In this document: piece by piece, positions 1 through 51,968 of the stretch
Layout of the letters: each line of letters begins with the position of its first letter
Position numbering within the stretch: the first letter of the stretch is position 1
IMG/VR virus record: IMGVR_UViG_3300048803_000048
Coordinates: 1-51,968 of that record
Source: a virus
Lineage: Duplodnaviria > Caudoviricetes
Direction: 5' to 3' (one strand)
Length of the DNA: 51,968 nucleotides
Notes under the pieces: generated by a model
Database searches by the model: none
What the model was told of the DNA's origin: nothing
The model's input: only the letters and a program-made list of their open reading frames with translations
Program-made: the position numbers and the translations under genes

Positions 1-311
1 TTGCCTGCATCATATCCACTGAGACCCAATACACGTGTTACAAACATTTGATTGGATTCATTTAAATATGCATTTGCCGCATAAGGTAATTGGTATTGGA
101 GTTGTCCGTTATCCGGAAATTTTTGTGTGCTCTGTGCACCAAATCTATTCATAAATTCGGTTTGGTCTTGAATAAAAACGGGTTCAAAAGCTGGACCCTT
201 CAAAGTTTCACCAGCAATACCTAATGTTGTTATACCCACATTACGTGTTACGAAAGTCAAATCACGTTCTCTAAATTTATACCCCGGAGAGGTAAATACG
301 AATTCTGCCAT
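1..311 (-). CDS. gp18: Tail sheath protein, N-terminal part (runs off the window edge)
   Basis: Not in the ORF track. Manual translation from ATG at 311 gives MAEFVFTSPGYKFRERDLTFV...GETLKGPAFEP...FVTRVLG, the typical myophage sheath N-terminus (SPG..E.D, KGP, V.RV). Confidence 0.85.
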   Translation of the reverse strand, partial: MAEFVFTSPGYKFRERDLTFVTRNVGITTLGIAGETLKGPAFEPVFIQDQTEFMNRFGAQSTQKFPDNGQLQYQLPYAANAYLNESNQMFVTRVLGLSGYDAG

Positions 312-501
312 GTTTATAGTTATTAATGTTTTCTATTATTATTTCTGTAATTAAACGTTTTCTCGTTTTCAAATAAATACTAAAAAAATATTGAAAAGGT
401 AATTTACAGAGATTAATATCACAGGGGTATTAGTGCTCATAAACATGGATTTGAACAAATTTCAAATTTTTTGTCTTAGATTTTCCGATTTTCGAATTTT
501 T

Positions 502-531
502 TTGCATGAAATTTCAGAAAAATTCATGCAA
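502..531. repeat. Inverted repeat in the divergent intergenic region
   Basis: TTGCATGAA-N12-TTCATGCAA. Confidence 0.6.
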
Positions 532-607
532 TTTTTTTTCACTTTTTTTTAAAGATTTTTCAGAAAACATCGTAATAGTATTTATGTAAAATACATTTTG
601 GCAAATT

Positions 608-2761
608 ATGAACAAATCACAACGCATTTATTTAAACACAGGAAATACTCAAACCGATAAATACATTCAAGTTCAACTTGAACAAGATGTCGATACTCTG
701 GAATTCATGACACTTAGTATCTTTACGCAAGACGTATACCAAGACTTTAATTCTGATTATGGAGTATTGGTTGGCAGGGTTGTAGCAAATGGCGGTATTG
801 GTGTCCCAAATGCCAAAATTAGCATTTTTATACCCCTTACAGACACCGATGCACAGGACGGTGATATTGCAAGCATCTATCCCTATAAGACCCCCAGAGA
901 TAAGAATGCAGAGGGAAAACGCTATAATTTGCTTCCAAGAGTTTCACAGTATGTTCAAAGCGAAGGTATTTTTAAACCAAAGCAACCATTTGGCAGTTTT
1001 CCCATCAAACCAGAAATCGTAACGAATCAAGATTTCTTAGATGTGTACAAAAAATATTATAAATATACTGCACTAACAAACTCCGCAGGCGATTATATGA
1101 TATTTGGTGTACCTATTGGTGTACAGACAGTTCATATGAGTGTAGATATTACCGATATTGGTAAATATTCAATGACACCTGCCGCTATGGTAGTAAACTT
1201 AGGGTATTCGCCAAACCTTTTCATGAATAATAATACTCAAATAAAACCTTCGGACGACCTAACTGACTTGCCAAACATTGAAACCCAAGAAATTAGTGTT
1301 GAAATTATACCTTTTTGGGGTGATAATCAAAACTTTATAATTGGTATAACTCGACAGGATTTTAGAATTCGTGCAACGCTTAACAATACCTTTGTTATAT
1401 TTGGTAGTGTATTCACTGATGCATATAAATCAATGTGGGGACGTGGTACAACTGATGACTATAAAAGGGTATGTCTATTATATCAAATGGGTGTTGATAA
1501 TGGCAATGACGTTAGAACAAATATCGGTGTAAGCGTTAAAAGAGCAGGAACGGTTACAGAAAAAATATATTATTATCCTGAAAATATTACAGATGCTCAA
1601 ATTGCTACAGGCAATTTTGTGGACCAAATGTTATTATTAGACCCAACACAATATTCTGTATATAAAAGAGGCGGTGATTTTGCTGTAATTGTTAGTTGTA
1701 ATAGAAGAAAAGTACTTACTGATGACTTTGGAAATGAAGTTGTGATTTCAGAAAATTCACCCGATGGTATATTTACAAGATTTGCAGGGTTTATGACACT
1801 TGAAATTTCAGACGAATTATATCCATTAGATTGGGAATCACATGGTAATCGGGTAGAAATGAAACCCATAAGGCAAAAACTTAAATTTCCACAATATGCA
1901 GATGCCGGAAAAACATTAAAAAATCCAAATATTTGTGTAAATGCTGAATGTGATAATGTCGCATGGAGGCAAGAACATTATAGTTTTACTGGTGGTGGAC
2001 TTTATAGTGTAAGCAGATTTCATGGAATTGTTGCCAATAGATATTGTGATAGTGCATGTTGTTTGCTTCCTGGCGGTACTGGATTTATAAATGGCGACAG
2101 TATAAATGTAGCATGTTGTTCATATTGGGACGTAAATGCAGGTATAATTCAAACAAACGATTATGGTGCTACTGGAAACACAAGTATTGGATTTCCAAGT
2201 AATTCTATTATAACGGGTTGTGATAATTGTATGGGTTTAACCTGTGTGGAAAATTTTGGTGCTAACTGGATGAATCTATCAGTATATTTACCACAAACAG
2301 GATGGGTTTATAATAATTATAATTACATATATTGCTGGATGTCAAATTCTCAATTTACTTTCGCAAGAAAAAATGATGCATATTATATGGAAGCAAATAA
2401 TCAATTAATTGCAGGAAAATATACAGATACTTGTAGTTTTGCACGTTCAGACTTAAATTGGACCGACTTTGTTCCTATGACAAAACAAGATGTGGCAAAA
2501 ATGAATGAAGTTCCAGCAAAGGGATTTAAAACTTCAGATGATGGTAAAACCATTACAACAATTAGTGGTGGTTATCCATTACATGGCACTTATCGTAATG
2601 GAACATATACTCCAGCGGGTTGGAGTGGACCTGCACCATTCTGTGGTGGTAGATGTAATGGTAGTGCTTGTTGTGGTACACAAGACCCTAAAACATATTT
2701 CTTTAAAGGAATTGATATTTCTGATTGTGTTGCATTTATCACATGCTTGGGAATTATATAA
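608..2761 (+). CDS. Putative virion/baseplate-associated protein with an N-terminal carboxypeptidase-regulatory-like beta domain and a Cys-rich C-terminus
   Basis: 717-aa ORF with GVLVGRVVANGGIGVPNAKISIF and TNSAGDYMIFGVPIG motifs; GTATTTAT motif upstream at 578-585. Confidence 0.55.
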   Translation: MNKSQRIYLNTGNTQTDKYIQVQLEQDVDTLEFMTLSIFTQDVYQDFNSDYGVLVGRVVANGGIGVPNAKISIFIPLTDTDAQDGDIASIYPYKTPRDKNAEGKRYNLLPRVSQYVQSEGIFKPKQPFGSFPIKPEIVTNQDFLDVYKKYYKYTALTNSAGDYMIFGVPIGVQTVHMSVDITDIGKYSMTPAAMVVNLGYSPNLFMNNNTQIKPSDDLTDLPNIETQEISVEIIPFWGDNQNFIIGITRQDFRIRATLNNTFVIFGSVFTDAYKSMWGRGTTDDYKRVCLLYQMGVDNGNDVRTNIGVSVKRAGTVTEKIYYYPENITDAQIATGNFVDQMLLLDPTQYSVYKRGGDFAVIVSCNRRKVLTDDFGNEVVISENSPDGIFTRFAGFMTLEISDELYPLDWESHGNRVEMKPIRQKLKFPQYADAGKTLKNPNICVNAECDNVAWRQEHYSFTGGGLYSVSRFHGIVANRYCDSACCLLPGGTGFINGDSINVACCSYWDVNAGIIQTNDYGATGNTSIGFPSNSIITGCDNCMGLTCVENFGANWMNLSVYLPQTGWVYNNYNYIYCWMSNSQFTFARKNDAYYMEANNQLIAGKYTDTCSFARSDLNWTDFVPMTKQDVAKMNEVPAKGFKTSDDGKTITTISGGYPLHGTYRNGTYTPAGWSGPAPFCGGRCNGSACCGTQDPKTYFFKGIDISDCVAFITCLGII

Positions 2762-2800
2762 AACAAAAAACCCCACCGATTTGATGGGGTTTTTTGTTTT
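2761..2800. terminator. Bidirectional intrinsic terminator
   Basis: AAACAAAAAACCCCA-loop-TGGGGTTTTTTGTTT between convergent genes. Confidence 0.85.
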
Positions 2801-2802
2801 AT

Positions 2803-3300
2803 TTATTTGCTGAATGTATAAACAGCACTTGAGGATGGCGTGCCAACAACGACACTTGAACTTAACATTTGTAATTTAAGAATTGTTTTGCCGGAATTAA
2901 GTTCTTTTATTTTAAAAAGAATAGTTCCAAACTGCATCGGTCCACTACAGGTAATTTGATTTATATTAATACTGAAAGTACCATCAGCATAACCAGTTGG
3001 GTCGTTTGAACACAGGTCATAAATCTTAATCGTATTAGGTAAACCAAAGGTAAGTTTTAGTGCACCATAATTAAACTCATTAGTAAGTGCAATAAGGTCA
3101 GTAGGAAGAACATACTTCTTTATTAAAACAGTGCCTGTTTGGTCAAAAGTCTCCAAAGAAGTAAAATTCCACGTACCTGCCAAATCAGCAACAGTAATTG
3201 TTGTCGTGGTTATGGGGTTGTCATCGGTAGGTTTTTCACAACCGATGTTCAAGATTGTCATTGCTGACATTAACATTAAGAAATAAATTACTTTTTTCAT
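2803..3300 (-). CDS. Lipoprotein, lipocalin-like Bacteroidota type
   Basis: MKK, hydrophobic stretch and lipobox IG-C; LAGTWNFTS motif. Confidence 0.65.
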   Translation of the reverse strand: MKKVIYFLMLMSAMTILNIGCEKPTDDNPITTTTITVADLAGTWNFTSLETFDQTGTVLIKKYVLPTDLIALTNEFNYGALKLTFGLPNTIKIYDLCSNDPTGYADGTFSININQITCSGPMQFGTILFKIKELNSGKTILKLQMLSSSVVVGTPSSSAVYTFSK

Positions 3301-3332
3301 CTTTTTATAGTTTTTAAGTTAAACAATAGTAG

Positions 3333-3362
3333 TTATACGTAAGCGAAGCCAAAAATGTTACA
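3333..3362 (-). promoter_or_regulatory. Conserved promoter-like motif TGTAACATTTT-N8/9-TTACGTATAA, copy 1
   Basis: Same motif at 35665-35694 (-) and 49343-49371 (+), each just upstream of a gene start. Confidence 0.7.
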
Positions 3363-3397
3363 AAAAACCATAAATATTTTTAATGTATTTATATAAT

Positions 3398-4555
3398 ATG
3401 AGTGAAAATACAAAAATATTACTCGGTAGTGCTACCAATGTCAACAGCGTTAATGCCGATAATTGGCAAAAATTGGAATTAGTGAATAAAGTAGGTCAGA
3501 TTCTTGAGTATGACATAAGTAATCCTCTTAGCGCAACTGAACTTTTCGATGCCGAAAGAAATGCAAATGAGATTTATCGTATATATGGCAGAATGGAATA
3601 TATGTCACTTCTGAACGGACTTAAATCAAACTATAAGGTATTATCGGATTTCTTTTTACCACAAAATACTGGCAGTAAAAACATTTTCAATTCGTTTAAT
3701 TTTTATCTTCTCAAAGCAGGAACAGGATATACACCAACAAGTGGAACCAGTACTATTGATTATGTAAGATATTTTGATGTAATTGCGACACCTAAAAATT
3801 TTGAATTATTTAATGCGGGTTTTTCTAACAATGTTTATGGCGAACAGACATACGCATTTAATTTCAATGTGGATTTCAATGTTGCACCATATGTCGATAA
3901 TTTTGACTTTCCTTTAATGGAATTATTTTTATATGCACAATATATACCAGGAACAAATGGCAATAGTCAACCAGAAACAATGCTCCGAACTTCTTGGGGA
4001 GTTAATAATGCCGTAACAAAAGTACCATTCATTCCCACAACATTAAATATTGGTGATAGAATCTACGGTGATTTAGTCGAATATTCAAAATCAGAATTTC
4101 TTCAATTTCAGTTAATGCCACAAACATATTATATTAATACTCCGTATAGTGCAAGTACACTTCAATGGAAATACAATCCATTTATTTCATTTCCTCTTAG
4201 ATATTTTTACGATAATCTAAGTACGGCAAATAGTGGAAGTACGTCATACGCACAACAAATATCAATACCTTACTATGCAACGTTATTGACAGGTGGAACT
4301 ATCGGAATGGGCAATTATGTGTGGAGAGAAATTGTACCACAAGGACTTACCGACCCGTTGACGGGTGTGGGAGTAGATTATCCTTTTGTAAATAAAAAAA
4401 GATATTTATTTTCATCAATAATTCTCGATGTTTCGCCAAATCTCAATGACCCATTGACATTGAATGCATTTAGTCAAATTCAGTTCGGTGCACCCATACT
4501 ACTTAATAAAACACCAAACAGTCCTTTAAATAATATTGGAAAACCATGTCTATAA
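3398..4555 (+). CDS. Hypothetical virion structural protein
   Basis: Long ORF; likely start MSENTK at 3398, directly after GTATTTATA. Confidence 0.6.
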   Translation: MSENTKILLGSATNVNSVNADNWQKLELVNKVGQILEYDISNPLSATELFDAERNANEIYRIYGRMEYMSLLNGLKSNYKVLSDFFLPQNTGSKNIFNSFNFYLLKAGTGYTPTSGTSTIDYVRYFDVIATPKNFELFNAGFSNNVYGEQTYAFNFNVDFNVAPYVDNFDFPLMELFLYAQYIPGTNGNSQPETMLRTSWGVNNAVTKVPFIPTTLNIGDRIYGDLVEYSKSEFLQFQLMPQTYYINTPYSASTLQWKYNPFISFPLRYFYDNLSTANSGSTSYAQQISIPYYATLLTGGTIGMGNYVWREIVPQGLTDPLTGVGVDYPFVNKKRYLFSSIILDVSPNLNDPLTLNAFSQIQFGAPILLNKTPNSPLNNIGKPCL

Positions 4556-5475
4556 TCAAAGAAACAATAAGACTCTTTAATACACCCACAGGTACAACCA
4601 TAATTAATATCAGTGGTCATACACCAATTACAGGTATTACTGGAATTATGAATATTTCTTTTGGACTTGGTTCGGGTGATGACTTTTTGGGTTATCAACA
4701 GGAAATTGATAATTTAACACAAGTAGTTAGTCTCGATATCGTCAATCCAGAAATAGACGTAGAAGAACGTAGATTCAATTACATTCCAAATATAGGTCCA
4801 CTAACACTGGAATTTAATTTTCACCAACCTAATGCGGGAAATGTATTTCATTATTATTTTAGTTATCAAGGTTTTACTGTTGATGAAGAAAGACAAAACG
4901 CATTAAATATGCAAAATAGTTTCTTTATTATGGACTATTACGATACGTTTGACATCAATACACAAACCAAAATATTTACAACTTATTTAACAAAAATAAC
5001 TTCAGGTGAATGGAGTGTTGGTTTACCCGAATACACTGAACCCTTTTCAGAATATGTCATCAACGGAAGTTCATCAAATCAGTTATATTATTGGTATGTT
5101 CCTGTATGGTATATAAAGGCAAATTTAACGGGAACAACTAATACTGTTACAGGATATACAAAATTCACGTTTTATAATGCTAAAAGTGGTACAACTGCAC
5201 TGTTTTATAATTCTGATAATGATACTGTTGATGCTAATGGGTATGTTAATCCACAAAAGATGTATTTTAAAACTGAATTAAATTTGGCTAATATGACATG
5301 GAAAATTCTGACTCCACCAAGTCACAATAATGTGATTATTGCAAATCAATTATGGAATAGTCCTGCATATAACGACAAGGTTAATAATACCGTTCAGAAT
5401 TTTAATAATGAACAGCAAGACTATCCTTCAGGCAATACATTTAATTATTTAAATGGAACTTACGAGACCCTTTAA
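4546..5475 (+). CDS. Hypothetical virion structural protein
   Basis: 309-aa ORF overlapping the end of the previous gene; rich in Y, N and T. Confidence 0.55.
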   Translation: MSIIKETIRLFNTPTGTTIINISGHTPITGITGIMNISFGLGSGDDFLGYQQEIDNLTQVVSLDIVNPEIDVEERRFNYIPNIGPLTLEFNFHQPNAGNVFHYYFSYQGFTVDEERQNALNMQNSFFIMDYYDTFDINTQTKIFTTYLTKITSGEWSVGLPEYTEPFSEYVINGSSSNQLYYWYVPVWYIKANLTGTTNTVTGYTKFTFYNAKSGTTALFYNSDNDTVDANGYVNPQKMYFKTELNLANMTWKILTPPSHNNVIIANQLWNSPAYNDKVNNTVQNFNNEQQDYPSGNTFNYLNGTYETL

Positions 5476-7044
5476 TATGAAAGCTATGACATCACAGGTC
5501 CAACCATTACCAAGCATTTTATAACGACTGCCATCGCTAACAATAGAACTATATCCGTCTGGTACTGTCTGTAGTCTTTCATATTCCAGTGGGGTAAGTT
5601 TGCGAACTCTTCGTATTATGCCTGGTTCTAAAACCTTCTTTTGTTGATTACCACCACAAACGGCAGTAAGCGTTTGGCATTTGTGCTGGGGCGAATTAAC
5701 TCTTTTAAGAATATCATGACCATTTATTGCAAGTGTAGCACAAACTACCTTACTATCGCCATGATAAATGTATGATTCACTGTAATAATATTTTTTATCG
5801 ACTTCTTTTTCAAGCACATCAGCAAGTACCAACGGGTTACTTTCTGGTAACTTACCAATTGGTATGTTAGTCCAATAAAGTCTTGGTCTCGATTGTGCAG
5901 AGAACAACTCAGAATTAATAAGTACTGGCTGTATACCAAGAATATCGGTAATTACATCCTGCCATTCTTTCTTCATTACGACATTCTCTAATAAGAAATA
6001 TTTGGGTTTACATTCTTTCAACAAACGCACATATTCAAAAAATAACTTGGACTTACCATCAAATCCGGTATTGGTTGAAATTGTATTGGTGAAACTTTGG
6101 CAAGGACTGCCGCCACAAATTAGTTCAAATTTACCATCAAATAATATCACTCCACCTTCATATTCAACCAAAGTAACTTGTGTCTCCGAATGAAATTGTA
6201 TGAAATCTTCGTAAGTTTTTGAAGTTCGGTTAATCTCATTCCATCTTTGTAATTCTTCGATAAAATTTTGAACATTTCTATTCGTTTCAAATTCTCCGTT
6301 GCCATTTTCTTTTTTGACCTCTCCTCCATATCTATCTTCTTTCGACTCTCCAAATAATTCTTTCTCACATCCTCTCGCCACATTGCTTTCTGAGTTCTCT
6401 CCGAAATCAATTGTCTTTCCTTCGGGTCTGAAAATCTCTCCAATAGTGTTGTTGAAATTTTCTTTTTTGTTTCTTCTAACTGAATTGGTCTGTTTTTCTT
6501 CAATCCCTCTGATATTCTTCGAGAAATTTCTTCGTTCCATATCGTAACCATACCCCCACTCGCTACATTGTAATTCATTGGAGTCTCCGCTATCAACTTT
6601 ATTTCCATTGCTTCTGCTTCCGCTAATATTTCGTGACTTGACAAAATCTCCCAAGTCACGTTTTGAAAACCGTATTTTCTCAATGCATTGTAAAACGGAA
6701 GATTCCCGTACTTTTTTTTGTCCGTCATTCTGTATTTGTGCTCCGAAATACGCTGTGATAGTGAATTTCTTGTCAAGCCAATATAACATTTCCCATTCGG
6801 GAAGTTTGCTTTGTATATTAATATCATATACAGATAAATACTGATGAACATCCAATAAAGAAAGTAATTTTACTTTTATTTTGCAAATATTTCCGAGTTG
6901 TTGGGTTTTAGGAAATTGATTTTGAGTTACTTCAATACAATCTTTGTCAATTTCTGAGGCAAAGTATTGATTGTATGGAATGCCAGCTTTATTTAAAGCA
7001 ATTTGCCCACACGACATTCCATCGAAGGTTGATAATACATTCAT
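5449..7044 (-). CDS. C5 cytosine DNA methyltransferase with a ~247-aa insertion before motif IV
   Basis: Motif I (STFDGMSCG), EID, IV (GGSPCQ), VI (LLENV), VIII (AQSRPRLYW), IX-X (RKLTPLEYERLQT...KMLGNGW). Confidence 0.9.
   Translation of the reverse strand: MNVLSTFDGMSCGQIALNKAGIPYNQYFASEIDKDCIEVTQNQFPKTQQLGNICKIKVKLLSLLDVHQYLSVYDINIQSKLPEWEMLYWLDKKFTITAYFGAQIQNDGQKKVRESSVLQCIEKIRFSKRDLGDFVKSRNISGSRSNGNKVDSGDSNELQCSEWGYGYDMERRNFSKNIRGIEEKQTNSVRRNKKENFNNTIGEIFRPEGKTIDFGENSESNVARGCEKELFGESKEDRYGGEVKKENGNGEFETNRNVQNFIEELQRWNEINRTSKTYEDFIQFHSETQVTLVEYEGGVILFDGKFELICGGSPCQSFTNTISTNTGFDGKSKLFFEYVRLLKECKPKYFLLENVVMKKEWQDVITDILGIQPVLINSELFSAQSRPRLYWTNIPIGKLPESNPLVLADVLEKEVDKKYYYSESYIYHGDSKVVCATLAINGHDILKRVNSPQHKCQTLTAVCGGNQQKKVLEPGIIRRVRKLTPLEYERLQTVPDGYSSIVSDGSRYKMLGNGWTCDVIAFILKGLVSSI
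6147..6827 (-). CDS. GIY-YIG homing endonuclease nested in the +1 frame of the methyltransferase
   Basis: MILIYK...CYIG...R..EH...LRKYG...E...YN..SGG followed by NUMOD3-like basic helices; own GTATTTAT motif at 6834-6841. Confidence 0.9.
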   Translation of the reverse strand: MILIYKANFPNGKCYIGLTRNSLSQRISEHKYRMTDKKKYGNLPFYNALRKYGFQNVTWEILSSHEILAEAEAMEIKLIAETPMNYNVASGGMVTIWNEEISRRISEGLKKNRPIQLEETKKKISTTLLERFSDPKERQLISERTQKAMWREDVRKNYLESRKKIDMEERSKKKMATENLKRIEMFKILSKNYKDGMRLTELQKLTKISYNFIRRHKLLWLNMKVE

Positions 7045-7061
7045 GTCAGCGAATATAGGAA

Positions 7062-7829
7062 TTATTTATCAATAACAACAGTAAATTTTGGCTTTCTCAT
7101 TGCTTTTGCAATCTCAAATTCTTTTTCGTCCTGTATAAAGCCAAGAATTTTCAAAGCGTACTTGGATACGAAAAACCTATCGCCATCAATATTTTCAATA
7201 GGATTGGCTTCTGCAAAACCTTCGAACATTAATGGCATTGGTGCACCTTTAATCCACACGTATTCCTGTCGTGAAGCAAAGTTTTTAAGAATTTGTTGGT
7301 CAAGTTCATTAACATCTACCCTGTATTTTGTAAAAAGCGTAGCTTCATATGTTAAATCTACATTAACGGGTTCTGGCATTTTAAACAGCAATGCAATTTC
7401 TTCCCCCGCATCCATGATAGGAACAGTAAAATATCTGAATTTACGTGGTTGTGGAATTCTAAATTTAGTGCCAAGACGAGTACCTGGCTGTTTATCAATA
7501 CGTCTAACAGTAATATAAGGGGTTGGTACGTTTTTATCATTATCCATGAACTTCCAGGTCTTCGAAAATTCGCCCCAACGGTCATTATCAAGATAAAATG
7601 TTGGTACAATCCTGCCATCAATAGTAATTTTCATACCATCTTTATTCACATAATCGAACAATACTTGGTCAATGTCTTCCATTAAAATTGTTCTTGGAAG
7701 ATATTTGGTTTTTTTATCGGTTTGAATCATCAATTGTTCGATTCTATCAAAGCCATATTTAAGATATTCACATCCGGGTTTAGGTGGATTGGTGTCAATA
7801 GTATATTTTATTTTCTTCGGTAATGACAT
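7062..7829 (-). CDS. Putative tail terminator/sheath stabilizer (T4 gp15-like)
   Basis: PYITVRR...P.PVNVDLTYE..LFTKY pattern; late-type motif upstream. Confidence 0.5.
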   Translation of the reverse strand: MSLPKKIKYTIDTNPPKPGCEYLKYGFDRIEQLMIQTDKKTKYLPRTILMEDIDQVLFDYVNKDGMKITIDGRIVPTFYLDNDRWGEFSKTWKFMDNDKNVPTPYITVRRIDKQPGTRLGTKFRIPQPRKFRYFTVPIMDAGEEIALLFKMPEPVNVDLTYEATLFTKYRVDVNELDQQILKNFASRQEYVWIKGAPMPLMFEGFAEANPIENIDGDRFFVSKYALKILGFIQDEKEFEIAKAMRKPKFTVVIDK

Positions 7830-7906
7830 TTAATTGCTGTTTTCATATAAATACTCTTGCACTTTAATTGTTTAATAACTATATTTGCCTACTTAAATCA
7901 CGGAAG

Positions 7907-8278
7907 ATGTTAGTTGAACGAAAAGAAATTCTCAATGAAGATAAAAGCACAGGATATATAGAAGCAGTTTTTAATTCGGACAACGTACTAAAAACCACAT
8001 ATTTTCCCAAAATACAAAGACTGTACATTGCTTTTAGCAGAGGACATACGTATTCATATAGCAATGTTTCACGTGAAATCTATGATGCATTCGAAGAAAG
8101 TGATTCCCAAGGTAAATATTTTCACAAAAATATCAATAACAGGTCGAAATATCCAACCCGTAAGGAATTCACATTGTATCCAAATGAAGTGCACGACCTA
8201 AAGAACATAGTTGAAGAATTCAACGAAAATAATAAGATGATTGATTATAACGGAACGACTACAGATGACGATGAATAG
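7907..8278 (+). CDS. KTSC-domain protein
   Basis: SDNV..TTY.....LYIAF..G.TYSYSNV....Y..F..SDSQGKYF.KNI; TATATTTG promoter at 7880-7887. Confidence 0.8.
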   Translation: MLVERKEILNEDKSTGYIEAVFNSDNVLKTTYFPKIQRLYIAFSRGHTYSYSNVSREIYDAFEESDSQGKYFHKNINNRSKYPTRKEFTLYPNEVHDLKNIVEEFNENNKMIDYNGTTTDDDE

Positions 8279-8600
8279 TATTGAAGAAAGGGATAATCTT
8301 ATCCAATTAATGCAGGAAGCATTGAAATTCTACGCAGACCAAAACAATTACACGCCTAAAACTAAAAATGATTTGGGCGACAGGTATCTAACAATGGTTG
8401 AAGTTGATGGTGGCTCACAAGCACAATTTGCAATTGACCAAGCAAAGCAACTAATTGAACAGAATCAGAAAATACAGGATGACTATGATAAACTTATCAT
8501 GGAAACCGAGAACTTTGAACTCACCGGGGAAACAAATCCAATCGAACTAATAAGGGTTTTCACTGAAACACACAAAGACAATGAAAATCCAATCGTTTGA
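8271..8600 (+). CDS. Hypothetical protein
   Basis: ORF coupled to its neighbours; ALKFYAD motif common in phage proteins. Confidence 0.6.
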   Translation: MNSIEERDNLIQLMQEALKFYADQNNYTPKTKNDLGDRYLTMVEVDGGSQAQFAIDQAKQLIEQNQKIQDDYDKLIMETENFELTGETNPIELIRVFTETHKDNENPIV

Positions 8601-8958
8601 CGAATATCAATCACGTGCTGTAGGAATGCGAGTTTCTCTACAAAGACTTTTAATTGAATATCCCGACCTTCCGGAAGGTATCATTGAATTATTGGGGATT
8701 ACTTACGATGGTTTAGGTCTTGGTGAAGCAGGTGAAGTACAGGGAAAAATTAAAAAAATCATCAGAGACAATGGTGGTGTAATAACCGAAGAGGCAAAAG
8801 ATGCAATTATTCTTGAAATTGGTGACACATTATGGTATTTAGCATCGCTTTGTCAAAATCTTGGTACTACCTTAGAAAATGCAGCCACATTAAATATTGA
8901 AAAATTGGAATTGCGTCACAAAAATAAAACGGTACATGGTAGTGGCGATTATAGATAA
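8581..8958 (+). CDS. MazG-like nucleotide pyrophosphohydrolase
   Basis: GLGEAGEV..KIKK..RD...EIGDTLWY...N.EKL..R......GSGD.R. Confidence 0.9.
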   Translation: MKIQSFDEYQSRAVGMRVSLQRLLIEYPDLPEGIIELLGITYDGLGLGEAGEVQGKIKKIIRDNGGVITEEAKDAIILEIGDTLWYLASLCQNLGTTLENAATLNIEKLELRHKNKTVHGSGDYR

Positions 8959-9004
8959 TTGGAGATTTTTTCTGGTATACGAGTATTTATGTTAAAGTAT
9001 ACTC

Positions 9005-9667
9005 ATGGAAGAATTAAAAATAATCACAAGAAATGAAGCAAGAAGAATACAACAAAAATGGTATTATACTGGAATCTCCTGCAAAAATGGACACATTGAT
9101 AAAAGATATGTCAATACCGGAATTTGTTATGGTTGTAAAAGAAGTTTAAATAAAATTTGTAATGTTAGACACCCCGATACTTTAAAAAAAATTAGTAAGA
9201 GGGGGTATAAAAATAATAGAGACCAAAAATTAAAAAATAGTAAAACTTGGGTTGAGAATAATAGAGAAAAATCAAATAAATATAAAAATAATTGGAAGAT
9301 TAATCACAGGGAACAACATTTAAAACAAGCACGTGAATATGCATCCAATAGAAGAAAAGACCCGCACTATAGATTAAGTAAAAATATGAGTAAAGCAATT
9401 TGGGAATGTCTGAAAAACAATAAGAAACAATTCAGTTGGTTAAAATTTGTGAATTTTTCATTGAATGATTTAATCGTGCATCTTGAAAGTAAATTTACTC
9501 CGGAAATGACTTGGGAAAATTATGGAACTTATTGGCATATTGACCACGTTAAACCGTTAAGCTGGTTTGATTTAAAAACAGAATTTAATGATGCTTGGAC
9601 ACTTTCAAATTTACAGCCATTAGAAGCAACAAAAAATTTAAGTAAAAATAATAGATATATAGGATAA
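9005..9667 (+). CDS. Free-standing HNH endonuclease
   Basis: N-terminal C..GH...R....C..C; C-terminal MTWENYG..WHIDH..P...NLQPL....NLSK. Confidence 0.85.
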   Translation: MEELKIITRNEARRIQQKWYYTGISCKNGHIDKRYVNTGICYGCKRSLNKICNVRHPDTLKKISKRGYKNNRDQKLKNSKTWVENNREKSNKYKNNWKINHREQHLKQAREYASNRRKDPHYRLSKNMSKAIWECLKNNKKQFSWLKFVNFSLNDLIVHLESKFTPEMTWENYGTYWHIDHVKPLSWFDLKTEFNDAWTLSNLQPLEATKNLSKNNRYIG

Positions 9668-9673
9668 TAACAC

Positions 9674-10216
9674 ATGGCAAAAATAGTAAAATTTATTGGA
9701 TTTAAGAAATTAGTGCCGGAAGCACAAGCACCTTATCAGAAATACATCACAGACGCAGGTTATGATTTGAGTGCAGTTTCGTTCAATGAAACAGAAGATT
9801 ACTACGAATATGGTACGGGCATTGCAGTTGAAATACCTACGGGCATGGTTGGCTTGGTATTTCCACGTAGTTCGGTAACTGGCGTAGATTTAATGCTTAA
9901 GAATTGTGTTGGTGTCATCGACAGTCAATATCGTGGTGAAATTCGTTGCAGATTTGCAAAGGTTATTCATGACATATTCCGGGATGGTGAAACAACTGAG
10001 GAAAAACGCAATTGGTGGGGCAAACTTTTGTACGGAAAAACACACGACCTTATTGATATATGGTTTTTACCGAGAAAAATTAAGAAATATCAGATTGGTG
10101 ATAGGGTTTGTCAGATAATTTTCATGACACTTCCCGAAATAAAAATAATTGAAAAAGCCGAACTTTCATCAACCGACAGAGGTGAAAATGGTTTCGGAAG
10201 CACAAACAACAAATAA
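9674..10216 (+). CDS. dut: dUTPase (trimeric)
   Basis: AGYDL, PRSS, GVIDSQYRGE, RVCQ, RGENGFGST motifs. Confidence 0.95.
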   Translation: MAKIVKFIGFKKLVPEAQAPYQKYITDAGYDLSAVSFNETEDYYEYGTGIAVEIPTGMVGLVFPRSSVTGVDLMLKNCVGVIDSQYRGEIRCRFAKVIHDIFRDGETTEEKRNWWGKLLYGKTHDLIDIWFLPRKIKKYQIGDRVCQIIFMTLPEIKIIEKAELSSTDRGENGFGSTNNK

Positions 10217-10217
10217 A

Positions 10218-10412
10218 ATGGCAACACATTTAGAATTAGCAGAAGTAAGTCCAAAGGAAGTTTTGGATGAAGAAACAGGACCAAACGTATACTTATATCA
10301 TAAAGGAACGCAGGCAGTAGTAATTACATCAGGTGAAGCATGGTATAAAAGATTATGGTATGTATTAACGAATCCGTTTACATATCTTTTCGCAGGAAAA
10401 TTGAGATATTAA
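10218..10412 (+). CDS. Hypothetical protein
   Basis: ATG at 10218 immediately after the dut stop. Confidence 0.6.
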   Translation: MATHLELAEVSPKEVLDEETGPNVYLYHKGTQAVVITSGEAWYKRLWYVLTNPFTYLFAGKLRY

Positions 10413-10413
10413 T

Positions 10414-10665
10414 ATGGCAACACAAGACGATTTCAGATTAAGTCCTGAATCCAAATTGGAATTCAAAGACTTATCCGATGAACAGTACCGGGTGTACGAG
10501 TTTTCGGACATGACAATAAAAATTGTTGAACCTCTCTACCTCAATGTTTCGGCAAGCGGGGGACATAGGATATTCGACTCAGAAGGCAAGTCAAACTACA
10601 TTCCTTCGGGTTGGAGAAGACTCTATTGGGTCGTAAAAGAAGGCAAACCTCACTTTGCTTTTTAA
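10414..10665 (+). CDS. Hypothetical phage protein
   Basis: 83-aa ORF in operon. Confidence 0.65.
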   Translation: MATQDDFRLSPESKLEFKDLSDEQYRVYEFSDMTIKIVEPLYLNVSASGGHRIFDSEGKSNYIPSGWRRLYWVVKEGKPHFAF

Positions 10666-10696
10666 AAATTATTTTATTTAAAACTTTATCAAGATT

Positions 10697-10903
10697 ATGA
10701 AGGGTACAACTGGAATCAAGGTAAGAAGGGCAAGTGCTAAGAAAATGCTTGAGGCACAGCTTTTAAGGGGAACTAAACCCGAAAAAATCAACAAAAAAAC
10801 AACAAGCACGATGATACCGCTAACTCCTGCGGACATCACACGCATCAATAAAGAAATTGAGGCAATAAATAATCCGAAGAAGAAAAATGGTGTGAAGGCA
10901 TAA
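10697..10903 (+). CDS. Small basic hypothetical protein
   Basis: 68-aa K/R-rich ORF; stop overlaps the thyA start. Confidence 0.6.
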   Translation: MKGTTGIKVRRASAKKMLEAQLLRGTKPEKINKKTTSTMIPLTPADITRINKEIEAINNPKKKNGVKA

Positions 10904-12507
10904 TGGAACAGTATTTGGACTTATTGCAGAACATCATTTATAATGGTGTTGAGAAAGAAAGCGGTAGGGCAAACATGCCAAATACCATCGGAATTTCTTA
11001 TGGCTTAATTGAAATGGACCTACGAGACGGTTTTCCGCTTCTTACAACAAAGAAGATGTATTGGAAAGGTATCGTGCACGAACTCCTGTGGTTTCTCCGG
11101 GGAGATACAAATATTAAGTATCTTGTTGATAATAATGTTCATATTTGGGATGGTGATGCTTATAGATATTTTCAAGAACGACTTTGGTTATTGCCGAAAA
11201 TTGAAAATATTAGTATGAATGATTTTATTGATAGGGTTAAAAACAAACAATTCGAAGATGTTTTTCATTATAAATATGGTGATTTAGGTCCAGTTTATGG
11301 ACATAATTGGAGAAATTATAATGGAAAGGTTGATTATTATCATATCGGCAAAAAGCCTAATTTTGAGTTAAATAATTCTAACATATTTGGTGTTGGGATT
11401 ATTGATAATCGTAAAGGATTGAAAAAACATCCACTATTCAATACTTGGTATAATATGATTAGTAGATGTTATAATTACAGCGACCCAAATTTTTCAATGT
11501 ATGGGGGTAGGGGTGTTTATGTTTCTAATGAATGGCTAAATTTTAAAACATTTGAAATTGAAGCAAAAACAATTCCAAATTATAACGATAAGTTAAATAA
11601 TTCGCATAGATATCAATTAGACAAAGATTCTTTAGGTGGTAAATGTTATTCATTAGAAAATTGTATTTGGTTAAGTATTGAAAATAATGCAAGGTTAATA
11701 ACAAAAAATTTCGAATATACAATATCAAACGGTAAAAAAGAAATAATAACAACAAATATTGAAGGAACTGCAAAAGAACTGGGTATCGAACCAACTAATT
11801 TAAATAGGGTTTGTCGGGGTGTTAGAAAAAGCGCAGGTGATTGGTATTTAATAAATAAAAAAGATTTTAGAATTGGAGAAGACCAAATTTTAAATATCTT
11901 AAAACAACTAAAAGAAAACCCATATTCAAGGTATCATATTTTAGATGGTTGGAATCCAATTCAAAGAAAATTAAGTGCTCTTGCACCATGTCACCTGCTT
12001 TATCAATTCATTGTAAGACCGTTATTGGATAAACAAAAGGTAGAATGGATTATAAACCAAGAGGGTGTTGATGAAACGAATCCAAATAGTAGTCTTTATG
12101 GTTATGACATTAACAAACCATTGGATTTTGATAATCACCCCACACTAAATGTTCCAAAATTCTACTTGGACCTCAATATGTATCAAAGGTCATGTGATAC
12201 TTTCCTTGGTGTGCCTTTCAATATTGCTTCGATGTCGATACTGTTAAAATTGTTTGCAAAGGCATGTAACATGCTTGATGGTGTGGCTACTTGGATTGGT
12301 GGAGATACACATTTATATGTCAATCACATGGATGCAGTTAAAGAACAACTTTCAAGACAACCACATGATTTGCCAGAATTAATAATTACCAAAAAAATAA
12401 ACTGTCTTGACGATATACTTGCTTTGACAATCGATGACTTTCAATTAAAGGGTTACACCTATCATCCACCAATTAAAGCAGAATTATTTACAGGATTAAA
12501 GAAATAA
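10903..12507 (+). CDS. thyA: Thymidylate synthase with an in-frame HNH-type endonuclease insertion
   Basis: FPLLTTKK, ELLWFLRG, DLGPVYG..WR, DQI, LAPCH, YQRSCD.FLGVPFN, GDTHLY motifs. Confidence 0.95.
   Translation: MEQYLDLLQNIIYNGVEKESGRANMPNTIGISYGLIEMDLRDGFPLLTTKKMYWKGIVHELLWFLRGDTNIKYLVDNNVHIWDGDAYRYFQERLWLLPKIENISMNDFIDRVKNKQFEDVFHYKYGDLGPVYGHNWRNYNGKVDYYHIGKKPNFELNNSNIFGVGIIDNRKGLKKHPLFNTWYNMISRCYNYSDPNFSMYGGRGVYVSNEWLNFKTFEIEAKTIPNYNDKLNNSHRYQLDKDSLGGKCYSLENCIWLSIENNARLITKNFEYTISNGKKEIITTNIEGTAKELGIEPTNLNRVCRGVRKSAGDWYLINKKDFRIGEDQILNILKQLKENPYSRYHILDGWNPIQRKLSALAPCHLLYQFIVRPLLDKQKVEWIINQEGVDETNPNSSLYGYDINKPLDFDNHPTLNVPKFYLDLNMYQRSCDTFLGVPFNIASMSILLKLFAKACNMLDGVATWIGGDTHLYVNHMDAVKEQLSRQPHDLPELIITKKINCLDDILALTIDDFQLKGYTYHPPIKAELFTGLKK
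11326..11874 (+). mobile_element. HNH-like homing endonuclease domain inserted in frame in ThyA
   Basis: GVG...WYNMISRCY....YGGRGV.V..EW..F..F...LDKD...YS.ENC.W.....N and a C-terminal HTH (AKELGI....L.RVCRG.RKSA.DW). Confidence 0.85.
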
Positions 12508-12510
12508 ATA

Positions 12511-12738
12511 ATGGTCAAAAAGAACGAAATCATAGAAATATTGCAAGACTATATGTCCCCGATTGAAATTGAAAGATATTTGGATAACAAAGAAATGTTC
12601 AGAAAAGCAATTGAGGATATTGATGAACGTGCAAGAGTTGATGCAATACATAAAATCGGCTTTGGAGAATTTATTAAAACTAAGATACAGCACGCAAGAA
12701 ATAAAAGACTTGCAACAATAGTGTCAGAACAAATATGA
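12511..12738 (+). CDS. Hypothetical protein
   Basis: ORF in operon. Confidence 0.55.
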   Translation: MVKKNEIIEILQDYMSPIEIERYLDNKEMFRKAIEDIDERARVDAIHKIGFGEFIKTKIQHARNKRLATIVSEQI

Positions 12739-13022
12739 GCGAAAGAAACTTCAAGAAAATCGGAAAATTCGAATTCTCGGTAGAAGTACCGATGGATTCG
12801 GATTTGATGGTTGCTATTACACTTGCAGAAGAAAAACGTAATACAACTCTTGAAGAATTTTCAAACTTTATAAAACTCGGTGCAACACGAGAAGACAAAG
12901 AAAAGATTTTCATTACAATGGAGTCTATATTAGTGATGAACGAGAATATTAAAGTGATGAAAGATGCTGCAATAGCTGTAAGAATGTATAAATTAGAACA
13001 AGAAAATAATAAAAAAGAATAA
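12735..13022 (+). CDS. Hypothetical protein
   Basis: ATGA overlap with the previous gene. Confidence 0.6.
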   Translation: MSERNFKKIGKFEFSVEVPMDSDLMVAITLAEEKRNTTLEEFSNFIKLGATREDKEKIFITMESILVMNENIKVMKDAAIAVRMYKLEQENNKKE

Positions 13023-13273
13023 TGGAAGAACAAACGAAACAACCCGAAGAATTGAAGCTGGATATTATGACAGCAATTGAGTACATGACTGAAAAACGTG
13101 ATGATGCTCTTGAACATTTTAACGATAAACTTAAATTAAATGATTATGCACATGATGCAACGATGCATGATGCACTTTCACCAGTATTAAGAATTAATTT
13201 ACAACTTAAAACACTGGAAGATTGTTTAATTGCGCTCAGAGTTCAACAGGGATTAAATAAAAACAATAAATAA
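13022..13273 (+). CDS. Hypothetical protein
   Basis: TAATG coupling. Confidence 0.6.
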   Translation: MEEQTKQPEELKLDIMTAIEYMTEKRDDALEHFNDKLKLNDYAHDATMHDALSPVLRINLQLKTLEDCLIALRVQQGLNKNNK

Positions 13274-13546
13274 ATGGACGTAAGACTGAAAAATGTTGAT
13301 TTGATTGCAGAATTGCAAGATACGTTTCAAGACGTAACAAAGCAACTGATTGAAGACGAGAAGCGTTGGGGCGACACTTGGAAGGAAAGAGGATTGGTAT
13401 TTAATGGACAACCGCAGGAAGAACGGTTTTTTCAGAAAATAGAAACCTATTTCATGGATTTTCGTGAAAATGGTACTCCGATTCCTTGGACCAAAATTTT
13501 TGGTGAAGCACACATAGCTTTAGTCAGAGAAAAGAAATTAAAGTAA
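13274..13546 (+). CDS. Hypothetical protein
   Basis: ORF directly abutting the previous gene. Confidence 0.6.
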   Translation: MDVRLKNVDLIAELQDTFQDVTKQLIEDEKRWGDTWKERGLVFNGQPQEERFFQKIETYFMDFRENGTPIPWTKIFGEAHIALVREKKLK

Positions 13547-13559
13547 TCAATGTCAACCA

Positions 13560-13814
13560 ATGGCAATATTATACGTTATAATATTAATATTAGCGATAGT
13601 AGTTCTTTTACTTTCAGGAGGATTATATCTACACATTAAGAAAAGTCAACACATTTCCGATAAAGAAAAAGAGTTTATTGCGTTTGTTATTGACATATAT
13701 ACAGAATATGGTGATGACTTGGGTGTTCAGTCTAAAGAACAGCACAAAAAACTCACAGAAGAACTACTGAAAATTAAAAACAAATATTTTAAAATAAAAA
13801 AAGGGGACAAATAG
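13560..13814 (+). CDS. Small membrane protein with an N-terminal TM helix
   Basis: ILYVIILILAIVVLLLSGGLYL. Confidence 0.65.
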   Translation: MAILYVIILILAIVVLLLSGGLYLHIKKSQHISDKEKEFIAFVIDIYTEYGDDLGVQSKEQHKKLTEELLKIKNKYFKIKKGDK

Positions 13815-13823
13815 TCCCCTTTC
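13797..13823. terminator. Bidirectional intrinsic terminator
   Basis: AAAGGGGAC-AAATA-GTCCCCTTT. Confidence 0.8.
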
Positions 13824-13848
13824 TTATTCCTGTACCTATAATTCAGAA

Positions 13849-13989
13849 TTATGGTTTTTCGTTAAGAATTGAATCTGCATCCAACTGTGCAAGCTGTGCC
13901 AATACGTTTGCATCTGTGTCTGTAACGCCTGCTACATAGCCTATTCTTGCCCATAATCTGTAGGTGTCTTGTGTTAATGTGATTGCCAT
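13849..13989 (-). CDS. Small 46-aa protein below the ORF-track cutoff
   Basis: MAITLTQDTYRLWARIGYVAGVTDTDANVLAQLAQLDADSILNEKP; GTATTTATA motif upstream (14021-14029) and terminator downstream. Confidence 0.65.
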   Translation of the reverse strand: MAITLTQDTYRLWARIGYVAGVTDTDANVLAQLAQLDADSILNEKP

Positions 13990-14044
13990 TTCGTTTAATT
14001 TTTAAATAATATTATTTATATATAAATACTCAAATTTTGGTGAT

Positions 14045-14602
14045 TTACTGAAATTCGCCTTTGGTTTCATTAAGAAAAGGTATAACGTCCTCTTTCACAG
14101 GAACTCCTGTAACCAATTTCCAGTAAGATTTAAAACCACCTATAGTCTTTTTTGTTTCATCAGTAACATTATTGGCACTGTCGACCTCATAAAATCTACG
14201 TTTTTCGCCACTCATGTTATATTCAACAAAATCACCACGGTTAATTTCAGTATGTTTTTCTTCGAGTTCAGCCAAGTAAACACCAAAACGCAAGTTTCCT
14301 GTGTCATCCCTTGTAACACCACCAGGATTTGGACCATAGTATTCTTGCTTACCGTCTTCAACATCAACCATAACTGAGAGTCTAACTGGTGACAAGAACT
14401 TTTTATCTTTAGTTTTCGCCTGACCATAGAGTTTATGAACTTCGGTCTGATTTAAATTGACCCTATGAAGTATAACAAACTGCGGATTATCTGTCATCAG
14501 ATAATTTCTGCCATAGAATATATCTAAGTCAAAAGAATTCTGGGTCATAAACATTCCGTACCTATCATTCTCTAAGTCTAATAATTGCTTTTTCTTTTTC
14601 AT
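14045..14602 (-). CDS. Neck/head-completion protein (T4 gp14-like)
   Basis: Follows the gp13-like gene; LYG.A..K.F..P...EL......INRGDFV.Y...RFYEV pattern. Confidence 0.6.
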   Translation of the reverse strand: MKKKKQLLDLENDRYGMFMTQNSFDLDIFYGRNYLMTDNPQFVILHRVNLNQTEVHKLYGQAKTKDKKFLSPVRLSVMVDVEDGKQEYYGPNPGGVTRDDTGNLRFGVYLAELEEKHTEINRGDFVEYNMSGEKRRFYEVDSANNVTDETKKTIGGFKSYWKLVTGVPVKEDVIPFLNETKGEFQ

Positions 14603-14603
14603 A

Positions 14604-15722
14604 TTAAATTGCTATAATTGGAAACATTGGCGGTTGATATCCACGTTCTTTGTTTACATTCTCAGCAATATCAGCACGGATTTTAACCATATTTTCTTGA
14701 GTCATATAATCCAATTGTGTCATCAATGCTTCAATTGTTTCATCTTTCAATTTCTGACCCTCATCAAGTAAATGTCTGTAGTCCATAGTAAGTTGTTTGT
14801 CGGTTACACCAAGTTCACCACTATAAAAACCACGCATTCCACCAATAACTATTTTTACTTTGGCAATAAGTAAATTTCTTATTTGTTGACGAGCAACATC
14901 ATTCATTTTATACCATTCTAATACTTTAGTTGGTGGGTCTGATGGTAATTTAATAACATCGTTATTTTCTTCCAAACACTTATCTCTATCAGTGCCAAGA
15001 GTATCATAATACCAATACCAAACTTTTCTTCCACCATAATGTATTCCCCAAGAACCAGCAATTTCATGACGGTCACCGGGAATAGGATAAAGATGTAAAA
15101 TCTTTTCACCCGAAGCCAAACCAGTTATACGATATGTCAATATTGACTGAAGTACTCTTTGTTTCATACGCCTGTCTTGTGCTGCAAGAAGGGTTGAAAA
15201 TGTTGGCTGTACATACATGGCAGGTCTGCCCAAATATGACCAACCCACCATTCCTGGTGCCCATGCATTCATTGCAAACGGGTCAGCAAGTCCACCATCA
15301 ATTTCGGGTGGTGTTTCCCATAGAACTTCATTAATTTCTCTACCTGCGGGTATGAGATAATGCTGAGTATGTCCAGAAGTTACAATAAAATCACGTTTTA
15401 GTTCCCATCCGGGAGCTGCAGGAGCGTTAGTACCTAAACCAACTTGCCTCGAATAAGCATAGGTAAAACTTTCCATGTAATGATTGGACTTAATCGTAAA
15501 TGCTGAAAGAAAATCACCAGTTTCAGTATCCATGCCTTCTAACATCATCCATTGTTGCTCAATCAACCATGTATTAAGCAATGCAGAATAGTCTTCAACA
15601 ACCATTTCAAGGTATGAAATCATCATTTCATCAGTGAGTTCAAATGGTCTTAAAGGATATCCTAATTCGTGTTTTACTTTAAGAAATAAATTATTTCTAT
15701 CAACTGTTGTTATTAATGCCAT
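14604..15722 (-). CDS. Neck protein / head-tail adaptor (T4 gp13-like)
   Basis: VKHELGYP..P.EL.DE N-terminus; C-terminal R..Y.G.L......L.MDY..L.DEG. Confidence 0.7.
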   Translation of the reverse strand: MALITTVDRNNLFLKVKHELGYPLRPFELTDEMMISYLEMVVEDYSALLNTWLIEQQWMMLEGMDTETGDFLSAFTIKSNHYMESFTYAYSRQVGLGTNAPAAPGWELKRDFIVTSGHTQHYLIPAGREINEVLWETPPEIDGGLADPFAMNAWAPGMVGWSYLGRPAMYVQPTFSTLLAAQDRRMKQRVLQSILTYRITGLASGEKILHLYPIPGDRHEIAGSWGIHYGGRKVWYWYYDTLGTDRDKCLEENNDVIKLPSDPPTKVLEWYKMNDVARQQIRNLLIAKVKIVIGGMRGFYSGELGVTDKQLTMDYRHLLDEGQKLKDETIEALMTQLDYMTQENMVKIRADIAENVNKERGYQPPMFPIIAI

Positions 15723-15773
15723 AATTACATATATTTGTACTCTGTTTTACATAAATACTTTAATTCAACCATT

Positions 15774-16244
15774 ATGTTTAAAATTGAGTACGAAATTAAA
15801 TTAAATGAGAAGGGCAGACCCTACATTGATTTACCGCCAACCTATGAACAGATTCCTGAAAATCAATTTTTTGCTCTCGAAATGGCGAGATATACCCTGC
15901 AGAAAACACATGCGGGAATGAAAATACCACCATTTGACCAATATACTATTGATATAATGGATGCAACTATACGCATGCTTGGACAAATGAGTGATGAAGT
16001 GGCAAGAATACTTTGGCATCAAATGAAAGTTGCAGGAGAAGCGACCTTAGTGTATGGAAGATGGCATATTTATGTTACCACAATCGAAGAACGTGATGCA
16101 ATATCCGAACACGGCATTATACAAAACGGCAAATTGTATTTAAGAAAAGAAGGTCTGAAAGTTTACGTACTTGAAGGTGCACGTAGATTTGAATTAAAGG
16201 GTGGAACAACAAATGACCATTGGGTATTAATTGAAGAAGAATGA
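15774..16244 (+). CDS. Hypothetical protein
   Basis: ORF; TATATTTG promoter-like element at 15730-15737. Confidence 0.6.
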   Translation: MFKIEYEIKLNEKGRPYIDLPPTYEQIPENQFFALEMARYTLQKTHAGMKIPPFDQYTIDIMDATIRMLGQMSDEVARILWHQMKVAGEATLVYGRWHIYVTTIEERDAISEHGIIQNGKLYLRKEGLKVYVLEGARRFELKGGTTNDHWVLIEEE

Positions 16245-16447
16245 ATTGTATTAGCTGTGGAGAATGTTGTAAAAAACATTGGCTTCTACACTTAAAAAGC
16301 GATTATGAGAAATCATTGTTTAAAAGTTTAATCGTATATGGGGAATATATTTGGACTGACCAATGCCCTTATCTTCAAAACAATAAATGCAGTATTCACG
16401 ATGATAAACCCTATAAATGCAAAGAATATTTTTGTGAAAAACATTAA
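16241..16447 (+). CDS. YkgJ-family cysteine-cluster (Zn/Fe-S) protein
   Basis: CISCGECC...CPYL...CSIH..KP..C..YFC. Confidence 0.8.
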   Translation: MNCISCGECCKKHWLLHLKSDYEKSLFKSLIVYGEYIWTDQCPYLQNNKCSIHDDKPYKCKEYFCEKH

Positions 16448-16450
16448 TTT

Positions 16451-17935
16451 ATGAGTTTTAGACCAACTGAAGAGCAAGAAAGAATATTCTTATTTATAAA
16501 GAAACGTCCGGAAAACGTATTAATTAATGCATTTGCTGGGTGTGGCAAGACTTCTACAATTGTAGAGGCAGTTAAATTATTGCCACAAGACAAATCAATC
16601 ACCTTTCTGGCATTCAACAAACACATTCAAGAAGAACTCAAAACTAAGTTGCCAGAACACGTCAGATGCTATACCACCTATGGCTTGGGAACTTCAGCAA
16701 TTAAAAGAAAGTATGGCGATAAGATAACTTTCGATGAATTCAAAGCAGATAAAATCATACTTAAAAAGTCCAAAACATGGGACCTATACGATGAATTTAA
16801 ATCACAAGAAAAAATTGATTTTTATTTGAATTCCATTAAAAAACTCACAAACCTTTGTAGGTTGACATTAACTGTCAAGCCAGAATATATTCCGTACATT
16901 GCAGACCGTTATGAAATAACAAATTTAAGAAAGCCACAGGACATCAAAAGAGTATTGAAAGTCTTAGATGAAATGTCGACCAATAGAGAAACATTTGACT
17001 TTACTGATATGGTTTATCTTCCAGCAATTGATAATAGTATTTGGATGTTTCCGCAGGATTATGTATTTGTTGATGAAATTCAAGACGTAAATCGTTGTCA
17101 GATTAAGATTATAGAGAAAATCTTAAAGCGTGACAAAAAAACCGGAAAAATTCTCGGCAGATTAATAACCGTTGGTGATTTCTTTCAGGGCATTTATGGT
17201 TTTAATGCTGCCGATGAAAAGTCATTTGAATGGTTCGAGAAATTTCCAAACACCCGCACACTGCCTCTATCGCATTCATTTAGATGCGCTAAGAACATTA
17301 TAATAGAAGCACAAAAACTTGTACCCGATATTAAGGCATTAGATAATGCACCTGATGGTATTGTCCGGGAAGGTGATGTGCTCAATGAAGCAGAAAGTGG
17401 TGACTTTGTTTTATGTAGAACAACAATGCCTTTGGTTAAATTATTTTTTGAATTTCTTGTTCAGCATAAAAAAGCAATTGTTAAGGGTTCAGACATTGGA
17501 ATACACCTTATTGAATTAATCGGTAAAATTACGACACTTAGTGAATTAAAAAGTTATTGGGAAACAGAATTGCAGAATTTTGCTGTTGATTTAAAATCTA
17601 AAGGTGTATTGAATCCTGAAGAACACTCAGGATATATTGCACTTGCAGATAAGGTCTTAACATTGGTATTTTTAGCTAAACTTTCGAATGATATTGAAGA
17701 CCTTAAAAATAAAATCCGAACTATTTTCACTGACGAAATTAAGGGAATTTGTTTGAGTACAGTACATAAAGCTAAAGGATTAGAAGCTAACCGAGTATTT
17801 ATAGTACGTCCGGACTTATTGCCAATGAAAACCGTAAAGGGTTGGCAACAAATTCAAGAGATAAACTTACAATATGTTGCAATTACAAGGGCAAAGGCAG
17901 AATTAATTTATGATAAAAATTGGAGCAATGAATAA
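16451..17935 (+). CDS. UvrD/Rep superfamily 1 helicase
   Basis: AFAGCGKT, VDEIQD, VGD..QGIYGF, SFRC, STVHKAKGLE, YVAITRAK. Confidence 0.9.
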   Translation: MSFRPTEEQERIFLFIKKRPENVLINAFAGCGKTSTIVEAVKLLPQDKSITFLAFNKHIQEELKTKLPEHVRCYTTYGLGTSAIKRKYGDKITFDEFKADKIILKKSKTWDLYDEFKSQEKIDFYLNSIKKLTNLCRLTLTVKPEYIPYIADRYEITNLRKPQDIKRVLKVLDEMSTNRETFDFTDMVYLPAIDNSIWMFPQDYVFVDEIQDVNRCQIKIIEKILKRDKKTGKILGRLITVGDFFQGIYGFNAADEKSFEWFEKFPNTRTLPLSHSFRCAKNIIIEAQKLVPDIKALDNAPDGIVREGDVLNEAESGDFVLCRTTMPLVKLFFEFLVQHKKAIVKGSDIGIHLIELIGKITTLSELKSYWETELQNFAVDLKSKGVLNPEEHSGYIALADKVLTLVFLAKLSNDIEDLKNKIRTIFTDEIKGICLSTVHKAKGLEANRVFIVRPDLLPMKTVKGWQQIQEINLQYVAITRAKAELIYDKNWSNE

Positions 17936-18145
17936 AATTGACGATTTGATTTTCAGACATTGGGAATGGGCAAAAAACCGAATTGACAAAAATGGCGTTA
18001 AATATTCTGACAAATATTCTGAAGAAGTACATAAAAGATTCATAAAAAAAATGGATTAAAAGCATGGGATTTGATGATATTGAAGCAAGATTGTCACGTG
18101 CCATGAAATACAATAAATTATTTTGATAATTAATAAATTAAATAT

Positions 18146-18517
18146 ATGGAATGGCAAATAAGAATTGAAGGACAGCAAAAAAAAAGAATTTTGGTTACCT
18201 TCGACCCGCAAGGGGAAATGATTTTATTTCAAGGTCAATACAGTATCAAAAATCATTGGATTGATTTTAGCAGTGAAAGTCACCCAATGGAAATTGATTT
18301 GGAAACAATTCAATCACTATTGATAAAGGTTTATGAAGCAATGAACAAAAGACTTGCAGTCTATGAAGACCTAAATAAAAGTTTTGGTCTCATCAAGAAT
18401 GTTGAAATGCAGAGTGAAGGAGATTTAGTGCCCAGTACTACTGTTACTGACAATTCTGTTTATGGAAGTCCTAAAGTTGCCATTGATGAATGGAATATTG
18501 GTGCACCATTAAAATGA
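18146..18517 (+). CDS. Hypothetical protein
   Basis: 123-aa ORF. Confidence 0.6.
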   Translation: MEWQIRIEGQQKKRILVTFDPQGEMILFQGQYSIKNHWIDFSSESHPMEIDLETIQSLLIKVYEAMNKRLAVYEDLNKSFGLIKNVEMQSEGDLVPSTTVTDNSVYGSPKVAIDEWNIGAPLK

Positions 18518-18550
18518 CCTATTTGTATTACAACCATAAATATTATATAA

Positions 18551-18580
18551 AAAGAAAAGGGGTCAATTGACCCCTTTTTC
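18551..18580. terminator. Bidirectional intrinsic terminator after the major capsid gene
   Basis: AAAAGGGGTCA-AT-TGACCCCTTTT. Confidence 0.85.
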
Positions 18581-18597
18581 TGTATGTGAATTTGAGA

Positions 18598-20271
18598 TTA
18601 TCTCAAGTCACCGATGCCGAAGGTTGTTAAACCATCGCAGTAGATTCTACCATAGTAACGGTTAAGTACCATTTTCTTAGCATAACGAGTCATGACACCA
18701 CGGATTGGTGTGAAATCAAATGGGTTATACATTACAGGTGTTAACTGCATTGGTACGTAAGGAGCGTAGATGTAACCTGTTTCCAAGATACTTGTTCCTT
18801 TATGTCCGATAAGCACTGTGTTAGCAGGTGAATAAGGGTCACGATATACTATGTAACGTCCACTAAGTGTACCGATTTTTTCGATACCCATGTTGTATTT
18901 GTCCTGTTCTGGACTTGCGTTACTTACATGGAAATATTCAAGGTCATCGAATACTGCACTTACTTCAGGAGATACAACAATCCAAGAAGCACCACCACGA
19001 AGGGTTGCTTTGTGAATCTGAGCAGAAATCTGGTTAATCTTTGTTACCAAAGTTTGGTTCCAGTCCTTCTGTGTACCCATGTAAGCAGTTGTCTGTCTAC
19101 GAATACCATTATAGTCCCAACGATTTGTCCAAGCTGCGCCTCTACGAAGGTCACGAAGAATTTCACGGTCAATTTCTGCTGCCATTTGTTCTGACAATAA
19201 AGCTGTTAATTCTGCTTCAGCATCAATGTTATGGAAAGCTGATACGTCCTGTGCTAATTCAGGTGTCCACTGTGCACGCATTTTACGAGTTTCAACAGAA
19301 ACTGTAACTTGGTCAAGTTGGAAAGTTACTTCAGCCATTCTTGAATCTTCTTCCAAATCAGAGTAAACTCTGTATGTGAAGCTGATTGTAGGAGTGGTTG
19401 CTGCACTCATTGCTTGATAGCCATCTGTACCTGCGTATGAAAGGTCAACAATAAGGGTAATTCTGCCCAATTTATCAACCATTGCCTGTCCGTATTTCTG
19501 AACTTTTACGTTGAAAGGAAGTGAACTACCTGATACAACACTCTCACTTGCGAAAGGTGCTGGTGCAACAAATGTTACGTTTGAGGTAATTTTTAAACCT
19601 GCCAAGAATGATTCAGTATCCATCGGAACGCCTGTAGGACCAACTAATTTACCTTCGAAAGTGGTACTGAAACCACTAAGTACAACGGTAAGATATTTTG
19701 TTCCTGCTACCCATGCAAATGGAGTTTGAGTTGCTACGCCAGTTATAAAAGTGATTTCACCTTTACTTCTGTCGAACAATGATGTGCCTTCTTCAGCGTA
19801 TTCAGTTGCATAGAAAGCATCGTATAATGAACGGCTTTCAAACTGAGTTCTTGCTGATAATACTGTGGTTGCTGCGTTTTGATATGCACCATCAGGTGAA
19901 GTATGTGCAAACTGAAGAGGGTTAACTTGTACTCTTTCGCTTGCTTTAGGGTTGATATAGTACAATTTACCAATAGGTAAGTTAAGTGCTTGTACAGACA
20001 CGATGTCGTTTGCTAAAAGTTTAGCGAACACTCTACGGATAACTGGGAATGCAACGGTTTCAAACTGACCACTGTTATATGATTCAGTTGACTCGTTAAT
20101 CATGTGCGATAACTGGTTTTCGAAAAGCTGTGCGCAGTTCTCTTTTACGTTACCTTCAAGACCTTCAAGAAGACCAATTTTTTCCCAACGATTAGTAGTT
20201 ATTTCTCTTTGTTCACGGAGTTGTTTCAAACCAATGTTACCAACTTCCGCACTTTCTAATAAAAATCCCAT
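18598..20271 (-). CDS. gp23: Major capsid protein (T4 gp23-like)
   Basis: RKMRAQWTPELAQD...HNIDAEAELTALLSEQMAAEIDREI, YAPYVP, FTPIRGVMTRY. Confidence 0.97.
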   Translation of the reverse strand: MGFLLESAEVGNIGLKQLREQREITTNRWEKIGLLEGLEGNVKENCAQLFENQLSHMINESTESYNSGQFETVAFPVIRRVFAKLLANDIVSVQALNLPIGKLYYINPKASERVQVNPLQFAHTSPDGAYQNAATTVLSARTQFESRSLYDAFYATEYAEEGTSLFDRSKGEITFITGVATQTPFAWVAGTKYLTVVLSGFSTTFEGKLVGPTGVPMDTESFLAGLKITSNVTFVAPAPFASESVVSGSSLPFNVKVQKYGQAMVDKLGRITLIVDLSYAGTDGYQAMSAATTPTISFTYRVYSDLEEDSRMAEVTFQLDQVTVSVETRKMRAQWTPELAQDVSAFHNIDAEAELTALLSEQMAAEIDREILRDLRRGAAWTNRWDYNGIRRQTTAYMGTQKDWNQTLVTKINQISAQIHKATLRGGASWIVVSPEVSAVFDDLEYFHVSNASPEQDKYNMGIEKIGTLSGRYIVYRDPYSPANTVLIGHKGTSILETGYIYAPYVPMQLTPVMYNPFDFTPIRGVMTRYAKKMVLNRYYGRIYCDGLTTFGIGDLR

Positions 20272-20289
20272 TTTTAAATGTTTTAATTT

Positions 20290-21945
20290 TTATGATATTA
20301 TTTTTTTGTCTTTTCTTTCCACATATTCAATGATTCTTCTCATCTTTTTCATGTGGCTGTCGTCAGCATATGCAGTTACCTCTTCTAATTTTTGCTTTGA
20401 TGATGGCTGTATAGACACTGCAGCTTTATCTTCAACGCTTTCAGTTAAAGTTTTACGACTTTCTTTCATTTCTGTAAGAACTGCCTTATACTTCTTCTGT
20501 GAATCGGCAATATTATCAACTTTTTTAAATTCGTTGATAATTTTTATTTTATCGTCTTGAGTTAAAGCAAGTTCTTCATTTACCAATAGGTTGTTGACGT
20601 GTGCCAAATTAGTATTGAACAATGCCATATCTTTCAATTGATTGCGATACTTATCAAGTGCAGTCTTGTAGTTTTCAAGTAATGTACTAACTGACGTTTT
20701 ATACTTTTTAACCTCATTTATTTTTTTGGTCAATTGTTTATTTTCGTTAATTAATCCACTGAGTTTTTTTGCTGATTCATCAACACCTTGATGACGGAAT
20801 CTACCGTGTGTACCTTCATGGTCACCTAATTTACCCGGAGTTATTGTACCTGCTGAATAAGAAATTTGCATTGCTTCTTCAACTGGTTTTTCGCTTGGAG
20901 TACCCAATACGTCTTCAACGTCTTCGGGTTTAATTGGTTGTTCTTCATCAATCATAGGTTTGGTTGGTCCACCGGGATTAATTTTATTTGCACCCTGTCC
21001 ACCATTATTTTTCTGTTCGCCAAGTTCATCAATCATTGGTGTAGTAGGTCCACCAGGATTAATCCTGTTTGCACCTTGCCCACCATTATTTTTCTGTTCT
21101 TGAACTCCACCTATTGATGAAATCATTTCATCAAGTTTATTTCTCATTTCTACAAGTTGATTGTATGCAACACCCTTATTTCCGCTTTCCATATATGATG
21201 GCGACTGTGGGTTAATACCTTGAAGTTCCTCACCAAGTCCTTGCATTTTTGAAATTTCTTCCTCAATGCTTTCCATAGTAAGTATTTCATCGCTACCACC
21301 TGCGTTTCCAAGAGCATTGTTTACGCTCGATGTATCAAGTTCCGATATATCAAATTCTTCTGTCAGATTTGAAATAGGCTTACCTGAAGTTGGACCTTTA
21401 ATTTTTTCATTATAGACTTTGCCTTTTTCAGCTTCGCCCTTACCGATGTTAGGAGTTTTACCTTCAACATCTGCAGTGAAATCTTTTTCACGTTCTTCTT
21501 CAAGTACATCTTTACCCTTTGCTACTTTTTTTCCTTTAAATGGGTCACTTTTGCCAACAGTATCAGTGATTTTTACATCTTCTTCTACATTAGCTTCATT
21601 GACTTTTGCAACATCTTTCGATGGTACACTTGTTTTTGTAACAAATGGTTTGCCTTGTCCGGCAGTTTCTACGACCTTTTTGGTCTCTTCTTTTTGATTC
21701 TTCATATCAGATTCTTTGTTTATTCCAGTTTCATCTGATTTCTCAGACTCTTTACTCTCGTCCAATTTTTTATAGGACTCTTTTGCTGTTTTTTTATTTT
21801 TATTTAATTCTTCTTTTAGTAAATTGCTGAATTCCTTTGGAAACTCTTCCGCTAATTTTTTTTTAGCATTAGCTTCTGCAGCTTGTTGAATAATCTCATA
21901 ATCCACAAGTGCTTCCTTTATTATCGATTTATTATCGTTTGCCAT
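20290..21945 (-). CDS. Prohead core/scaffold protein (gp22-like)
   Basis: Acidic coiled-coil ORF between the protease and MCP; many (I/L/V)xE putative cleavage sites. Confidence 0.7.
   Translation of the reverse strand: MANDNKSIIKEALVDYEIIQQAAEANAKKKLAEEFPKEFSNLLKEELNKNKKTAKESYKKLDESKESEKSDETGINKESDMKNQKEETKKVVETAGQGKPFVTKTSVPSKDVAKVNEANVEEDVKITDTVGKSDPFKGKKVAKGKDVLEEEREKDFTADVEGKTPNIGKGEAEKGKVYNEKIKGPTSGKPISNLTEEFDISELDTSSVNNALGNAGGSDEILTMESIEEEISKMQGLGEELQGINPQSPSYMESGNKGVAYNQLVEMRNKLDEMISSIGGVQEQKNNGGQGANRINPGGPTTPMIDELGEQKNNGGQGANKINPGGPTKPMIDEEQPIKPEDVEDVLGTPSEKPVEEAMQISYSAGTITPGKLGDHEGTHGRFRHQGVDESAKKLSGLINENKQLTKKINEVKKYKTSVSTLLENYKTALDKYRNQLKDMALFNTNLAHVNNLLVNEELALTQDDKIKIINEFKKVDNIADSQKKYKAVLTEMKESRKTLTESVEDKAAVSIQPSSKQKLEEVTAYADDSHMKKMRRIIEYVERKDKKIIS
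20944..21099 (-). repeat. Intragenic tandem duplication, 81-nt period (EQKNNGGQGANxINPGGPTxPMIDE x2)
   Basis: Visible in both DNA and protein. Confidence 0.9.
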
Positions 21946-22083
21946 GTCTTAAAATATCGTAACTAATACTATAATTTTTATATAAATACATAATTTTTAC
22001 CAAAAAGTATTTTTTTTAATAAAAACACCCTTAATTTTCTTGCTTTTCAAAAAAATTATGCTTACACTATGCACCAAATTTTC

Positions 22084-22800
22084 TTACAGCAAAAATTTAT
22101 CAATTGCTGTAATTACCTTATCATCACCTTCTTTGAGATAAATTCCGTTCTTCTGAACATAATTTTCTCCAAAACTCATTTCGCCCTTATTGCCAGGAAA
22201 TAGGAATGCTCCGGGAGTTGATGGGGTTGCAACTAAGTCAAAACCAATTAATTCAAAGTCTGCTTGTACAAGATTCTCACCGTTTATTTCTTTAAGTGTA
22301 CCAACACCACGAGAAGATATACCTAATCTTATTTTATTTTGAAGGTATAGAACCACTTTATCACCAACCATAGAAACTATACCATATTTAATAAATCCGG
22401 GACTGACGATAATTTTAATTTCGCCAAAGAGAATATTTTCTTGTGCACCTTTACCCCACCACATTTTAGTAATCATGTGAGAGATATTTTGTAAAGAAAT
22501 TATGCTACTGTCAGGGTGGTCGGCTTCAGAAACCGCACTATTAGTATCAACCAACTTTTGGTACTCTAAAACTTGTGGTAATAAAACGTTTTTGGGATAT
22601 ATTCTGCCATTCTTGTTCTTAACACCCCATTTTTGAAGAATGCAGTCAATTAAAACTGGCTCGTTTGGCTTAAGAACAAATGCTTCATTAATAAATTTAG
22701 GATTTAAATCAGTATCTATATAACCCGCATCATGTTCAATTAAAATTCCGAATCCCGTATCACCTGCTTCCAATATCCTGCTTAATTGTTTCTTTAACAT
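22084..22800 (-). CDS. gp21: Prohead protease (T4 gp21-like)
   Basis: KNKNGRIYP, EADHP, NISH.I, GISSRGVG, FDLVATPSTPGA. Confidence 0.95.
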   Translation of the reverse strand: MLKKQLSRILEAGDTGFGILIEHDAGYIDTDLNPKFINEAFVLKPNEPVLIDCILQKWGVKNKNGRIYPKNVLLPQVLEYQKLVDTNSAVSEADHPDSSIISLQNISHMITKMWWGKGAQENILFGEIKIIVSPGFIKYGIVSMVGDKVVLYLQNKIRLGISSRGVGTLKEINGENLVQADFELIGFDLVATPSTPGAFLFPGNKGEMSFGENYVQKNGIYLKEGDDKVITAIDKFLL

Positions 22801-22964
22801 AACAATATCTTTAATATAAATAGTTTGTAACACTATTTTAGTTCAACAATTGCCTTTGGCTGTAGTTGACTTATTTTGTTTACTATAAATAGTCCTGAAA
22901 CTCCGATAAGATTTTATTATCTTTATATTTTTTCTGCTTCCGTATTTATAGTAAAAAACAAAGA

Positions 22965-25900
22965 ATGGCAAACAGTCCAGTAACCCAATATGGTAATGTT
23001 TTATTGATTGACCCTAACTTAGTTAATGTAAATACCGAAATGCCCAACAGCATACCTCCGTATCAAGACATGTTCATTTTTGCTGAACTAACCGCAAAAA
23101 GAAGAGGAAGAACTGTATTAGAAACTACTTCAGAAGGTATTACGAAGATTCAAGATAATGGTACTAATAATAATATTACTGTAAATTTTATTGGTAATAA
23201 TCAAGATACTTCACAACCAAATCCAAACTATTTAAATTTTACAACTAATTGGTATGATGGTAGTAGTGGAGATAGAATACAATTTGAGGGGTTTGGTATC
23301 ACAGGTATCAAAGTAATTGTAAACTCATCATTCATTCCCCAAGTAAATATTGATTTTGTTGACATAAGAGGATTGGCTTTTTTCAATCAAGCAAATTCAC
23401 CCTACAGAATATTATTCGATTTTCCACCGCCAATATTCAATTTAACACTTAAAGGATATTATGGTATGCAATTGGTATATAAATTACACCTTGTTAAATA
23501 TACGTCAGACTTTAAGTCAGAAAATGGTAATTATGTCATTAATGCGCAATTTATCGCATTAACATATGCACCATTGACTGATGTACTTTTCAGATACGTT
23601 ATTAATTTTCCGTTGATGCCAATGGCAAATAATGGTGATATGTCAATTAATCCCGATTCAGGTATGCCACCAAAAAACACATATGAATTAATATTAAAAC
23701 TTAAAAATTTATATACACAATATGGCGAAAAAAAGAATACAGATGTTGATGCACAGGAATATAAAAACACATTACAAAATCTAAGCAATTATGATGAGAT
23801 TATAAGTATTTTAAGTCAGTATAAAAATAATGATGGATTAAAACAGATTGGTACTCCCCAATTAATAGTTAGAAATGGGTCATATGTTGCAGATGGCGGT
23901 AAAGAATTAACTGTACTTAACAATCTCACGGACTACAATGGCTATATCAAAGAAATTCCAACAGAAGGACTACCAAATAACATAAGCCAGAGACTACTTA
24001 TTGTTTATTTGGTCAGTGCAATAACCCTTCCCACAGAAGATTTGACTGATAATCCTAATGCAAATATTAATATCAGAAGAAATGAAGCAATTAGAATATT
24101 ATCCAAATATCGACAAGAAGAATTGCTTAATAGAAGTACCGATAAATTAGGTAAATTTATCACAGATAGCGACATAAAGATTCCAAATATAAATGGTTTC
24201 ACAAGCAACCAAAATATTGCCTCTGCCACTCCAGAAATCACAAATTTATATGTTGGTCTGGATGTTACTGATTTTTATGTAAAATTATATAAAGAAAAAA
24301 CGGCTCAATTAAAATTAAAAGCCGATGCAATGGATAACATGAACGAGAAAATCAATAATATGGTTATAGAAAATCTCGGTATGAAGCCAACAATTTATAA
24401 TATATTTAAATTAATTTTAGATGATGTTGACACATTCTTTAAAGTATTGCGCACAACCGCATGTGATGCCGAAAATCACCATAAAACATATATTGATAAA
24501 ATTGTTAGGGGTAGCGGATATAAAGATACAGAAAATAAGATTTTTGCGTTTCCATTGGTCGTTAAAGATGAAAAGGTCTGCAATCAAATCAAACAATCAA
24601 GAACTGCACCAATAGAATTAAGTTATAATTTAGATGCAGAATTTCCAGAACTTAAATTAATTCGGGAATTTATCGAAACATTTACAAAACAGCAAACAAT
24701 AACTGCACTTTTAAATATGAAAGCAGAGCAAAATGCTAATGGTACATTTAAATGGATACCAATATCACCAGTTGATTCAAAACTCGCCAGCATTAATTTG
24801 GAAACTCCCTATTATGGCGTTGACAACTCTGACGGTGGCTCAACATCGCAACCAATCAATTTGTCAACAGAACCAAGGTTAAAACAGGTTTTTACAAAAC
24901 TAATAACGAGATTTTATATTCTTTCACAAAATTCATTTGCCGAAGGCTTTTATAGTACCGAAAAAGGTCAAAAAGAATTGGTCAGCATGTTCAGCCAGTC
25001 AGAATCAATTAACTTAGCATCTTCAATAACAAATAAAGAATTTGCTAATCTTCTACTCACTGCTGCTAAACACTATGGAACTGAAAATAATATAGAAGAT
25101 TTTTATGCATATGTAAAAGATAATATCCCCGACCTATATTCTTTCACTGAGGCAGAACAACCATTTTTCAAAATTTCGAATGGCGGTATTAATGTATATA
25201 CAAATAAGAAAAATTCACAATATGAGGGTTTTTCCATGTATAATGAAGACATTTCTCTTCAAACTTCAGAAGGCGGCAATAACCCAATTGATAATTTTCA
25301 GAAAAATGTCAAAAGAACCAAATGGAAAGAATTTTGGAATGGTAAAGTACTTGAAAGTTTATATGGATTTACTCAAGAAAATGTCTTTTTGATTAAAGAT
25401 AGTAGTCCAAGTGGTAGTGGCTTTAATAGTGAAGGTACTAATTCTCAATCACGCTTTATTGCTAAGCAAGGAACAATAAAAATTATTCCAGCAACACCCA
25501 AATCTAATTATGACGATTATGAAATAAAATTTTATAATGCCACAAATAATCAACTTCAATACGCAGAACCAACAACTGCCCTTTTATTTCAATTTTTTGG
25601 TACTAATACAACCAAAATAAACAGAAAAAAATTTATTGATTTTACAATAAGCAAAAATTTTGGCAATACTGCTTTTCCATTGGTGGGTGCAAATGCAATA
25701 CCTGAAGTCGAAAAATTAGAAATGTTTGGTGACGTTTCTGAAACATGGATTAGTCAATTATCTGAACATGACACTGAAATTTTGGCTGAAATAATAAGTG
25801 GCTACACTGACCCAAGTAAACCTGCTGAATATAATTCCAAATTTAATCCAAGATTAAGCGCATTAGTGCTGGCATCAAATTTTGGAACTACTTTAAGTCC

Positions 25901-27740
25901 ATTTAATGTTTATCCGCACTTTTTAAGCAGATATATTTTTAATGACCCTGCTGTAGTTGAAGTTCCCTCATTCTTACCTATTTATGTTGGTGCTTTGATT
26001 GACGTTATTTCCGGGACTACGGAATATAATACCATTTATGATTTTTTTATAAGTGGTTCTGGCAAAAATCTAAATAGTGGCGGTGTTTTTGTGTTTGCGG
26101 ATATGGTTGACATAAATAATGGTTTGGCTGAAAAAGATAAAGCATTATTTAAAATTGAATTCGAAAAATTCTATGGAAGTAATGGTCAACTTGGTAAACC
26201 ATTTTCTAACATTATATTACAATTAAGAACGTTATATGCTGGAGCACAATTAGCATCAAAAAATGCAAAAAGTGAATCTGAACGAATTAAATTAAAAGCA
26301 AAGTATTACGAAAGTATGTTAAATGCGAGCAACGGAAAAGCCTTCAATGTAGTGCTACAACCATTGTTAATTAATGTGGACACTTCAGCAAAAAACAACA
26401 TAATCAATTACAATCAATTAACATTCTTGCCTTGGACCAATACAGAAATAGGTTATGAATCTATTGATACAATTAATACTGGTGCCATTAATGGTATCAA
26501 AAAATATGTAAATAAAAATGCGGTTAATAGAAATTATTTTAAGGGATTATTTGAAAATTTAGCAATTGATATTCAAGCACAACAAACTAAAATTGCTAAT
26601 AAGGAAGAAGAAAATAAAAAAATGACTGGTGATGAAGACATTATCACACAAACATATTATTCGTTTAAAAACATTAATGATAAATGGCTCACATCTCCCA
26701 ATAAAAACAATAAAAATCTTGGATATCCGCTTGATATTAGTGAAAATTTAACCGCAACAAACAATCGAACATTAATAGATGCATTTGTTTTTGTCGATAG
26801 GGCAATGAACCCAATTGGAAATACAATTATCAATCCAGAAATGTTAATTGATTTAATGGATAATCCTGACGTATCAATATTTAGCGTATTGTCTCAAATA
26901 TTGTCCATGAACGGCTTTGAGTTCTTTCCATTGCAAAATTTCATGAAATTTGAAAATAAGGGTTGGGAAGAATCATTTAAAATCGACACTCAAATGGACA
27001 TAACTTCAAGTCCTGCATTCGTTTGCATGTATATTGGTGGTTCGTCAAGTTATCCAACAGGTATTGGAAATATGGGTGGTAATTTTGTTGATGACGGTAT
27101 TCTTGAAATCAGTACACCGGGAGTGCCCGATTTTTCACTTCAAGAATGTGAAGCAATTCCAACGGATGATAATCAAACGGCAAAAAATTCAGAATTTCCA
27201 TATAGAGAAGTAAGGGCATTTAGGGTTAAATTTGGTACACAGGCACAATCTATGTTCAAGGACATAAAAATAGACAGTAAGGAATATCCAGAAACCAATG
27301 AATCTTTGCAAATATTGTCAAGATTGGCGGGTGATAATAAATTAAATGCACCACCACCAAAAGGGCAGAACTTATATAACTTATACGAAAACAGGTCATA
27401 TAGGGCAACCGTATTAGGATTAGGAAATATGATGATTCAGCCAACGCAATATTTTCAATTGGAAAACATTCCAATGTATAATGGCGCATACATTATTTTA
27501 GGCGTTGAACATAATGTTGAACCAAATAAAATGACCACAAGTTTTACTGGCACTAAAATATTAAAATACCCAGTTCCAAGAGTATTGCAATCGTCTTCTA
27601 TTGTAGGTTTCGAAGGTGGAAATACGAATGATACTAATGTGGCAATGGCATCGGCAAATGAAGTTACAATTGGTGTAGGTGCTTTGGGCAACCCGCCACT
27701 ATCACAATTTAATTCATTATATACATTTAAAATCCAATAA
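22965..27740 (+). CDS. Large virion protein, probable baseplate hub/tail component
   Basis: 1591 aa; C-terminal Y.ATV..LGN..IQP.QYF.L.N.PM..GAY.I..V.H......M.T.F.G resembles hub/late-control-D C-termini. Confidence 0.6.
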   Translation: MANSPVTQYGNVLLIDPNLVNVNTEMPNSIPPYQDMFIFAELTAKRRGRTVLETTSEGITKIQDNGTNNNITVNFIGNNQDTSQPNPNYLNFTTNWYDGSSGDRIQFEGFGITGIKVIVNSSFIPQVNIDFVDIRGLAFFNQANSPYRILFDFPPPIFNLTLKGYYGMQLVYKLHLVKYTSDFKSENGNYVINAQFIALTYAPLTDVLFRYVINFPLMPMANNGDMSINPDSGMPPKNTYELILKLKNLYTQYGEKKNTDVDAQEYKNTLQNLSNYDEIISILSQYKNNDGLKQIGTPQLIVRNGSYVADGGKELTVLNNLTDYNGYIKEIPTEGLPNNISQRLLIVYLVSAITLPTEDLTDNPNANINIRRNEAIRILSKYRQEELLNRSTDKLGKFITDSDIKIPNINGFTSNQNIASATPEITNLYVGLDVTDFYVKLYKEKTAQLKLKADAMDNMNEKINNMVIENLGMKPTIYNIFKLILDDVDTFFKVLRTTACDAENHHKTYIDKIVRGSGYKDTENKIFAFPLVVKDEKVCNQIKQSRTAPIELSYNLDAEFPELKLIREFIETFTKQQTITALLNMKAEQNANGTFKWIPISPVDSKLASINLETPYYGVDNSDGGSTSQPINLSTEPRLKQVFTKLITRFYILSQNSFAEGFYSTEKGQKELVSMFSQSESINLASSITNKEFANLLLTAAKHYGTENNIEDFYAYVKDNIPDLYSFTEAEQPFFKISNGGINVYTNKKNSQYEGFSMYNEDISLQTSEGGNNPIDNFQKNVKRTKWKEFWNGKVLESLYGFTQENVFLIKDSSPSGSGFNSEGTNSQSRFIAKQGTIKIIPATPKSNYDDYEIKFYNATNNQLQYAEPTTALLFQFFGTNTTKINRKKFIDFTISKNFGNTAFPLVGANAIPEVEKLEMFGDVSETWISQLSEHDTEILAEIISGYTDPSKPAEYNSKFNPRLSALVLASNFGTTLSPFNVYPHFLSRYIFNDPAVVEVPSFLPIYVGALIDVISGTTEYNTIYDFFISGSGKNLNSGGVFVFADMVDINNGLAEKDKALFKIEFEKFYGSNGQLGKPFSNIILQLRTLYAGAQLASKNAKSESERIKLKAKYYESMLNASNGKAFNVVLQPLLINVDTSAKNNIINYNQLTFLPWTNTEIGYESIDTINTGAINGIKKYVNKNAVNRNYFKGLFENLAIDIQAQQTKIANKEEENKKMTGDEDIITQTYYSFKNINDKWLTSPNKNNKNLGYPLDISENLTATNNRTLIDAFVFVDRAMNPIGNTIINPEMLIDLMDNPDVSIFSVLSQILSMNGFEFFPLQNFMKFENKGWEESFKIDTQMDITSSPAFVCMYIGGSSSYPTGIGNMGGNFVDDGILEISTPGVPDFSLQECEAIPTDDNQTAKNSEFPYREVRAFRVKFGTQAQSMFKDIKIDSKEYPETNESLQILSRLAGDNKLNAPPPKGQNLYNLYENRSYRATVLGLGNMMIQPTQYFQLENIPMYNGAYIILGVEHNVEPNKMTTSFTGTKILKYPVPRVLQSSSIVGFEGGNTNDTNVAMASANEVTIGVGALGNPPLSQFNSLYTFKIQ

Positions 27741-27741
27741 T

Positions 27742-29484
27742 ATGGCATATGTATCAATAACAGAAGAAGGCGAAGCGTTTATTCGTGCAGTTTGTACAGA
27801 CAGTAAAACTGGTGGCGCAAAATTACTTTCGGGTAAAAATAAATATCCGATGCCATATACTGGTCCACCATTAGTTGACCAAACATGGACAGCTAATTTT
27901 ACCTATGGCGGTACTTTAGTAACTACAGGTGAAATGCTTGCAAATGCACTAATTGCTTGGTTCAATAAATATGGCGAAATGTATAAAATGGATGCAAATG
28001 TTATCGCTGCACAAGCATATATAGAATCTAAATATGTTATGTGGACATATTCTGGCGGTGACAGTGCCGCATCAGGAATAAATCAATTTGAAATGTCCAC
28101 TTTTTTTGGAATTGTTGTTGAAAATGACGGAAGTACAGCAAAAATGACTCCACCTGAAATAGCAACATTAATTGATGGGTTAGATGAAAATAGAAACAAG
28201 GATTCATATCATGTCAGAAGCAGTACATTTATAAATGCAAGGCATAATAGACCTATTCTTCATCAGAATATTATTGATAATCCGGAATTAATGATAAAGG
28301 CACAATGCCGATACATGAAAGACATAGCAAATAAAAGCGATTCTTTAACAAGCACAACACTATTTTGTTATAACAGAGGTTTATATATGTCAAACACATA
28401 CACTAAATCAATTCAAAGATGTAATAATGCAAATAAAGGCAACCCCGATTATCAAAAATCTGGTCTTGATTATGCATTAAAAGTTTTTGGTGTGTTAGGC
28501 GACCAAGACAATTTTCTCGAAACAAAAGGATTGCCAACAGGTTATAAATTAAAGGGCAAATGTTTTGGATATAATGAAATAAAATATCCTGATATAACAA
28601 AAGGAAATACTATTGTTTCTAATCCCAAAAATCTTAAATTAACAAAACCCTTTGATGCATTTGGTGCAAATGTAGCTGAATCCGCTAATTTCAATTTAGA
28701 CCCAAAATTTCCAAACGATAAAGTTGCAGAATATTTATCTAATTCTGTAAAAGACTATAGATATATTTACTATCCCTCAAATAGATATTATCAAACTTCT
28801 ACCGAAAAGAAACAAATCGTATTGCATCATACTGCAAGTGGTGATGGTTCAGCGCAAGACATATTATGGTGGGAAAAAAATTCGGATAAGGTTGCCGTAT
28901 CATTTATTATTACAAGACGTGGCGAAATACTTCAACTGTTTTCAACCAATTATTGGGCATATCATTTAGGAATAACAGATAAGTTATTAACTGAATATGG
29001 TACTGCTGGAATAGATAATGAAAAATTAAATAGTGAATCAATTGGAATTGAAATTGATAGTTGGGGCGGTTTAGTTTATTCTGATGGATATTGGTATCCT
29101 CCAGTACAAAACAGTAATACTGTTGCCGATACAAGAAATAAGCCAATCACCAATGTTATTCAATACACAGCACCACAATATTCTAAAGGATATCATGGGT
29201 TCTATGGTTTTGAAAAATATACACCCGAACAAATTGGGGCACTCAAAACCTTAATCTATGCGATAAGTTCAGTGTGGACTAAAATACCTTTAGGTTATGT
29301 TAATGATATATATTCCAGCGATAATGTAGATATGTGGGGTAAAGATATTGTTCCAGGCATTTGGACTGCGGAACACGATGCATACGCTCAAAAATCGGGC
29401 ATTTGGACACATGTTAGTTATCTACCAAGCAAATCCGACTGTCAACCGCAACCCGAATTAATTGCAATGTTAAAATCACTATAA
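27742..29484 (+). CDS. Two-domain peptidoglycan hydrolase: lysozyme/SLT-like domain plus Amidase_2
   Basis: IAAQAYIES...ASGINQF...YNRG (SLT-like); IVLHHTAS...AYHLG...SIGIEI...THVS..KSD..P (amidase). Confidence 0.8.
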   Translation: MAYVSITEEGEAFIRAVCTDSKTGGAKLLSGKNKYPMPYTGPPLVDQTWTANFTYGGTLVTTGEMLANALIAWFNKYGEMYKMDANVIAAQAYIESKYVMWTYSGGDSAASGINQFEMSTFFGIVVENDGSTAKMTPPEIATLIDGLDENRNKDSYHVRSSTFINARHNRPILHQNIIDNPELMIKAQCRYMKDIANKSDSLTSTTLFCYNRGLYMSNTYTKSIQRCNNANKGNPDYQKSGLDYALKVFGVLGDQDNFLETKGLPTGYKLKGKCFGYNEIKYPDITKGNTIVSNPKNLKLTKPFDAFGANVAESANFNLDPKFPNDKVAEYLSNSVKDYRYIYYPSNRYYQTSTEKKQIVLHHTASGDGSAQDILWWEKNSDKVAVSFIITRRGEILQLFSTNYWAYHLGITDKLLTEYGTAGIDNEKLNSESIGIEIDSWGGLVYSDGYWYPPVQNSNTVADTRNKPITNVIQYTAPQYSKGYHGFYGFEKYTPEQIGALKTLIYAISSVWTKIPLGYVNDIYSSDNVDMWGKDIVPGIWTAEHDAYAQKSGIWTHVSYLPSKSDCQPQPELIAMLKSL

Positions 29485-29485
29485 C

Positions 29486-29511
29486 AAAAAAGGCATCTTT
29501 CGATGCCCTTT
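29486..29511. terminator. Bidirectional intrinsic terminator
   Basis: AAAAAAGGCATC-TTTC-GATGCCCTTT. Confidence 0.75.
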
Positions 29512-29517
29512 CATTAT

Positions 29518-30324
29518 TTATAACAATTCCTTTTTAAATTCATGTAAACCAATAATATCATCATTAATGGTATTCTTGTTGTATTTCATTTCTTTTATTT
29601 TACGAATCGCATTAGCAATTTTAAGTTTTTTTTCTTCAGCATCATCATTACCAACGCCTTCAAGTATTGCCAAGCATTCTGTTTTATATTCTTCAAGAAT
29701 TGTTGTTTTTTCCTTTTTATCGGCTTTAATGAGTTTTTTTAATAATATCTTGTCGGATTCATTGAGCGATTCATATTTATCGTTGAATTTATTAATTGCA
29801 ATTTCAATAACATCTTCATTAACATCCTTCACTTCCATGTTTTCAGTTAATGCTTGTGTTTTAGGTGTTTTTATGTGATTGAGAACCAAATCAAATGACT
29901 CATGCATTGCATCAACATCGATTTTATCGCAATCATTAAGCGATTCGCATATAAGAGTATCAATAGCATTATATAATAATCCTCTTTCGAGTTCAGACGG
30001 CATACCATCAAGAACCATGCTTCCACCCTTCAAAAATTCATTTAATTTCAGACGTTCTTTATCTATTTCATCAATAGTATATACTTCGAACAATTTTATA
30101 TTACTGTCAATATAGCGTGTTGCCGCTAAATCATTTTCAATGGTTTTATTTTCTAAATTATTGAAAACTTTAAACTCTAACTGTAAAATAGGCGAACTTT
30201 TAACAACTTCAAAAAAATCAGTTGTTATTTTTTTGGATTCCTCAATAAGACTGTTGTTAAAATAAGAATCCCTTAATTTGTTTGAAACTACTAAATTGGC
30301 TATTCCTATGTTAGTGTTTTTCAT
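29518..30324 (-). CDS. Hypothetical head-module protein downstream of the portal
   Basis: 268-aa helical ORF with GTATTTATA upstream. Confidence 0.65.
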   Translation of the reverse strand: MKNTNIGIANLVVSNKLRDSYFNNSLIEESKKITTDFFEVVKSSPILQLEFKVFNNLENKTIENDLAATRYIDSNIKLFEVYTIDEIDKERLKLNEFLKGGSMVLDGMPSELERGLLYNAIDTLICESLNDCDKIDVDAMHESFDLVLNHIKTPKTQALTENMEVKDVNEDVIEIAINKFNDKYESLNESDKILLKKLIKADKKEKTTILEEYKTECLAILEGVGNDDAEEKKLKIANAIRKIKEMKYNKNTINDDIIGLHEFKKELL

Positions 30325-30388
30325 AATTATTTTGTTCGATTTATTATAAATACTATAATTTACTCTAAATGATTATTTTTGTCCATAC

Positions 30389-32449
30389 TTAAATTACTGT
30401 ACCACCACCTTCAGTAGGACCAGAAACACTTAATTCATCAATGTCACCCAAATCTTCAAGGTTAACGTCATCTGTTTCAACGATTTTCTGCTGAGTATTA
30501 AAATTTTCGCCTTCTTTCAAAAGACTATCAATTTCATTTGCCATTCTCATTGCACGGTCATTCAATTCATTATTTTTAACAGTATTTTCATGTATAACCT
30601 TTTTATGTTTAGCTTCTTTTTTTGTATCGGGTTGCTGAGTGCTACCAAATACAAGTTTTTCAACCCGAGTATTATATTCTTCTTCACTCAATACTTTTCT
30701 TCCACGAACATTTTCTTGCGCTTCAATTGGTGGAAGTTCTGCAGGAGATTGATTTGGTAATCCCGGAATTGGTGCTGGTGCACCCGGACCGCCTGCACCG
30801 CCTGTGGGTGGCATTCCACCGCCTGCACCACCTGCAGGTGGCATTCCACCTTGTTCAGTACCACCGCTTGGAGCACCAAGTGCAGCATTTGCTTCACCAT
30901 ATCTCTTATCAATATCTGCAAATAATCCGGTTTTCTTAATAAGAACAGGAGCATCTTGAAGTTCTTGCATAATTGCTTTTTCCATCTTCTGCTGTTTCAA
31001 GTCTTCAACAATTTCTCTATCGCTCATATTGAATAATACTCGCTTAGCTGTTGTGTGTGACATAGCAGCAATACCAGATTCTGCACGTGTTAACTCAGTA
31101 TAAGTTTGTGCTTTATCACGCATCAATTCAGACTTAAGTAATTCTTGCTGAGTTGAAGGATTGGTAAGAGTAAGTGTAAAGTCTTTCAAATCATCACCAG
31201 TATAACCTAAAAGGTATAGGTGAATCATTGCCATTTTATTGAGTTCCTGAATTATTGCCTGTTGAATACGATTGACTTTCTTAGAAAATCTGATATCGTA
31301 TTGTGCCATATTTTTACCTGCACCTGCAGCATCTTGAAAACTTAAGAAAGGTTTAGGAACACCAAGTCCAACAAACAAATTATCACGAAGATATTCAATG
31401 TCTTGAATAGCATCCAAGTTACTTGCACCCGGAAGAGTTTCAATACCTGTTTGTGTATTTGCATTTCTTACTGGAAGAAAATAATCTTCGTCATTACCAA
31501 GTATGTTGAAACGATAATCAATTTGTCCATCATTTGGTTGCACTTGTGCGGTCTTTTTGAATTTCGTTGCTACCTTATAGATATAGTTTTCAATATCGTC
31601 TTCGTCAATATTACCTACGTCAATTTTGAATACTTTCTTTTCTCCTGCACGGATAATACGATAAGTTAACATAGCATCTTCAGCCATAACTAATTGTCTG
31701 AAAACTCTACGAACTTTATTAAGAATTGATGAACCATATGGTAAGTATTTGTCGTCACCCAATAATCTGAAATGGGCAATTTCAAATACGTTGAATTCGT
31801 CACCCGTCATTCTTTCTTTAAATTTTACTAAAGGCTTACCGTTTTGTATTCTTTCAAATCTTTCAATTTCATAATTTACCATTTGTTTTACGTGAGTAAT
31901 ACCCTTTTTACGTTCACCGTAAAGCAATACGAAATTATCACCGTACTTACATAGGTTTCTTACCCAAAAAGGTAAGTTAACATTCACATTAACAATATCA
32001 TAAAAGAATTCTTCAAGTAAATACTTAACACGTTCTTTGTTGGAATAAATGTTTAACATTTTACCGTTTAAGCCAATTGTTGTTGCTTCTTCCATAAAAA
32101 GGTCCAATGCACTACTAATAATTGGGTAATATTCCATACCTTCATAATCAATATATGCAGGAAGTCTGGCTGCTTCATATTGAAGTGCCTTTTGAAAGCC
32201 TCTGTCAGTTGTACGAAAGAATTTGCTTTGAAGTTCTTTTTTCTGCTCCAATTCCAAACCTTTCTGATGAATTTCTTCGGGAGTATTACCCTTAATAATT
32301 ATCTTGGTTTCTCTTGGTGGAGCAACAGATGTACCAACACTTGCAGTCGAAGACATGGGCATTCCATCAGTAAAACCCATACCATCAAGGTTTAACAATC
32401 CATTAAGTTGCTGGTATATTGTTAATTTATTTTGTTTCTCATCAGCCAT
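30389..32449 (-). CDS. gp20: Portal protein (T4 gp20-like)
   Basis: HFRL.....PYGSSIL, EDAML.YRI.RA.E.KVFKIDVGN, EDYFLPVR, IETLPGA. Confidence 0.95.
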   Translation of the reverse strand: MADEKQNKLTIYQQLNGLLNLDGMGFTDGMPMSSTASVGTSVAPPRETKIIIKGNTPEEIHQKGLELEQKKELQSKFFRTTDRGFQKALQYEAARLPAYIDYEGMEYYPIISSALDLFMEEATTIGLNGKMLNIYSNKERVKYLLEEFFYDIVNVNVNLPFWVRNLCKYGDNFVLLYGERKKGITHVKQMVNYEIERFERIQNGKPLVKFKERMTGDEFNVFEIAHFRLLGDDKYLPYGSSILNKVRRVFRQLVMAEDAMLTYRIIRAGEKKVFKIDVGNIDEDDIENYIYKVATKFKKTAQVQPNDGQIDYRFNILGNDEDYFLPVRNANTQTGIETLPGASNLDAIQDIEYLRDNLFVGLGVPKPFLSFQDAAGAGKNMAQYDIRFSKKVNRIQQAIIQELNKMAMIHLYLLGYTGDDLKDFTLTLTNPSTQQELLKSELMRDKAQTYTELTRAESGIAAMSHTTAKRVLFNMSDREIVEDLKQQKMEKAIMQELQDAPVLIKKTGLFADIDKRYGEANAALGAPSGGTEQGGMPPAGGAGGGMPPTGGAGGPGAPAPIPGLPNQSPAELPPIEAQENVRGRKVLSEEEYNTRVEKLVFGSTQQPDTKKEAKHKKVIHENTVKNNELNDRAMRMANEIDSLLKEGENFNTQQKIVETDDVNLEDLGDIDELSVSGPTEGGGTVI

Positions 32450-32520
32450 TTTTATAATTTATTATAGTTTTTTATAAATACTATGATTTTTAGCAAAAGT
32501 CATGTAGTTATAAATACATT

Positions 32521-34602
32521 CTATCTTTTGTTTTTATCTTTAATTCCATCAAATAGCCACGCATTTACCATGTATGGATTCATTGGATTAGTGCTATTAG
32601 GTGAAATCATGGGTTTATTCTTGAAAATATTAGTATTAGTATTTCCGCTATTCATTCTTTTATCCATTTCAGCGAAATCATTTACGGTCATAATTGCATT
32701 AAGCATTTTTTCTGTAATACCCTTACTTTGTTTATATCTTGCCATATCATAGTTTAAAACATATAAGGCAATCGATAATCCCATGATACTATCATCGTGG
32801 AATGAACGTTTATGGTCTGCAACCCTATTACCGGGCACTGTGACGAAGGTTTTAAGTTCATTGAGTAATCTGACTGACCTAATAATCACGTCTTCCATAT
32901 GTATCGCTCTTTGCATTTCAAGCACTACTGATGAACGATTACCACCAACAAAAAATCCGGGAATTAAATCAACATTAATAATCAATCCGTCTGCCATTGC
33001 TTTTTGACCCTTCTTAATATATCCCTGTAATCTATCTCTTGATGGCTTATGCGTTACTTCAGCATAATGAACATTTTCATATCCATATTCCAATAATTTT
33101 TCAACGGTCTGAACGCCATAACCACCTGTGATATCAACAACAACATAAGCATTATTATATCTTCTTGCAAATTGGTATGCTACTTCAGCAAGTACTTGTG
33201 GTACTATTTTGCCCATATATTCAGCAACTTGATAAACCCTATTTCTCCGTATTTTAGTCTTTTTAACTTTCTCGCCTTTGGTAATAAGTTTTTCTTCAAT
33301 TATTTGCTTGACCTTTAAAACGTTAATCGTTGAACTGTCTTCACCGTGTCCCGGAGAAGCATCAATTCCCATTATGTAATCTTCGCCAGGAATTGGGTCT
33401 TCCCAAACCCAAAAATTCATATCCATATATTCCTGTTTGATTGGAACCAGAACTTCATGTTCTTGAATACGTAAAAGATATTCTTCAGCAATAAAGTTAT
33501 CACCAGACCCTAAGAAAGAACAAAGTAATTCTTGACTGATTTTACGCATATCACCGTTAGCATCCCTTACTTGTTCTTCAAACCAAGGAGAACTTGCTTC
33601 CCAGAATTCTTCAACCATTTTACTACGTTTCTCAGCATCCCAATTTTCGTCAGTTATACGAATCTCATTTTCCTTGCCTTTATTCTTCACCCACTCAAGA
33701 CCCTTATTATATCTTGGGTCATTATACCACCATAATTCAACTGCCTTAAAGTTGTTTTCTCCCCTACGAGCACCATCAAAATGTTTGTAGAAAACTGCAT
33801 CAAGACCCGAAGGTGTTGAAACCATGATAGCACCACCACCAGTACCTAATGTAGGTCTTGCTGCGGTCCAGAATTTATCTCCCTTTTCTGTCCATGCAGT
33901 TTCATCCCAGAATATCAAAGTAGGTGTCATACCACGAAGACCTTTAGATGAGAAAGCACCTAAACGAGAATTATTGTCATAAATTTTATCCTTCTGAGTA
34001 TCTTTTAAATTCTTACCATCAACCATACCTGTTTTTGGCTTCAGCCAAGTCGGACAACTTTCAATGAATAAAACTACATCACTCATAATTTCATCACGTG
34101 CTGTTTCAAGTTTATCTGCCACAATAGCAACCTGTCTGTTACTGTTGAACATTATATACCATGCAATGTATGCACAGGTGGTTGTTGAAACACCTGCTTG
34201 ACGATATTTGTTTGCAACAACAAATCTGTTGTCCATATAAGTTCGAATTAACTTCTTTTGAAAGTCAAATAATTTAAATGGTACAATAAGACCTGCTTTA
34301 CCCTGTGTCTGGTCAAAAATTGTTAAATATGTTTCAATAAAATAAAATGGATTTGTAGCACAACGAACAAATTCAAATTCTTGTTCTTCTACAGTTAATT
34401 CTTTTGCTTTTTTTACAATTCCGTCTTTTGTAATAATGATAGGTTCGATTCTTCCAACCTTTTTACGGAGTTCATCAGCCAGTTTTCTTGCAACTTCTTT
34501 ATCCTTTTCTCTTTGTAAATCATACGGCACTAAAGGAATGTGTTCCGCACCTTCATCTTCATCTTTATCGAAACCGAGATTTAAATCGATGTTAACGCTC
34601 AT
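32521..34602 (-). CDS. gp17: Terminase large subunit (T4 gp17-like)
   Basis: KYRQAGVST (Walker A), IFWDETAW (Walker B), VSTPSG, nuclease GIDAS.G.G.D and HDDSIM. Confidence 0.95.
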   Translation of the reverse strand: MSVNIDLNLGFDKDEDEGAEHIPLVPYDLQREKDKEVARKLADELRKKVGRIEPIIITKDGIVKKAKELTVEEQEFEFVRCATNPFYFIETYLTIFDQTQGKAGLIVPFKLFDFQKKLIRTYMDNRFVVANKYRQAGVSTTTCAYIAWYIMFNSNRQVAIVADKLETARDEIMSDVVLFIESCPTWLKPKTGMVDGKNLKDTQKDKIYDNNSRLGAFSSKGLRGMTPTLIFWDETAWTEKGDKFWTAARPTLGTGGGAIMVSTPSGLDAVFYKHFDGARRGENNFKAVELWWYNDPRYNKGLEWVKNKGKENEIRITDENWDAEKRSKMVEEFWEASSPWFEEQVRDANGDMRKISQELLCSFLGSGDNFIAEEYLLRIQEHEVLVPIKQEYMDMNFWVWEDPIPGEDYIMGIDASPGHGEDSSTINVLKVKQIIEEKLITKGEKVKKTKIRRNRVYQVAEYMGKIVPQVLAEVAYQFARRYNNAYVVVDITGGYGVQTVEKLLEYGYENVHYAEVTHKPSRDRLQGYIKKGQKAMADGLIINVDLIPGFFVGGNRSSVVLEMQRAIHMEDVIIRSVRLLNELKTFVTVPGNRVADHKRSFHDDSIMGLSIALYVLNYDMARYKQSKGITEKMLNAIMTVNDFAEMDKRMNSGNTNTNIFKNKPMISPNSTNPMNPYMVNAWLFDGIKDKNKR

Positions 34603-34640
34603 ATATAAATATTTACAATAAATACTCATATATGTATAAA

Positions 34641-34714
34641 ACCGCAAAGCGTGGTACATATCTTGATGTATCACGCTCCATAACCCGCTTCTTCCGAATC
34701 TGGTAAGATGGGCA
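34641..34714 (-). ncRNA. Candidate small structured RNA with two hairpins, one SRP-S-domain-like
   Basis: GC-enriched non-coding stretch after its own GTATTTATA motif; CCAU-CUU-ACC-AGA-UUC-GGAA-GAA-GCG-GGU-U-AUGG and GCGUG..CACGC hairpins. Confidence 0.4.
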
Positions 34715-34729
34715 ATTATAAATACGTAG

Positions 34730-35218
34730 TTATTCTAATTTCAACGAAGAGGTTTCAACAAATTCGTTATTTTTCAATATAATTTTACGTGCATAAAGTA
34801 AATCCTTAACTCTCGTCAACGACATACCGTAATGAAAAACCAATAATGGTGCATTTTCTTCGTCTTTAGCAAACATGCTGTCATATTGAGCAAAGCCATT
34901 ACTTGTATCACCCTGTTTTTCAATTTCATATGCAAGAGCATGAATTGTATTATAACCATGCATATACGGTCTATCAACTGCTTCATGTAAACAAAATAAG
35001 TCAAAAGATTTGGTCTTAAGATTAAAAATTGCATTAATAAATTCTTCGGTTGGCGGTAATGCATTATTACAAGCGGGTTCTAAGTCCCAGCACCATGCCT
35101 CAATATCTACGTTAGTTTCATCCGTAGAAAAAATAAACTCATATAACCCCTCATCTTTAGAATTATAGCCTATTTTCAACACATAAATCAACTTGAGTTT
35201 CTTGTCATCAGATTCCAT
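34730..35218 (-). CDS. Hypothetical protein upstream of the terminase
   Basis: 162-aa ORF with late-type motif upstream. Confidence 0.65.
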   Translation of the reverse strand: MESDDKKLKLIYVLKIGYNSKDEGLYEFIFSTDETNVDIEAWCWDLEPACNNALPPTEEFINAIFNLKTKSFDLFCLHEAVDRPYMHGYNTIHALAYEIEKQGDTSNGFAQYDSMFAKDEENAPLLVFHYGMSLTRVKDLLYARKIILKNNEFVETSSLKLE

Positions 35219-35242
35219 ACTGTGAGTTTCCTATAAATACAG

Positions 35243-35647
35243 TCAAATATCTAAACCCGTTATGTTTTTTATTTCGTTTTTTACAATACTAACTGACATG
35301 TTATATGAGGATAGGGTTTCCGTAGTTTTCTTTTCGAAAAATTTATGTAAAACATAGAAAAATGTTGATAATAAAACTATAATTATTGATAGTGCTTGAA
35401 CATGTAAAAATATTGTAAGGAAGGAAAGTCCTAAAAGAATATAACTTAAAACTTTACTTGCAAGTGAACGGGAAAAATTGATATGCATCACATCTTCGAG
35501 ATAAGGAAATAAAATTCTGCGATATTCAATCCAATCGCATTCATTATTACCATATTGTACATGGTTAAAAATTTCGAGTTCTTTTTCTTTTGACCCGCCA
35601 GTGTAAGTTCTATTGAACTTCAAGTATTGATAATTTCTCTGTTTCAT
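35243..35647 (-). CDS. Two-TM membrane protein
   Basis: Two hydrophobic helices; preceded by the TGTAAC...CGTA motif. Confidence 0.6.
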   Translation of the reverse strand: MKQRNYQYLKFNRTYTGGSKEKELEIFNHVQYGNNECDWIEYRRILFPYLEDVMHINFSRSLASKVLSYILLGLSFLTIFLHVQALSIIIVLLSTFFYVLHKFFEKKTTETLSSYNMSVSIVKNEIKNITGLDI

Positions 35648-35664
35648 ATTATTAGTTTTGTCTG

Positions 35665-35694
35665 TTATACGTAATACTATAACAAAATGTTACA
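35665..35694 (-). promoter_or_regulatory. TGTAACATTTT-N9-TTACGTATAA motif, copy 2
   Basis: Half-sites identical to those at 3333-3362. Confidence 0.7.
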
Positions 35695-35723
35695 AAAAAA
35701 CCCGAATTTCTTCGGGTTTTTTT
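35694..35723. terminator. Intrinsic terminator
   Basis: AAAAAAACCCGAA-TTTC-TTCGGGTTTTTTT. Confidence 0.85.
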
Positions 35724-35743
35724 ATTTATTACATTAATTTAAC

Positions 35744-37993
35744 TTATATACCACGTAATCCTGTGCTACCACCACCTTGTGGTGTTTGAATTCCAGTACT
35801 TTGATATTGTTTTGACATATAAATTGGTCTACCTGCTTTATCTAATCTCAATGTACCACCATTACCTTCAACATATTGTTTAATAAGATTATATTTTTCA
35901 GCAGTAGTTGCTCTCTTTGCATTATCACCAATAACACTCATATGAGGATTCATGAGAATATTTTTGAATGCTTCTTGAAATAGTGCCTTAACACCTGCTT
36001 CATCATTCGGGTCTAACTTTGCAAATTTTTCCGCAACGCTAAATCCTAAAATTTCATTCACAGCACCTTCTGTTAGTTTACCCTTTTTTTTAAGTATTAC
36101 ACCTTCATATAGTTTGAATTGTTCAGCAATTACTGCATCGAGTTTTTTCAATACAGGAGATTTTTTACTTTCGTTCAAACTTGGTTTTCTTTTACCTGCA
36201 AGTTCTTCAAGTTTCATGCGAACATATTTTCTTAATTTTACTTCGCTTTCATTCATGCTGATGTTAACAGTTTTATCGGGTTCAATTGAAATTTCAACGC
36301 CTGCGCCATCAGGTTTAATTGTTCCTACGCCAAGACTTTGACCTTCTGGAGCAAAACTAATACCGTCTGCTGCAGGAGTTTCTTCTCCACCAAATTCTTC
36401 TCCACCTGGTTCATGTTCAGTCTTTTCTTCTGCGGGAGTTTCACCTGCTTCAAGACCTTCTGGTTTTTCCAATTCGTCATCCTCTTCTTTAAGCATGTTA
36501 GGTTCACCAACTACTTTATTTCCTGGAGCAACTTTTTTATTGGTTTCTTTAAGCATGTTAGGTTCGCTAACCACTCTATTTCCGGGAGCGACCTTTTTAT
36601 CAGTTTCTTTGAGCATGTTAGGTTCACTAACTTGAGTATTTGAAGGGTCTATACCATTAACTGTTTCTGCAACAGCACCTTCACTACCCCAAAGTTCATT
36701 GAGTTGTGCCATTTTATCTTCATCTGATGATTCATTCATTTCATTAGCAAGTGGTTCAACTTGATTTGCATATTCATCATGACCGTAATCACCCTTGAGT
36801 TTTTCAAGAATTTCTGGAGTAATAACAATAGCAACAGTTTTAAAATCACCATCATTTTGTCCGTCATTATGAGCATTTGCATATCCGCTAATTACGTTTG
36901 CCTTTTCTTCATCGCCACATTCCATGAAAGACTGTGCAGTATCATAACCTCTTGATTTTGCATATTCTGGTAAGCTACCACATTCTGCACAAGGTTGTTC
37001 TTCTTCTTTAACACCACCTGCAGCACCGTCTGCTGTTACTGGCTCTGATGGCATTGTTTGTTCAAGGTCATCAATGTTTTGGTCTTTAGTAACTTCAAGT
37101 ATTTTCTTTGCTAATTCCTTACGGTCTTCAATTGGCATATCAACAAAATTATCTTTGAAATATCCAAGAAACATATTAACATAGTCAACAACCTTTTTAT
37201 CGTCAAGAGTTTTATCTTGAACCTTTTCACCAATTTTGCCAATATCCGATTTGATTTCATCTTTAGCACCTTCTTCACCTTCAGGATTTTCATCACCACC
37301 AAGTGCAGGTTCACCCGTATCTTCACCATCGGGATTTTCATCACCTTCAGGTGCAGGTTCACTCGTATCATCAGCAGATGGCAATTCTTCACCGCCTTCA
37401 GGCGCAGGAACACTATCTTCTGCAGGAGGCACTTCGCCTTCTGGTGAAGGTTCTTCTGCAGATGTTTTATCTGTAGGTTTTGCGCCTAATCCAGCAGCCA
37501 TTTCATCACCACCTTCAGGACCAGAAACTGGTTCAGCAGGAGGCATTGCTTCAGCACTTGTAGCAGCATCTAAATCACCAACCTTGCTTACAGCTTGGTC
37601 GATTTCTTCACCTGCCCTGTCCTCATTAAGTTTTTTCCTTTTGCTACCGTTCTTATCTACTTTCATTGAACTGGCTTCATTGATAGTATGAAAAATCATA
37701 TTTCTTTGCTTATCGGCTTCAGCTAATGAAGGATATTTAAAACCAGTGATGTTTGCCAATCCACCAATGTATGCAAAATCTGCAACATCAGGGTCTTGTT
37801 TTGTACCACCAACCTTAAGGAAGTAATTGTGATTCTCCTTAACAATACCATATGCAATGCCATCGGCTGCCCTCTTATAATCAATAAGACTGCCTAAGTT
37901 ACGTATTTTGGATTCTTTGAGTGCTGGCTTATTTACTTCAGCTAAATTCTTTAGTCTTTCGAAATATGCCTCTTTATTTGTATGTTTTGCCAT
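35744..37993 (-). CDS. Large acidic low-complexity protein, probable internal head/core protein
   Basis: 749 aa, E/P/G-rich, many LxE/MxE sites, late-type motif upstream. Confidence 0.6.
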   Translation of the reverse strand: MAKHTNKEAYFERLKNLAEVNKPALKESKIRNLGSLIDYKRAADGIAYGIVKENHNYFLKVGGTKQDPDVADFAYIGGLANITGFKYPSLAEADKQRNMIFHTINEASSMKVDKNGSKRKKLNEDRAGEEIDQAVSKVGDLDAATSAEAMPPAEPVSGPEGGDEMAAGLGAKPTDKTSAEEPSPEGEVPPAEDSVPAPEGGEELPSADDTSEPAPEGDENPDGEDTGEPALGGDENPEGEEGAKDEIKSDIGKIGEKVQDKTLDDKKVVDYVNMFLGYFKDNFVDMPIEDRKELAKKILEVTKDQNIDDLEQTMPSEPVTADGAAGGVKEEEQPCAECGSLPEYAKSRGYDTAQSFMECGDEEKANVISGYANAHNDGQNDGDFKTVAIVITPEILEKLKGDYGHDEYANQVEPLANEMNESSDEDKMAQLNELWGSEGAVAETVNGIDPSNTQVSEPNMLKETDKKVAPGNRVVSEPNMLKETNKKVAPGNKVVGEPNMLKEEDDELEKPEGLEAGETPAEEKTEHEPGGEEFGGEETPAADGISFAPEGQSLGVGTIKPDGAGVEISIEPDKTVNISMNESEVKLRKYVRMKLEELAGKRKPSLNESKKSPVLKKLDAVIAEQFKLYEGVILKKKGKLTEGAVNEILGFSVAEKFAKLDPNDEAGVKALFQEAFKNILMNPHMSVIGDNAKRATTAEKYNLIKQYVEGNGGTLRLDKAGRPIYMSKQYQSTGIQTPQGGGSTGLRGI
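36485..36632 (-). repeat. 60-nt period intragenic repeat (V.EPNMLKE x3)
   Basis: TTCTTT(A/G)AGCATGTTAGGTTC recurs at 60-nt spacing. Confidence 0.9.
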
Positions 37994-38072
37994 TTGACTA
38001 TGATTTTATTAATGTCGTTATTTTATTAAACTTTTTTATAAATACTTTATTTAGAACGAAAAATTAAGAAAC

Positions 38073-38321
38073 TTAGATAATTTGACCAGTTTCATCAGTA
38101 ATTTTATACTTAATAAGCATTTCAGCTACTCTTTGATTAATAAGTTTTTTACCCATAAATCTATGAATTATAGATTGATTTGCCTTTTTATGCGAAACAT
38201 CTTCCTTAAGAAACTTCTGATTTTTATGAATACTCTCAACAATTTCATAAAAAACTTTTTCGGCTTTCTTGTTCTCTACGTACTCCCTCAATTGAGCCTC
38301 TGTTAGTATAAATCTTTTCAT
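38073..38321 (-). CDS. Small putative head protein
   Basis: MKRFILTEAQL N-terminus. Confidence 0.6.
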   Translation of the reverse strand: MKRFILTEAQLREYVENKKAEKVFYEIVESIHKNQKFLKEDVSHKKANQSIIHRFMGKKLINQRVAEMLIKYKITDETGQII

Positions 38322-38325
38322 CGTA

Positions 38326-39138
38326 TTATTCGTTAATTTCGTCTAAGGTTAATTCATCTACCAAGTATTCATTCTTCATTTCTGTCATCTTCTTCAAAAA
38401 TCCTGAATGCCTTAATATCTTAAATACAAGATTTTCCACAGAAAATTCACCACCACTACTATCAAGTCCGGTTTGCCTGTATTTTCTTATTTTATTTTTT
38501 AACTGTTCATATTTTTTTAAAAACTCCTCACTGTCCTTATCGTCTTCAAGTTCATCAATATTATTTATTAAATCTGCCGCTTTTAACTGTACGTCTGCCA
38601 TATCAACATTGACAATTTTTTTTATGGGTTTTCTAATCCATTTATCTTTAGCAAGAGAATATACACCCGAAGAATGATGTGGCTCATTAGCATCTTGAAA
38701 ATACATTTCAACATCATGACCCTTAACCTGTATTGGAAGTTTTTCTGCCCATAATGCTTTCTTCAACATTAAAAATTCACCAACAAAAATTTTATTCTCA
38801 GAAATCTGATTAAAGTCCATTATAATATGAACATCAACATCAGAATCTTCAGTATAATTATAATTGGCAAGACTGCCTGTCAATACAATATCATTAAATT
38901 TTAAGCCTTCAACATCAGAAAACTCAATAAACCTTTTGGCATTTTTAAGCAATACCTCTCTTACTTCGGGTTTCAGTTTTTCATCTGATTCCCAAATCAT
39001 AGAGCAAAGCGTATCATTCATTTTAATTGTAGATACATCAACTGCCTCTGGTTCAATCACTTCTTTTAACACATCAGAAATGTCGTTCTGTTGCCAATAT
39101 TTAGAACTCCATTTTCTTGGATTACTCTTGATGTCCAT
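38326..39138 (-). CDS. Pol-beta-superfamily nucleotidyltransferase
   Basis: LTGSLANYNY...SDVDVH, DVEMY, GEFSVENLVFK.LR. Confidence 0.85.
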   Translation of the reverse strand: MDIKSNPRKWSSKYWQQNDISDVLKEVIEPEAVDVSTIKMNDTLCSMIWESDEKLKPEVREVLLKNAKRFIEFSDVEGLKFNDIVLTGSLANYNYTEDSDVDVHIIMDFNQISENKIFVGEFLMLKKALWAEKLPIQVKGHDVEMYFQDANEPHHSSGVYSLAKDKWIRKPIKKIVNVDMADVQLKAADLINNIDELEDDKDSEEFLKKYEQLKNKIRKYRQTGLDSSGGEFSVENLVFKILRHSGFLKKMTEMKNEYLVDELTLDEINE

Positions 39139-39658
39139 TTCTATCTTCTCTTTTTTTAATCTGATTGCCCCACATTGCTTTATTTTGTCCGACTTGTACA
39201 GGGCGTATTTCTATTTCATATGCATTTCCGTCTTTCTCATACCTATATAATCCAACAAAGCCGTTTGCAGTTGACCATAAATTAAGTCTTTTAAGTCCAG
39301 GAATTTTACTAATTTCCGAATGAATATTGCTTGCAAAAGTCTCAAGTCTTTCATTTAGAACCTCTTGATTTTCTTCAACATTCTCATTTCTTCCGAGAGC
39401 ATCAAAAATTTCTTGTAATTCTTGTGGTGATGCTTGTGCAATTGGCTTATTTCTTTTTATTAATAACCTATATAAAGTATCAATATCACCAAACTCTTCT
39501 TCATTGAATAGTTTATCAATTTGTAATTTAATTTCCTCTGCTTTTTTCTTATATTCGGTTGGTCGATAAAACATATTAAGATTAACGCCCTCATTTGTAA
39601 ATGAAGGGTCAACCCTTTGCATTATTTCAAGTAATCTTTCTTTAGTGTGCTTTTTCAT
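39122..39658 (-). CDS. Hypothetical protein with the shared N-terminal motif
   Basis: MKKHTKERLLEIMQRVDPSF. Confidence 0.65.
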   Translation of the reverse strand: MKKHTKERLLEIMQRVDPSFTNEGVNLNMFYRPTEYKKKAEEIKLQIDKLFNEEEFGDIDTLYRLLIKRNKPIAQASPQELQEIFDALGRNENVEENQEVLNERLETFASNIHSEISKIPGLKRLNLWSTANGFVGLYRYEKDGNAYEIEIRPVQVGQNKAMWGNQIKKREDRNGHQE

Positions 39659-39660
39659 AA

Positions 39661-40458
39661 TTACCTTCTAAAATTTTGATAAATAATATCATTTTTTATA
39701 TCCACTGGTTGCCCTTTCGGAGTTGAAACTGGAACAACACGACCCATATCATATCCAAACCAACGACCAGATAAACCATCTAACCATTTTTTTGCTTCTT
39801 CTTCTGTATTATATTCCATTGCATTTGTCGACCAAACATTTTCACCCTTTCCAGTTACTTCTGCACGAAATTTTTCGCTTGGTTGTTGCATATCAACTGG
39901 CTGTTGCTCTCCACCTAATTCTTCCTCACTAATTTGTTTAGCCAATACCCAATCTTCTAATTTTTTCTGATTGCTGCCATCAAGTTCAGCATAGAATCGA
40001 TTCATTACTGCATCTGCACCATATTGCTTGTAAAACGAATCAAATTTAGGTTTTAAATGCTGTACCATATTCTGCTCATTCTGCCATACTTGTTCAATGA
40101 AATCTGGCGAAAAATTATAACCAAACATTACCCATGCATGAATTGGTGAATCTGGTCCAGTTGCTTCTTTAAGTCCAATTTCTTCTTGAATTGGTTTAGC
40201 CATAGATTTTCCAAGCGGGTCGGGTGTACCATATGTTTCATTTTCAACACCTTTCTTAAAACGTTTTGCCAATGCTTTACGTGCAGGCGTACAGGTTGGT
40301 TTAGTCATTGGAGTACAATAACCTTTATGCTCTGGATTGACTGCCCCTTGAATCCATTTATCTTCGTCTTCGTTTAAAACCTCTCTTTTTTTAAAAGTCG
40401 GGTTTAATTTTGCCATTAATATAAACATTTTTTGTTTACTATCTTCAGAAATTGCCAT
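39661..40458 (-). CDS. Hypothetical modular protein with the shared N-terminal motif
   Basis: SKQKMFILMAKLNPTF; modules separated by LNE/IQE/ISE sites. Confidence 0.65.
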   Translation of the reverse strand: MAISEDSKQKMFILMAKLNPTFKKREVLNEDEDKWIQGAVNPEHKGYCTPMTKPTCTPARKALAKRFKKGVENETYGTPDPLGKSMAKPIQEEIGLKEATGPDSPIHAWVMFGYNFSPDFIEQVWQNEQNMVQHLKPKFDSFYKQYGADAVMNRFYAELDGSNQKKLEDWVLAKQISEEELGGEQQPVDMQQPSEKFRAEVTGKGENVWSTNAMEYNTEEEAKKWLDGLSGRWFGYDMGRVVPVSTPKGQPVDIKNDIIYQNFRR

Positions 40459-40642
40459 GTTATATATTTTTTATCTCTATAATGATATTTTCTATAAATA
40501 CAAAACTATTAATTAAAATGCATGAGTATTAACACAATCATATTTAATTAATTTTCTAAAATGACTTATAAGTATAAAATATTTTAGAAAATAATTAACA
40601 TTTCTCTAAATTTTTATAAAATTATTCGTATTTATTATTGAT

Positions 40643-41812
40643 ATGAAATATAAAACATTTAAATATAGGATATATCCAAATAATGAACAACAAGAATTAA
40701 TATTAAGACATATTGGTTGTTCTCGTTGGATATATAATTATGGTTTAGAGAAAAAAATTAAATCATATCAAGAAACAGGTAAAGGATTGTCAATGTTTGA
40801 TATTAAAAAAGAATTACCAATACTAAAGAAATCTGAAGATACTAAATGGTTAAAGGAAGTTAATTCTCAATCATTACAAGAATCATTGGTTCATTTAGAT
40901 AAAGCATTTACTAAGTTTTTTAAAGAAAAAAAGGGATTTCCTAAATTTAAATCAAAAAAGAATAACCGTCAAACTTTTTCAATACCACAAAGTACAATAG
41001 TTAATTTTGAGAATAATACTATTGATATTCCTAAATTTAAAAAATCGATTAAAATTATACTACACAGAAAATTCGAAGGTAAAATAAAAACATCAACAAT
41101 AAACAAAACATCAACAGATAAATATTTTATATCAATTTTAGTTGAATTAAATGAAAATAATCCAATAAAAAAACCAATTTGTGAAAGTCAAGCAATTGGT
41201 ATTGATTTGGGTATTAAAACATTTGCAACATTATCTAATAGTGTTGAAATTAAAAATCCTAAATACTTACGTAAGTCACTTAATAATTTAAAAAAAGCAC
41301 ATCGTAAAATGAGCAAAAAAATAAACGGAAGTAATAATTATAAAAAATCTGTTAAAAATTTAGCAATTTTACATGAAAAAGTGGCTAATAAACGTTTGGA
41401 TTTCTTACATAAAACAACACATTATTTAACAACTAATTACGATACATTATGTTTAGAAACATTAAAACCTTGTAATATGATTAAAAATCATAAGTTGGCA
41501 CAAGCATTAAATGACATTGCTATTGGTAAATTTAATGAAATACTTGATTATAAAGCTGAATGGTATGGTTGTAATGTATTAAAAATAGGTCAGTTTGAGC
41601 CAAGTAGTAAAATGTGTAGTTGTGGTGTTATAAATAAAGAATTAAAACTAAGCGATAGGACATGGACATGTAAAAGTTGTAGTGTTACTCATGACAGGGA
41701 TTTATTGGCAGCAAATAACATCAAACATTTTGCTTTTTTAAAAAATAATACGGCAGGAACTGCCGAAATTCACGCTTATGGAGATATGAACGAGATTACT
41801 CGTTCAGCCTAA
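40643..41812 (+). CDS. tnpB: TnpB RNA-guided endonuclease (IS200/IS605 family); no tnpA nearby
   Basis: KYRIYP HTH, GIDLG (RuvC-I), CLETL (RuvC-II), CSCG/CKSC zinc ribbon, DRD..AA.NI (RuvC-III). Confidence 0.95.
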   Translation: MKYKTFKYRIYPNNEQQELILRHIGCSRWIYNYGLEKKIKSYQETGKGLSMFDIKKELPILKKSEDTKWLKEVNSQSLQESLVHLDKAFTKFFKEKKGFPKFKSKKNNRQTFSIPQSTIVNFENNTIDIPKFKKSIKIILHRKFEGKIKTSTINKTSTDKYFISILVELNENNPIKKPICESQAIGIDLGIKTFATLSNSVEIKNPKYLRKSLNNLKKAHRKMSKKINGSNNYKKSVKNLAILHEKVANKRLDFLHKTTHYLTTNYDTLCLETLKPCNMIKNHKLAQALNDIAIGKFNEILDYKAEWYGCNVLKIGQFEPSSKMCSCGVINKELKLSDRTWTCKSCSVTHDRDLLAANNIKHFAFLKNNTAGTAEIHAYGDMNEITRSA

Positions 41813-41854
41813 GAAACTATTATTAGTAGTTCACAATGTTTAAATGGTATTTTT
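41745..41854 (+). ncRNA. Putative TnpB omega/reRNA 3' scaffold, right end (...GTAGTTCAC, ending 41834) and guide
   Basis: Hairpins CGGCAG-GAA-CTGCCG and TGAACGAG..CTCGTTCA; typical TCAC end. Confidence 0.6.
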
Positions 41855-41891
41855 AATAGAAAATAAAACTATTTATAAGAAATTAATTAAA

Positions 41892-44045
41892 ATGAATTTA
41901 GAGTGCCTAAATGGTATAATTACAGATAATTTAGCAATACAAATTGATTTAACTCAGTTAAAATCATGGGATTTAAACACTGGTTTTACTGCATTTAGTT
42001 TAACCAAATGGGCGGGTGCTGTATCTGACAATATTAATCTTATTGATTTTGGTCTAACCGAGTTCGATAATGGCAGAACAAATATTATGTGGAGTGGCAT
42101 AACATTAACGCCAAAAGACACATTATTTTCAATGTATAGGATTGGCTATAATGTAATTCAAAATCCCACAAGCAATAATACAAGTGGTTATACTGCAACA
42201 ACGAAATATAATGGATATTCTATAAGTGGTATAACAACAAGTACATTTGGTAATTACTTCGAACTTAATGGTGGATATCTACAAGGATTTTTTAAATTAG
42301 ACGGATACAATTTCAGTTTATTACCATCAAGATATAATAATGGTATTACGATTGAAACACTTGTTAAATTAGAACCAGATTCTCAAGGCATATTTTATAT
42401 GATGGGACTTCGTGCAGAAGACAAATATAATCCGTATTTTAGTGGTGAAACAACAATTAGTGGAACAAGTATTATTGAGAATACAATCAGTGGAACTACA
42501 ATCAGTGGAACTGGTGTCAGTGGCGTTAATTCAAGCGAAAACAATTACTTAGATGCGTTTTATAAAACTGATGTAAATAGACTCGCATTTGCTGATTGGA
42601 GCATGAGAAAAAAAGTGGAATATAAAGAATTTCCACCAATTGACAATATTAAAGGTAATGCAATTGCATTCTTTTTAACAGCAGAAAAACACTTGGGATA
42701 TAAGTACATCGATAATGAAGGTTTAATTGTTCAAAACATTAGTCCAACACAAATTTTTCCCACCACTGGCTGGACCATGATAGCAATATCATTTTTGCCA
42801 AATGATATAATTACCTATACTGATTATGAATTATTTTTATGTGCTCCGCAAAGAATGGGTAAAATGATATTTTATGTTAATGGCAGAGCACAATGGATTC
42901 TTAGGGATTTTCCAGAATATTTCTTTCATGCATTAAAAAACCAAAAAGAAAAACAAATCGGTGTACCGTACTCAATTAGTTGGGGTGGTGGCTCATTTGG
43001 TCTAAGACATTCATGGCATTACGATTATCAGAAATATAAAATATATACAGGTGAAGATACACAATACATTGAAGACAATTTCTTTGTAGAAGCTGACCCA
43101 ATTCCCACAGAATGCTATATACCTCCAACAGGAAGTACATATCTTCCAGGATTGGCACTTAGTGCAGACAGCAATACGTTTAGCAGGATAGATAAATGTG
43201 ACCCAACAATTATTCATCCAACAACAGTAATGCGTATTGAATATACTGGAACTACGGGAAATACTGGTGGAACTGCAAACAAATATTTTATCAAATTCAA
43301 TCATCCGATTACAGTTCTTTCAAATAGAGATTATGAGATAGATATGTCATTTTTTGATTCTGGATTTTTTAAGACGTATGATATTAATGGTAATGAAATA
43401 ATTAATAAAGCAACTATTATAGTATATGGTACTGTCGATATTGATATTGTTGACGAAGTAAGATATTCAAATCCTCTTACTGCTACCGACCTATTAGATT
43501 TGTATGGCGGTAAATTACACCCGTTTCCCGACAGGCAAGACTATCAGTACATATATACTGATGGTGTTATGTATTATGGTGCTACGGGTCTTCCTGTGGC
43601 AGTACAAGATGCAATATTCTTTGGCTTTGCACCACCAGAAAATTATTTGATGTATGATAATACAATATATGGTAATGTTGTAACGGGTACAAATGGTTGG
43701 AAACCGCTTAAAGCAGTATTCAGAACCAAAGAAAATTCCGGACAACAAATTGTATATATTGGATTATTACTTGAAAGTAAACAAGAATTTAATTTAAACA
43801 TGCCAATATACGTGAATGACTTCACATATACGGGAGCAGACATATTAGTACAAGACCCAAGAAAAAATGATTTGCTGATTGAACAGAATTTTGATGAATC
43901 ATTTATTGGTGGTATTCAAAAACTCAGAGTTTACAATCGGGGTTTGACTCCATCAGAGATTCTTCATAATGCACTTATTGAAATGAAACTTAATCCGTCT
44001 TTAAATATGAGAGTAACTAAAGGCGGTAGAATAATTTATAGATAA
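41892..44045 (+). CDS. Virion protein with LamG/concanavalin-like domain(s)
   Basis: ITIETLVK, W.MIAI, IFYVNG, F.GGIQKLRVYNRGLT.SEI. Confidence 0.6.
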   Translation: MNLECLNGIITDNLAIQIDLTQLKSWDLNTGFTAFSLTKWAGAVSDNINLIDFGLTEFDNGRTNIMWSGITLTPKDTLFSMYRIGYNVIQNPTSNNTSGYTATTKYNGYSISGITTSTFGNYFELNGGYLQGFFKLDGYNFSLLPSRYNNGITIETLVKLEPDSQGIFYMMGLRAEDKYNPYFSGETTISGTSIIENTISGTTISGTGVSGVNSSENNYLDAFYKTDVNRLAFADWSMRKKVEYKEFPPIDNIKGNAIAFFLTAEKHLGYKYIDNEGLIVQNISPTQIFPTTGWTMIAISFLPNDIITYTDYELFLCAPQRMGKMIFYVNGRAQWILRDFPEYFFHALKNQKEKQIGVPYSISWGGGSFGLRHSWHYDYQKYKIYTGEDTQYIEDNFFVEADPIPTECYIPPTGSTYLPGLALSADSNTFSRIDKCDPTIIHPTTVMRIEYTGTTGNTGGTANKYFIKFNHPITVLSNRDYEIDMSFFDSGFFKTYDINGNEIINKATIIVYGTVDIDIVDEVRYSNPLTATDLLDLYGGKLHPFPDRQDYQYIYTDGVMYYGATGLPVAVQDAIFFGFAPPENYLMYDNTIYGNVVTGTNGWKPLKAVFRTKENSGQQIVYIGLLLESKQEFNLNMPIYVNDFTYTGADILVQDPRKNDLLIEQNFDESFIGGIQKLRVYNRGLTPSEILHNALIEMKLNPSLNMRVTKGGRIIYR

Positions 44046-44046
44046 T

Positions 44047-44256
44047 ATGGGTCAATTAGAAGAAATTTATGAAGGGTGGAAAAATCTCGCATTTCCCAAT
44101 CTTGATGTTGAAGCAATTGCTAAAAAAAGAATTGCTATTTGTGTCGCTAATGAATGTGGTAAATTCAAAAAGAATAAATCGTGTGCAATGTGTGGCTGTT
44201 ATATGCCAGCAAAGGTCCGAAGTCCTAAATCACAGTGCAAATTAAAAAAATGGTAA
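44047..44256 (+). CDS. Small Cys-rich protein (DUF6171-like)
   Basis: R.AIC...C.....C..CGC....K......C..KKW. Confidence 0.7.
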   Translation: MGQLEEIYEGWKNLAFPNLDVEAIAKKRIAICVANECGKFKKNKSCAMCGCYMPAKVRSPKSQCKLKKW

Positions 44257-44264
44257 TTAAAATA

Positions 44265-44888
44265 TTAGCAATATCCTACTTTCGTAGCATTATCATAATC
44301 TGCAGGTGTTTTCATGTCATTTCCCGCCCCATGACTAATAAAATCACTTAACATGTCTCTAAGAAATAAATGTTGAATTCTTTTTGGCGCATGTTCAAAT
44401 GCAGAGAACTCAATTTTATCACCCTCAAATCCTTCTTCAATTGAAAACATTTCAACGTCAATAGCATCCCAATCTATTTGATTAAACCAATTACCGCCAG
44501 ATGGTGGAGTCGAATCGGGCATAGTACCCATCAATTTACCTGGGTCGTAATCGCTATCTTCAGAATACCCAATTCTGTCACCCTTTAATTGCAGCCCTAA
44601 TTTCGCTGGTTCTTTGGTAGTATCATAAGTATATGCCAATTCAATAATATAATCAATGGTCATATATTCCCTTTCTTCCCAATTATCGCCAAATTCTGAT
44701 TGAACTACTTGCAATGTTTTTATTTTTTCTTTTCGTTTTAAAAGTAAATCGCAAATAAATTGTTTCTGAAATTCTTCGTTTTTAATTACATTAACACCTT
44801 CTTCTTCTTTGACATATTGTTCATTGCCCAAAAAATCGAATTCCGAAATTTCTTCATTTATTATTTTAATGAGTTGCTTGTTTTTCAT
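44265..44888 (-). CDS. Hypothetical protein, possibly head-associated
   Basis: MKNKQLIKIINEEI N-terminus; acidic. Confidence 0.6.
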   Translation of the reverse strand: MKNKQLIKIINEEISEFDFLGNEQYVKEEEGVNVIKNEEFQKQFICDLLLKRKEKIKTLQVVQSEFGDNWEEREYMTIDYIIELAYTYDTTKEPAKLGLQLKGDRIGYSEDSDYDPGKLMGTMPDSTPPSGGNWFNQIDWDAIDVEMFSIEEGFEGDKIEFSAFEHAPKRIQHLFLRDMLSDFISHGAGNDMKTPADYDNATKVGYC

Positions 44889-44964
44889 CAAAGTTTATTT
44901 GCTAATAAATACTAATATATTTGTATAAAAGATAGGCAGAACCTATAATTAAAAGTATTTATAT

Positions 44965-45125
44965 GGGAAAGTCATTGCTTAATTACTGAATTAAGTTACG
45001 TCTGAAAAATCAGGAATGATTTTTAAATTTTATTGCCTGTTAGTGGTTACGTAAAATTTTTAAGACCTAACTGATTGAAATTTAAAAGGATAGTTGCACC
45101 CCAATAAAGCGGGGTGCAATTTTTT
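44965..45125 (+). ncRNA. Candidate novel structured ncRNA (~160 nt)
   Basis: GTATTTATA motif at 44955, no ORF, several helices, two GUUACGU motifs, ends in a terminator. Confidence 0.5.
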
Positions 45126-45126
45126 T
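45094..45126. terminator. Intrinsic terminator
   Basis: TTGCACCCC-AATAAAGC-GGGGTGCAA-TTTTTTT. Confidence 0.85.
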
Positions 45127-46330
45127 ATAGGGGGTAGGAATACTCCATGTCGAGATAGTTGGTTAATATTATTTCATTGTCTCGAATTTCTTTTACATAA
45201 TTAGGTAAAAGTGGAATTTTACCACCGCCACCAGGTGCATCAATTACGTATTGCGGTACTGCATATCCACTTGTAAAGCCACGTAATCCCTTAATAATAT
45301 CAAGTCCTGTCTGTATTGATGTTCTGAAGTGTAAAGAGCCGGGAATTGGGTCGCATTGATATATGTAATATGGTCTAACACGAACACTAAGCAAACCCTT
45401 ATTAAGCCTTCTGAAGGTTTCTATATTATCATTAATCCCTTTCAATAAAACGCTCTGTGACCCCAATGGAATGCCTGCATCAGCCAACATGTTACATGCC
45501 AATCGAGTTTCTTCCGAAAGTTCGTCAGGATGGCTGAAATGTATACTCATGTAAAGCGGATGATACTTCTTCAAGATATTCATCAACTCTGGAGTTATAC
45601 GCATAGGCAGAACTACGGGTACTTTAGTTCCAATACGTATTATTTCTACATGTTTTATGTTACGTAATCTATGTAATATGTATTCTATTTGGTCGTCACG
45701 TAAAGTCAAAGGGTCACCACCAGAAACAATTACATCACGAATTTCGGAATGACTTTCAATATATTGAAAACCCAATTCCCATTGAGATTTTGTTGCGGTT
45801 ATATGGTTTTCTTTTGAAACCATATGACTTCTCGTACAATACCTACAATAAGTACTGCAAAAGTTCGTAATCAAAAATAATGCCCTGTCGAGATATCGAT
45901 GAACAATATTTGGAACAGGCGAATACTTTCCTTCATCGAGAGGGTCTTCTTTCTCACCTTTAATCTGATTTAATTCACTTACCGTAGGAATAATTGTTTT
46001 ATATAATGGATGGTCCGCAGATAGTGTATCCAATAAATAAACAAAATACGGTGTTATTCTAAATGGTAAATGATTTACTGGCATATCAATAATAGTACCG
46101 TTCTTTTTCTTACTCAATACTTGTATAAGTTTTTCGGTGTTGGTAATACTGTTTATAATTTGCCATTTCCAATCATTCCAATTTTCAAGGGTACTGCCTT
46201 TAAAATTCTCGTCAATAAAAAGTTTTAATTTAATTTTTTGAAGCAAGGATTTACTATCCTTGCATTTCGCAGGATAATCATCACTACATTCTGATTCATT
46301 TTGAGACGGTTGTAAATTTTGTTCGTTCAT
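45125..46330 (-). CDS. kamA: KamA-family radical SAM enzyme (lysine 2,3-aminomutase-like)
   Basis: DWKWQ, FRITPY, EDPL.E, HRY.DR, CSTYCRYCTR, SGGDPL, RIGTK.P, QSVLLKG.ND, RPYY.YQCD, PGGGGK (PLP lysine); TAATTTTG promoter at 46378-46385. Confidence 0.92.
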   Translation of the reverse strand: MNEQNLQPSQNESECSDDYPAKCKDSKSLLQKIKLKLFIDENFKGSTLENWNDWKWQIINSITNTEKLIQVLSKKKNGTIIDMPVNHLPFRITPYFVYLLDTLSADHPLYKTIIPTVSELNQIKGEKEDPLDEGKYSPVPNIVHRYLDRALFLITNFCSTYCRYCTRSHMVSKENHITATKSQWELGFQYIESHSEIRDVIVSGGDPLTLRDDQIEYILHRLRNIKHVEIIRIGTKVPVVLPMRITPELMNILKKYHPLYMSIHFSHPDELSEETRLACNMLADAGIPLGSQSVLLKGINDNIETFRRLNKGLLSVRVRPYYIYQCDPIPGSLHFRTSIQTGLDIIKGLRGFTSGYAVPQYVIDAPGGGGKIPLLPNYVKEIRDNEIILTNYLDMEYSYPL

Positions 46331-46482
46331 CTATTTTTTGTTTAGTATAAATATAAGGAATACATAAAAAAGTCGTGCAAAATTACAATTATTTTAATAA
46401 AAAAATAACAATAAAAAAACAATAATTTTGATGTCATTATAACTTACGTCATTATAGAAGTATTTATATAAAATTGGCAATT

Positions 46483-46824
46483 ATGGCTAAGAAAAATACT
46501 AAACAACTGCTTTTTGAAAACATGGGAAAACTGAATCCTGAGTTTAAAATGCAAGAAGAGCAAAATTTACAAGAACTACAACCTGTTGCAGCTACAAGCA
46601 CTGCAACACAACAATATGGTCAGCAACCAGATGTTACTTATGCCGATAGTACATATAAAACTATTGCACCTGCATTAAAGCAAATCAATACTCCCGAAAA
46701 GTTTGCAGGAGCATTTAAAGGTTGGTTTCAATACTTAGGATATACACCACAAGCAGGTAACATGACGATTCAAAGAGCAAGAATGGATGTCGAAAACGCC
46801 TTAAAAGCACTTGGCTATAGATAA
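46483..46824 (+). CDS. Hypothetical protein with the shared N-terminal motif
   Basis: MAKKNTKQLLFENMGKLNPEF; GTATTTATA upstream. Confidence 0.65.
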   Translation: MAKKNTKQLLFENMGKLNPEFKMQEEQNLQELQPVAATSTATQQYGQQPDVTYADSTYKTIAPALKQINTPEKFAGAFKGWFQYLGYTPQAGNMTIQRARMDVENALKALGYR

Positions 46825-46861
46825 AAAAATAAAAATATTTTAAAAATAAATTGATATTTGC

Positions 46862-46891
46862 TTGTATTTATAATTTTAATGCATATATTTG
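46862..46891 (+). promoter_or_regulatory. Bacteroidota sigma-A-type promoter for the leader/tRNA transcript
   Basis: TTG (46862-64), 19 nt, TATATTTG (46884-91), matching the -33/-7 consensus TTG/TAnnTTTG. Confidence 0.7.
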
Positions 46892-46925
46892 CAAGGATTT
46901 TGTTTTAATAAATGTTTTGAAGAAG

Positions 46926-47000
46926 ATGAAAAGATTAACAAACATACAACCCCAACCGCAGCAACATCCACAGATGTCTGAATGGGGAAGCTATGCTTAA
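46926..47000 (+). CDS. Putative attenuator leader peptide MKRLTNIQPQPQQHPQMSEWGSYA
   Basis: Run CAA CCC CAA CCG CAG CAA CAT CCA CAG matches the amino acids of the downstream tRNAs. Confidence 0.75.
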   Translation: MKRLTNIQPQPQQHPQMSEWGSYA

Positions 47001-47037
47001 ATCTTTTTATCAAAAAGAAGTTTTAAGGTTAGACATG

Positions 47038-47072
47038 AAACCCCATTCGCAAGGATGGGGTTTTTGTTTTTT
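47038..47072 (+). terminator. Attenuator terminator immediately before the tRNA array
   Basis: AAACCCCATTC-GCAA-GGATGGGGTTT followed by a T-tract; its 5' arm is also complementary to leader GAATGGGG. Confidence 0.85.
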
Positions 47073-47079
47073 GATATAT

Positions 47080-47173
47080 CGGGTAGTGAGCGAGTGGATG
47101 AAGCTGCTGGTCTTGGAAACCAGTGACGGCACAAAGGTAGTGTCGTCCGTGGGTTCGAACCCCACCCGCCCGA
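47080..47173 (+). tRNA. tRNA-Pro(TGG) with an atypical long variable arm
   Basis: Stem CTGGT/ACCAG, loop CT-TGG-AA; 8-bp variable stem; GGTTCGAAC; C1:G72, A73; no encoded CCA. Confidence 0.75.
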
Positions 47174-47295
47174 AGTAGTTGAAGTTAAATTACCTGCACG
47201 TGGTAACTACTGCACAATCGAAAGATTGACTAAAAATTTAACGAGTTCTTTGACATGATACGATTAATTTTTATATATTTACAAAAAATAAATGT

Positions 47296-47805
47296 ATGAG
47301 AAATATAAAAGATGTTTTATTTGAGGCAAAAAGAAAAGGATACCATTCTGATATGAATGGCAATATATTTTCATCAAAAAAGAAAATTGCATTACGTAAA
47401 TCAAATCAAAATAGATATAATTTTACTATTAGATTTTATGGTGAAAGAGTAACAATTGCCGTACACAAATTTATTGGTTATTTGAAATTCGGTGATGAAA
47501 TATTTAAAGAAGGTATTGAAATAAGACATTTAGATGATAATTCATTAAATAATTCATGGATTAACATCGGTATTGGAACACATATTGAAAACATGGGTGA
47601 TATTCCAAAAGAAACAAGAATTAAAAGAGCAGTTAATGCTACTAACTATGTTAGACGTTTTAACGATAATACAGTAAAAGAAATAATTAATGATAGAAAT
47701 AATGGATTTACATATGTACAATTATGTGATAAATATAATACAAGCAAATCTACATTAAGTTACTTTTTCAATAATGCTCAATATAGTAAAATAAAAACAG
47801 AGTAG
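47296..47805 (+). CDS. HNH homing endonuclease inside the tRNA array
   Basis: VHKFI...EIRHLDDNSLNN...I.IGT..EN..D and a C-terminal HTH. Confidence 0.85.
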   Translation: MRNIKDVLFEAKRKGYHSDMNGNIFSSKKKIALRKSNQNRYNFTIRFYGERVTIAVHKFIGYLKFGDEIFKEGIEIRHLDDNSLNNSWINIGIGTHIENMGDIPKETRIKRAVNATNYVRRFNDNTVKEIINDRNNGFTYVQLCDKYNTSKSTLSYFFNNAQYSKIKTE

Positions 47806-47874
47806 TTGGGGAGTTGGTCACCCCGCCACATTTGGGATGTGGAGAACTCGTGAGTTCGAATCTCACCTACTCTA
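47799..47874 (+). tRNA. tRNA-Pro(TGG)
   Basis: Acceptor AGAGTAG/CTACTCT; loop TT-TGG-GA; GTTCGAAT. Confidence 0.85.
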
Positions 47875-47876
47875 CT

Positions 47877-47953
47877 GTGCTAAGTGTAGATGTTGGCATT
47901 CTTCACCTGACTGTGAATCAGGGTTTCGTGGGTTCGATTCCCATTTAGCACCA
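47877..47953 (+). tRNA. tRNA-His(GTG) with an atypical D-arm
   Basis: GTGCTAA/TTAGCAC; CCTGA-CT-GTG-AA-TCAGG; GGTTCGATT. Confidence 0.7.
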
Positions 47954-48039
47954 AAATATCGTTTAAAAATACGATAATTTAAAAATATCGTGTGTAGATA
48001 GCATAATTAGTATTTATGCATTGAAAATACGATAATTTT

Positions 48040-48116
48040 CGGGGTGTAGTTCAGTTGGTTAGAATGGGTGCTTTGGGAGCATCAGGTCGCAAATTCGAGT
48101 TTTGCCATCCCGACCA
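48040..48116 (+). tRNA. tRNA-Pro(TGG)
   Basis: CGGGGTG/CATCCCG-A-CCA; loop TT-TGG-GA. Confidence 0.9.
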
Positions 48117-48119
48117 TAT

Positions 48120-48196
48120 GGTGAGCGTAGTTCAGTTGGTAGAACACCAGATTGTGGTTCTGGTAGTCGCAAGTTCAAATCTTGTCGCTCACCCCA
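48120..48196 (+). tRNA. tRNA-His(GTG)
   Basis: G-1:C73, loop TT-GTG-GT, CCA encoded. Confidence 0.95.
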
Positions 48197-48237
48197 AATC
48201 GGCAATAAATTAATAAAATTGCCAAAAATGTGATATT

Positions 48238-48378
48238 ATGAAAAAGGGTAACAAACAAAATGCCTTCCTTAATGGCGAATGGGCAGCACACATGCGTAAA
48301 TGGGGTAAATCTTTCACCGCCAAAATACGCAGAACTGTTGACAAAAGGGTTATTAGGGAAGAACTTAAAAATACATGA
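48238..48378 (+). CDS. Small basic 46-aa protein within the tRNA array
   Basis: MKKGNKQNAFLNGEWAAHMRKWGKSFTAKIRRTVDKRVIREELKNT. Confidence 0.55.
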   Translation: MKKGNKQNAFLNGEWAAHMRKWGKSFTAKIRRTVDKRVIREELKNT

Positions 48379-48424
48379 TAAAATAAAGTCTGACTTTAAA
48401 TTATCACGTATATAAGTGATATAT

Positions 48425-48497
48425 TGTCTCGTGGTGTAATGGTTAACATGTTTGACTCTGAATCAAAAGAGTGCAGGTCCGACTCCTGCTGAGACAA
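48425..48497 (+). tRNA. tRNA-Gln(CTG)
   Basis: TGTCTCG/TGAGACA; loop CT-CTG-AA; variant T-loop TCCGACT. Confidence 0.85.
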
Positions 48498-48595
48498 CAA
48501 AAGTGATGAACATAAAAAACCTGGTAATCCAGTGCCGTGGGTTTAAAAGATATCTAATCAACCCACACGGTTAGAGCACCTGCATCACTCAATAT

Positions 48596-48678
48596 AGTCC
48601 TTTGGCAGAATGGTCATTGCATCAGTCTTTGAAGCTGACACCCCAACGGGTTTGTAAGTTCGAATCTTACAGGGACTA
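48596..48678 (+). tRNA. tRNA-Gln(TTG) with a long variable arm
   Basis: AGTCCTT/AGGGACT; TCAGT-CT-TTG-AA-GCTGA; variable arm ACCC-CAAC-GGGT; GTTCGAAT. Confidence 0.75.
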
Positions 48679-48726
48679 CTAAATGTTCTTTGAATTGTCG
48701 TATTTATTATTATCTTTGCAAAACAT

Positions 48727-48800
48727 TGACCTTTGGTGTAATTGGTTAACACATCTGATTTTGATTCAGGCGAGTGTAGGTTCGAGTCCTACAAGGTCAA
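48727..48800 (+). tRNA. tRNA-Gln(TTG)
   Basis: TGACCTT/AAGGTCA; loop TT-TTG-AT; GGTTCGAGT; TATCTTTG promoter-like element at 48711-48718. Confidence 0.9.
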
Positions 48801-49275
48801 CTTTTTTACGACAACGACAATGTGTCGGTAATGTTGAATTACAGTTAGGACATAAAATTCGTAAGTTTTCTAAACGATGGTCCGAATTACGACCATTTAT
48901 ATGGTCAAGTATCAGACTCATGTGTTCCCCGTGCCAATTTTCGTCTTGTCCACATTTTTCACAAATTCGTTCTTTTAATCCTTCTTCATACAAACGATTT
49001 TTAATATTACCCACATTTGTATATGTTGACCCCGACACTAATATTTTACTTGTAAGAAATCTTCGAGAATCATTTAATTTACTGTTTGTTCTTGAATATC
49101 TTTCCACATCAGTTTCAAAATGAGAAATATTAATGTTATATAGTTTTACGTATTTTTTTAATATCGGTCTTGAATTGCCTTTAATACCCAACCCCATTTT
49201 TTGTAAAACTTCAGTGTAATTCTTTGAACATTTAACTATGGGTTCGAAATTTTCCTTTAAATATTTTGCTTTCAT
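48766..49275 (-). CDS. HNH endonuclease whose 3' end is antisense to tRNA-Gln
   Basis: CEKCG...LILDHING...DHRLENLRILCPNC. Confidence 0.9.
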   Translation of the reverse strand: MKAKYLKENFEPIVKCSKNYTEVLQKMGLGIKGNSRPILKKYVKLYNINISHFETDVERYSRTNSKLNDSRRFLTSKILVSGSTYTNVGNIKNRLYEEGLKERICEKCGQDENWHGEHMSLILDHINGRNSDHRLENLRILCPNCNSTLPTHCRCRKKVDLVGLEPTLA

Positions 49276-49342
49276 AATTTATTTTTTTAACTTCGTGAAT
49301 TATTTAAATAAATACGGTTAAAATTTTAAAAAGACAATTAAT

Positions 49343-49371
49343 TGTAACATTTTGTATTTATTTACGTATAA
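49343..49371 (+). promoter_or_regulatory. TGTAACATTTT-N8-TTACGTATAA motif, copy 3
   Basis: Same half-sites, 11 nt before the ATG at 49383. Confidence 0.7.
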
Positions 49372-49382
49372 TCACATGAATT

Positions 49383-49592
49383 ATGGAAAAAGCAGATGAA
49401 AACGGATTTATAAAGATTGACCCGAAGACCGATATTTATTGGGTCGTCAATCCCGAAGTAACAGATAAAATAGAAAAGGGCGAACCAGTTATAAAACTCA
49501 CATGGGGTTTTGATTGGTATGATAATCAGATTCTTATGACCAAGAGCATGGCAATAATGCTCAGAGATAGTTTAAATGAAATACTTAAATAA
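49383..49592 (+). CDS. Hypothetical protein
   Basis: 69-aa ORF. Confidence 0.6.
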   Translation: MEKADENGFIKIDPKTDIYWVVNPEVTDKIEKGEPVIKLTWGFDWYDNQILMTKSMAIMLRDSLNEILK

Positions 49593-49594
49593 TT

Positions 49595-50041
49595 ATGGGA
49601 TACAACTTATTCTTAGACGATGTTCGGATGCCGAAGGATACCTTCGACTACATGAAACTTCCAATTTATATTTCAGTCGATTGGTCCATCGTCAGGAATT
49701 ACTATGCCTTTGTACAGATAATTGAAGGTAAAGGTATTCCGGATATTATTAGTTTCGACCACGACCTTGCTGATGAACATTATGACCCAAAAATTGTTGG
49801 TACTGAATCGTATGAACAAATCTACGACATGTTTGACGAAAAGACCGGATACCATTGTGCCAAGTGGCTTATTGACTATTGTATTGACAACAATAAAAAA
49901 CTTCCTGCAGATATTTTGATTCATTCAATGAATCCTGCAGGAAGTATGAACATTAAGTCATTATTCGAAACCTATTTTAAGGTTTATAATATAGACCAAT
50001 CGGGAGATATTTTTATCTTATCTACAAATAAGCGTATTTAA
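49595..50041 (+). CDS. Cyclic-phosphate-processing receiver-like domain protein
   Basis: LFLDD.R.P...ISFDHDL...TGY..AKWL...IHSMNP.G. Confidence 0.75.
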   Translation: MGYNLFLDDVRMPKDTFDYMKLPIYISVDWSIVRNYYAFVQIIEGKGIPDIISFDHDLADEHYDPKIVGTESYEQIYDMFDEKTGYHCAKWLIDYCIDNNKKLPADILIHSMNPAGSMNIKSLFETYFKVYNIDQSGDIFILSTNKRI

Positions 50042-51258
50042 AGTTTAATACCAAGCACTAATATGTCATCAGTTTGGTCGTTAGTGCCTTTCCATCTTAA
50101 TAATCTTTGTTCGAGTAATTGACACTGATATTCCAATCCAAGATGCTGAAAAGAATTTAATAACGTGAAGAAATTATCTTTTAATAACTTTTTATTTTCT
50201 TTCCCGCCAAATTGGTCAACATAACCATCACTATACATGTAAATCACATCATCAGTTTCATATTTAATTTCTTGTGTAGGGAATATTTTTTCAATTCTAT
50301 AATCTACACCGCCAACTAAATATGGATTACCTTTATATGTGGTAATCTTTTTCTCGCCCTTCATCAAATATAATAATGACCTCTGGCATCCACAGTAATA
50401 TATTTTCTTTTCGGTTTTATTAATTGATATCAATGCTAAATCAATTCCATCTTGATATCCATCACCGGATGACTGATTTAATACTTTACAAATATGCGCA
50501 TCAAGCCTGGTTAATATGTCTGTAGGATTATTGGTACAAGTTTCATCTGCCAAAATCTCATTTAAGAAATTACTGCCAAGCATTGCTAATAGCGCACCAG
50601 ACACACCATGTCCCGTACAATCAGCAACAACAACAATAATATTGCCATTTTTTTCGGCAAACCAATAAAAATCACCACTAACAATATCTTTGGGTTTATA
50701 AAATACAAATGCTTCACTAAAATTTTTTAATAAGAAATCAATTTTTGGGAGTGTTAGTGCTTGTATTCTTGCCGCAAATATAATGCTTTGGGTTATGGTC
50801 TTCTTTTCTTCTTCAATTATCTTATATGACCTTTCTAATTCTTTGTTCACATTTTCCAAATTAGCCACTTCATCCCTATACAGATTTTTTAAATACGCAT
50901 TTTCAATTGAAAACGGTAAAAAAGATAAATGGTCATTATTGACATAATCATCAAATCCTTCTTTAAGTATCTCAATAGCAAATTCATCATTAATTGTACC
51001 TGAAAGCAGAATACACAAAATGTCTGGATATGTGCTTTTTGCAAGCCTAAATGCTTCCAAAGAATTAAATCCTTCAGGTAAAACATGACTACATATCATC
51101 ACATCAATCTTATTGTTTTCTAATATAGAAATGAAGGATTTTCTATCGCTTGCAATTAATATATCTGTGGTATATTCGTTGTTTTTCAATAAATTAGAAA
51201 TCAACTCTGCTTGGATTTCAGAGTTATCCAATAGAAGTATTTTAGCAGAATCTTTCAT
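50038..51258 (-). CDS. Receiver domain plus SpoIIE/PP2C (RsbU-like) serine phosphatase
   Basis: N-terminal REC fold; PKDIVSGDFYW, VADCTGHGVSGA, YSDGYVDQFGG, QTDDILVLG. Confidence 0.9.
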   Translation of the reverse strand: MKDSAKILLLDNSEIQAELISNLLKNNEYTTDILIASDRKSFISILENNKIDVMICSHVLPEGFNSLEAFRLAKSTYPDILCILLSGTINDEFAIEILKEGFDDYVNNDHLSFLPFSIENAYLKNLYRDEVANLENVNKELERSYKIIEEEKKTITQSIIFAARIQALTLPKIDFLLKNFSEAFVFYKPKDIVSGDFYWFAEKNGNIIVVVADCTGHGVSGALLAMLGSNFLNEILADETCTNNPTDILTRLDAHICKVLNQSSGDGYQDGIDLALISINKTEKKIYYCGCQRSLLYLMKGEKKITTYKGNPYLVGGVDYRIEKIFPTQEIKYETDDVIYMYSDGYVDQFGGKENKKLLKDNFFTLLNSFQHLGLEYQCQLLEQRLLRWKGTNDQTDDILVLGIKL

Positions 51259-51263
51259 GCATT

Positions 51264-51905
51264 TTATTTTTTGCCGTTTCCGTTTAAAACATTAAGAACT
51301 TTACCTTCTTGCTTATCTAAAGCATCAAGAACCTTTTTTTCTTGTACTTCCAAAGCATCAAGAACCTTACCTTCTTGCACAGCCAAAACGCCAAAAACAA
51401 TACCTTCTTGTTTTCCTAAAGCATGAAGAACTTTATCTTCTTGATTTCTAACCGCATCGAGAACCTTACCCTCTTGTACTCCCAATGCGCCAAGAACTTT
51501 GCCTTCTTGTACAGTCAAAACACCAAGAACTTTATCTTCTTGTGCCTCTAATGCCGCAAGAACTTTATCTTCTTGTGTATGAACTCTTGCAAGAATTCTA
51601 CCTTCTTGTTCTTTTAAAGCATCTCTTACTTTGCCTTCTTGAAGTCTTAAAGCATCTTGTACCTTAGTTTCTTGATATTTTAATGCATCAAAAGTATGTT
51701 CTTCACGAGTGTTTAATTCATTAATAATTTTATTAACAAGAACATTGTAATTATCTCTCAACAAATTCGATATAAATGCTTCTTTTATATTATCTTGGCG
51801 ACTGAACATATTTTTTATAAAAGCCACATCAAACGCATTCAATGACATTTTTTCATTCCATTGAATATCATCATAATTTTGAGTACCACCAGTTATTTCT
51901 TCCAT
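51264..51905 (-). CDS. Coiled-coil protein with twelve 11-residue repeats
   Basis: Repeat consensus QEGKVLxAL; coupled upstream of the phosphatase gene. Confidence 0.75.
   Translation of the reverse strand: MEEITGGTQNYDDIQWNEKMSLNAFDVAFIKNMFSRQDNIKEAFISNLLRDNYNVLVNKIINELNTREEHTFDALKYQETKVQDALRLQEGKVRDALKEQEGRILARVHTQEDKVLAALEAQEDKVLGVLTVQEGKVLGALGVQEGKVLDAVRNQEDKVLHALGKQEGIVFGVLAVQEGKVLDALEVQEKKVLDALDKQEGKVLNVLNGNGKK
51279..51674 (-). repeat. 33-nt tandem repeat x12 (hendecad)
   Basis: QETKVQDALRL ... QEGKVLNVLNG. Confidence 0.9.
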
Positions 51906-51968
51906 TTTTATTTTTTTATTTTATCCAATTTATTTACTATAATATGACCCCTATATTTGCTCGTATCC

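Follow-up and report, generated by a model that had tools for sequence, protein, structure and literature searches.

The DNA analysed here (hereafter the window) is the whole stretch of 51,968 nucleotides, a fragment of an AT-rich large phage with terminase, portal, major head and protease genes together with tRNAs. On its minus strand, at 5449..7044, lies an ORF of 531 amino acids for a C5 cytosine methyltransferase, identified by Pfam, PHROG and superposition on M.HhaI, whose Pfam match is split in two stretches. Alignment to homologues that lack the insertion described below (empty alleles) places motifs I-III, on the SAM-binding side, in residues 1-57 (6874..7044), and the catalytic Cys315, motifs IV-X and the target-recognition region in residues 306-531 (5449..6129). 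The characteristic motifs I, IV, VI, VIII, IX and X are present along with the HhaI fold, and motif III has an asparagine instead of the usual aspartate. A pattern search found motifs I-X in 22 of the 24 proteins that carry the insertion (filled proteins). The gene next to the window methylase is convergent.

Between the two methylase stretches is a mobile element (6130..6873, minus strand) of 248 host-frame codons, which replaces a six-codon linker between motifs III and IV. Its ends were placed by comparison with close empty alleles and are uncertain by a few codons. The original prediction had described an insertion of ~247 codons through which the methylase frame stays open. The frame is indeed open, with 531 codons and no stop, and alignment of insertion-free homologues set the junctions at ~6873..6130 and the length at ~248 codons, but the insertion is not a clean one since it takes the place of the linker.

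The nuclease gene and its expression

In the +1 frame, wholly inside the methylase gene, an ORF of 226 amino acids at 6147..6827 (minus strand) encodes a GIY-YIG-type endonuclease, recognised through PHROG, relatives and pN/pS. Its likely start is the ATG at 6827, common to relatives; an upstream ATG at 6851 is not conserved. Within the element, 46 nt lie between K57 and the nuclease ATG and 11 nt between the nuclease stop and position 6136, in line with the ~50 and ~11 nt given previously. The nuclease matched PHROG homing-endonuclease families (E 2e-19) and phrog_5123, 'GIY-YIG motif' (E 3e-7), and over 141 aa it shares 40% identity with a PF01541 protein. The family is defined, in the sections of PMC1564403 considered here, by GIY and YIG motifs, a central arginine and a C-terminal glutamate; the window nuclease has the corresponding residues, and Y5, Y15/G17, R26, E72/E75 and N87 are kept among its relatives. 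We assign it to the GIY-YIG family because of the PHROG matches, the identity to the PF01541 protein and these visible motif residues. A Pfam scan of the window nuclease gave no GIY-YIG match, the nuclease of a relative (L089) matched TIGR01453 below the cut-off (E 8.5e-13), and a PDB sequence search with the nuclease alignment returned no match. A complete GIY-YIG nuclease in the +1 frame, as first proposed, is borne out by the ORF and the motif residues, but not by Pfam.

Substitutions in the overlap fall mainly at third positions of the nuclease codons, and between the window and locus L002 the nuclease frame had a pN/pS of 0.049/0.338. A profile of the host-frame insert matched only 28 proteins among 1.84 billion. 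The matches comprised 26 new sequences; 24 of them match Pfam DNA_methylase, and the remaining pair were judged by eye to be the beginnings of methylases. The substitution pattern, the pN/pS values and the rarity of insert-profile matches indicate that the nuclease frame is the older and constrained one, the loop in the host frame being newer and arising by overprinting. This reverses the original description, in which the nuclease was overprinted inside the methylase.

Gene callers miss nucleases of this kind, and only seven close relatives are listed as proteins. In P0124, P0125, P0127, P0136, P0138 and P0139, seen at the protein level, an apparent motif I belonging to a different type of methylase is followed by an in-frame fusion to a related nuclease (47-51% identity); the remainder of that other methylase was not located.

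T4-like GIY-YIG endonucleases have their own promoter and co-convert their flanks. In the window, a candidate promoter for the nuclease is the motif GTATTTAT (6834..6841, minus strand), which stands before many of the phage's genes and whose function is suggested by its positions. Of its 29 window copies, 15 lie 8-60 nt before an ORF start, compared with 2.3% of random places, and just two lie inside coding sequence, one of them immediately before the nuclease ATG. At 19 of the 21 loci of the family (defined below), the nuclease ATG is preceded at 7-8 nt by TAnnnT, while the other two have the motif of the phage itself; a sigma-70 -10 box fits the same number of loci (19/21). A sigma-70 scan found no site before the window nuclease, and a literature search for the GTATTTAT motif brought up nothing relevant. 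A Bacteroidota-type promoter, compared with the relatives using what we take to be its consensus, fits only some of them and was rejected. These patterns suggest that the nuclease is made from a short-leader transcript whose promoter is adapted to each phage.

Several further genes of the window look mobile (9005-9667, 47296-47805, 48766-49275 and 40643-41812): two are HNH genes located among the tRNAs, one is an HNH-like ORF and one is TnpB-like. Upstream of several of these is the TATTTA motif also found before the nuclease. A thymidylate synthase gene (10903-12507, plus strand) has an in-frame, endonuclease-like insertion at about residues 145-325 (PHROG HNH, E 3e-34) with no intein match in Pfam or NCBIfam, and represents a second splicing-free candidate in the same phage. 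Uncommon phage cargo is also present, in the form of a response-regulator/SpoIIE phosphatase fusion (50038-51258, minus strand) and a lysine-2,3-aminomutase-like radical SAM gene (45125-46330, minus strand).

Stop codons and charge in the host frame

A nuclease codon with a final T creates a host-frame stop if the codon after it starts with AA, AG or GA, so that nearly all host-frame stops can be avoided silently. In the window, none of the 87 at-risk nuclease codons ends in T, compared with 45 of 138 elsewhere. Recoding the nuclease with window codon usage gave 26.6 +/- 3.7 expected host-frame stops and permuting its own codons gave a mean of 12.2, with 0 of 20,000 permutations stop-free; the observed number is zero.

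Related loci were collected through the nuclease, to avoid selecting for open frames. All 21 loci of the nuclease family, which span down to 63% nucleotide identity, have a host frame without stops; they amount to 15 distinct sequences at 97%, one is the window itself and two are cut by contig ends. Methylase flanks were found by tblastn at 20 of the 21 and by eye at the remaining one (L094). Among control GIY-YIG loci (141 of 144 others, as re-found by script), zero host-frame stops were seen in five, all of them one 60% GC sequence. In a 60% GC phage (L034, L035, L036, L113 and L115; matches starting at about 2001 or 1501), the first ~100 codons of a GIY-YIG gene are overlapped by a frame that stays open for 600-770 codons. 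The dual coding proposed for the window is real and selected, and chance is excluded.

An open frame across the whole element bears on the idea that the C-terminal half is made by an internal restart near the element end and pairs in trans with the N-terminal half, as in split methylases. Two-chain C5 methylases do exist, at least in the literature excerpts considered, and some relatives have AAGGAGG 11 nt before a GTG at the element end. This AAGGAGG, however, encodes conserved nuclease residues and is absent from the window and from L089/L090, and a split design would tolerate stops, none of which occurs at the 21 loci. We consider an internal restart very unlikely.

Silent choices in the nuclease also affect the charge of the host-frame product. 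Where a silent A/G site decides between glutamate and lysine in the host frame, G was used at 217 of 362 sites (60%), a pooled count over 15 related and hence not independent sequences. At the same kind of site, control nucleases used G in 110 of 504 cases and window genes used it in 73 of 400 (18-22%), and silent A/G choice in other contexts gave 27-38% G. The preference for Glu over Lys is not only avoidance of A-runs, because it holds before AG as well as before AA. Within single sequences the Glu/Lys contrast was significant in five of six, the window's own being the one that was not (p 0.2). In all six sequences tested, the net charge of the loop was -8 to 0, compared with +34 to +45 under a no-stop null, and a null that drew on each gene's own codon pool gave p values of at most 0.03. 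A basic loop (+16 to +30) was found in 4 of 37 filled proteins, all from a distant clade. Host-frame changes were not significantly conservative over radical (p 0.14), and silent-site divergence was no lower at the 3' ordered end of the insert. Taken together, the codon choices indicate that the host frame is held stop-free and near neutral by selection among silent nuclease codons.

Splicing signals, spread and deletion of the element

Splicing signals were sought at both the RNA and the protein level. Only 46 and 11-17 nt of the element lie outside the nuclease ORF. Rfam gave no group I or group II match in the window region, either at gathering level or up to E 10, and none in 11 relatives up to E 1. 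Pairing between the junctions was at the level of shuffled sequences (window z 0.36; one of 15 below -3), no local fold was conserved, and the element has no terminal repeats. The single RNA contig found (161 nt, 6724-6884), from a run with 8% of the words, bridges no junction and may derive from DNA. Intein and Hint models matched none of the filled proteins, while the same scan recovered both intein ends in P0004, a close relative of the window methylase (86%, C-terminal part) whose LAGLIDADG intein sits at the catalytic Pro-Cys, some ten codons away from the site used by the element. The intein C-terminal H-N/Q-C/S/T was found in none of 34 distinct inserts, and TxxH in only two. The expectation that neither intron nor intein would be detected was thus upheld.

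The original prediction had allowed for removal by ribosomal bypassing. Unorthodox phage introns do exist, according to the portions of PMC11855218 considered here, and the RNA contig, crossing no junction, leaves room for an unusual intron or a ribosomal skip. Besides the negative Rfam scans and the missing junction pairing and terminal repeats, removal from the RNA would relax selection on stops and charge; since a skipped frame would not stay stop-free and charge-balanced, we regard RNA removal or bypassing as highly improbable.

A further alternative is that the whole precursor is translated and the insert is then removed or cut at the protein level, by unrecognised self-processing or by host proteolysis, with the halves staying together. 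This would account equally well for the open frame. The coexistence of full and shortened alleles (see below) resembles inteins, and a cysteine lies near the 5' end in 16 of 34 distinct inserts. It is opposed by the Hint and intein scans, with their positive control in P0004, and by the missing intein ends. The linker LP occurs in 54 of 70 empty proteins and in none of the 24 filled ones, so exact excision cannot rebuild the empty protein. The N-terminal part of the insert that is kept in deleted alleles cannot be an old splicing domain, because the catalytic domain of the nuclease is encoded across it in the other frame. Protein-level removal appears unlikely. Replacement of the linker probably also destroys the cleavage site.

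The insert has a patchy, homing-like distribution at one site. Loci L092 and L093 have inserts that are 100% identical in methylase cores of 73% identity, and other insert/core pairs gave 99/74, 93/54 and 89/79. In a tree of insert-free methylase sequence, five changes are needed to account for the filled alleles, and the window protein falls among empty alleles. A single clade of filled alleles was rejected (p-AU 0.003) for 70 rows and only 118 columns; 18 two-domain or intein-bearing proteins had been omitted, and 74 of the remaining 102 passed the patterns, 70 of them distinct. These comparisons suggest that the insert moves between divergent methylases, and homing is therefore likely.

Single chains with two complete C5 methylase domains head to tail were seen in P0003, P0014, P0035 and their kin. 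In P0045 and P0071 a second, unannotated long insertion lies between motifs IX and X and, as far as can be judged from proteins, may conceal an out-of-frame HNH gene; P0045 has both insertions.

A short loop occupies the element's place in six nuclease-free methylases (L170, L224, L234, L277, L293 and L308). Read by eye as strand-turn-strand-turn-strand, these loops resemble the element ends; for two of the six, the search pattern that found them had itself been derived from the element tail. Long linkers resemble the tail weakly in 5 of 9 cases (z 1.5-3.0). The short loops may be the original landing pad or relics of full loss, and we lean towards the former.

The 28 insert-profile matches consist of 14 full-length proteins, five internally deleted in frame, eight partial sequences and one artefact. 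The five deletions remove 45-130 residues, mostly within about 175-285, and leave the first ~85 insert residues (with small gaps) and the last hairpin. Their nearest parents differ, and for the shortest deleted allele there are four records, drawn from three sources. The deleted alleles were seen at the protein level only, and a profile search favours those that keep the conserved N-terminal part. P0171, initially a candidate deleted allele, was dropped as a pattern artefact. Loss of the middle in frame with retention of both ends is reminiscent of mini-inteins. Broken alleles were also seen: in P0123 and P0173 the methylase frame shifts into the nuclease frame, and P0168, a partial sequence on a 154-kb contig, is probably broken. 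At locus L088 the nuclease frame has two stops and the host frame none.

These alleles bear on whether the methylase is inactive or incidental, in which case its frame might be open for some other reason, such as polarity avoidance or a lucky founder, and its motifs intact through recent invasion. Phage orphan methylases are often dispensable, as stated in the part of PMC11855218 considered here, broken alleles exist, and the core pN/pS between filled alleles may predate invasion. This account is, however, hard to reconcile with stop avoidance across 37% nucleotide divergence, with the silent-site charge balance, or with a frame that stays open after nuclease death (L088) and after large deletions. 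There is also no downstream gene to protect in the window, because the next gene is convergent. An inactive or incidental methylase is quite unlikely. The silent-site charge bias and the deleted alleles instead argue, at the level of sequence, that the loop is translated and selected.

Predicted structure and models for the filled methylase

An AlphaFold model from a 28-row alignment rebuilds the methylase core across the insert and superimposes on M.HhaI with Z 27.8 and an rmsd of 2.4 A over 273 residues. Residues 57-103, 118-138 and 250-303 are predicted to be mostly ordered and most of 139-252 disordered, and the insert folded alone gave the same pattern; the ordered ends come from shallow alignments at a pLDDT of about 70-89, and their conservation is partly imposed by the nuclease frame. 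On the minus strand, host-frame residues 57-138 (6631..6876), predicted to be mostly ordered, are largely kept in deleted alleles, the putatively disordered and near-neutral residues 139-252 (6289..6630) are lost in them, and residues 287-305 (6130..6186), a predicted beta-hairpin leading back into the core, are kept in all five. Fold searches with the low-confidence insert model gave no match at E 0.001 (best Z 5.0), and an ESM Atlas search with the insert returned only low-scoring methylase fragments. The disordered loop of the original prediction survives in part: a tolerated loop is the best reading, but about half of it, at the ends, is predicted to be ordered.

We think it probable that the methylase is translated straight through the nuclease gene and works unspliced, with ~250 additional residues looping out at its surface between motifs III and IV. 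The mechanism we favour on the sequence patterns, with reasonable confidence, is read-through in which the loop is tolerated and anchored by a stem. The nuclease would be translated from a separate short-leader transcript that begins just within the element, and would cut empty alleles; the element would then be copied in by recombination, with its flanks replacing the six-codon linker. In the model, the insert ends fold into a small beta-rich stem that may keep the two halves of the core joined, and the middle is disordered. After nuclease decay the middle would be deleted in frame and the stem would stay. A more ambitious version, which we hold to be possible but somewhat doubtful, is that the shadow frame is a new folded adapter domain on the methylase beta-loop, a splicing-free counterpart of the intein. 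Such a domain would clamp the two enzyme halves, with its neutral charge set through silent codons; it would travel with the nuclease into loop-less alleles and remain as a 'mini' form after nuclease loss.

Phage methylases with HNH nucleases in this arrangement have already been published; here the nuclease is of the GIY-YIG type. An HNH endonuclease encoded out of frame in a phage DNA methylase, that of ShiLan, was described with a tolerated loop as the proposal in the parts of Arsenault, Gosselin and Gogarten 2025 (PMC11855218) considered here, and the Pacc40 gp60 insertion (Gosselin 2023, PMC9957025) is of the same kind. On the evidence of those excerpts, ShiLan and Pacc40 share with the window an out-of-frame nuclease in a phage methylase, a stop-free host frame, a patchy distribution and no detected intron or intein; a tolerated loop and leaderless translation are proposed for both. 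The window element, in contrast, encodes a GIY-YIG rather than an HNH nuclease, in the +1 rather than the third frame, has a visible promoter-like motif and lies in an AT-rich phage, where a chance open frame is far less likely. It replaces a linker, whereas ShiLan duplicates a flank in the account considered. Stop avoidance, charge selection and deleted alleles, all measured here, are not reported for ShiLan in those same sections, and the charge bias, the deleted alleles and the candidate landing loop extend beyond the description given there. A literature search of the main text of freely readable papers found no other description of a GIY-YIG version of such an element.

Inteins with out-of-frame homing endonucleases (bioRxiv 2025.01.02.630785), among them a cyanobacterial dnaX intein (bioRxiv 2026.09.14.751524), are similar, in the excerpts considered, in that a shifted-frame nuclease is under purifying selection, the host frame is open, and full forms occur alongside mini ones. 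In those inteins a splicing domain removes the overlap, whereas no such domain was found in the window element. The T4-like GIY-YIG enzymes I-TevI and Seg combine an N-terminal GIY-YIG domain with a C-terminal DNA-binding region, as here, but lie in a group I intron or between genes according to the excerpts considered (PMC1564403; PMC2988022), whereas the window nuclease is embedded in the coding frame of what is probably its target. In plant chromomethylases, motifs II and IV of the C5 methyltransferase likewise flank a whole inserted domain, though in the part of PMC4539545 considered that domain is old, in-frame and functional, unlike the by-product frame of a mobile gene seen here.

The sections of the ShiLan paper considered here (PMC11855218) left open splicing, survival of the host enzyme and expression of the nuclease. 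For these, the present family offers natural controls: a near-identical empty/filled pair (P0013/P0002), a dead nuclease (L088), deletions to half size (P0163) and promoter candidates. If the stem folds as predicted, the element would add to introns and inteins a third means by which a homing nuclease can reside in its target, and would be an instance of an overlapping frame giving rise to a protein domain. Were the adapter reading true, it would amount to a complete homing cycle without splicing, and to a domain born de novo in a case that is both dated and replicated.

Follow-up and report, generated by a model that had tools for sequence, protein, structure and literature searches.

The window (the whole 51,968-nt stretch of DNA analysed here, from the genome of an uncultured jumbo phage) carries eight tRNA genes and no others, which form an array on the plus strand and decode three amino acids: Pro(TGG) three times, His(GTG) twice and Gln with the anticodons CTG, TTG and TTG. 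The array opens with a tRNA-Pro(TGG) with a long variable arm (47079–47174, the body starting at about 47080), followed by a motif at 47245–47256, with a second copy at 48685, which we take to be boxA-like, and by an HNH endonuclease gene (47296–47805; PF13392, below the cut-off) that is missing from the relative L002. Next come tRNA-Pro(TGG) (47799–47875) and tRNA-His(GTG) (47877–47952); a GTATTTAT motif at 48010–48017, common to L002 and possibly an internal late promoter, 30 nt 5' of the third tRNA-Pro(TGG) (48040–48116); tRNA-His(GTG) (48121–48196); a 46-amino-acid ORF of no known family, kept in L002 (48238–48378); tRNA-Gln(CTG) (48425–48498); and a tRNA-Gln(TTG) with a long variable arm (48596–48679). 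Directly 5' of the last gene, tRNA-Gln(TTG) (48727–48801), lies a composite promoter candidate (48690–48718; TTTG, GTATTTAT and TATCTTTG), one of only two full −33/−7 matches on the plus strand of the window. A lysine 2,3-aminomutase-like gene (45125–46330) adjoins the leader region.

Ahead of the array, on the same strand, a candidate composite promoter (46857–46891) combines Bacteroidota-type −33 and −7 elements (consensus TTTG/TANNTTTG; PMC6847099) with a GTATTTAT motif. By sequence match, the −33 element may be TTTG at 46857–46860 or TTG at 46862–46864, the latter separated by a 19-nt spacer from the −7 element TATATTTG (46884–46891), and the GTATTTAT motif at 46864–46871 may be a phage late promoter. 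A −7 match was found 5' of 103 of 129 leaders, as against 11.7 in shuffles. As in an attenuator, the putative promoter precedes a short leader ORF (46926–47000; 24 codons, ATG at 46926, TAA at 46998–47000) with an A at −3 and −6; the A at −3 is found in 93 of the 129 leaders. Read directly from the sequence, nine consecutive codons of this ORF (46947–46973) specify only Gln, Pro or His, and this sensing run is the only run of at least six such codons in all six frames of the window, where about 1e-4 runs of nine would be expected by chance. The first-pass annotation had described this ORF and its run and had claimed that all eight downstream tRNAs belong to the same three amino acids; every one of its coordinates was recovered from the sequence, and tRNA calls bear out the match.

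The leader ORF is conserved across 37 distinct Pro/His/Gln (PHQ) leaders, so that the conservation test set for it in advance was passed. Pairwise differences among 19 PHQ leaders are most frequent at third codon positions (0.05, 0.12 and 0.28 for positions 1, 2 and 3), and indels in the sensing run keep the reading frame. The codon CCC is present in 34/37 PHQ leaders, compared with 79 of the 599 Pro codons in window genes, and has no matching GGG tRNA in the block. The sequence of the leader peptide is not itself the functional unit.

An intrinsic terminator (47037–47072; hairpin 47037–47064) ends its T tract 7 nt before the body of the first tRNA, as had been proposed, and such a terminator lies ahead of the first tRNA in all 40 PHQ loci with tRNAs. 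The mutually exclusive pairings also proposed for this leader fall at the positions claimed, and all three of them (1:2, 2:3 and 3:4) fold: segment 1, the protector, at 46950–46954, overlapping the CCC codon (P 0.95 without a ribosome); segment 2, the antiterminator strand, at 46980–46987 in Glu-Trp-Gly codons; and segments 3 (47041–47048) and 4 (47053–47060), the two terminator arms. Segments 2 and 3 are joined by an inner hairpin (46996–47027; −7.6 kcal/mol) whose sequence is poorly conserved. The leader as a whole folds with z = −4.2, none of 200 shuffles being equally stable. In an alignment of 36 sequences, 96.2% of antiterminator cells are paired, and a single pair shows double changes, in four sequences that may represent one inherited change; the same pair is altered in both 2:3 and 3:4 in these 4/36 sequences. 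In other leader families, the hairpin sequences differ while the complement is retained. Sequence comparison thus points to a mutually exclusive antiterminator with co-variation support. An antiterminator was counted in 113/129 leaders, a partly circular figure for which the unbiased equivalent is 52/77.

In 12/12 parameter sets, folding with a ribosome mask predicted the antiterminator with the A-site anywhere from N6 up to P15 or Q16 and for no A-site from M17 onward, which places the closure of the antiterminator window at the last Gln codon or one codon earlier; in this model, stalls at Asn6 or Ile7 would antiterminate too. Across 73 leaders, codons matching the block make up 838 of 1,282 inside the predicted window, as against 135 of 604 outside it. 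The modelled geometry therefore fits the earlier proposal that a stall at Gln, Pro or His codons would free segment 2 to pair with segment 3, a ribosome further along covering segment 2. At equilibrium with segment 4 present, the terminator is favoured (P 0.95–1.00) even with a ribosome on the sensing codons, so that the switch must be under kinetic control. Segment 2, whose pairing with the protector would stop transcription in a leader that goes untranslated, is predicted to pair upstream in 37/37 PHQ leaders. By a different measure, taken over all families, the 5' arm of the terminator remains paired in 55/73 leaders when the ribosome is absent, which suggests that the protector step may not be general.

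The association of such leaders with tRNAs was examined in other viruses by searches in which the tRNAs were part of no query. A first loose DNA scan returned at least 119 stretches, mostly chance matches. A DNA query built from the leader alone found 65 viral loci, in 40 of which a terminator and tRNAs lie directly behind; none of the remaining 25 has a terminator. Within the 40 loci, 214 of the 215 identifiable tRNAs are Pro, His or Gln, and the leader of the sole exception, an Arg(ACG) in L176, contains a CGC codon. A hairpin query blind to the peptide gave 112 loci, 94 of them within 400 nt of a tRNA. Two genomes, G002 and G005, contain four leader-block units each, every block with a matched leader; the blocks of these relatives (PHQ, DEVLAW, KY and TCISFGNR) together cover 19 amino acids. 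The original proposal of an attenuator is thus supported, and its scope proves to be wider than claimed, the PHQ array being one of four units per genome.

For 116 automatically called leaders, a fraction of 0.976 of the block amino-acid types is present in the leader, compared with a null of 0.589 and a best value of 0.682 in 5,000 permutations. Many of these loci are close relatives; when one leader was kept for each of 28 peptide clusters, some of which are themselves related, 0 of 100,000 permutations reached the observed match. A query on terminator plus boxA, which used neither peptide nor antiterminator nor tRNA, gave 104 distinct matches, of which 77 lie 5' of tRNAs and 76 of these have a leader ORF, with a coverage of 0.93 against 0.69 (best of 20,000, 0.79; n = 63). 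At least ten different amino-acid partitions and one distant lineage show the leader-block match, and some single leaders span nearly all 20 amino acids. The distant lineage is a GenBank phage of 595 kb (LR756511.1), in which a Ser/Leu/Tyr leader with all six Ser codons stands ahead of a Ser/Leu/Tyr block; its modelled switch is not clean. Two leaders of this record (about 437618–437701 and 277830–277937, minus strand) have promoter and ribosome-binding signals that resemble the sigma70 and Shine-Dalgarno types. Leaders are thus enriched in codons tied to the genes they would control, and they follow array content, as had been predicted for homologous leaders, in non-homologous families as well. 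The leaders of L125, L129 and L136 retain codons for tRNAs lost from the genome, which indicates that tracking runs mostly from block to leader. The KY leader of G002, scored as a raw fraction, fits the 8-amino-acid block (0.54) better than its own (0.38). Judged by eye, the match to single isoacceptors is patchy: Pro-CGG occurs with a CCG codon in L002 and without one in L167.

Taken from sequence and folding, the Pro/His/Gln block is very probably under the control of a ribosome-mediated transcription attenuator, its tRNAs being made when decoding of Gln, Pro or His codons is slow. Host RNA polymerase would start transcription at 46896–46905 with a ribosome trailing it into the leader. When charged tRNA-Pro, -His and -Gln are ample, the ribosome would reach codons 17–25 and cover segment 2, and pairing of 3 with 4 would terminate transcription. 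A ribosome lingering in codons 6–16 would instead block segment 1, allowing segment 2 to capture segment 3 before segment 4 exists, and the polymerase would read on into the array. Once made, the tRNAs would free the stalled ribosome and so switch off their own synthesis, a negative feedback; in the relatives, the genetic code would be divided over four such loops. Because a matched leader and a switchable terminator are repeated for the other blocks, each tRNA set is likely made upon shortage. We think that the signal is a shortage of usable charged tRNA, and hold it about evenly balanced whether host anti-phage nucleases or ordinary infection demand causes it.

The attenuator could be real and yet control only the first tRNA or a few here, internal promoters or antitermination supplying most of the array. 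The first-pass annotation had listed internal promoter candidates at 47274, 48010 and 48711: the last, within 48690–48718, is a full TAnnTTTG match, the first, before the HNH insertion, has one mismatch, and that at 48010 is not of host type and corresponds to the GTATTTAT motif. The boxA-like motifs at 47245 and 48685 could provide a boxA-dependent or phage-encoded antitermination route; 44/129 leaders have such a motif no more than 60 nt from the terminator, and being 3' of the terminator it would act only after read-through. Among 31 PHQ arrays, internal host-type matches occur in 6, late-type motifs in 12 and either in 15, whereas 16 have neither, and most internal motifs are more than 400 nt from any tRNA, beside inserted ORFs. 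Moreover, leaders match whole blocks and not merely their first genes. We therefore consider this partial control unlikely.

Still less probable, in our opinion, is an arrest of the ribosome by its nascent peptide or through Pro-specific elongation factors (EF-P-type) instead of by tRNA supply, the leader being a general reporter of translation stress. The leader is Pro-rich, the lysine 2,3-aminomutase-like gene adjoins it, and a Pro-rich leader controls mgtCBR in Salmonella, according to the portion of PMC3641672 available; however, the sensing run has no consecutive Pro codons, and the other leader families encode unrelated peptides in the amino acids of their own blocks, a correspondence that a general stress signal would not require. 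That the ORF matches the tRNAs by chance, or through the way in which loci were collected, is hardly credible: the leader-only and hairpin queries did select on leader motifs and many loci are closely related, but the tRNAs were never queried, the peptide-blind query agrees, the cluster-level permutations never reached the match, and the various partitions and the distant lineage repeat it. Attenuation of the block is the reading we retain, with a possible bypass for some of its tRNAs, such as the last tRNA-Gln, through the internal promoter candidates.

Beyond these viruses, no relative was found in the GenBank phage set by blastn with the leader or tblastn with a DEVLAW leader. No terminator-leader was called before the small tRNA cluster of Flavobacterium phage immuto_2-6A, or found, with ATG starts only, in the tRNA regions fetched from LR756508.1. 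In bacterial and archaeal genomes, one narrow terminator-plus-boxA pattern, which leaves room for cellular versions with other hairpins, gave two matches, L334 and L335. The former is rRNA-operon-like: the boxA-like motif recurs in it, it has no leader ORF, and it precedes tRNA-Ile and tRNA-Ala. The latter is a 362,763-bp contig carrying the same tRNA blocks as the viral record G005, and thus a phage contig within a genome bin. Neither was kept as a cellular case. Rfam matches in 46400–49400 to leader, T-box and sRNA families were all below the gathering score, those to PyrR, Phe_leader and BTnc231 being generic hairpins. In three metatranscriptomes, only 6–9% of the sequence words were present.

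Attenuators of amino-acid operons include trpL, hisL, pheL and pheM, as well as the multivalent leaders of thrL and ilvGMEDA. The phage leader resembles them in its promoter, short ORF with regulatory codons, 1:2, 2:3 and 3:4 pairings and intrinsic terminator, in the passage from stall to read-through, and in the sensing of several amino acids by one leader. It differs in being phage-borne, in controlling the same molecules, tRNAs, whose availability it would sense, and in that several leaders partition the genetic code among blocks; it thus falls outside the narrow definition of amino-acid operon attenuators, whose controlled genes are enzymes, transporters or synthetases. Judging from sequence, it is highly probable that the mechanism is the classical one of leader-peptide attenuation and that its output, tRNA genes, is what is new. 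T-box riboswitches also couple antitermination to the state of the cognate tRNA; unlike the phage leader, they have no ORF and sense uncharged tRNA by binding it directly, and no T-box family (stem I, specifier loop, antiterminator consensus) was among Rfam matches up to E 5–10.

As described in the available part of PMC3641672, Salmonella mgtP is likewise a short ORF rich in Pro codons, with transcription rising when charged tRNA-Pro is predicted to be low, whereas it is chromosomal, senses one amino acid and controls the mgtCBR protein genes (Mg2+ transport, virulence). The Anabaena trn operon, like the phage blocks, groups many tRNA genes on a mobile replicon and stays silent until translation is under stress; in contrast, it is governed by a protein repressor, TrcR, at initiation, as one all-or-none operon with no codon-specific sensing, and "attenuat" and "leader" are absent from the text available (PMC10272220, in part). 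Counter-defence against anticodon nucleases offers a reason for phages to replace specific tRNAs, as set out in the accessible portions of PMC10264068, PMC11555353 and PMC12409363; the first covers tRNA choice and loop mutations, and that portion contains none of the words "attenuat", "leader" and "promoter". Attenuation of tRNA genes by a leader peptide was not found described in the literature searched, leaders and attenuation being unmentioned in the sections available of the moraphage paper (PMC12619734) and trp attenuation being the only kind mentioned in those of PMC13602947.

We know of no earlier case in which tRNA genes are under classical attenuation, a control through which tRNA supply would feed back directly on itself. 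The purpose of phage tRNA genes has been a question for more than 50 years, according to the part of PMC10264068 available. Leaders spelled in the codons of the block behind them suggest that these tRNAs are produced in response to a decoding shortfall as it arises, which opens the question to experiment. Matched leaders would also explain why these genomes group their tRNA genes by amino acid. The leader ORFs also represent a class of tiny ORFs overlooked by annotation pipelines; they could be used in engineering Bacteroidota as compact, codon-specific sensors, and each would readily report which tRNAs fail in infection or when a particular defence system is active. More tentatively, with somewhat less in its favour than against it, large phages may monitor the tRNA pool of the host through several channels, in which each leader watches one subset of the code and switches on only the matching tRNAs, sensing and answering tRNA-cleaving defences, with a separate Lys/Tyr channel, without any regulatory protein, in a design that would have been remade repeatedly with other partitions and under at least two types of host transcription.

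All elements proposed in the first-pass annotation (promoter, ORF, Gln/Pro/His codons, pairing segments, inner hairpin, terminator, and tRNAs) were confirmed on the sequence. The leader ORF (46926-47000) has 24 codons, with nine consecutive Gln, Pro, or His codons as its core, and all eight tRNAs of the array are indeed specific for Pro, His, or Gln. A six-frame search of the window found a single run of at least six such codons, that of the leader (about 1e-4 expected), and the leader fold is more stable than 200 of 200 shuffles. The first tRNA-Pro (47079-47174) and one tRNA-Gln (48596-48679) have long variable arms (type II-like) and lie beside ordinary genes, so that the block offers usual and unusual bodies for one anticodon; this tRNA-Pro gene, whose top BLAST matches are phage tRNA-Ser genes, has C1:G72 and A73 and recurs in a related locus (L002). 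The array also contains an HNH endonuclease gene (47296-47805, plus strand) and, between tRNA-His and tRNA-Gln, a basic 46-aa ORF (48238-48378) kept in L002, for which a Pfam search gave no match. A second HNH gene (48766-49275, minus strand) overlaps the last tRNA with its 3' end, on the opposite strand, and relatives' tRNA blocks carry HNH-like inserts at different positions.

The window is one entire viral record of 51,968 bases with T4-like genes for major capsid protein, portal, and terminase; among related records, sizes extend to 334-363 kb, with ratings of complete. Compared with GenBank phages, the capsid protein of the window shows no more than about 32% identity across most of the sequence; the top hits come from an uncultured phage of 484 kb and from Flavobacterium phage immuto. 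A Bacteroidota host is suggested by the promoter, which is of the type TTTG/TANNTTTG, a Bacteroidota consensus given in PMC6847099. Near the Pro-sensing leader lies a lysine 2,3-aminomutase-like radical-SAM gene of the KamA/EpmB type (45125-46330, minus strand), and any connection of this gene to EF-P modification is speculative; adjoining the array (49595-51258) are a cyclic-phosphate-processing receiver-like gene (cREC_REC) and a response-regulator/SpoIIE phosphatase fusion.

The leader is conserved. Three relatives were found through a 113-aa protein encoded upstream of it, and L002 and L003 keep it with synonymous changes. A leader-only DNA pattern (QHP..EW codons) retrieved 65 loci, 40 of which, close relatives included and thus not 40 independent events, have a tRNA within 800 nt. 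A terminator was present in 40/40 of these and in 0/25 of the others, three of which end within 90 nt. In the 40 Pro/His/Gln (PHQ) blocks, tRNA calls comprised 78 Pro, 54 His, 82 Gln, 1 Arg, 2 undetermined, and 1 spurious tmRNA. The sole Arg(ACG) gene is the first of the L176 block, whose leader has acquired a CGC codon, and a second block of the same phage lacks tRNA-Val, as its leader run lacks Val; homologous leaders thus track array content. Leader codons nevertheless persist after loss of matching tRNAs. The codon CCC, rare in the phage (79/599 Pro codons of window genes), occurs in 34/37 PHQ leaders, and two of the three lacking it have an altered segment 2, as expected if CCC serves the 1:2 pairing. 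His is always encoded by CAT (40/40; CAC is 55/201 in window genes) and the middle Pro by the rare CCG in 22/30; the tRNAs of the block would read both codons by wobble pairing.

Across 36 aligned PHQ leaders, pairing is kept in 96.2% of cells for the antiterminator helix (2:3) and in 98.6% for the terminator helix (3:4). In four sequences the same base is altered jointly in segments 2, 3, and 4, which may be one inherited event. In leader families outside PHQ, hairpin sequences differ and the complement in the leader is retained. We folded nascent RNA with the ribosome footprint masked, under 12 settings of start, end, and reach. In 12/12 settings the antiterminator is predicted with the A-site at codon 6 or earlier through codons 15-16, and is absent at codon 17 or later, in agreement with the proposal that a stall at Gln, Pro, or His codons would free segment 2 for segment 3. 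Over 73 untruncated leaders (2-10 types), block-matching codons make up 65% inside the range predicted for each leader versus 22% outside. In four leaders a short insertion places the stop codon right at segment 2, an arrangement that leaves the logic unchanged. The protector pairing is not general across the 73 leaders, and the early Asn and Ile codons might also induce read-through. With segment 4 present, folding predicts that the terminator is favored at equilibrium for all sensing positions, so that the model requires polymerase to be beyond the T tract first.

The tRNA genes of two relatives, G002 and the complete genome G005, sort into four blocks (PHQ, DEVLAW, KY, and TCISFGNR), each opening with a promoter, a short ORF in the block's own amino acids, and a terminator; together they cover 19 amino acids, and a small number of tRNAs, Leu and Met among them, lie elsewhere. 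A tmRNA gene lies after or inside the DEVLAW block in several relatives, at L193 (near 1141), L230, L239, L254, and L297, which adds ribosome rescue to the same region. When only the hairpin logic was queried, 112 loci were retrieved, of which 94 have a tRNA within 400 nt, and the set revealed further matched partitions (PATGVR, QTFVL, LEAMVWD, RMDW, NFISGLC, TRI, and HFKLW) as well as leaders with nearly all amino acids ahead of near-complete arrays. A terminator plus boxA-like query, blind to peptide, antiterminator, and tRNA, gave at least 120 loci. Among the matches listed, tRNAs follow 77 of 104 distinct hits, and these 77 include 76 with a leader ORF, 50 with a promoter match, and 52 with an antiterminator above control; the corresponding figures for the 27 hits without tRNA, 14 of them short or truncated, are 17, 5, and 10. 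The same listed matches add EYIG, YLMDR, WHFSK, and Leu only.

Leaders were also called automatically; the criteria were an ATG start, a start score of 0.75 or higher, a length of 15-62 codons, a terminator no more than 60 nt away, and a tRNA no more than 700 nt away. This gave 206 calls (129 distinct), all kept without manual removal, so some false calls persist. For the 116 leaders with at least two amino-acid types, the sequence past residue 4 contains 0.976 of the block's types, compared with 0.589 in shuffled controls (best of 5,000, 0.682). With one leader per peptide cluster (n = 28, a number that overstates independence because some clusters are related), enrichment was 0.188 versus 0.013 and coverage 0.933 versus 0.705, neither being reached in 100,000 permutations. 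Coverage in the blind terminator-boxA set (n = 63, among the matches listed) was 0.93 versus 0.69 (best of 20,000, 0.79).

A distant case is the 595-kb GenBank phage LR756511.1 (42% G+C in the region). Its first leader ORF (L461, 12619-12702, minus strand; GTG start, 27 codons, Shine-Dalgarno-like and sigma70-like signals) draws on all six codons for Ser and also on codons for Leu and Tyr, and a terminator 23 nt past it precedes 4 Ser, 5 Leu, and 2 Tyr tRNAs. The second (L459, 7831-7938, minus strand; 35 codons) has no Leu, Ser, or Tyr after residue 3 and includes every one of the 16 amino acids served by the 24 tRNAs past its terminator. The two leaders separate long-armed (Ser, Leu, Tyr) from remaining tRNAs, and the modeled switch is less clean. 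One narrow pattern run on prokaryotic genomes found no cellular example. A 362,763-bp contig in a Paceibacterota bin (L335) that bears the phage tRNA blocks is probably a mis-binned phage, and a Patescibacteria genome (L334, 1150-1183) has a terminator-like hairpin directly followed by a boxA-like motif in an rRNA-operon-like leader, with no ORF.

Transcription may also start elsewhere. The last tRNA-Gln has its own candidate promoter, and a TATTTAT motif, mostly GTATTTAT, lies on the sense strand upstream of about 18 of the 41 genes in the window, at a distance of 14-51 nt from the start; as many of these are virion genes, it may be a late promoter, and reverse-complementing its core gives the T4 late promoter TATAAATA. 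It also precedes the third tRNA-Pro. Internal motifs of either kind are absent from 16/31 PHQ arrays, and GTATTTAT lies within the leader promoter in 26/31, so that early and late transcription would both cross the attenuator.

The sequences show the parts, their conservation, and the leader-block matching, and these very probably amount to ribosome-mediated attenuation. Its product would be the tRNA that the stalled ribosome lacks, which would give each block a negative feedback loop of its own. A shortage of a block's tRNA would stall the ribosome translating the leader, and the stall would permit read-through into the block and production of the missing tRNA. The unit would work in the manner of trp/his/thr/ilv attenuation and resembles it in structure; it falls outside amino-acid operon attenuators in the narrow sense because the controlled genes are tRNAs. 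We found no report of leader-peptide attenuation of tRNA genes or phage tRNA arrays in the available, mainly open-access texts, in which the nearest systems are the TrcR-repressed Anabaena tRNA array (PMC10272220) and the Salmonella mgtP attenuator (PMC3641672).

Additional tRNA would be of little use under pure amino-acid starvation and of great use when tRNA is lost. The nuclease target tRNA-Tyr shares a block of its own (KY) with tRNA-Lys. PrrC targets tRNA-Lys, according to PMC10264068. These points favor a possible counter-defense role for the leader-tRNA units.
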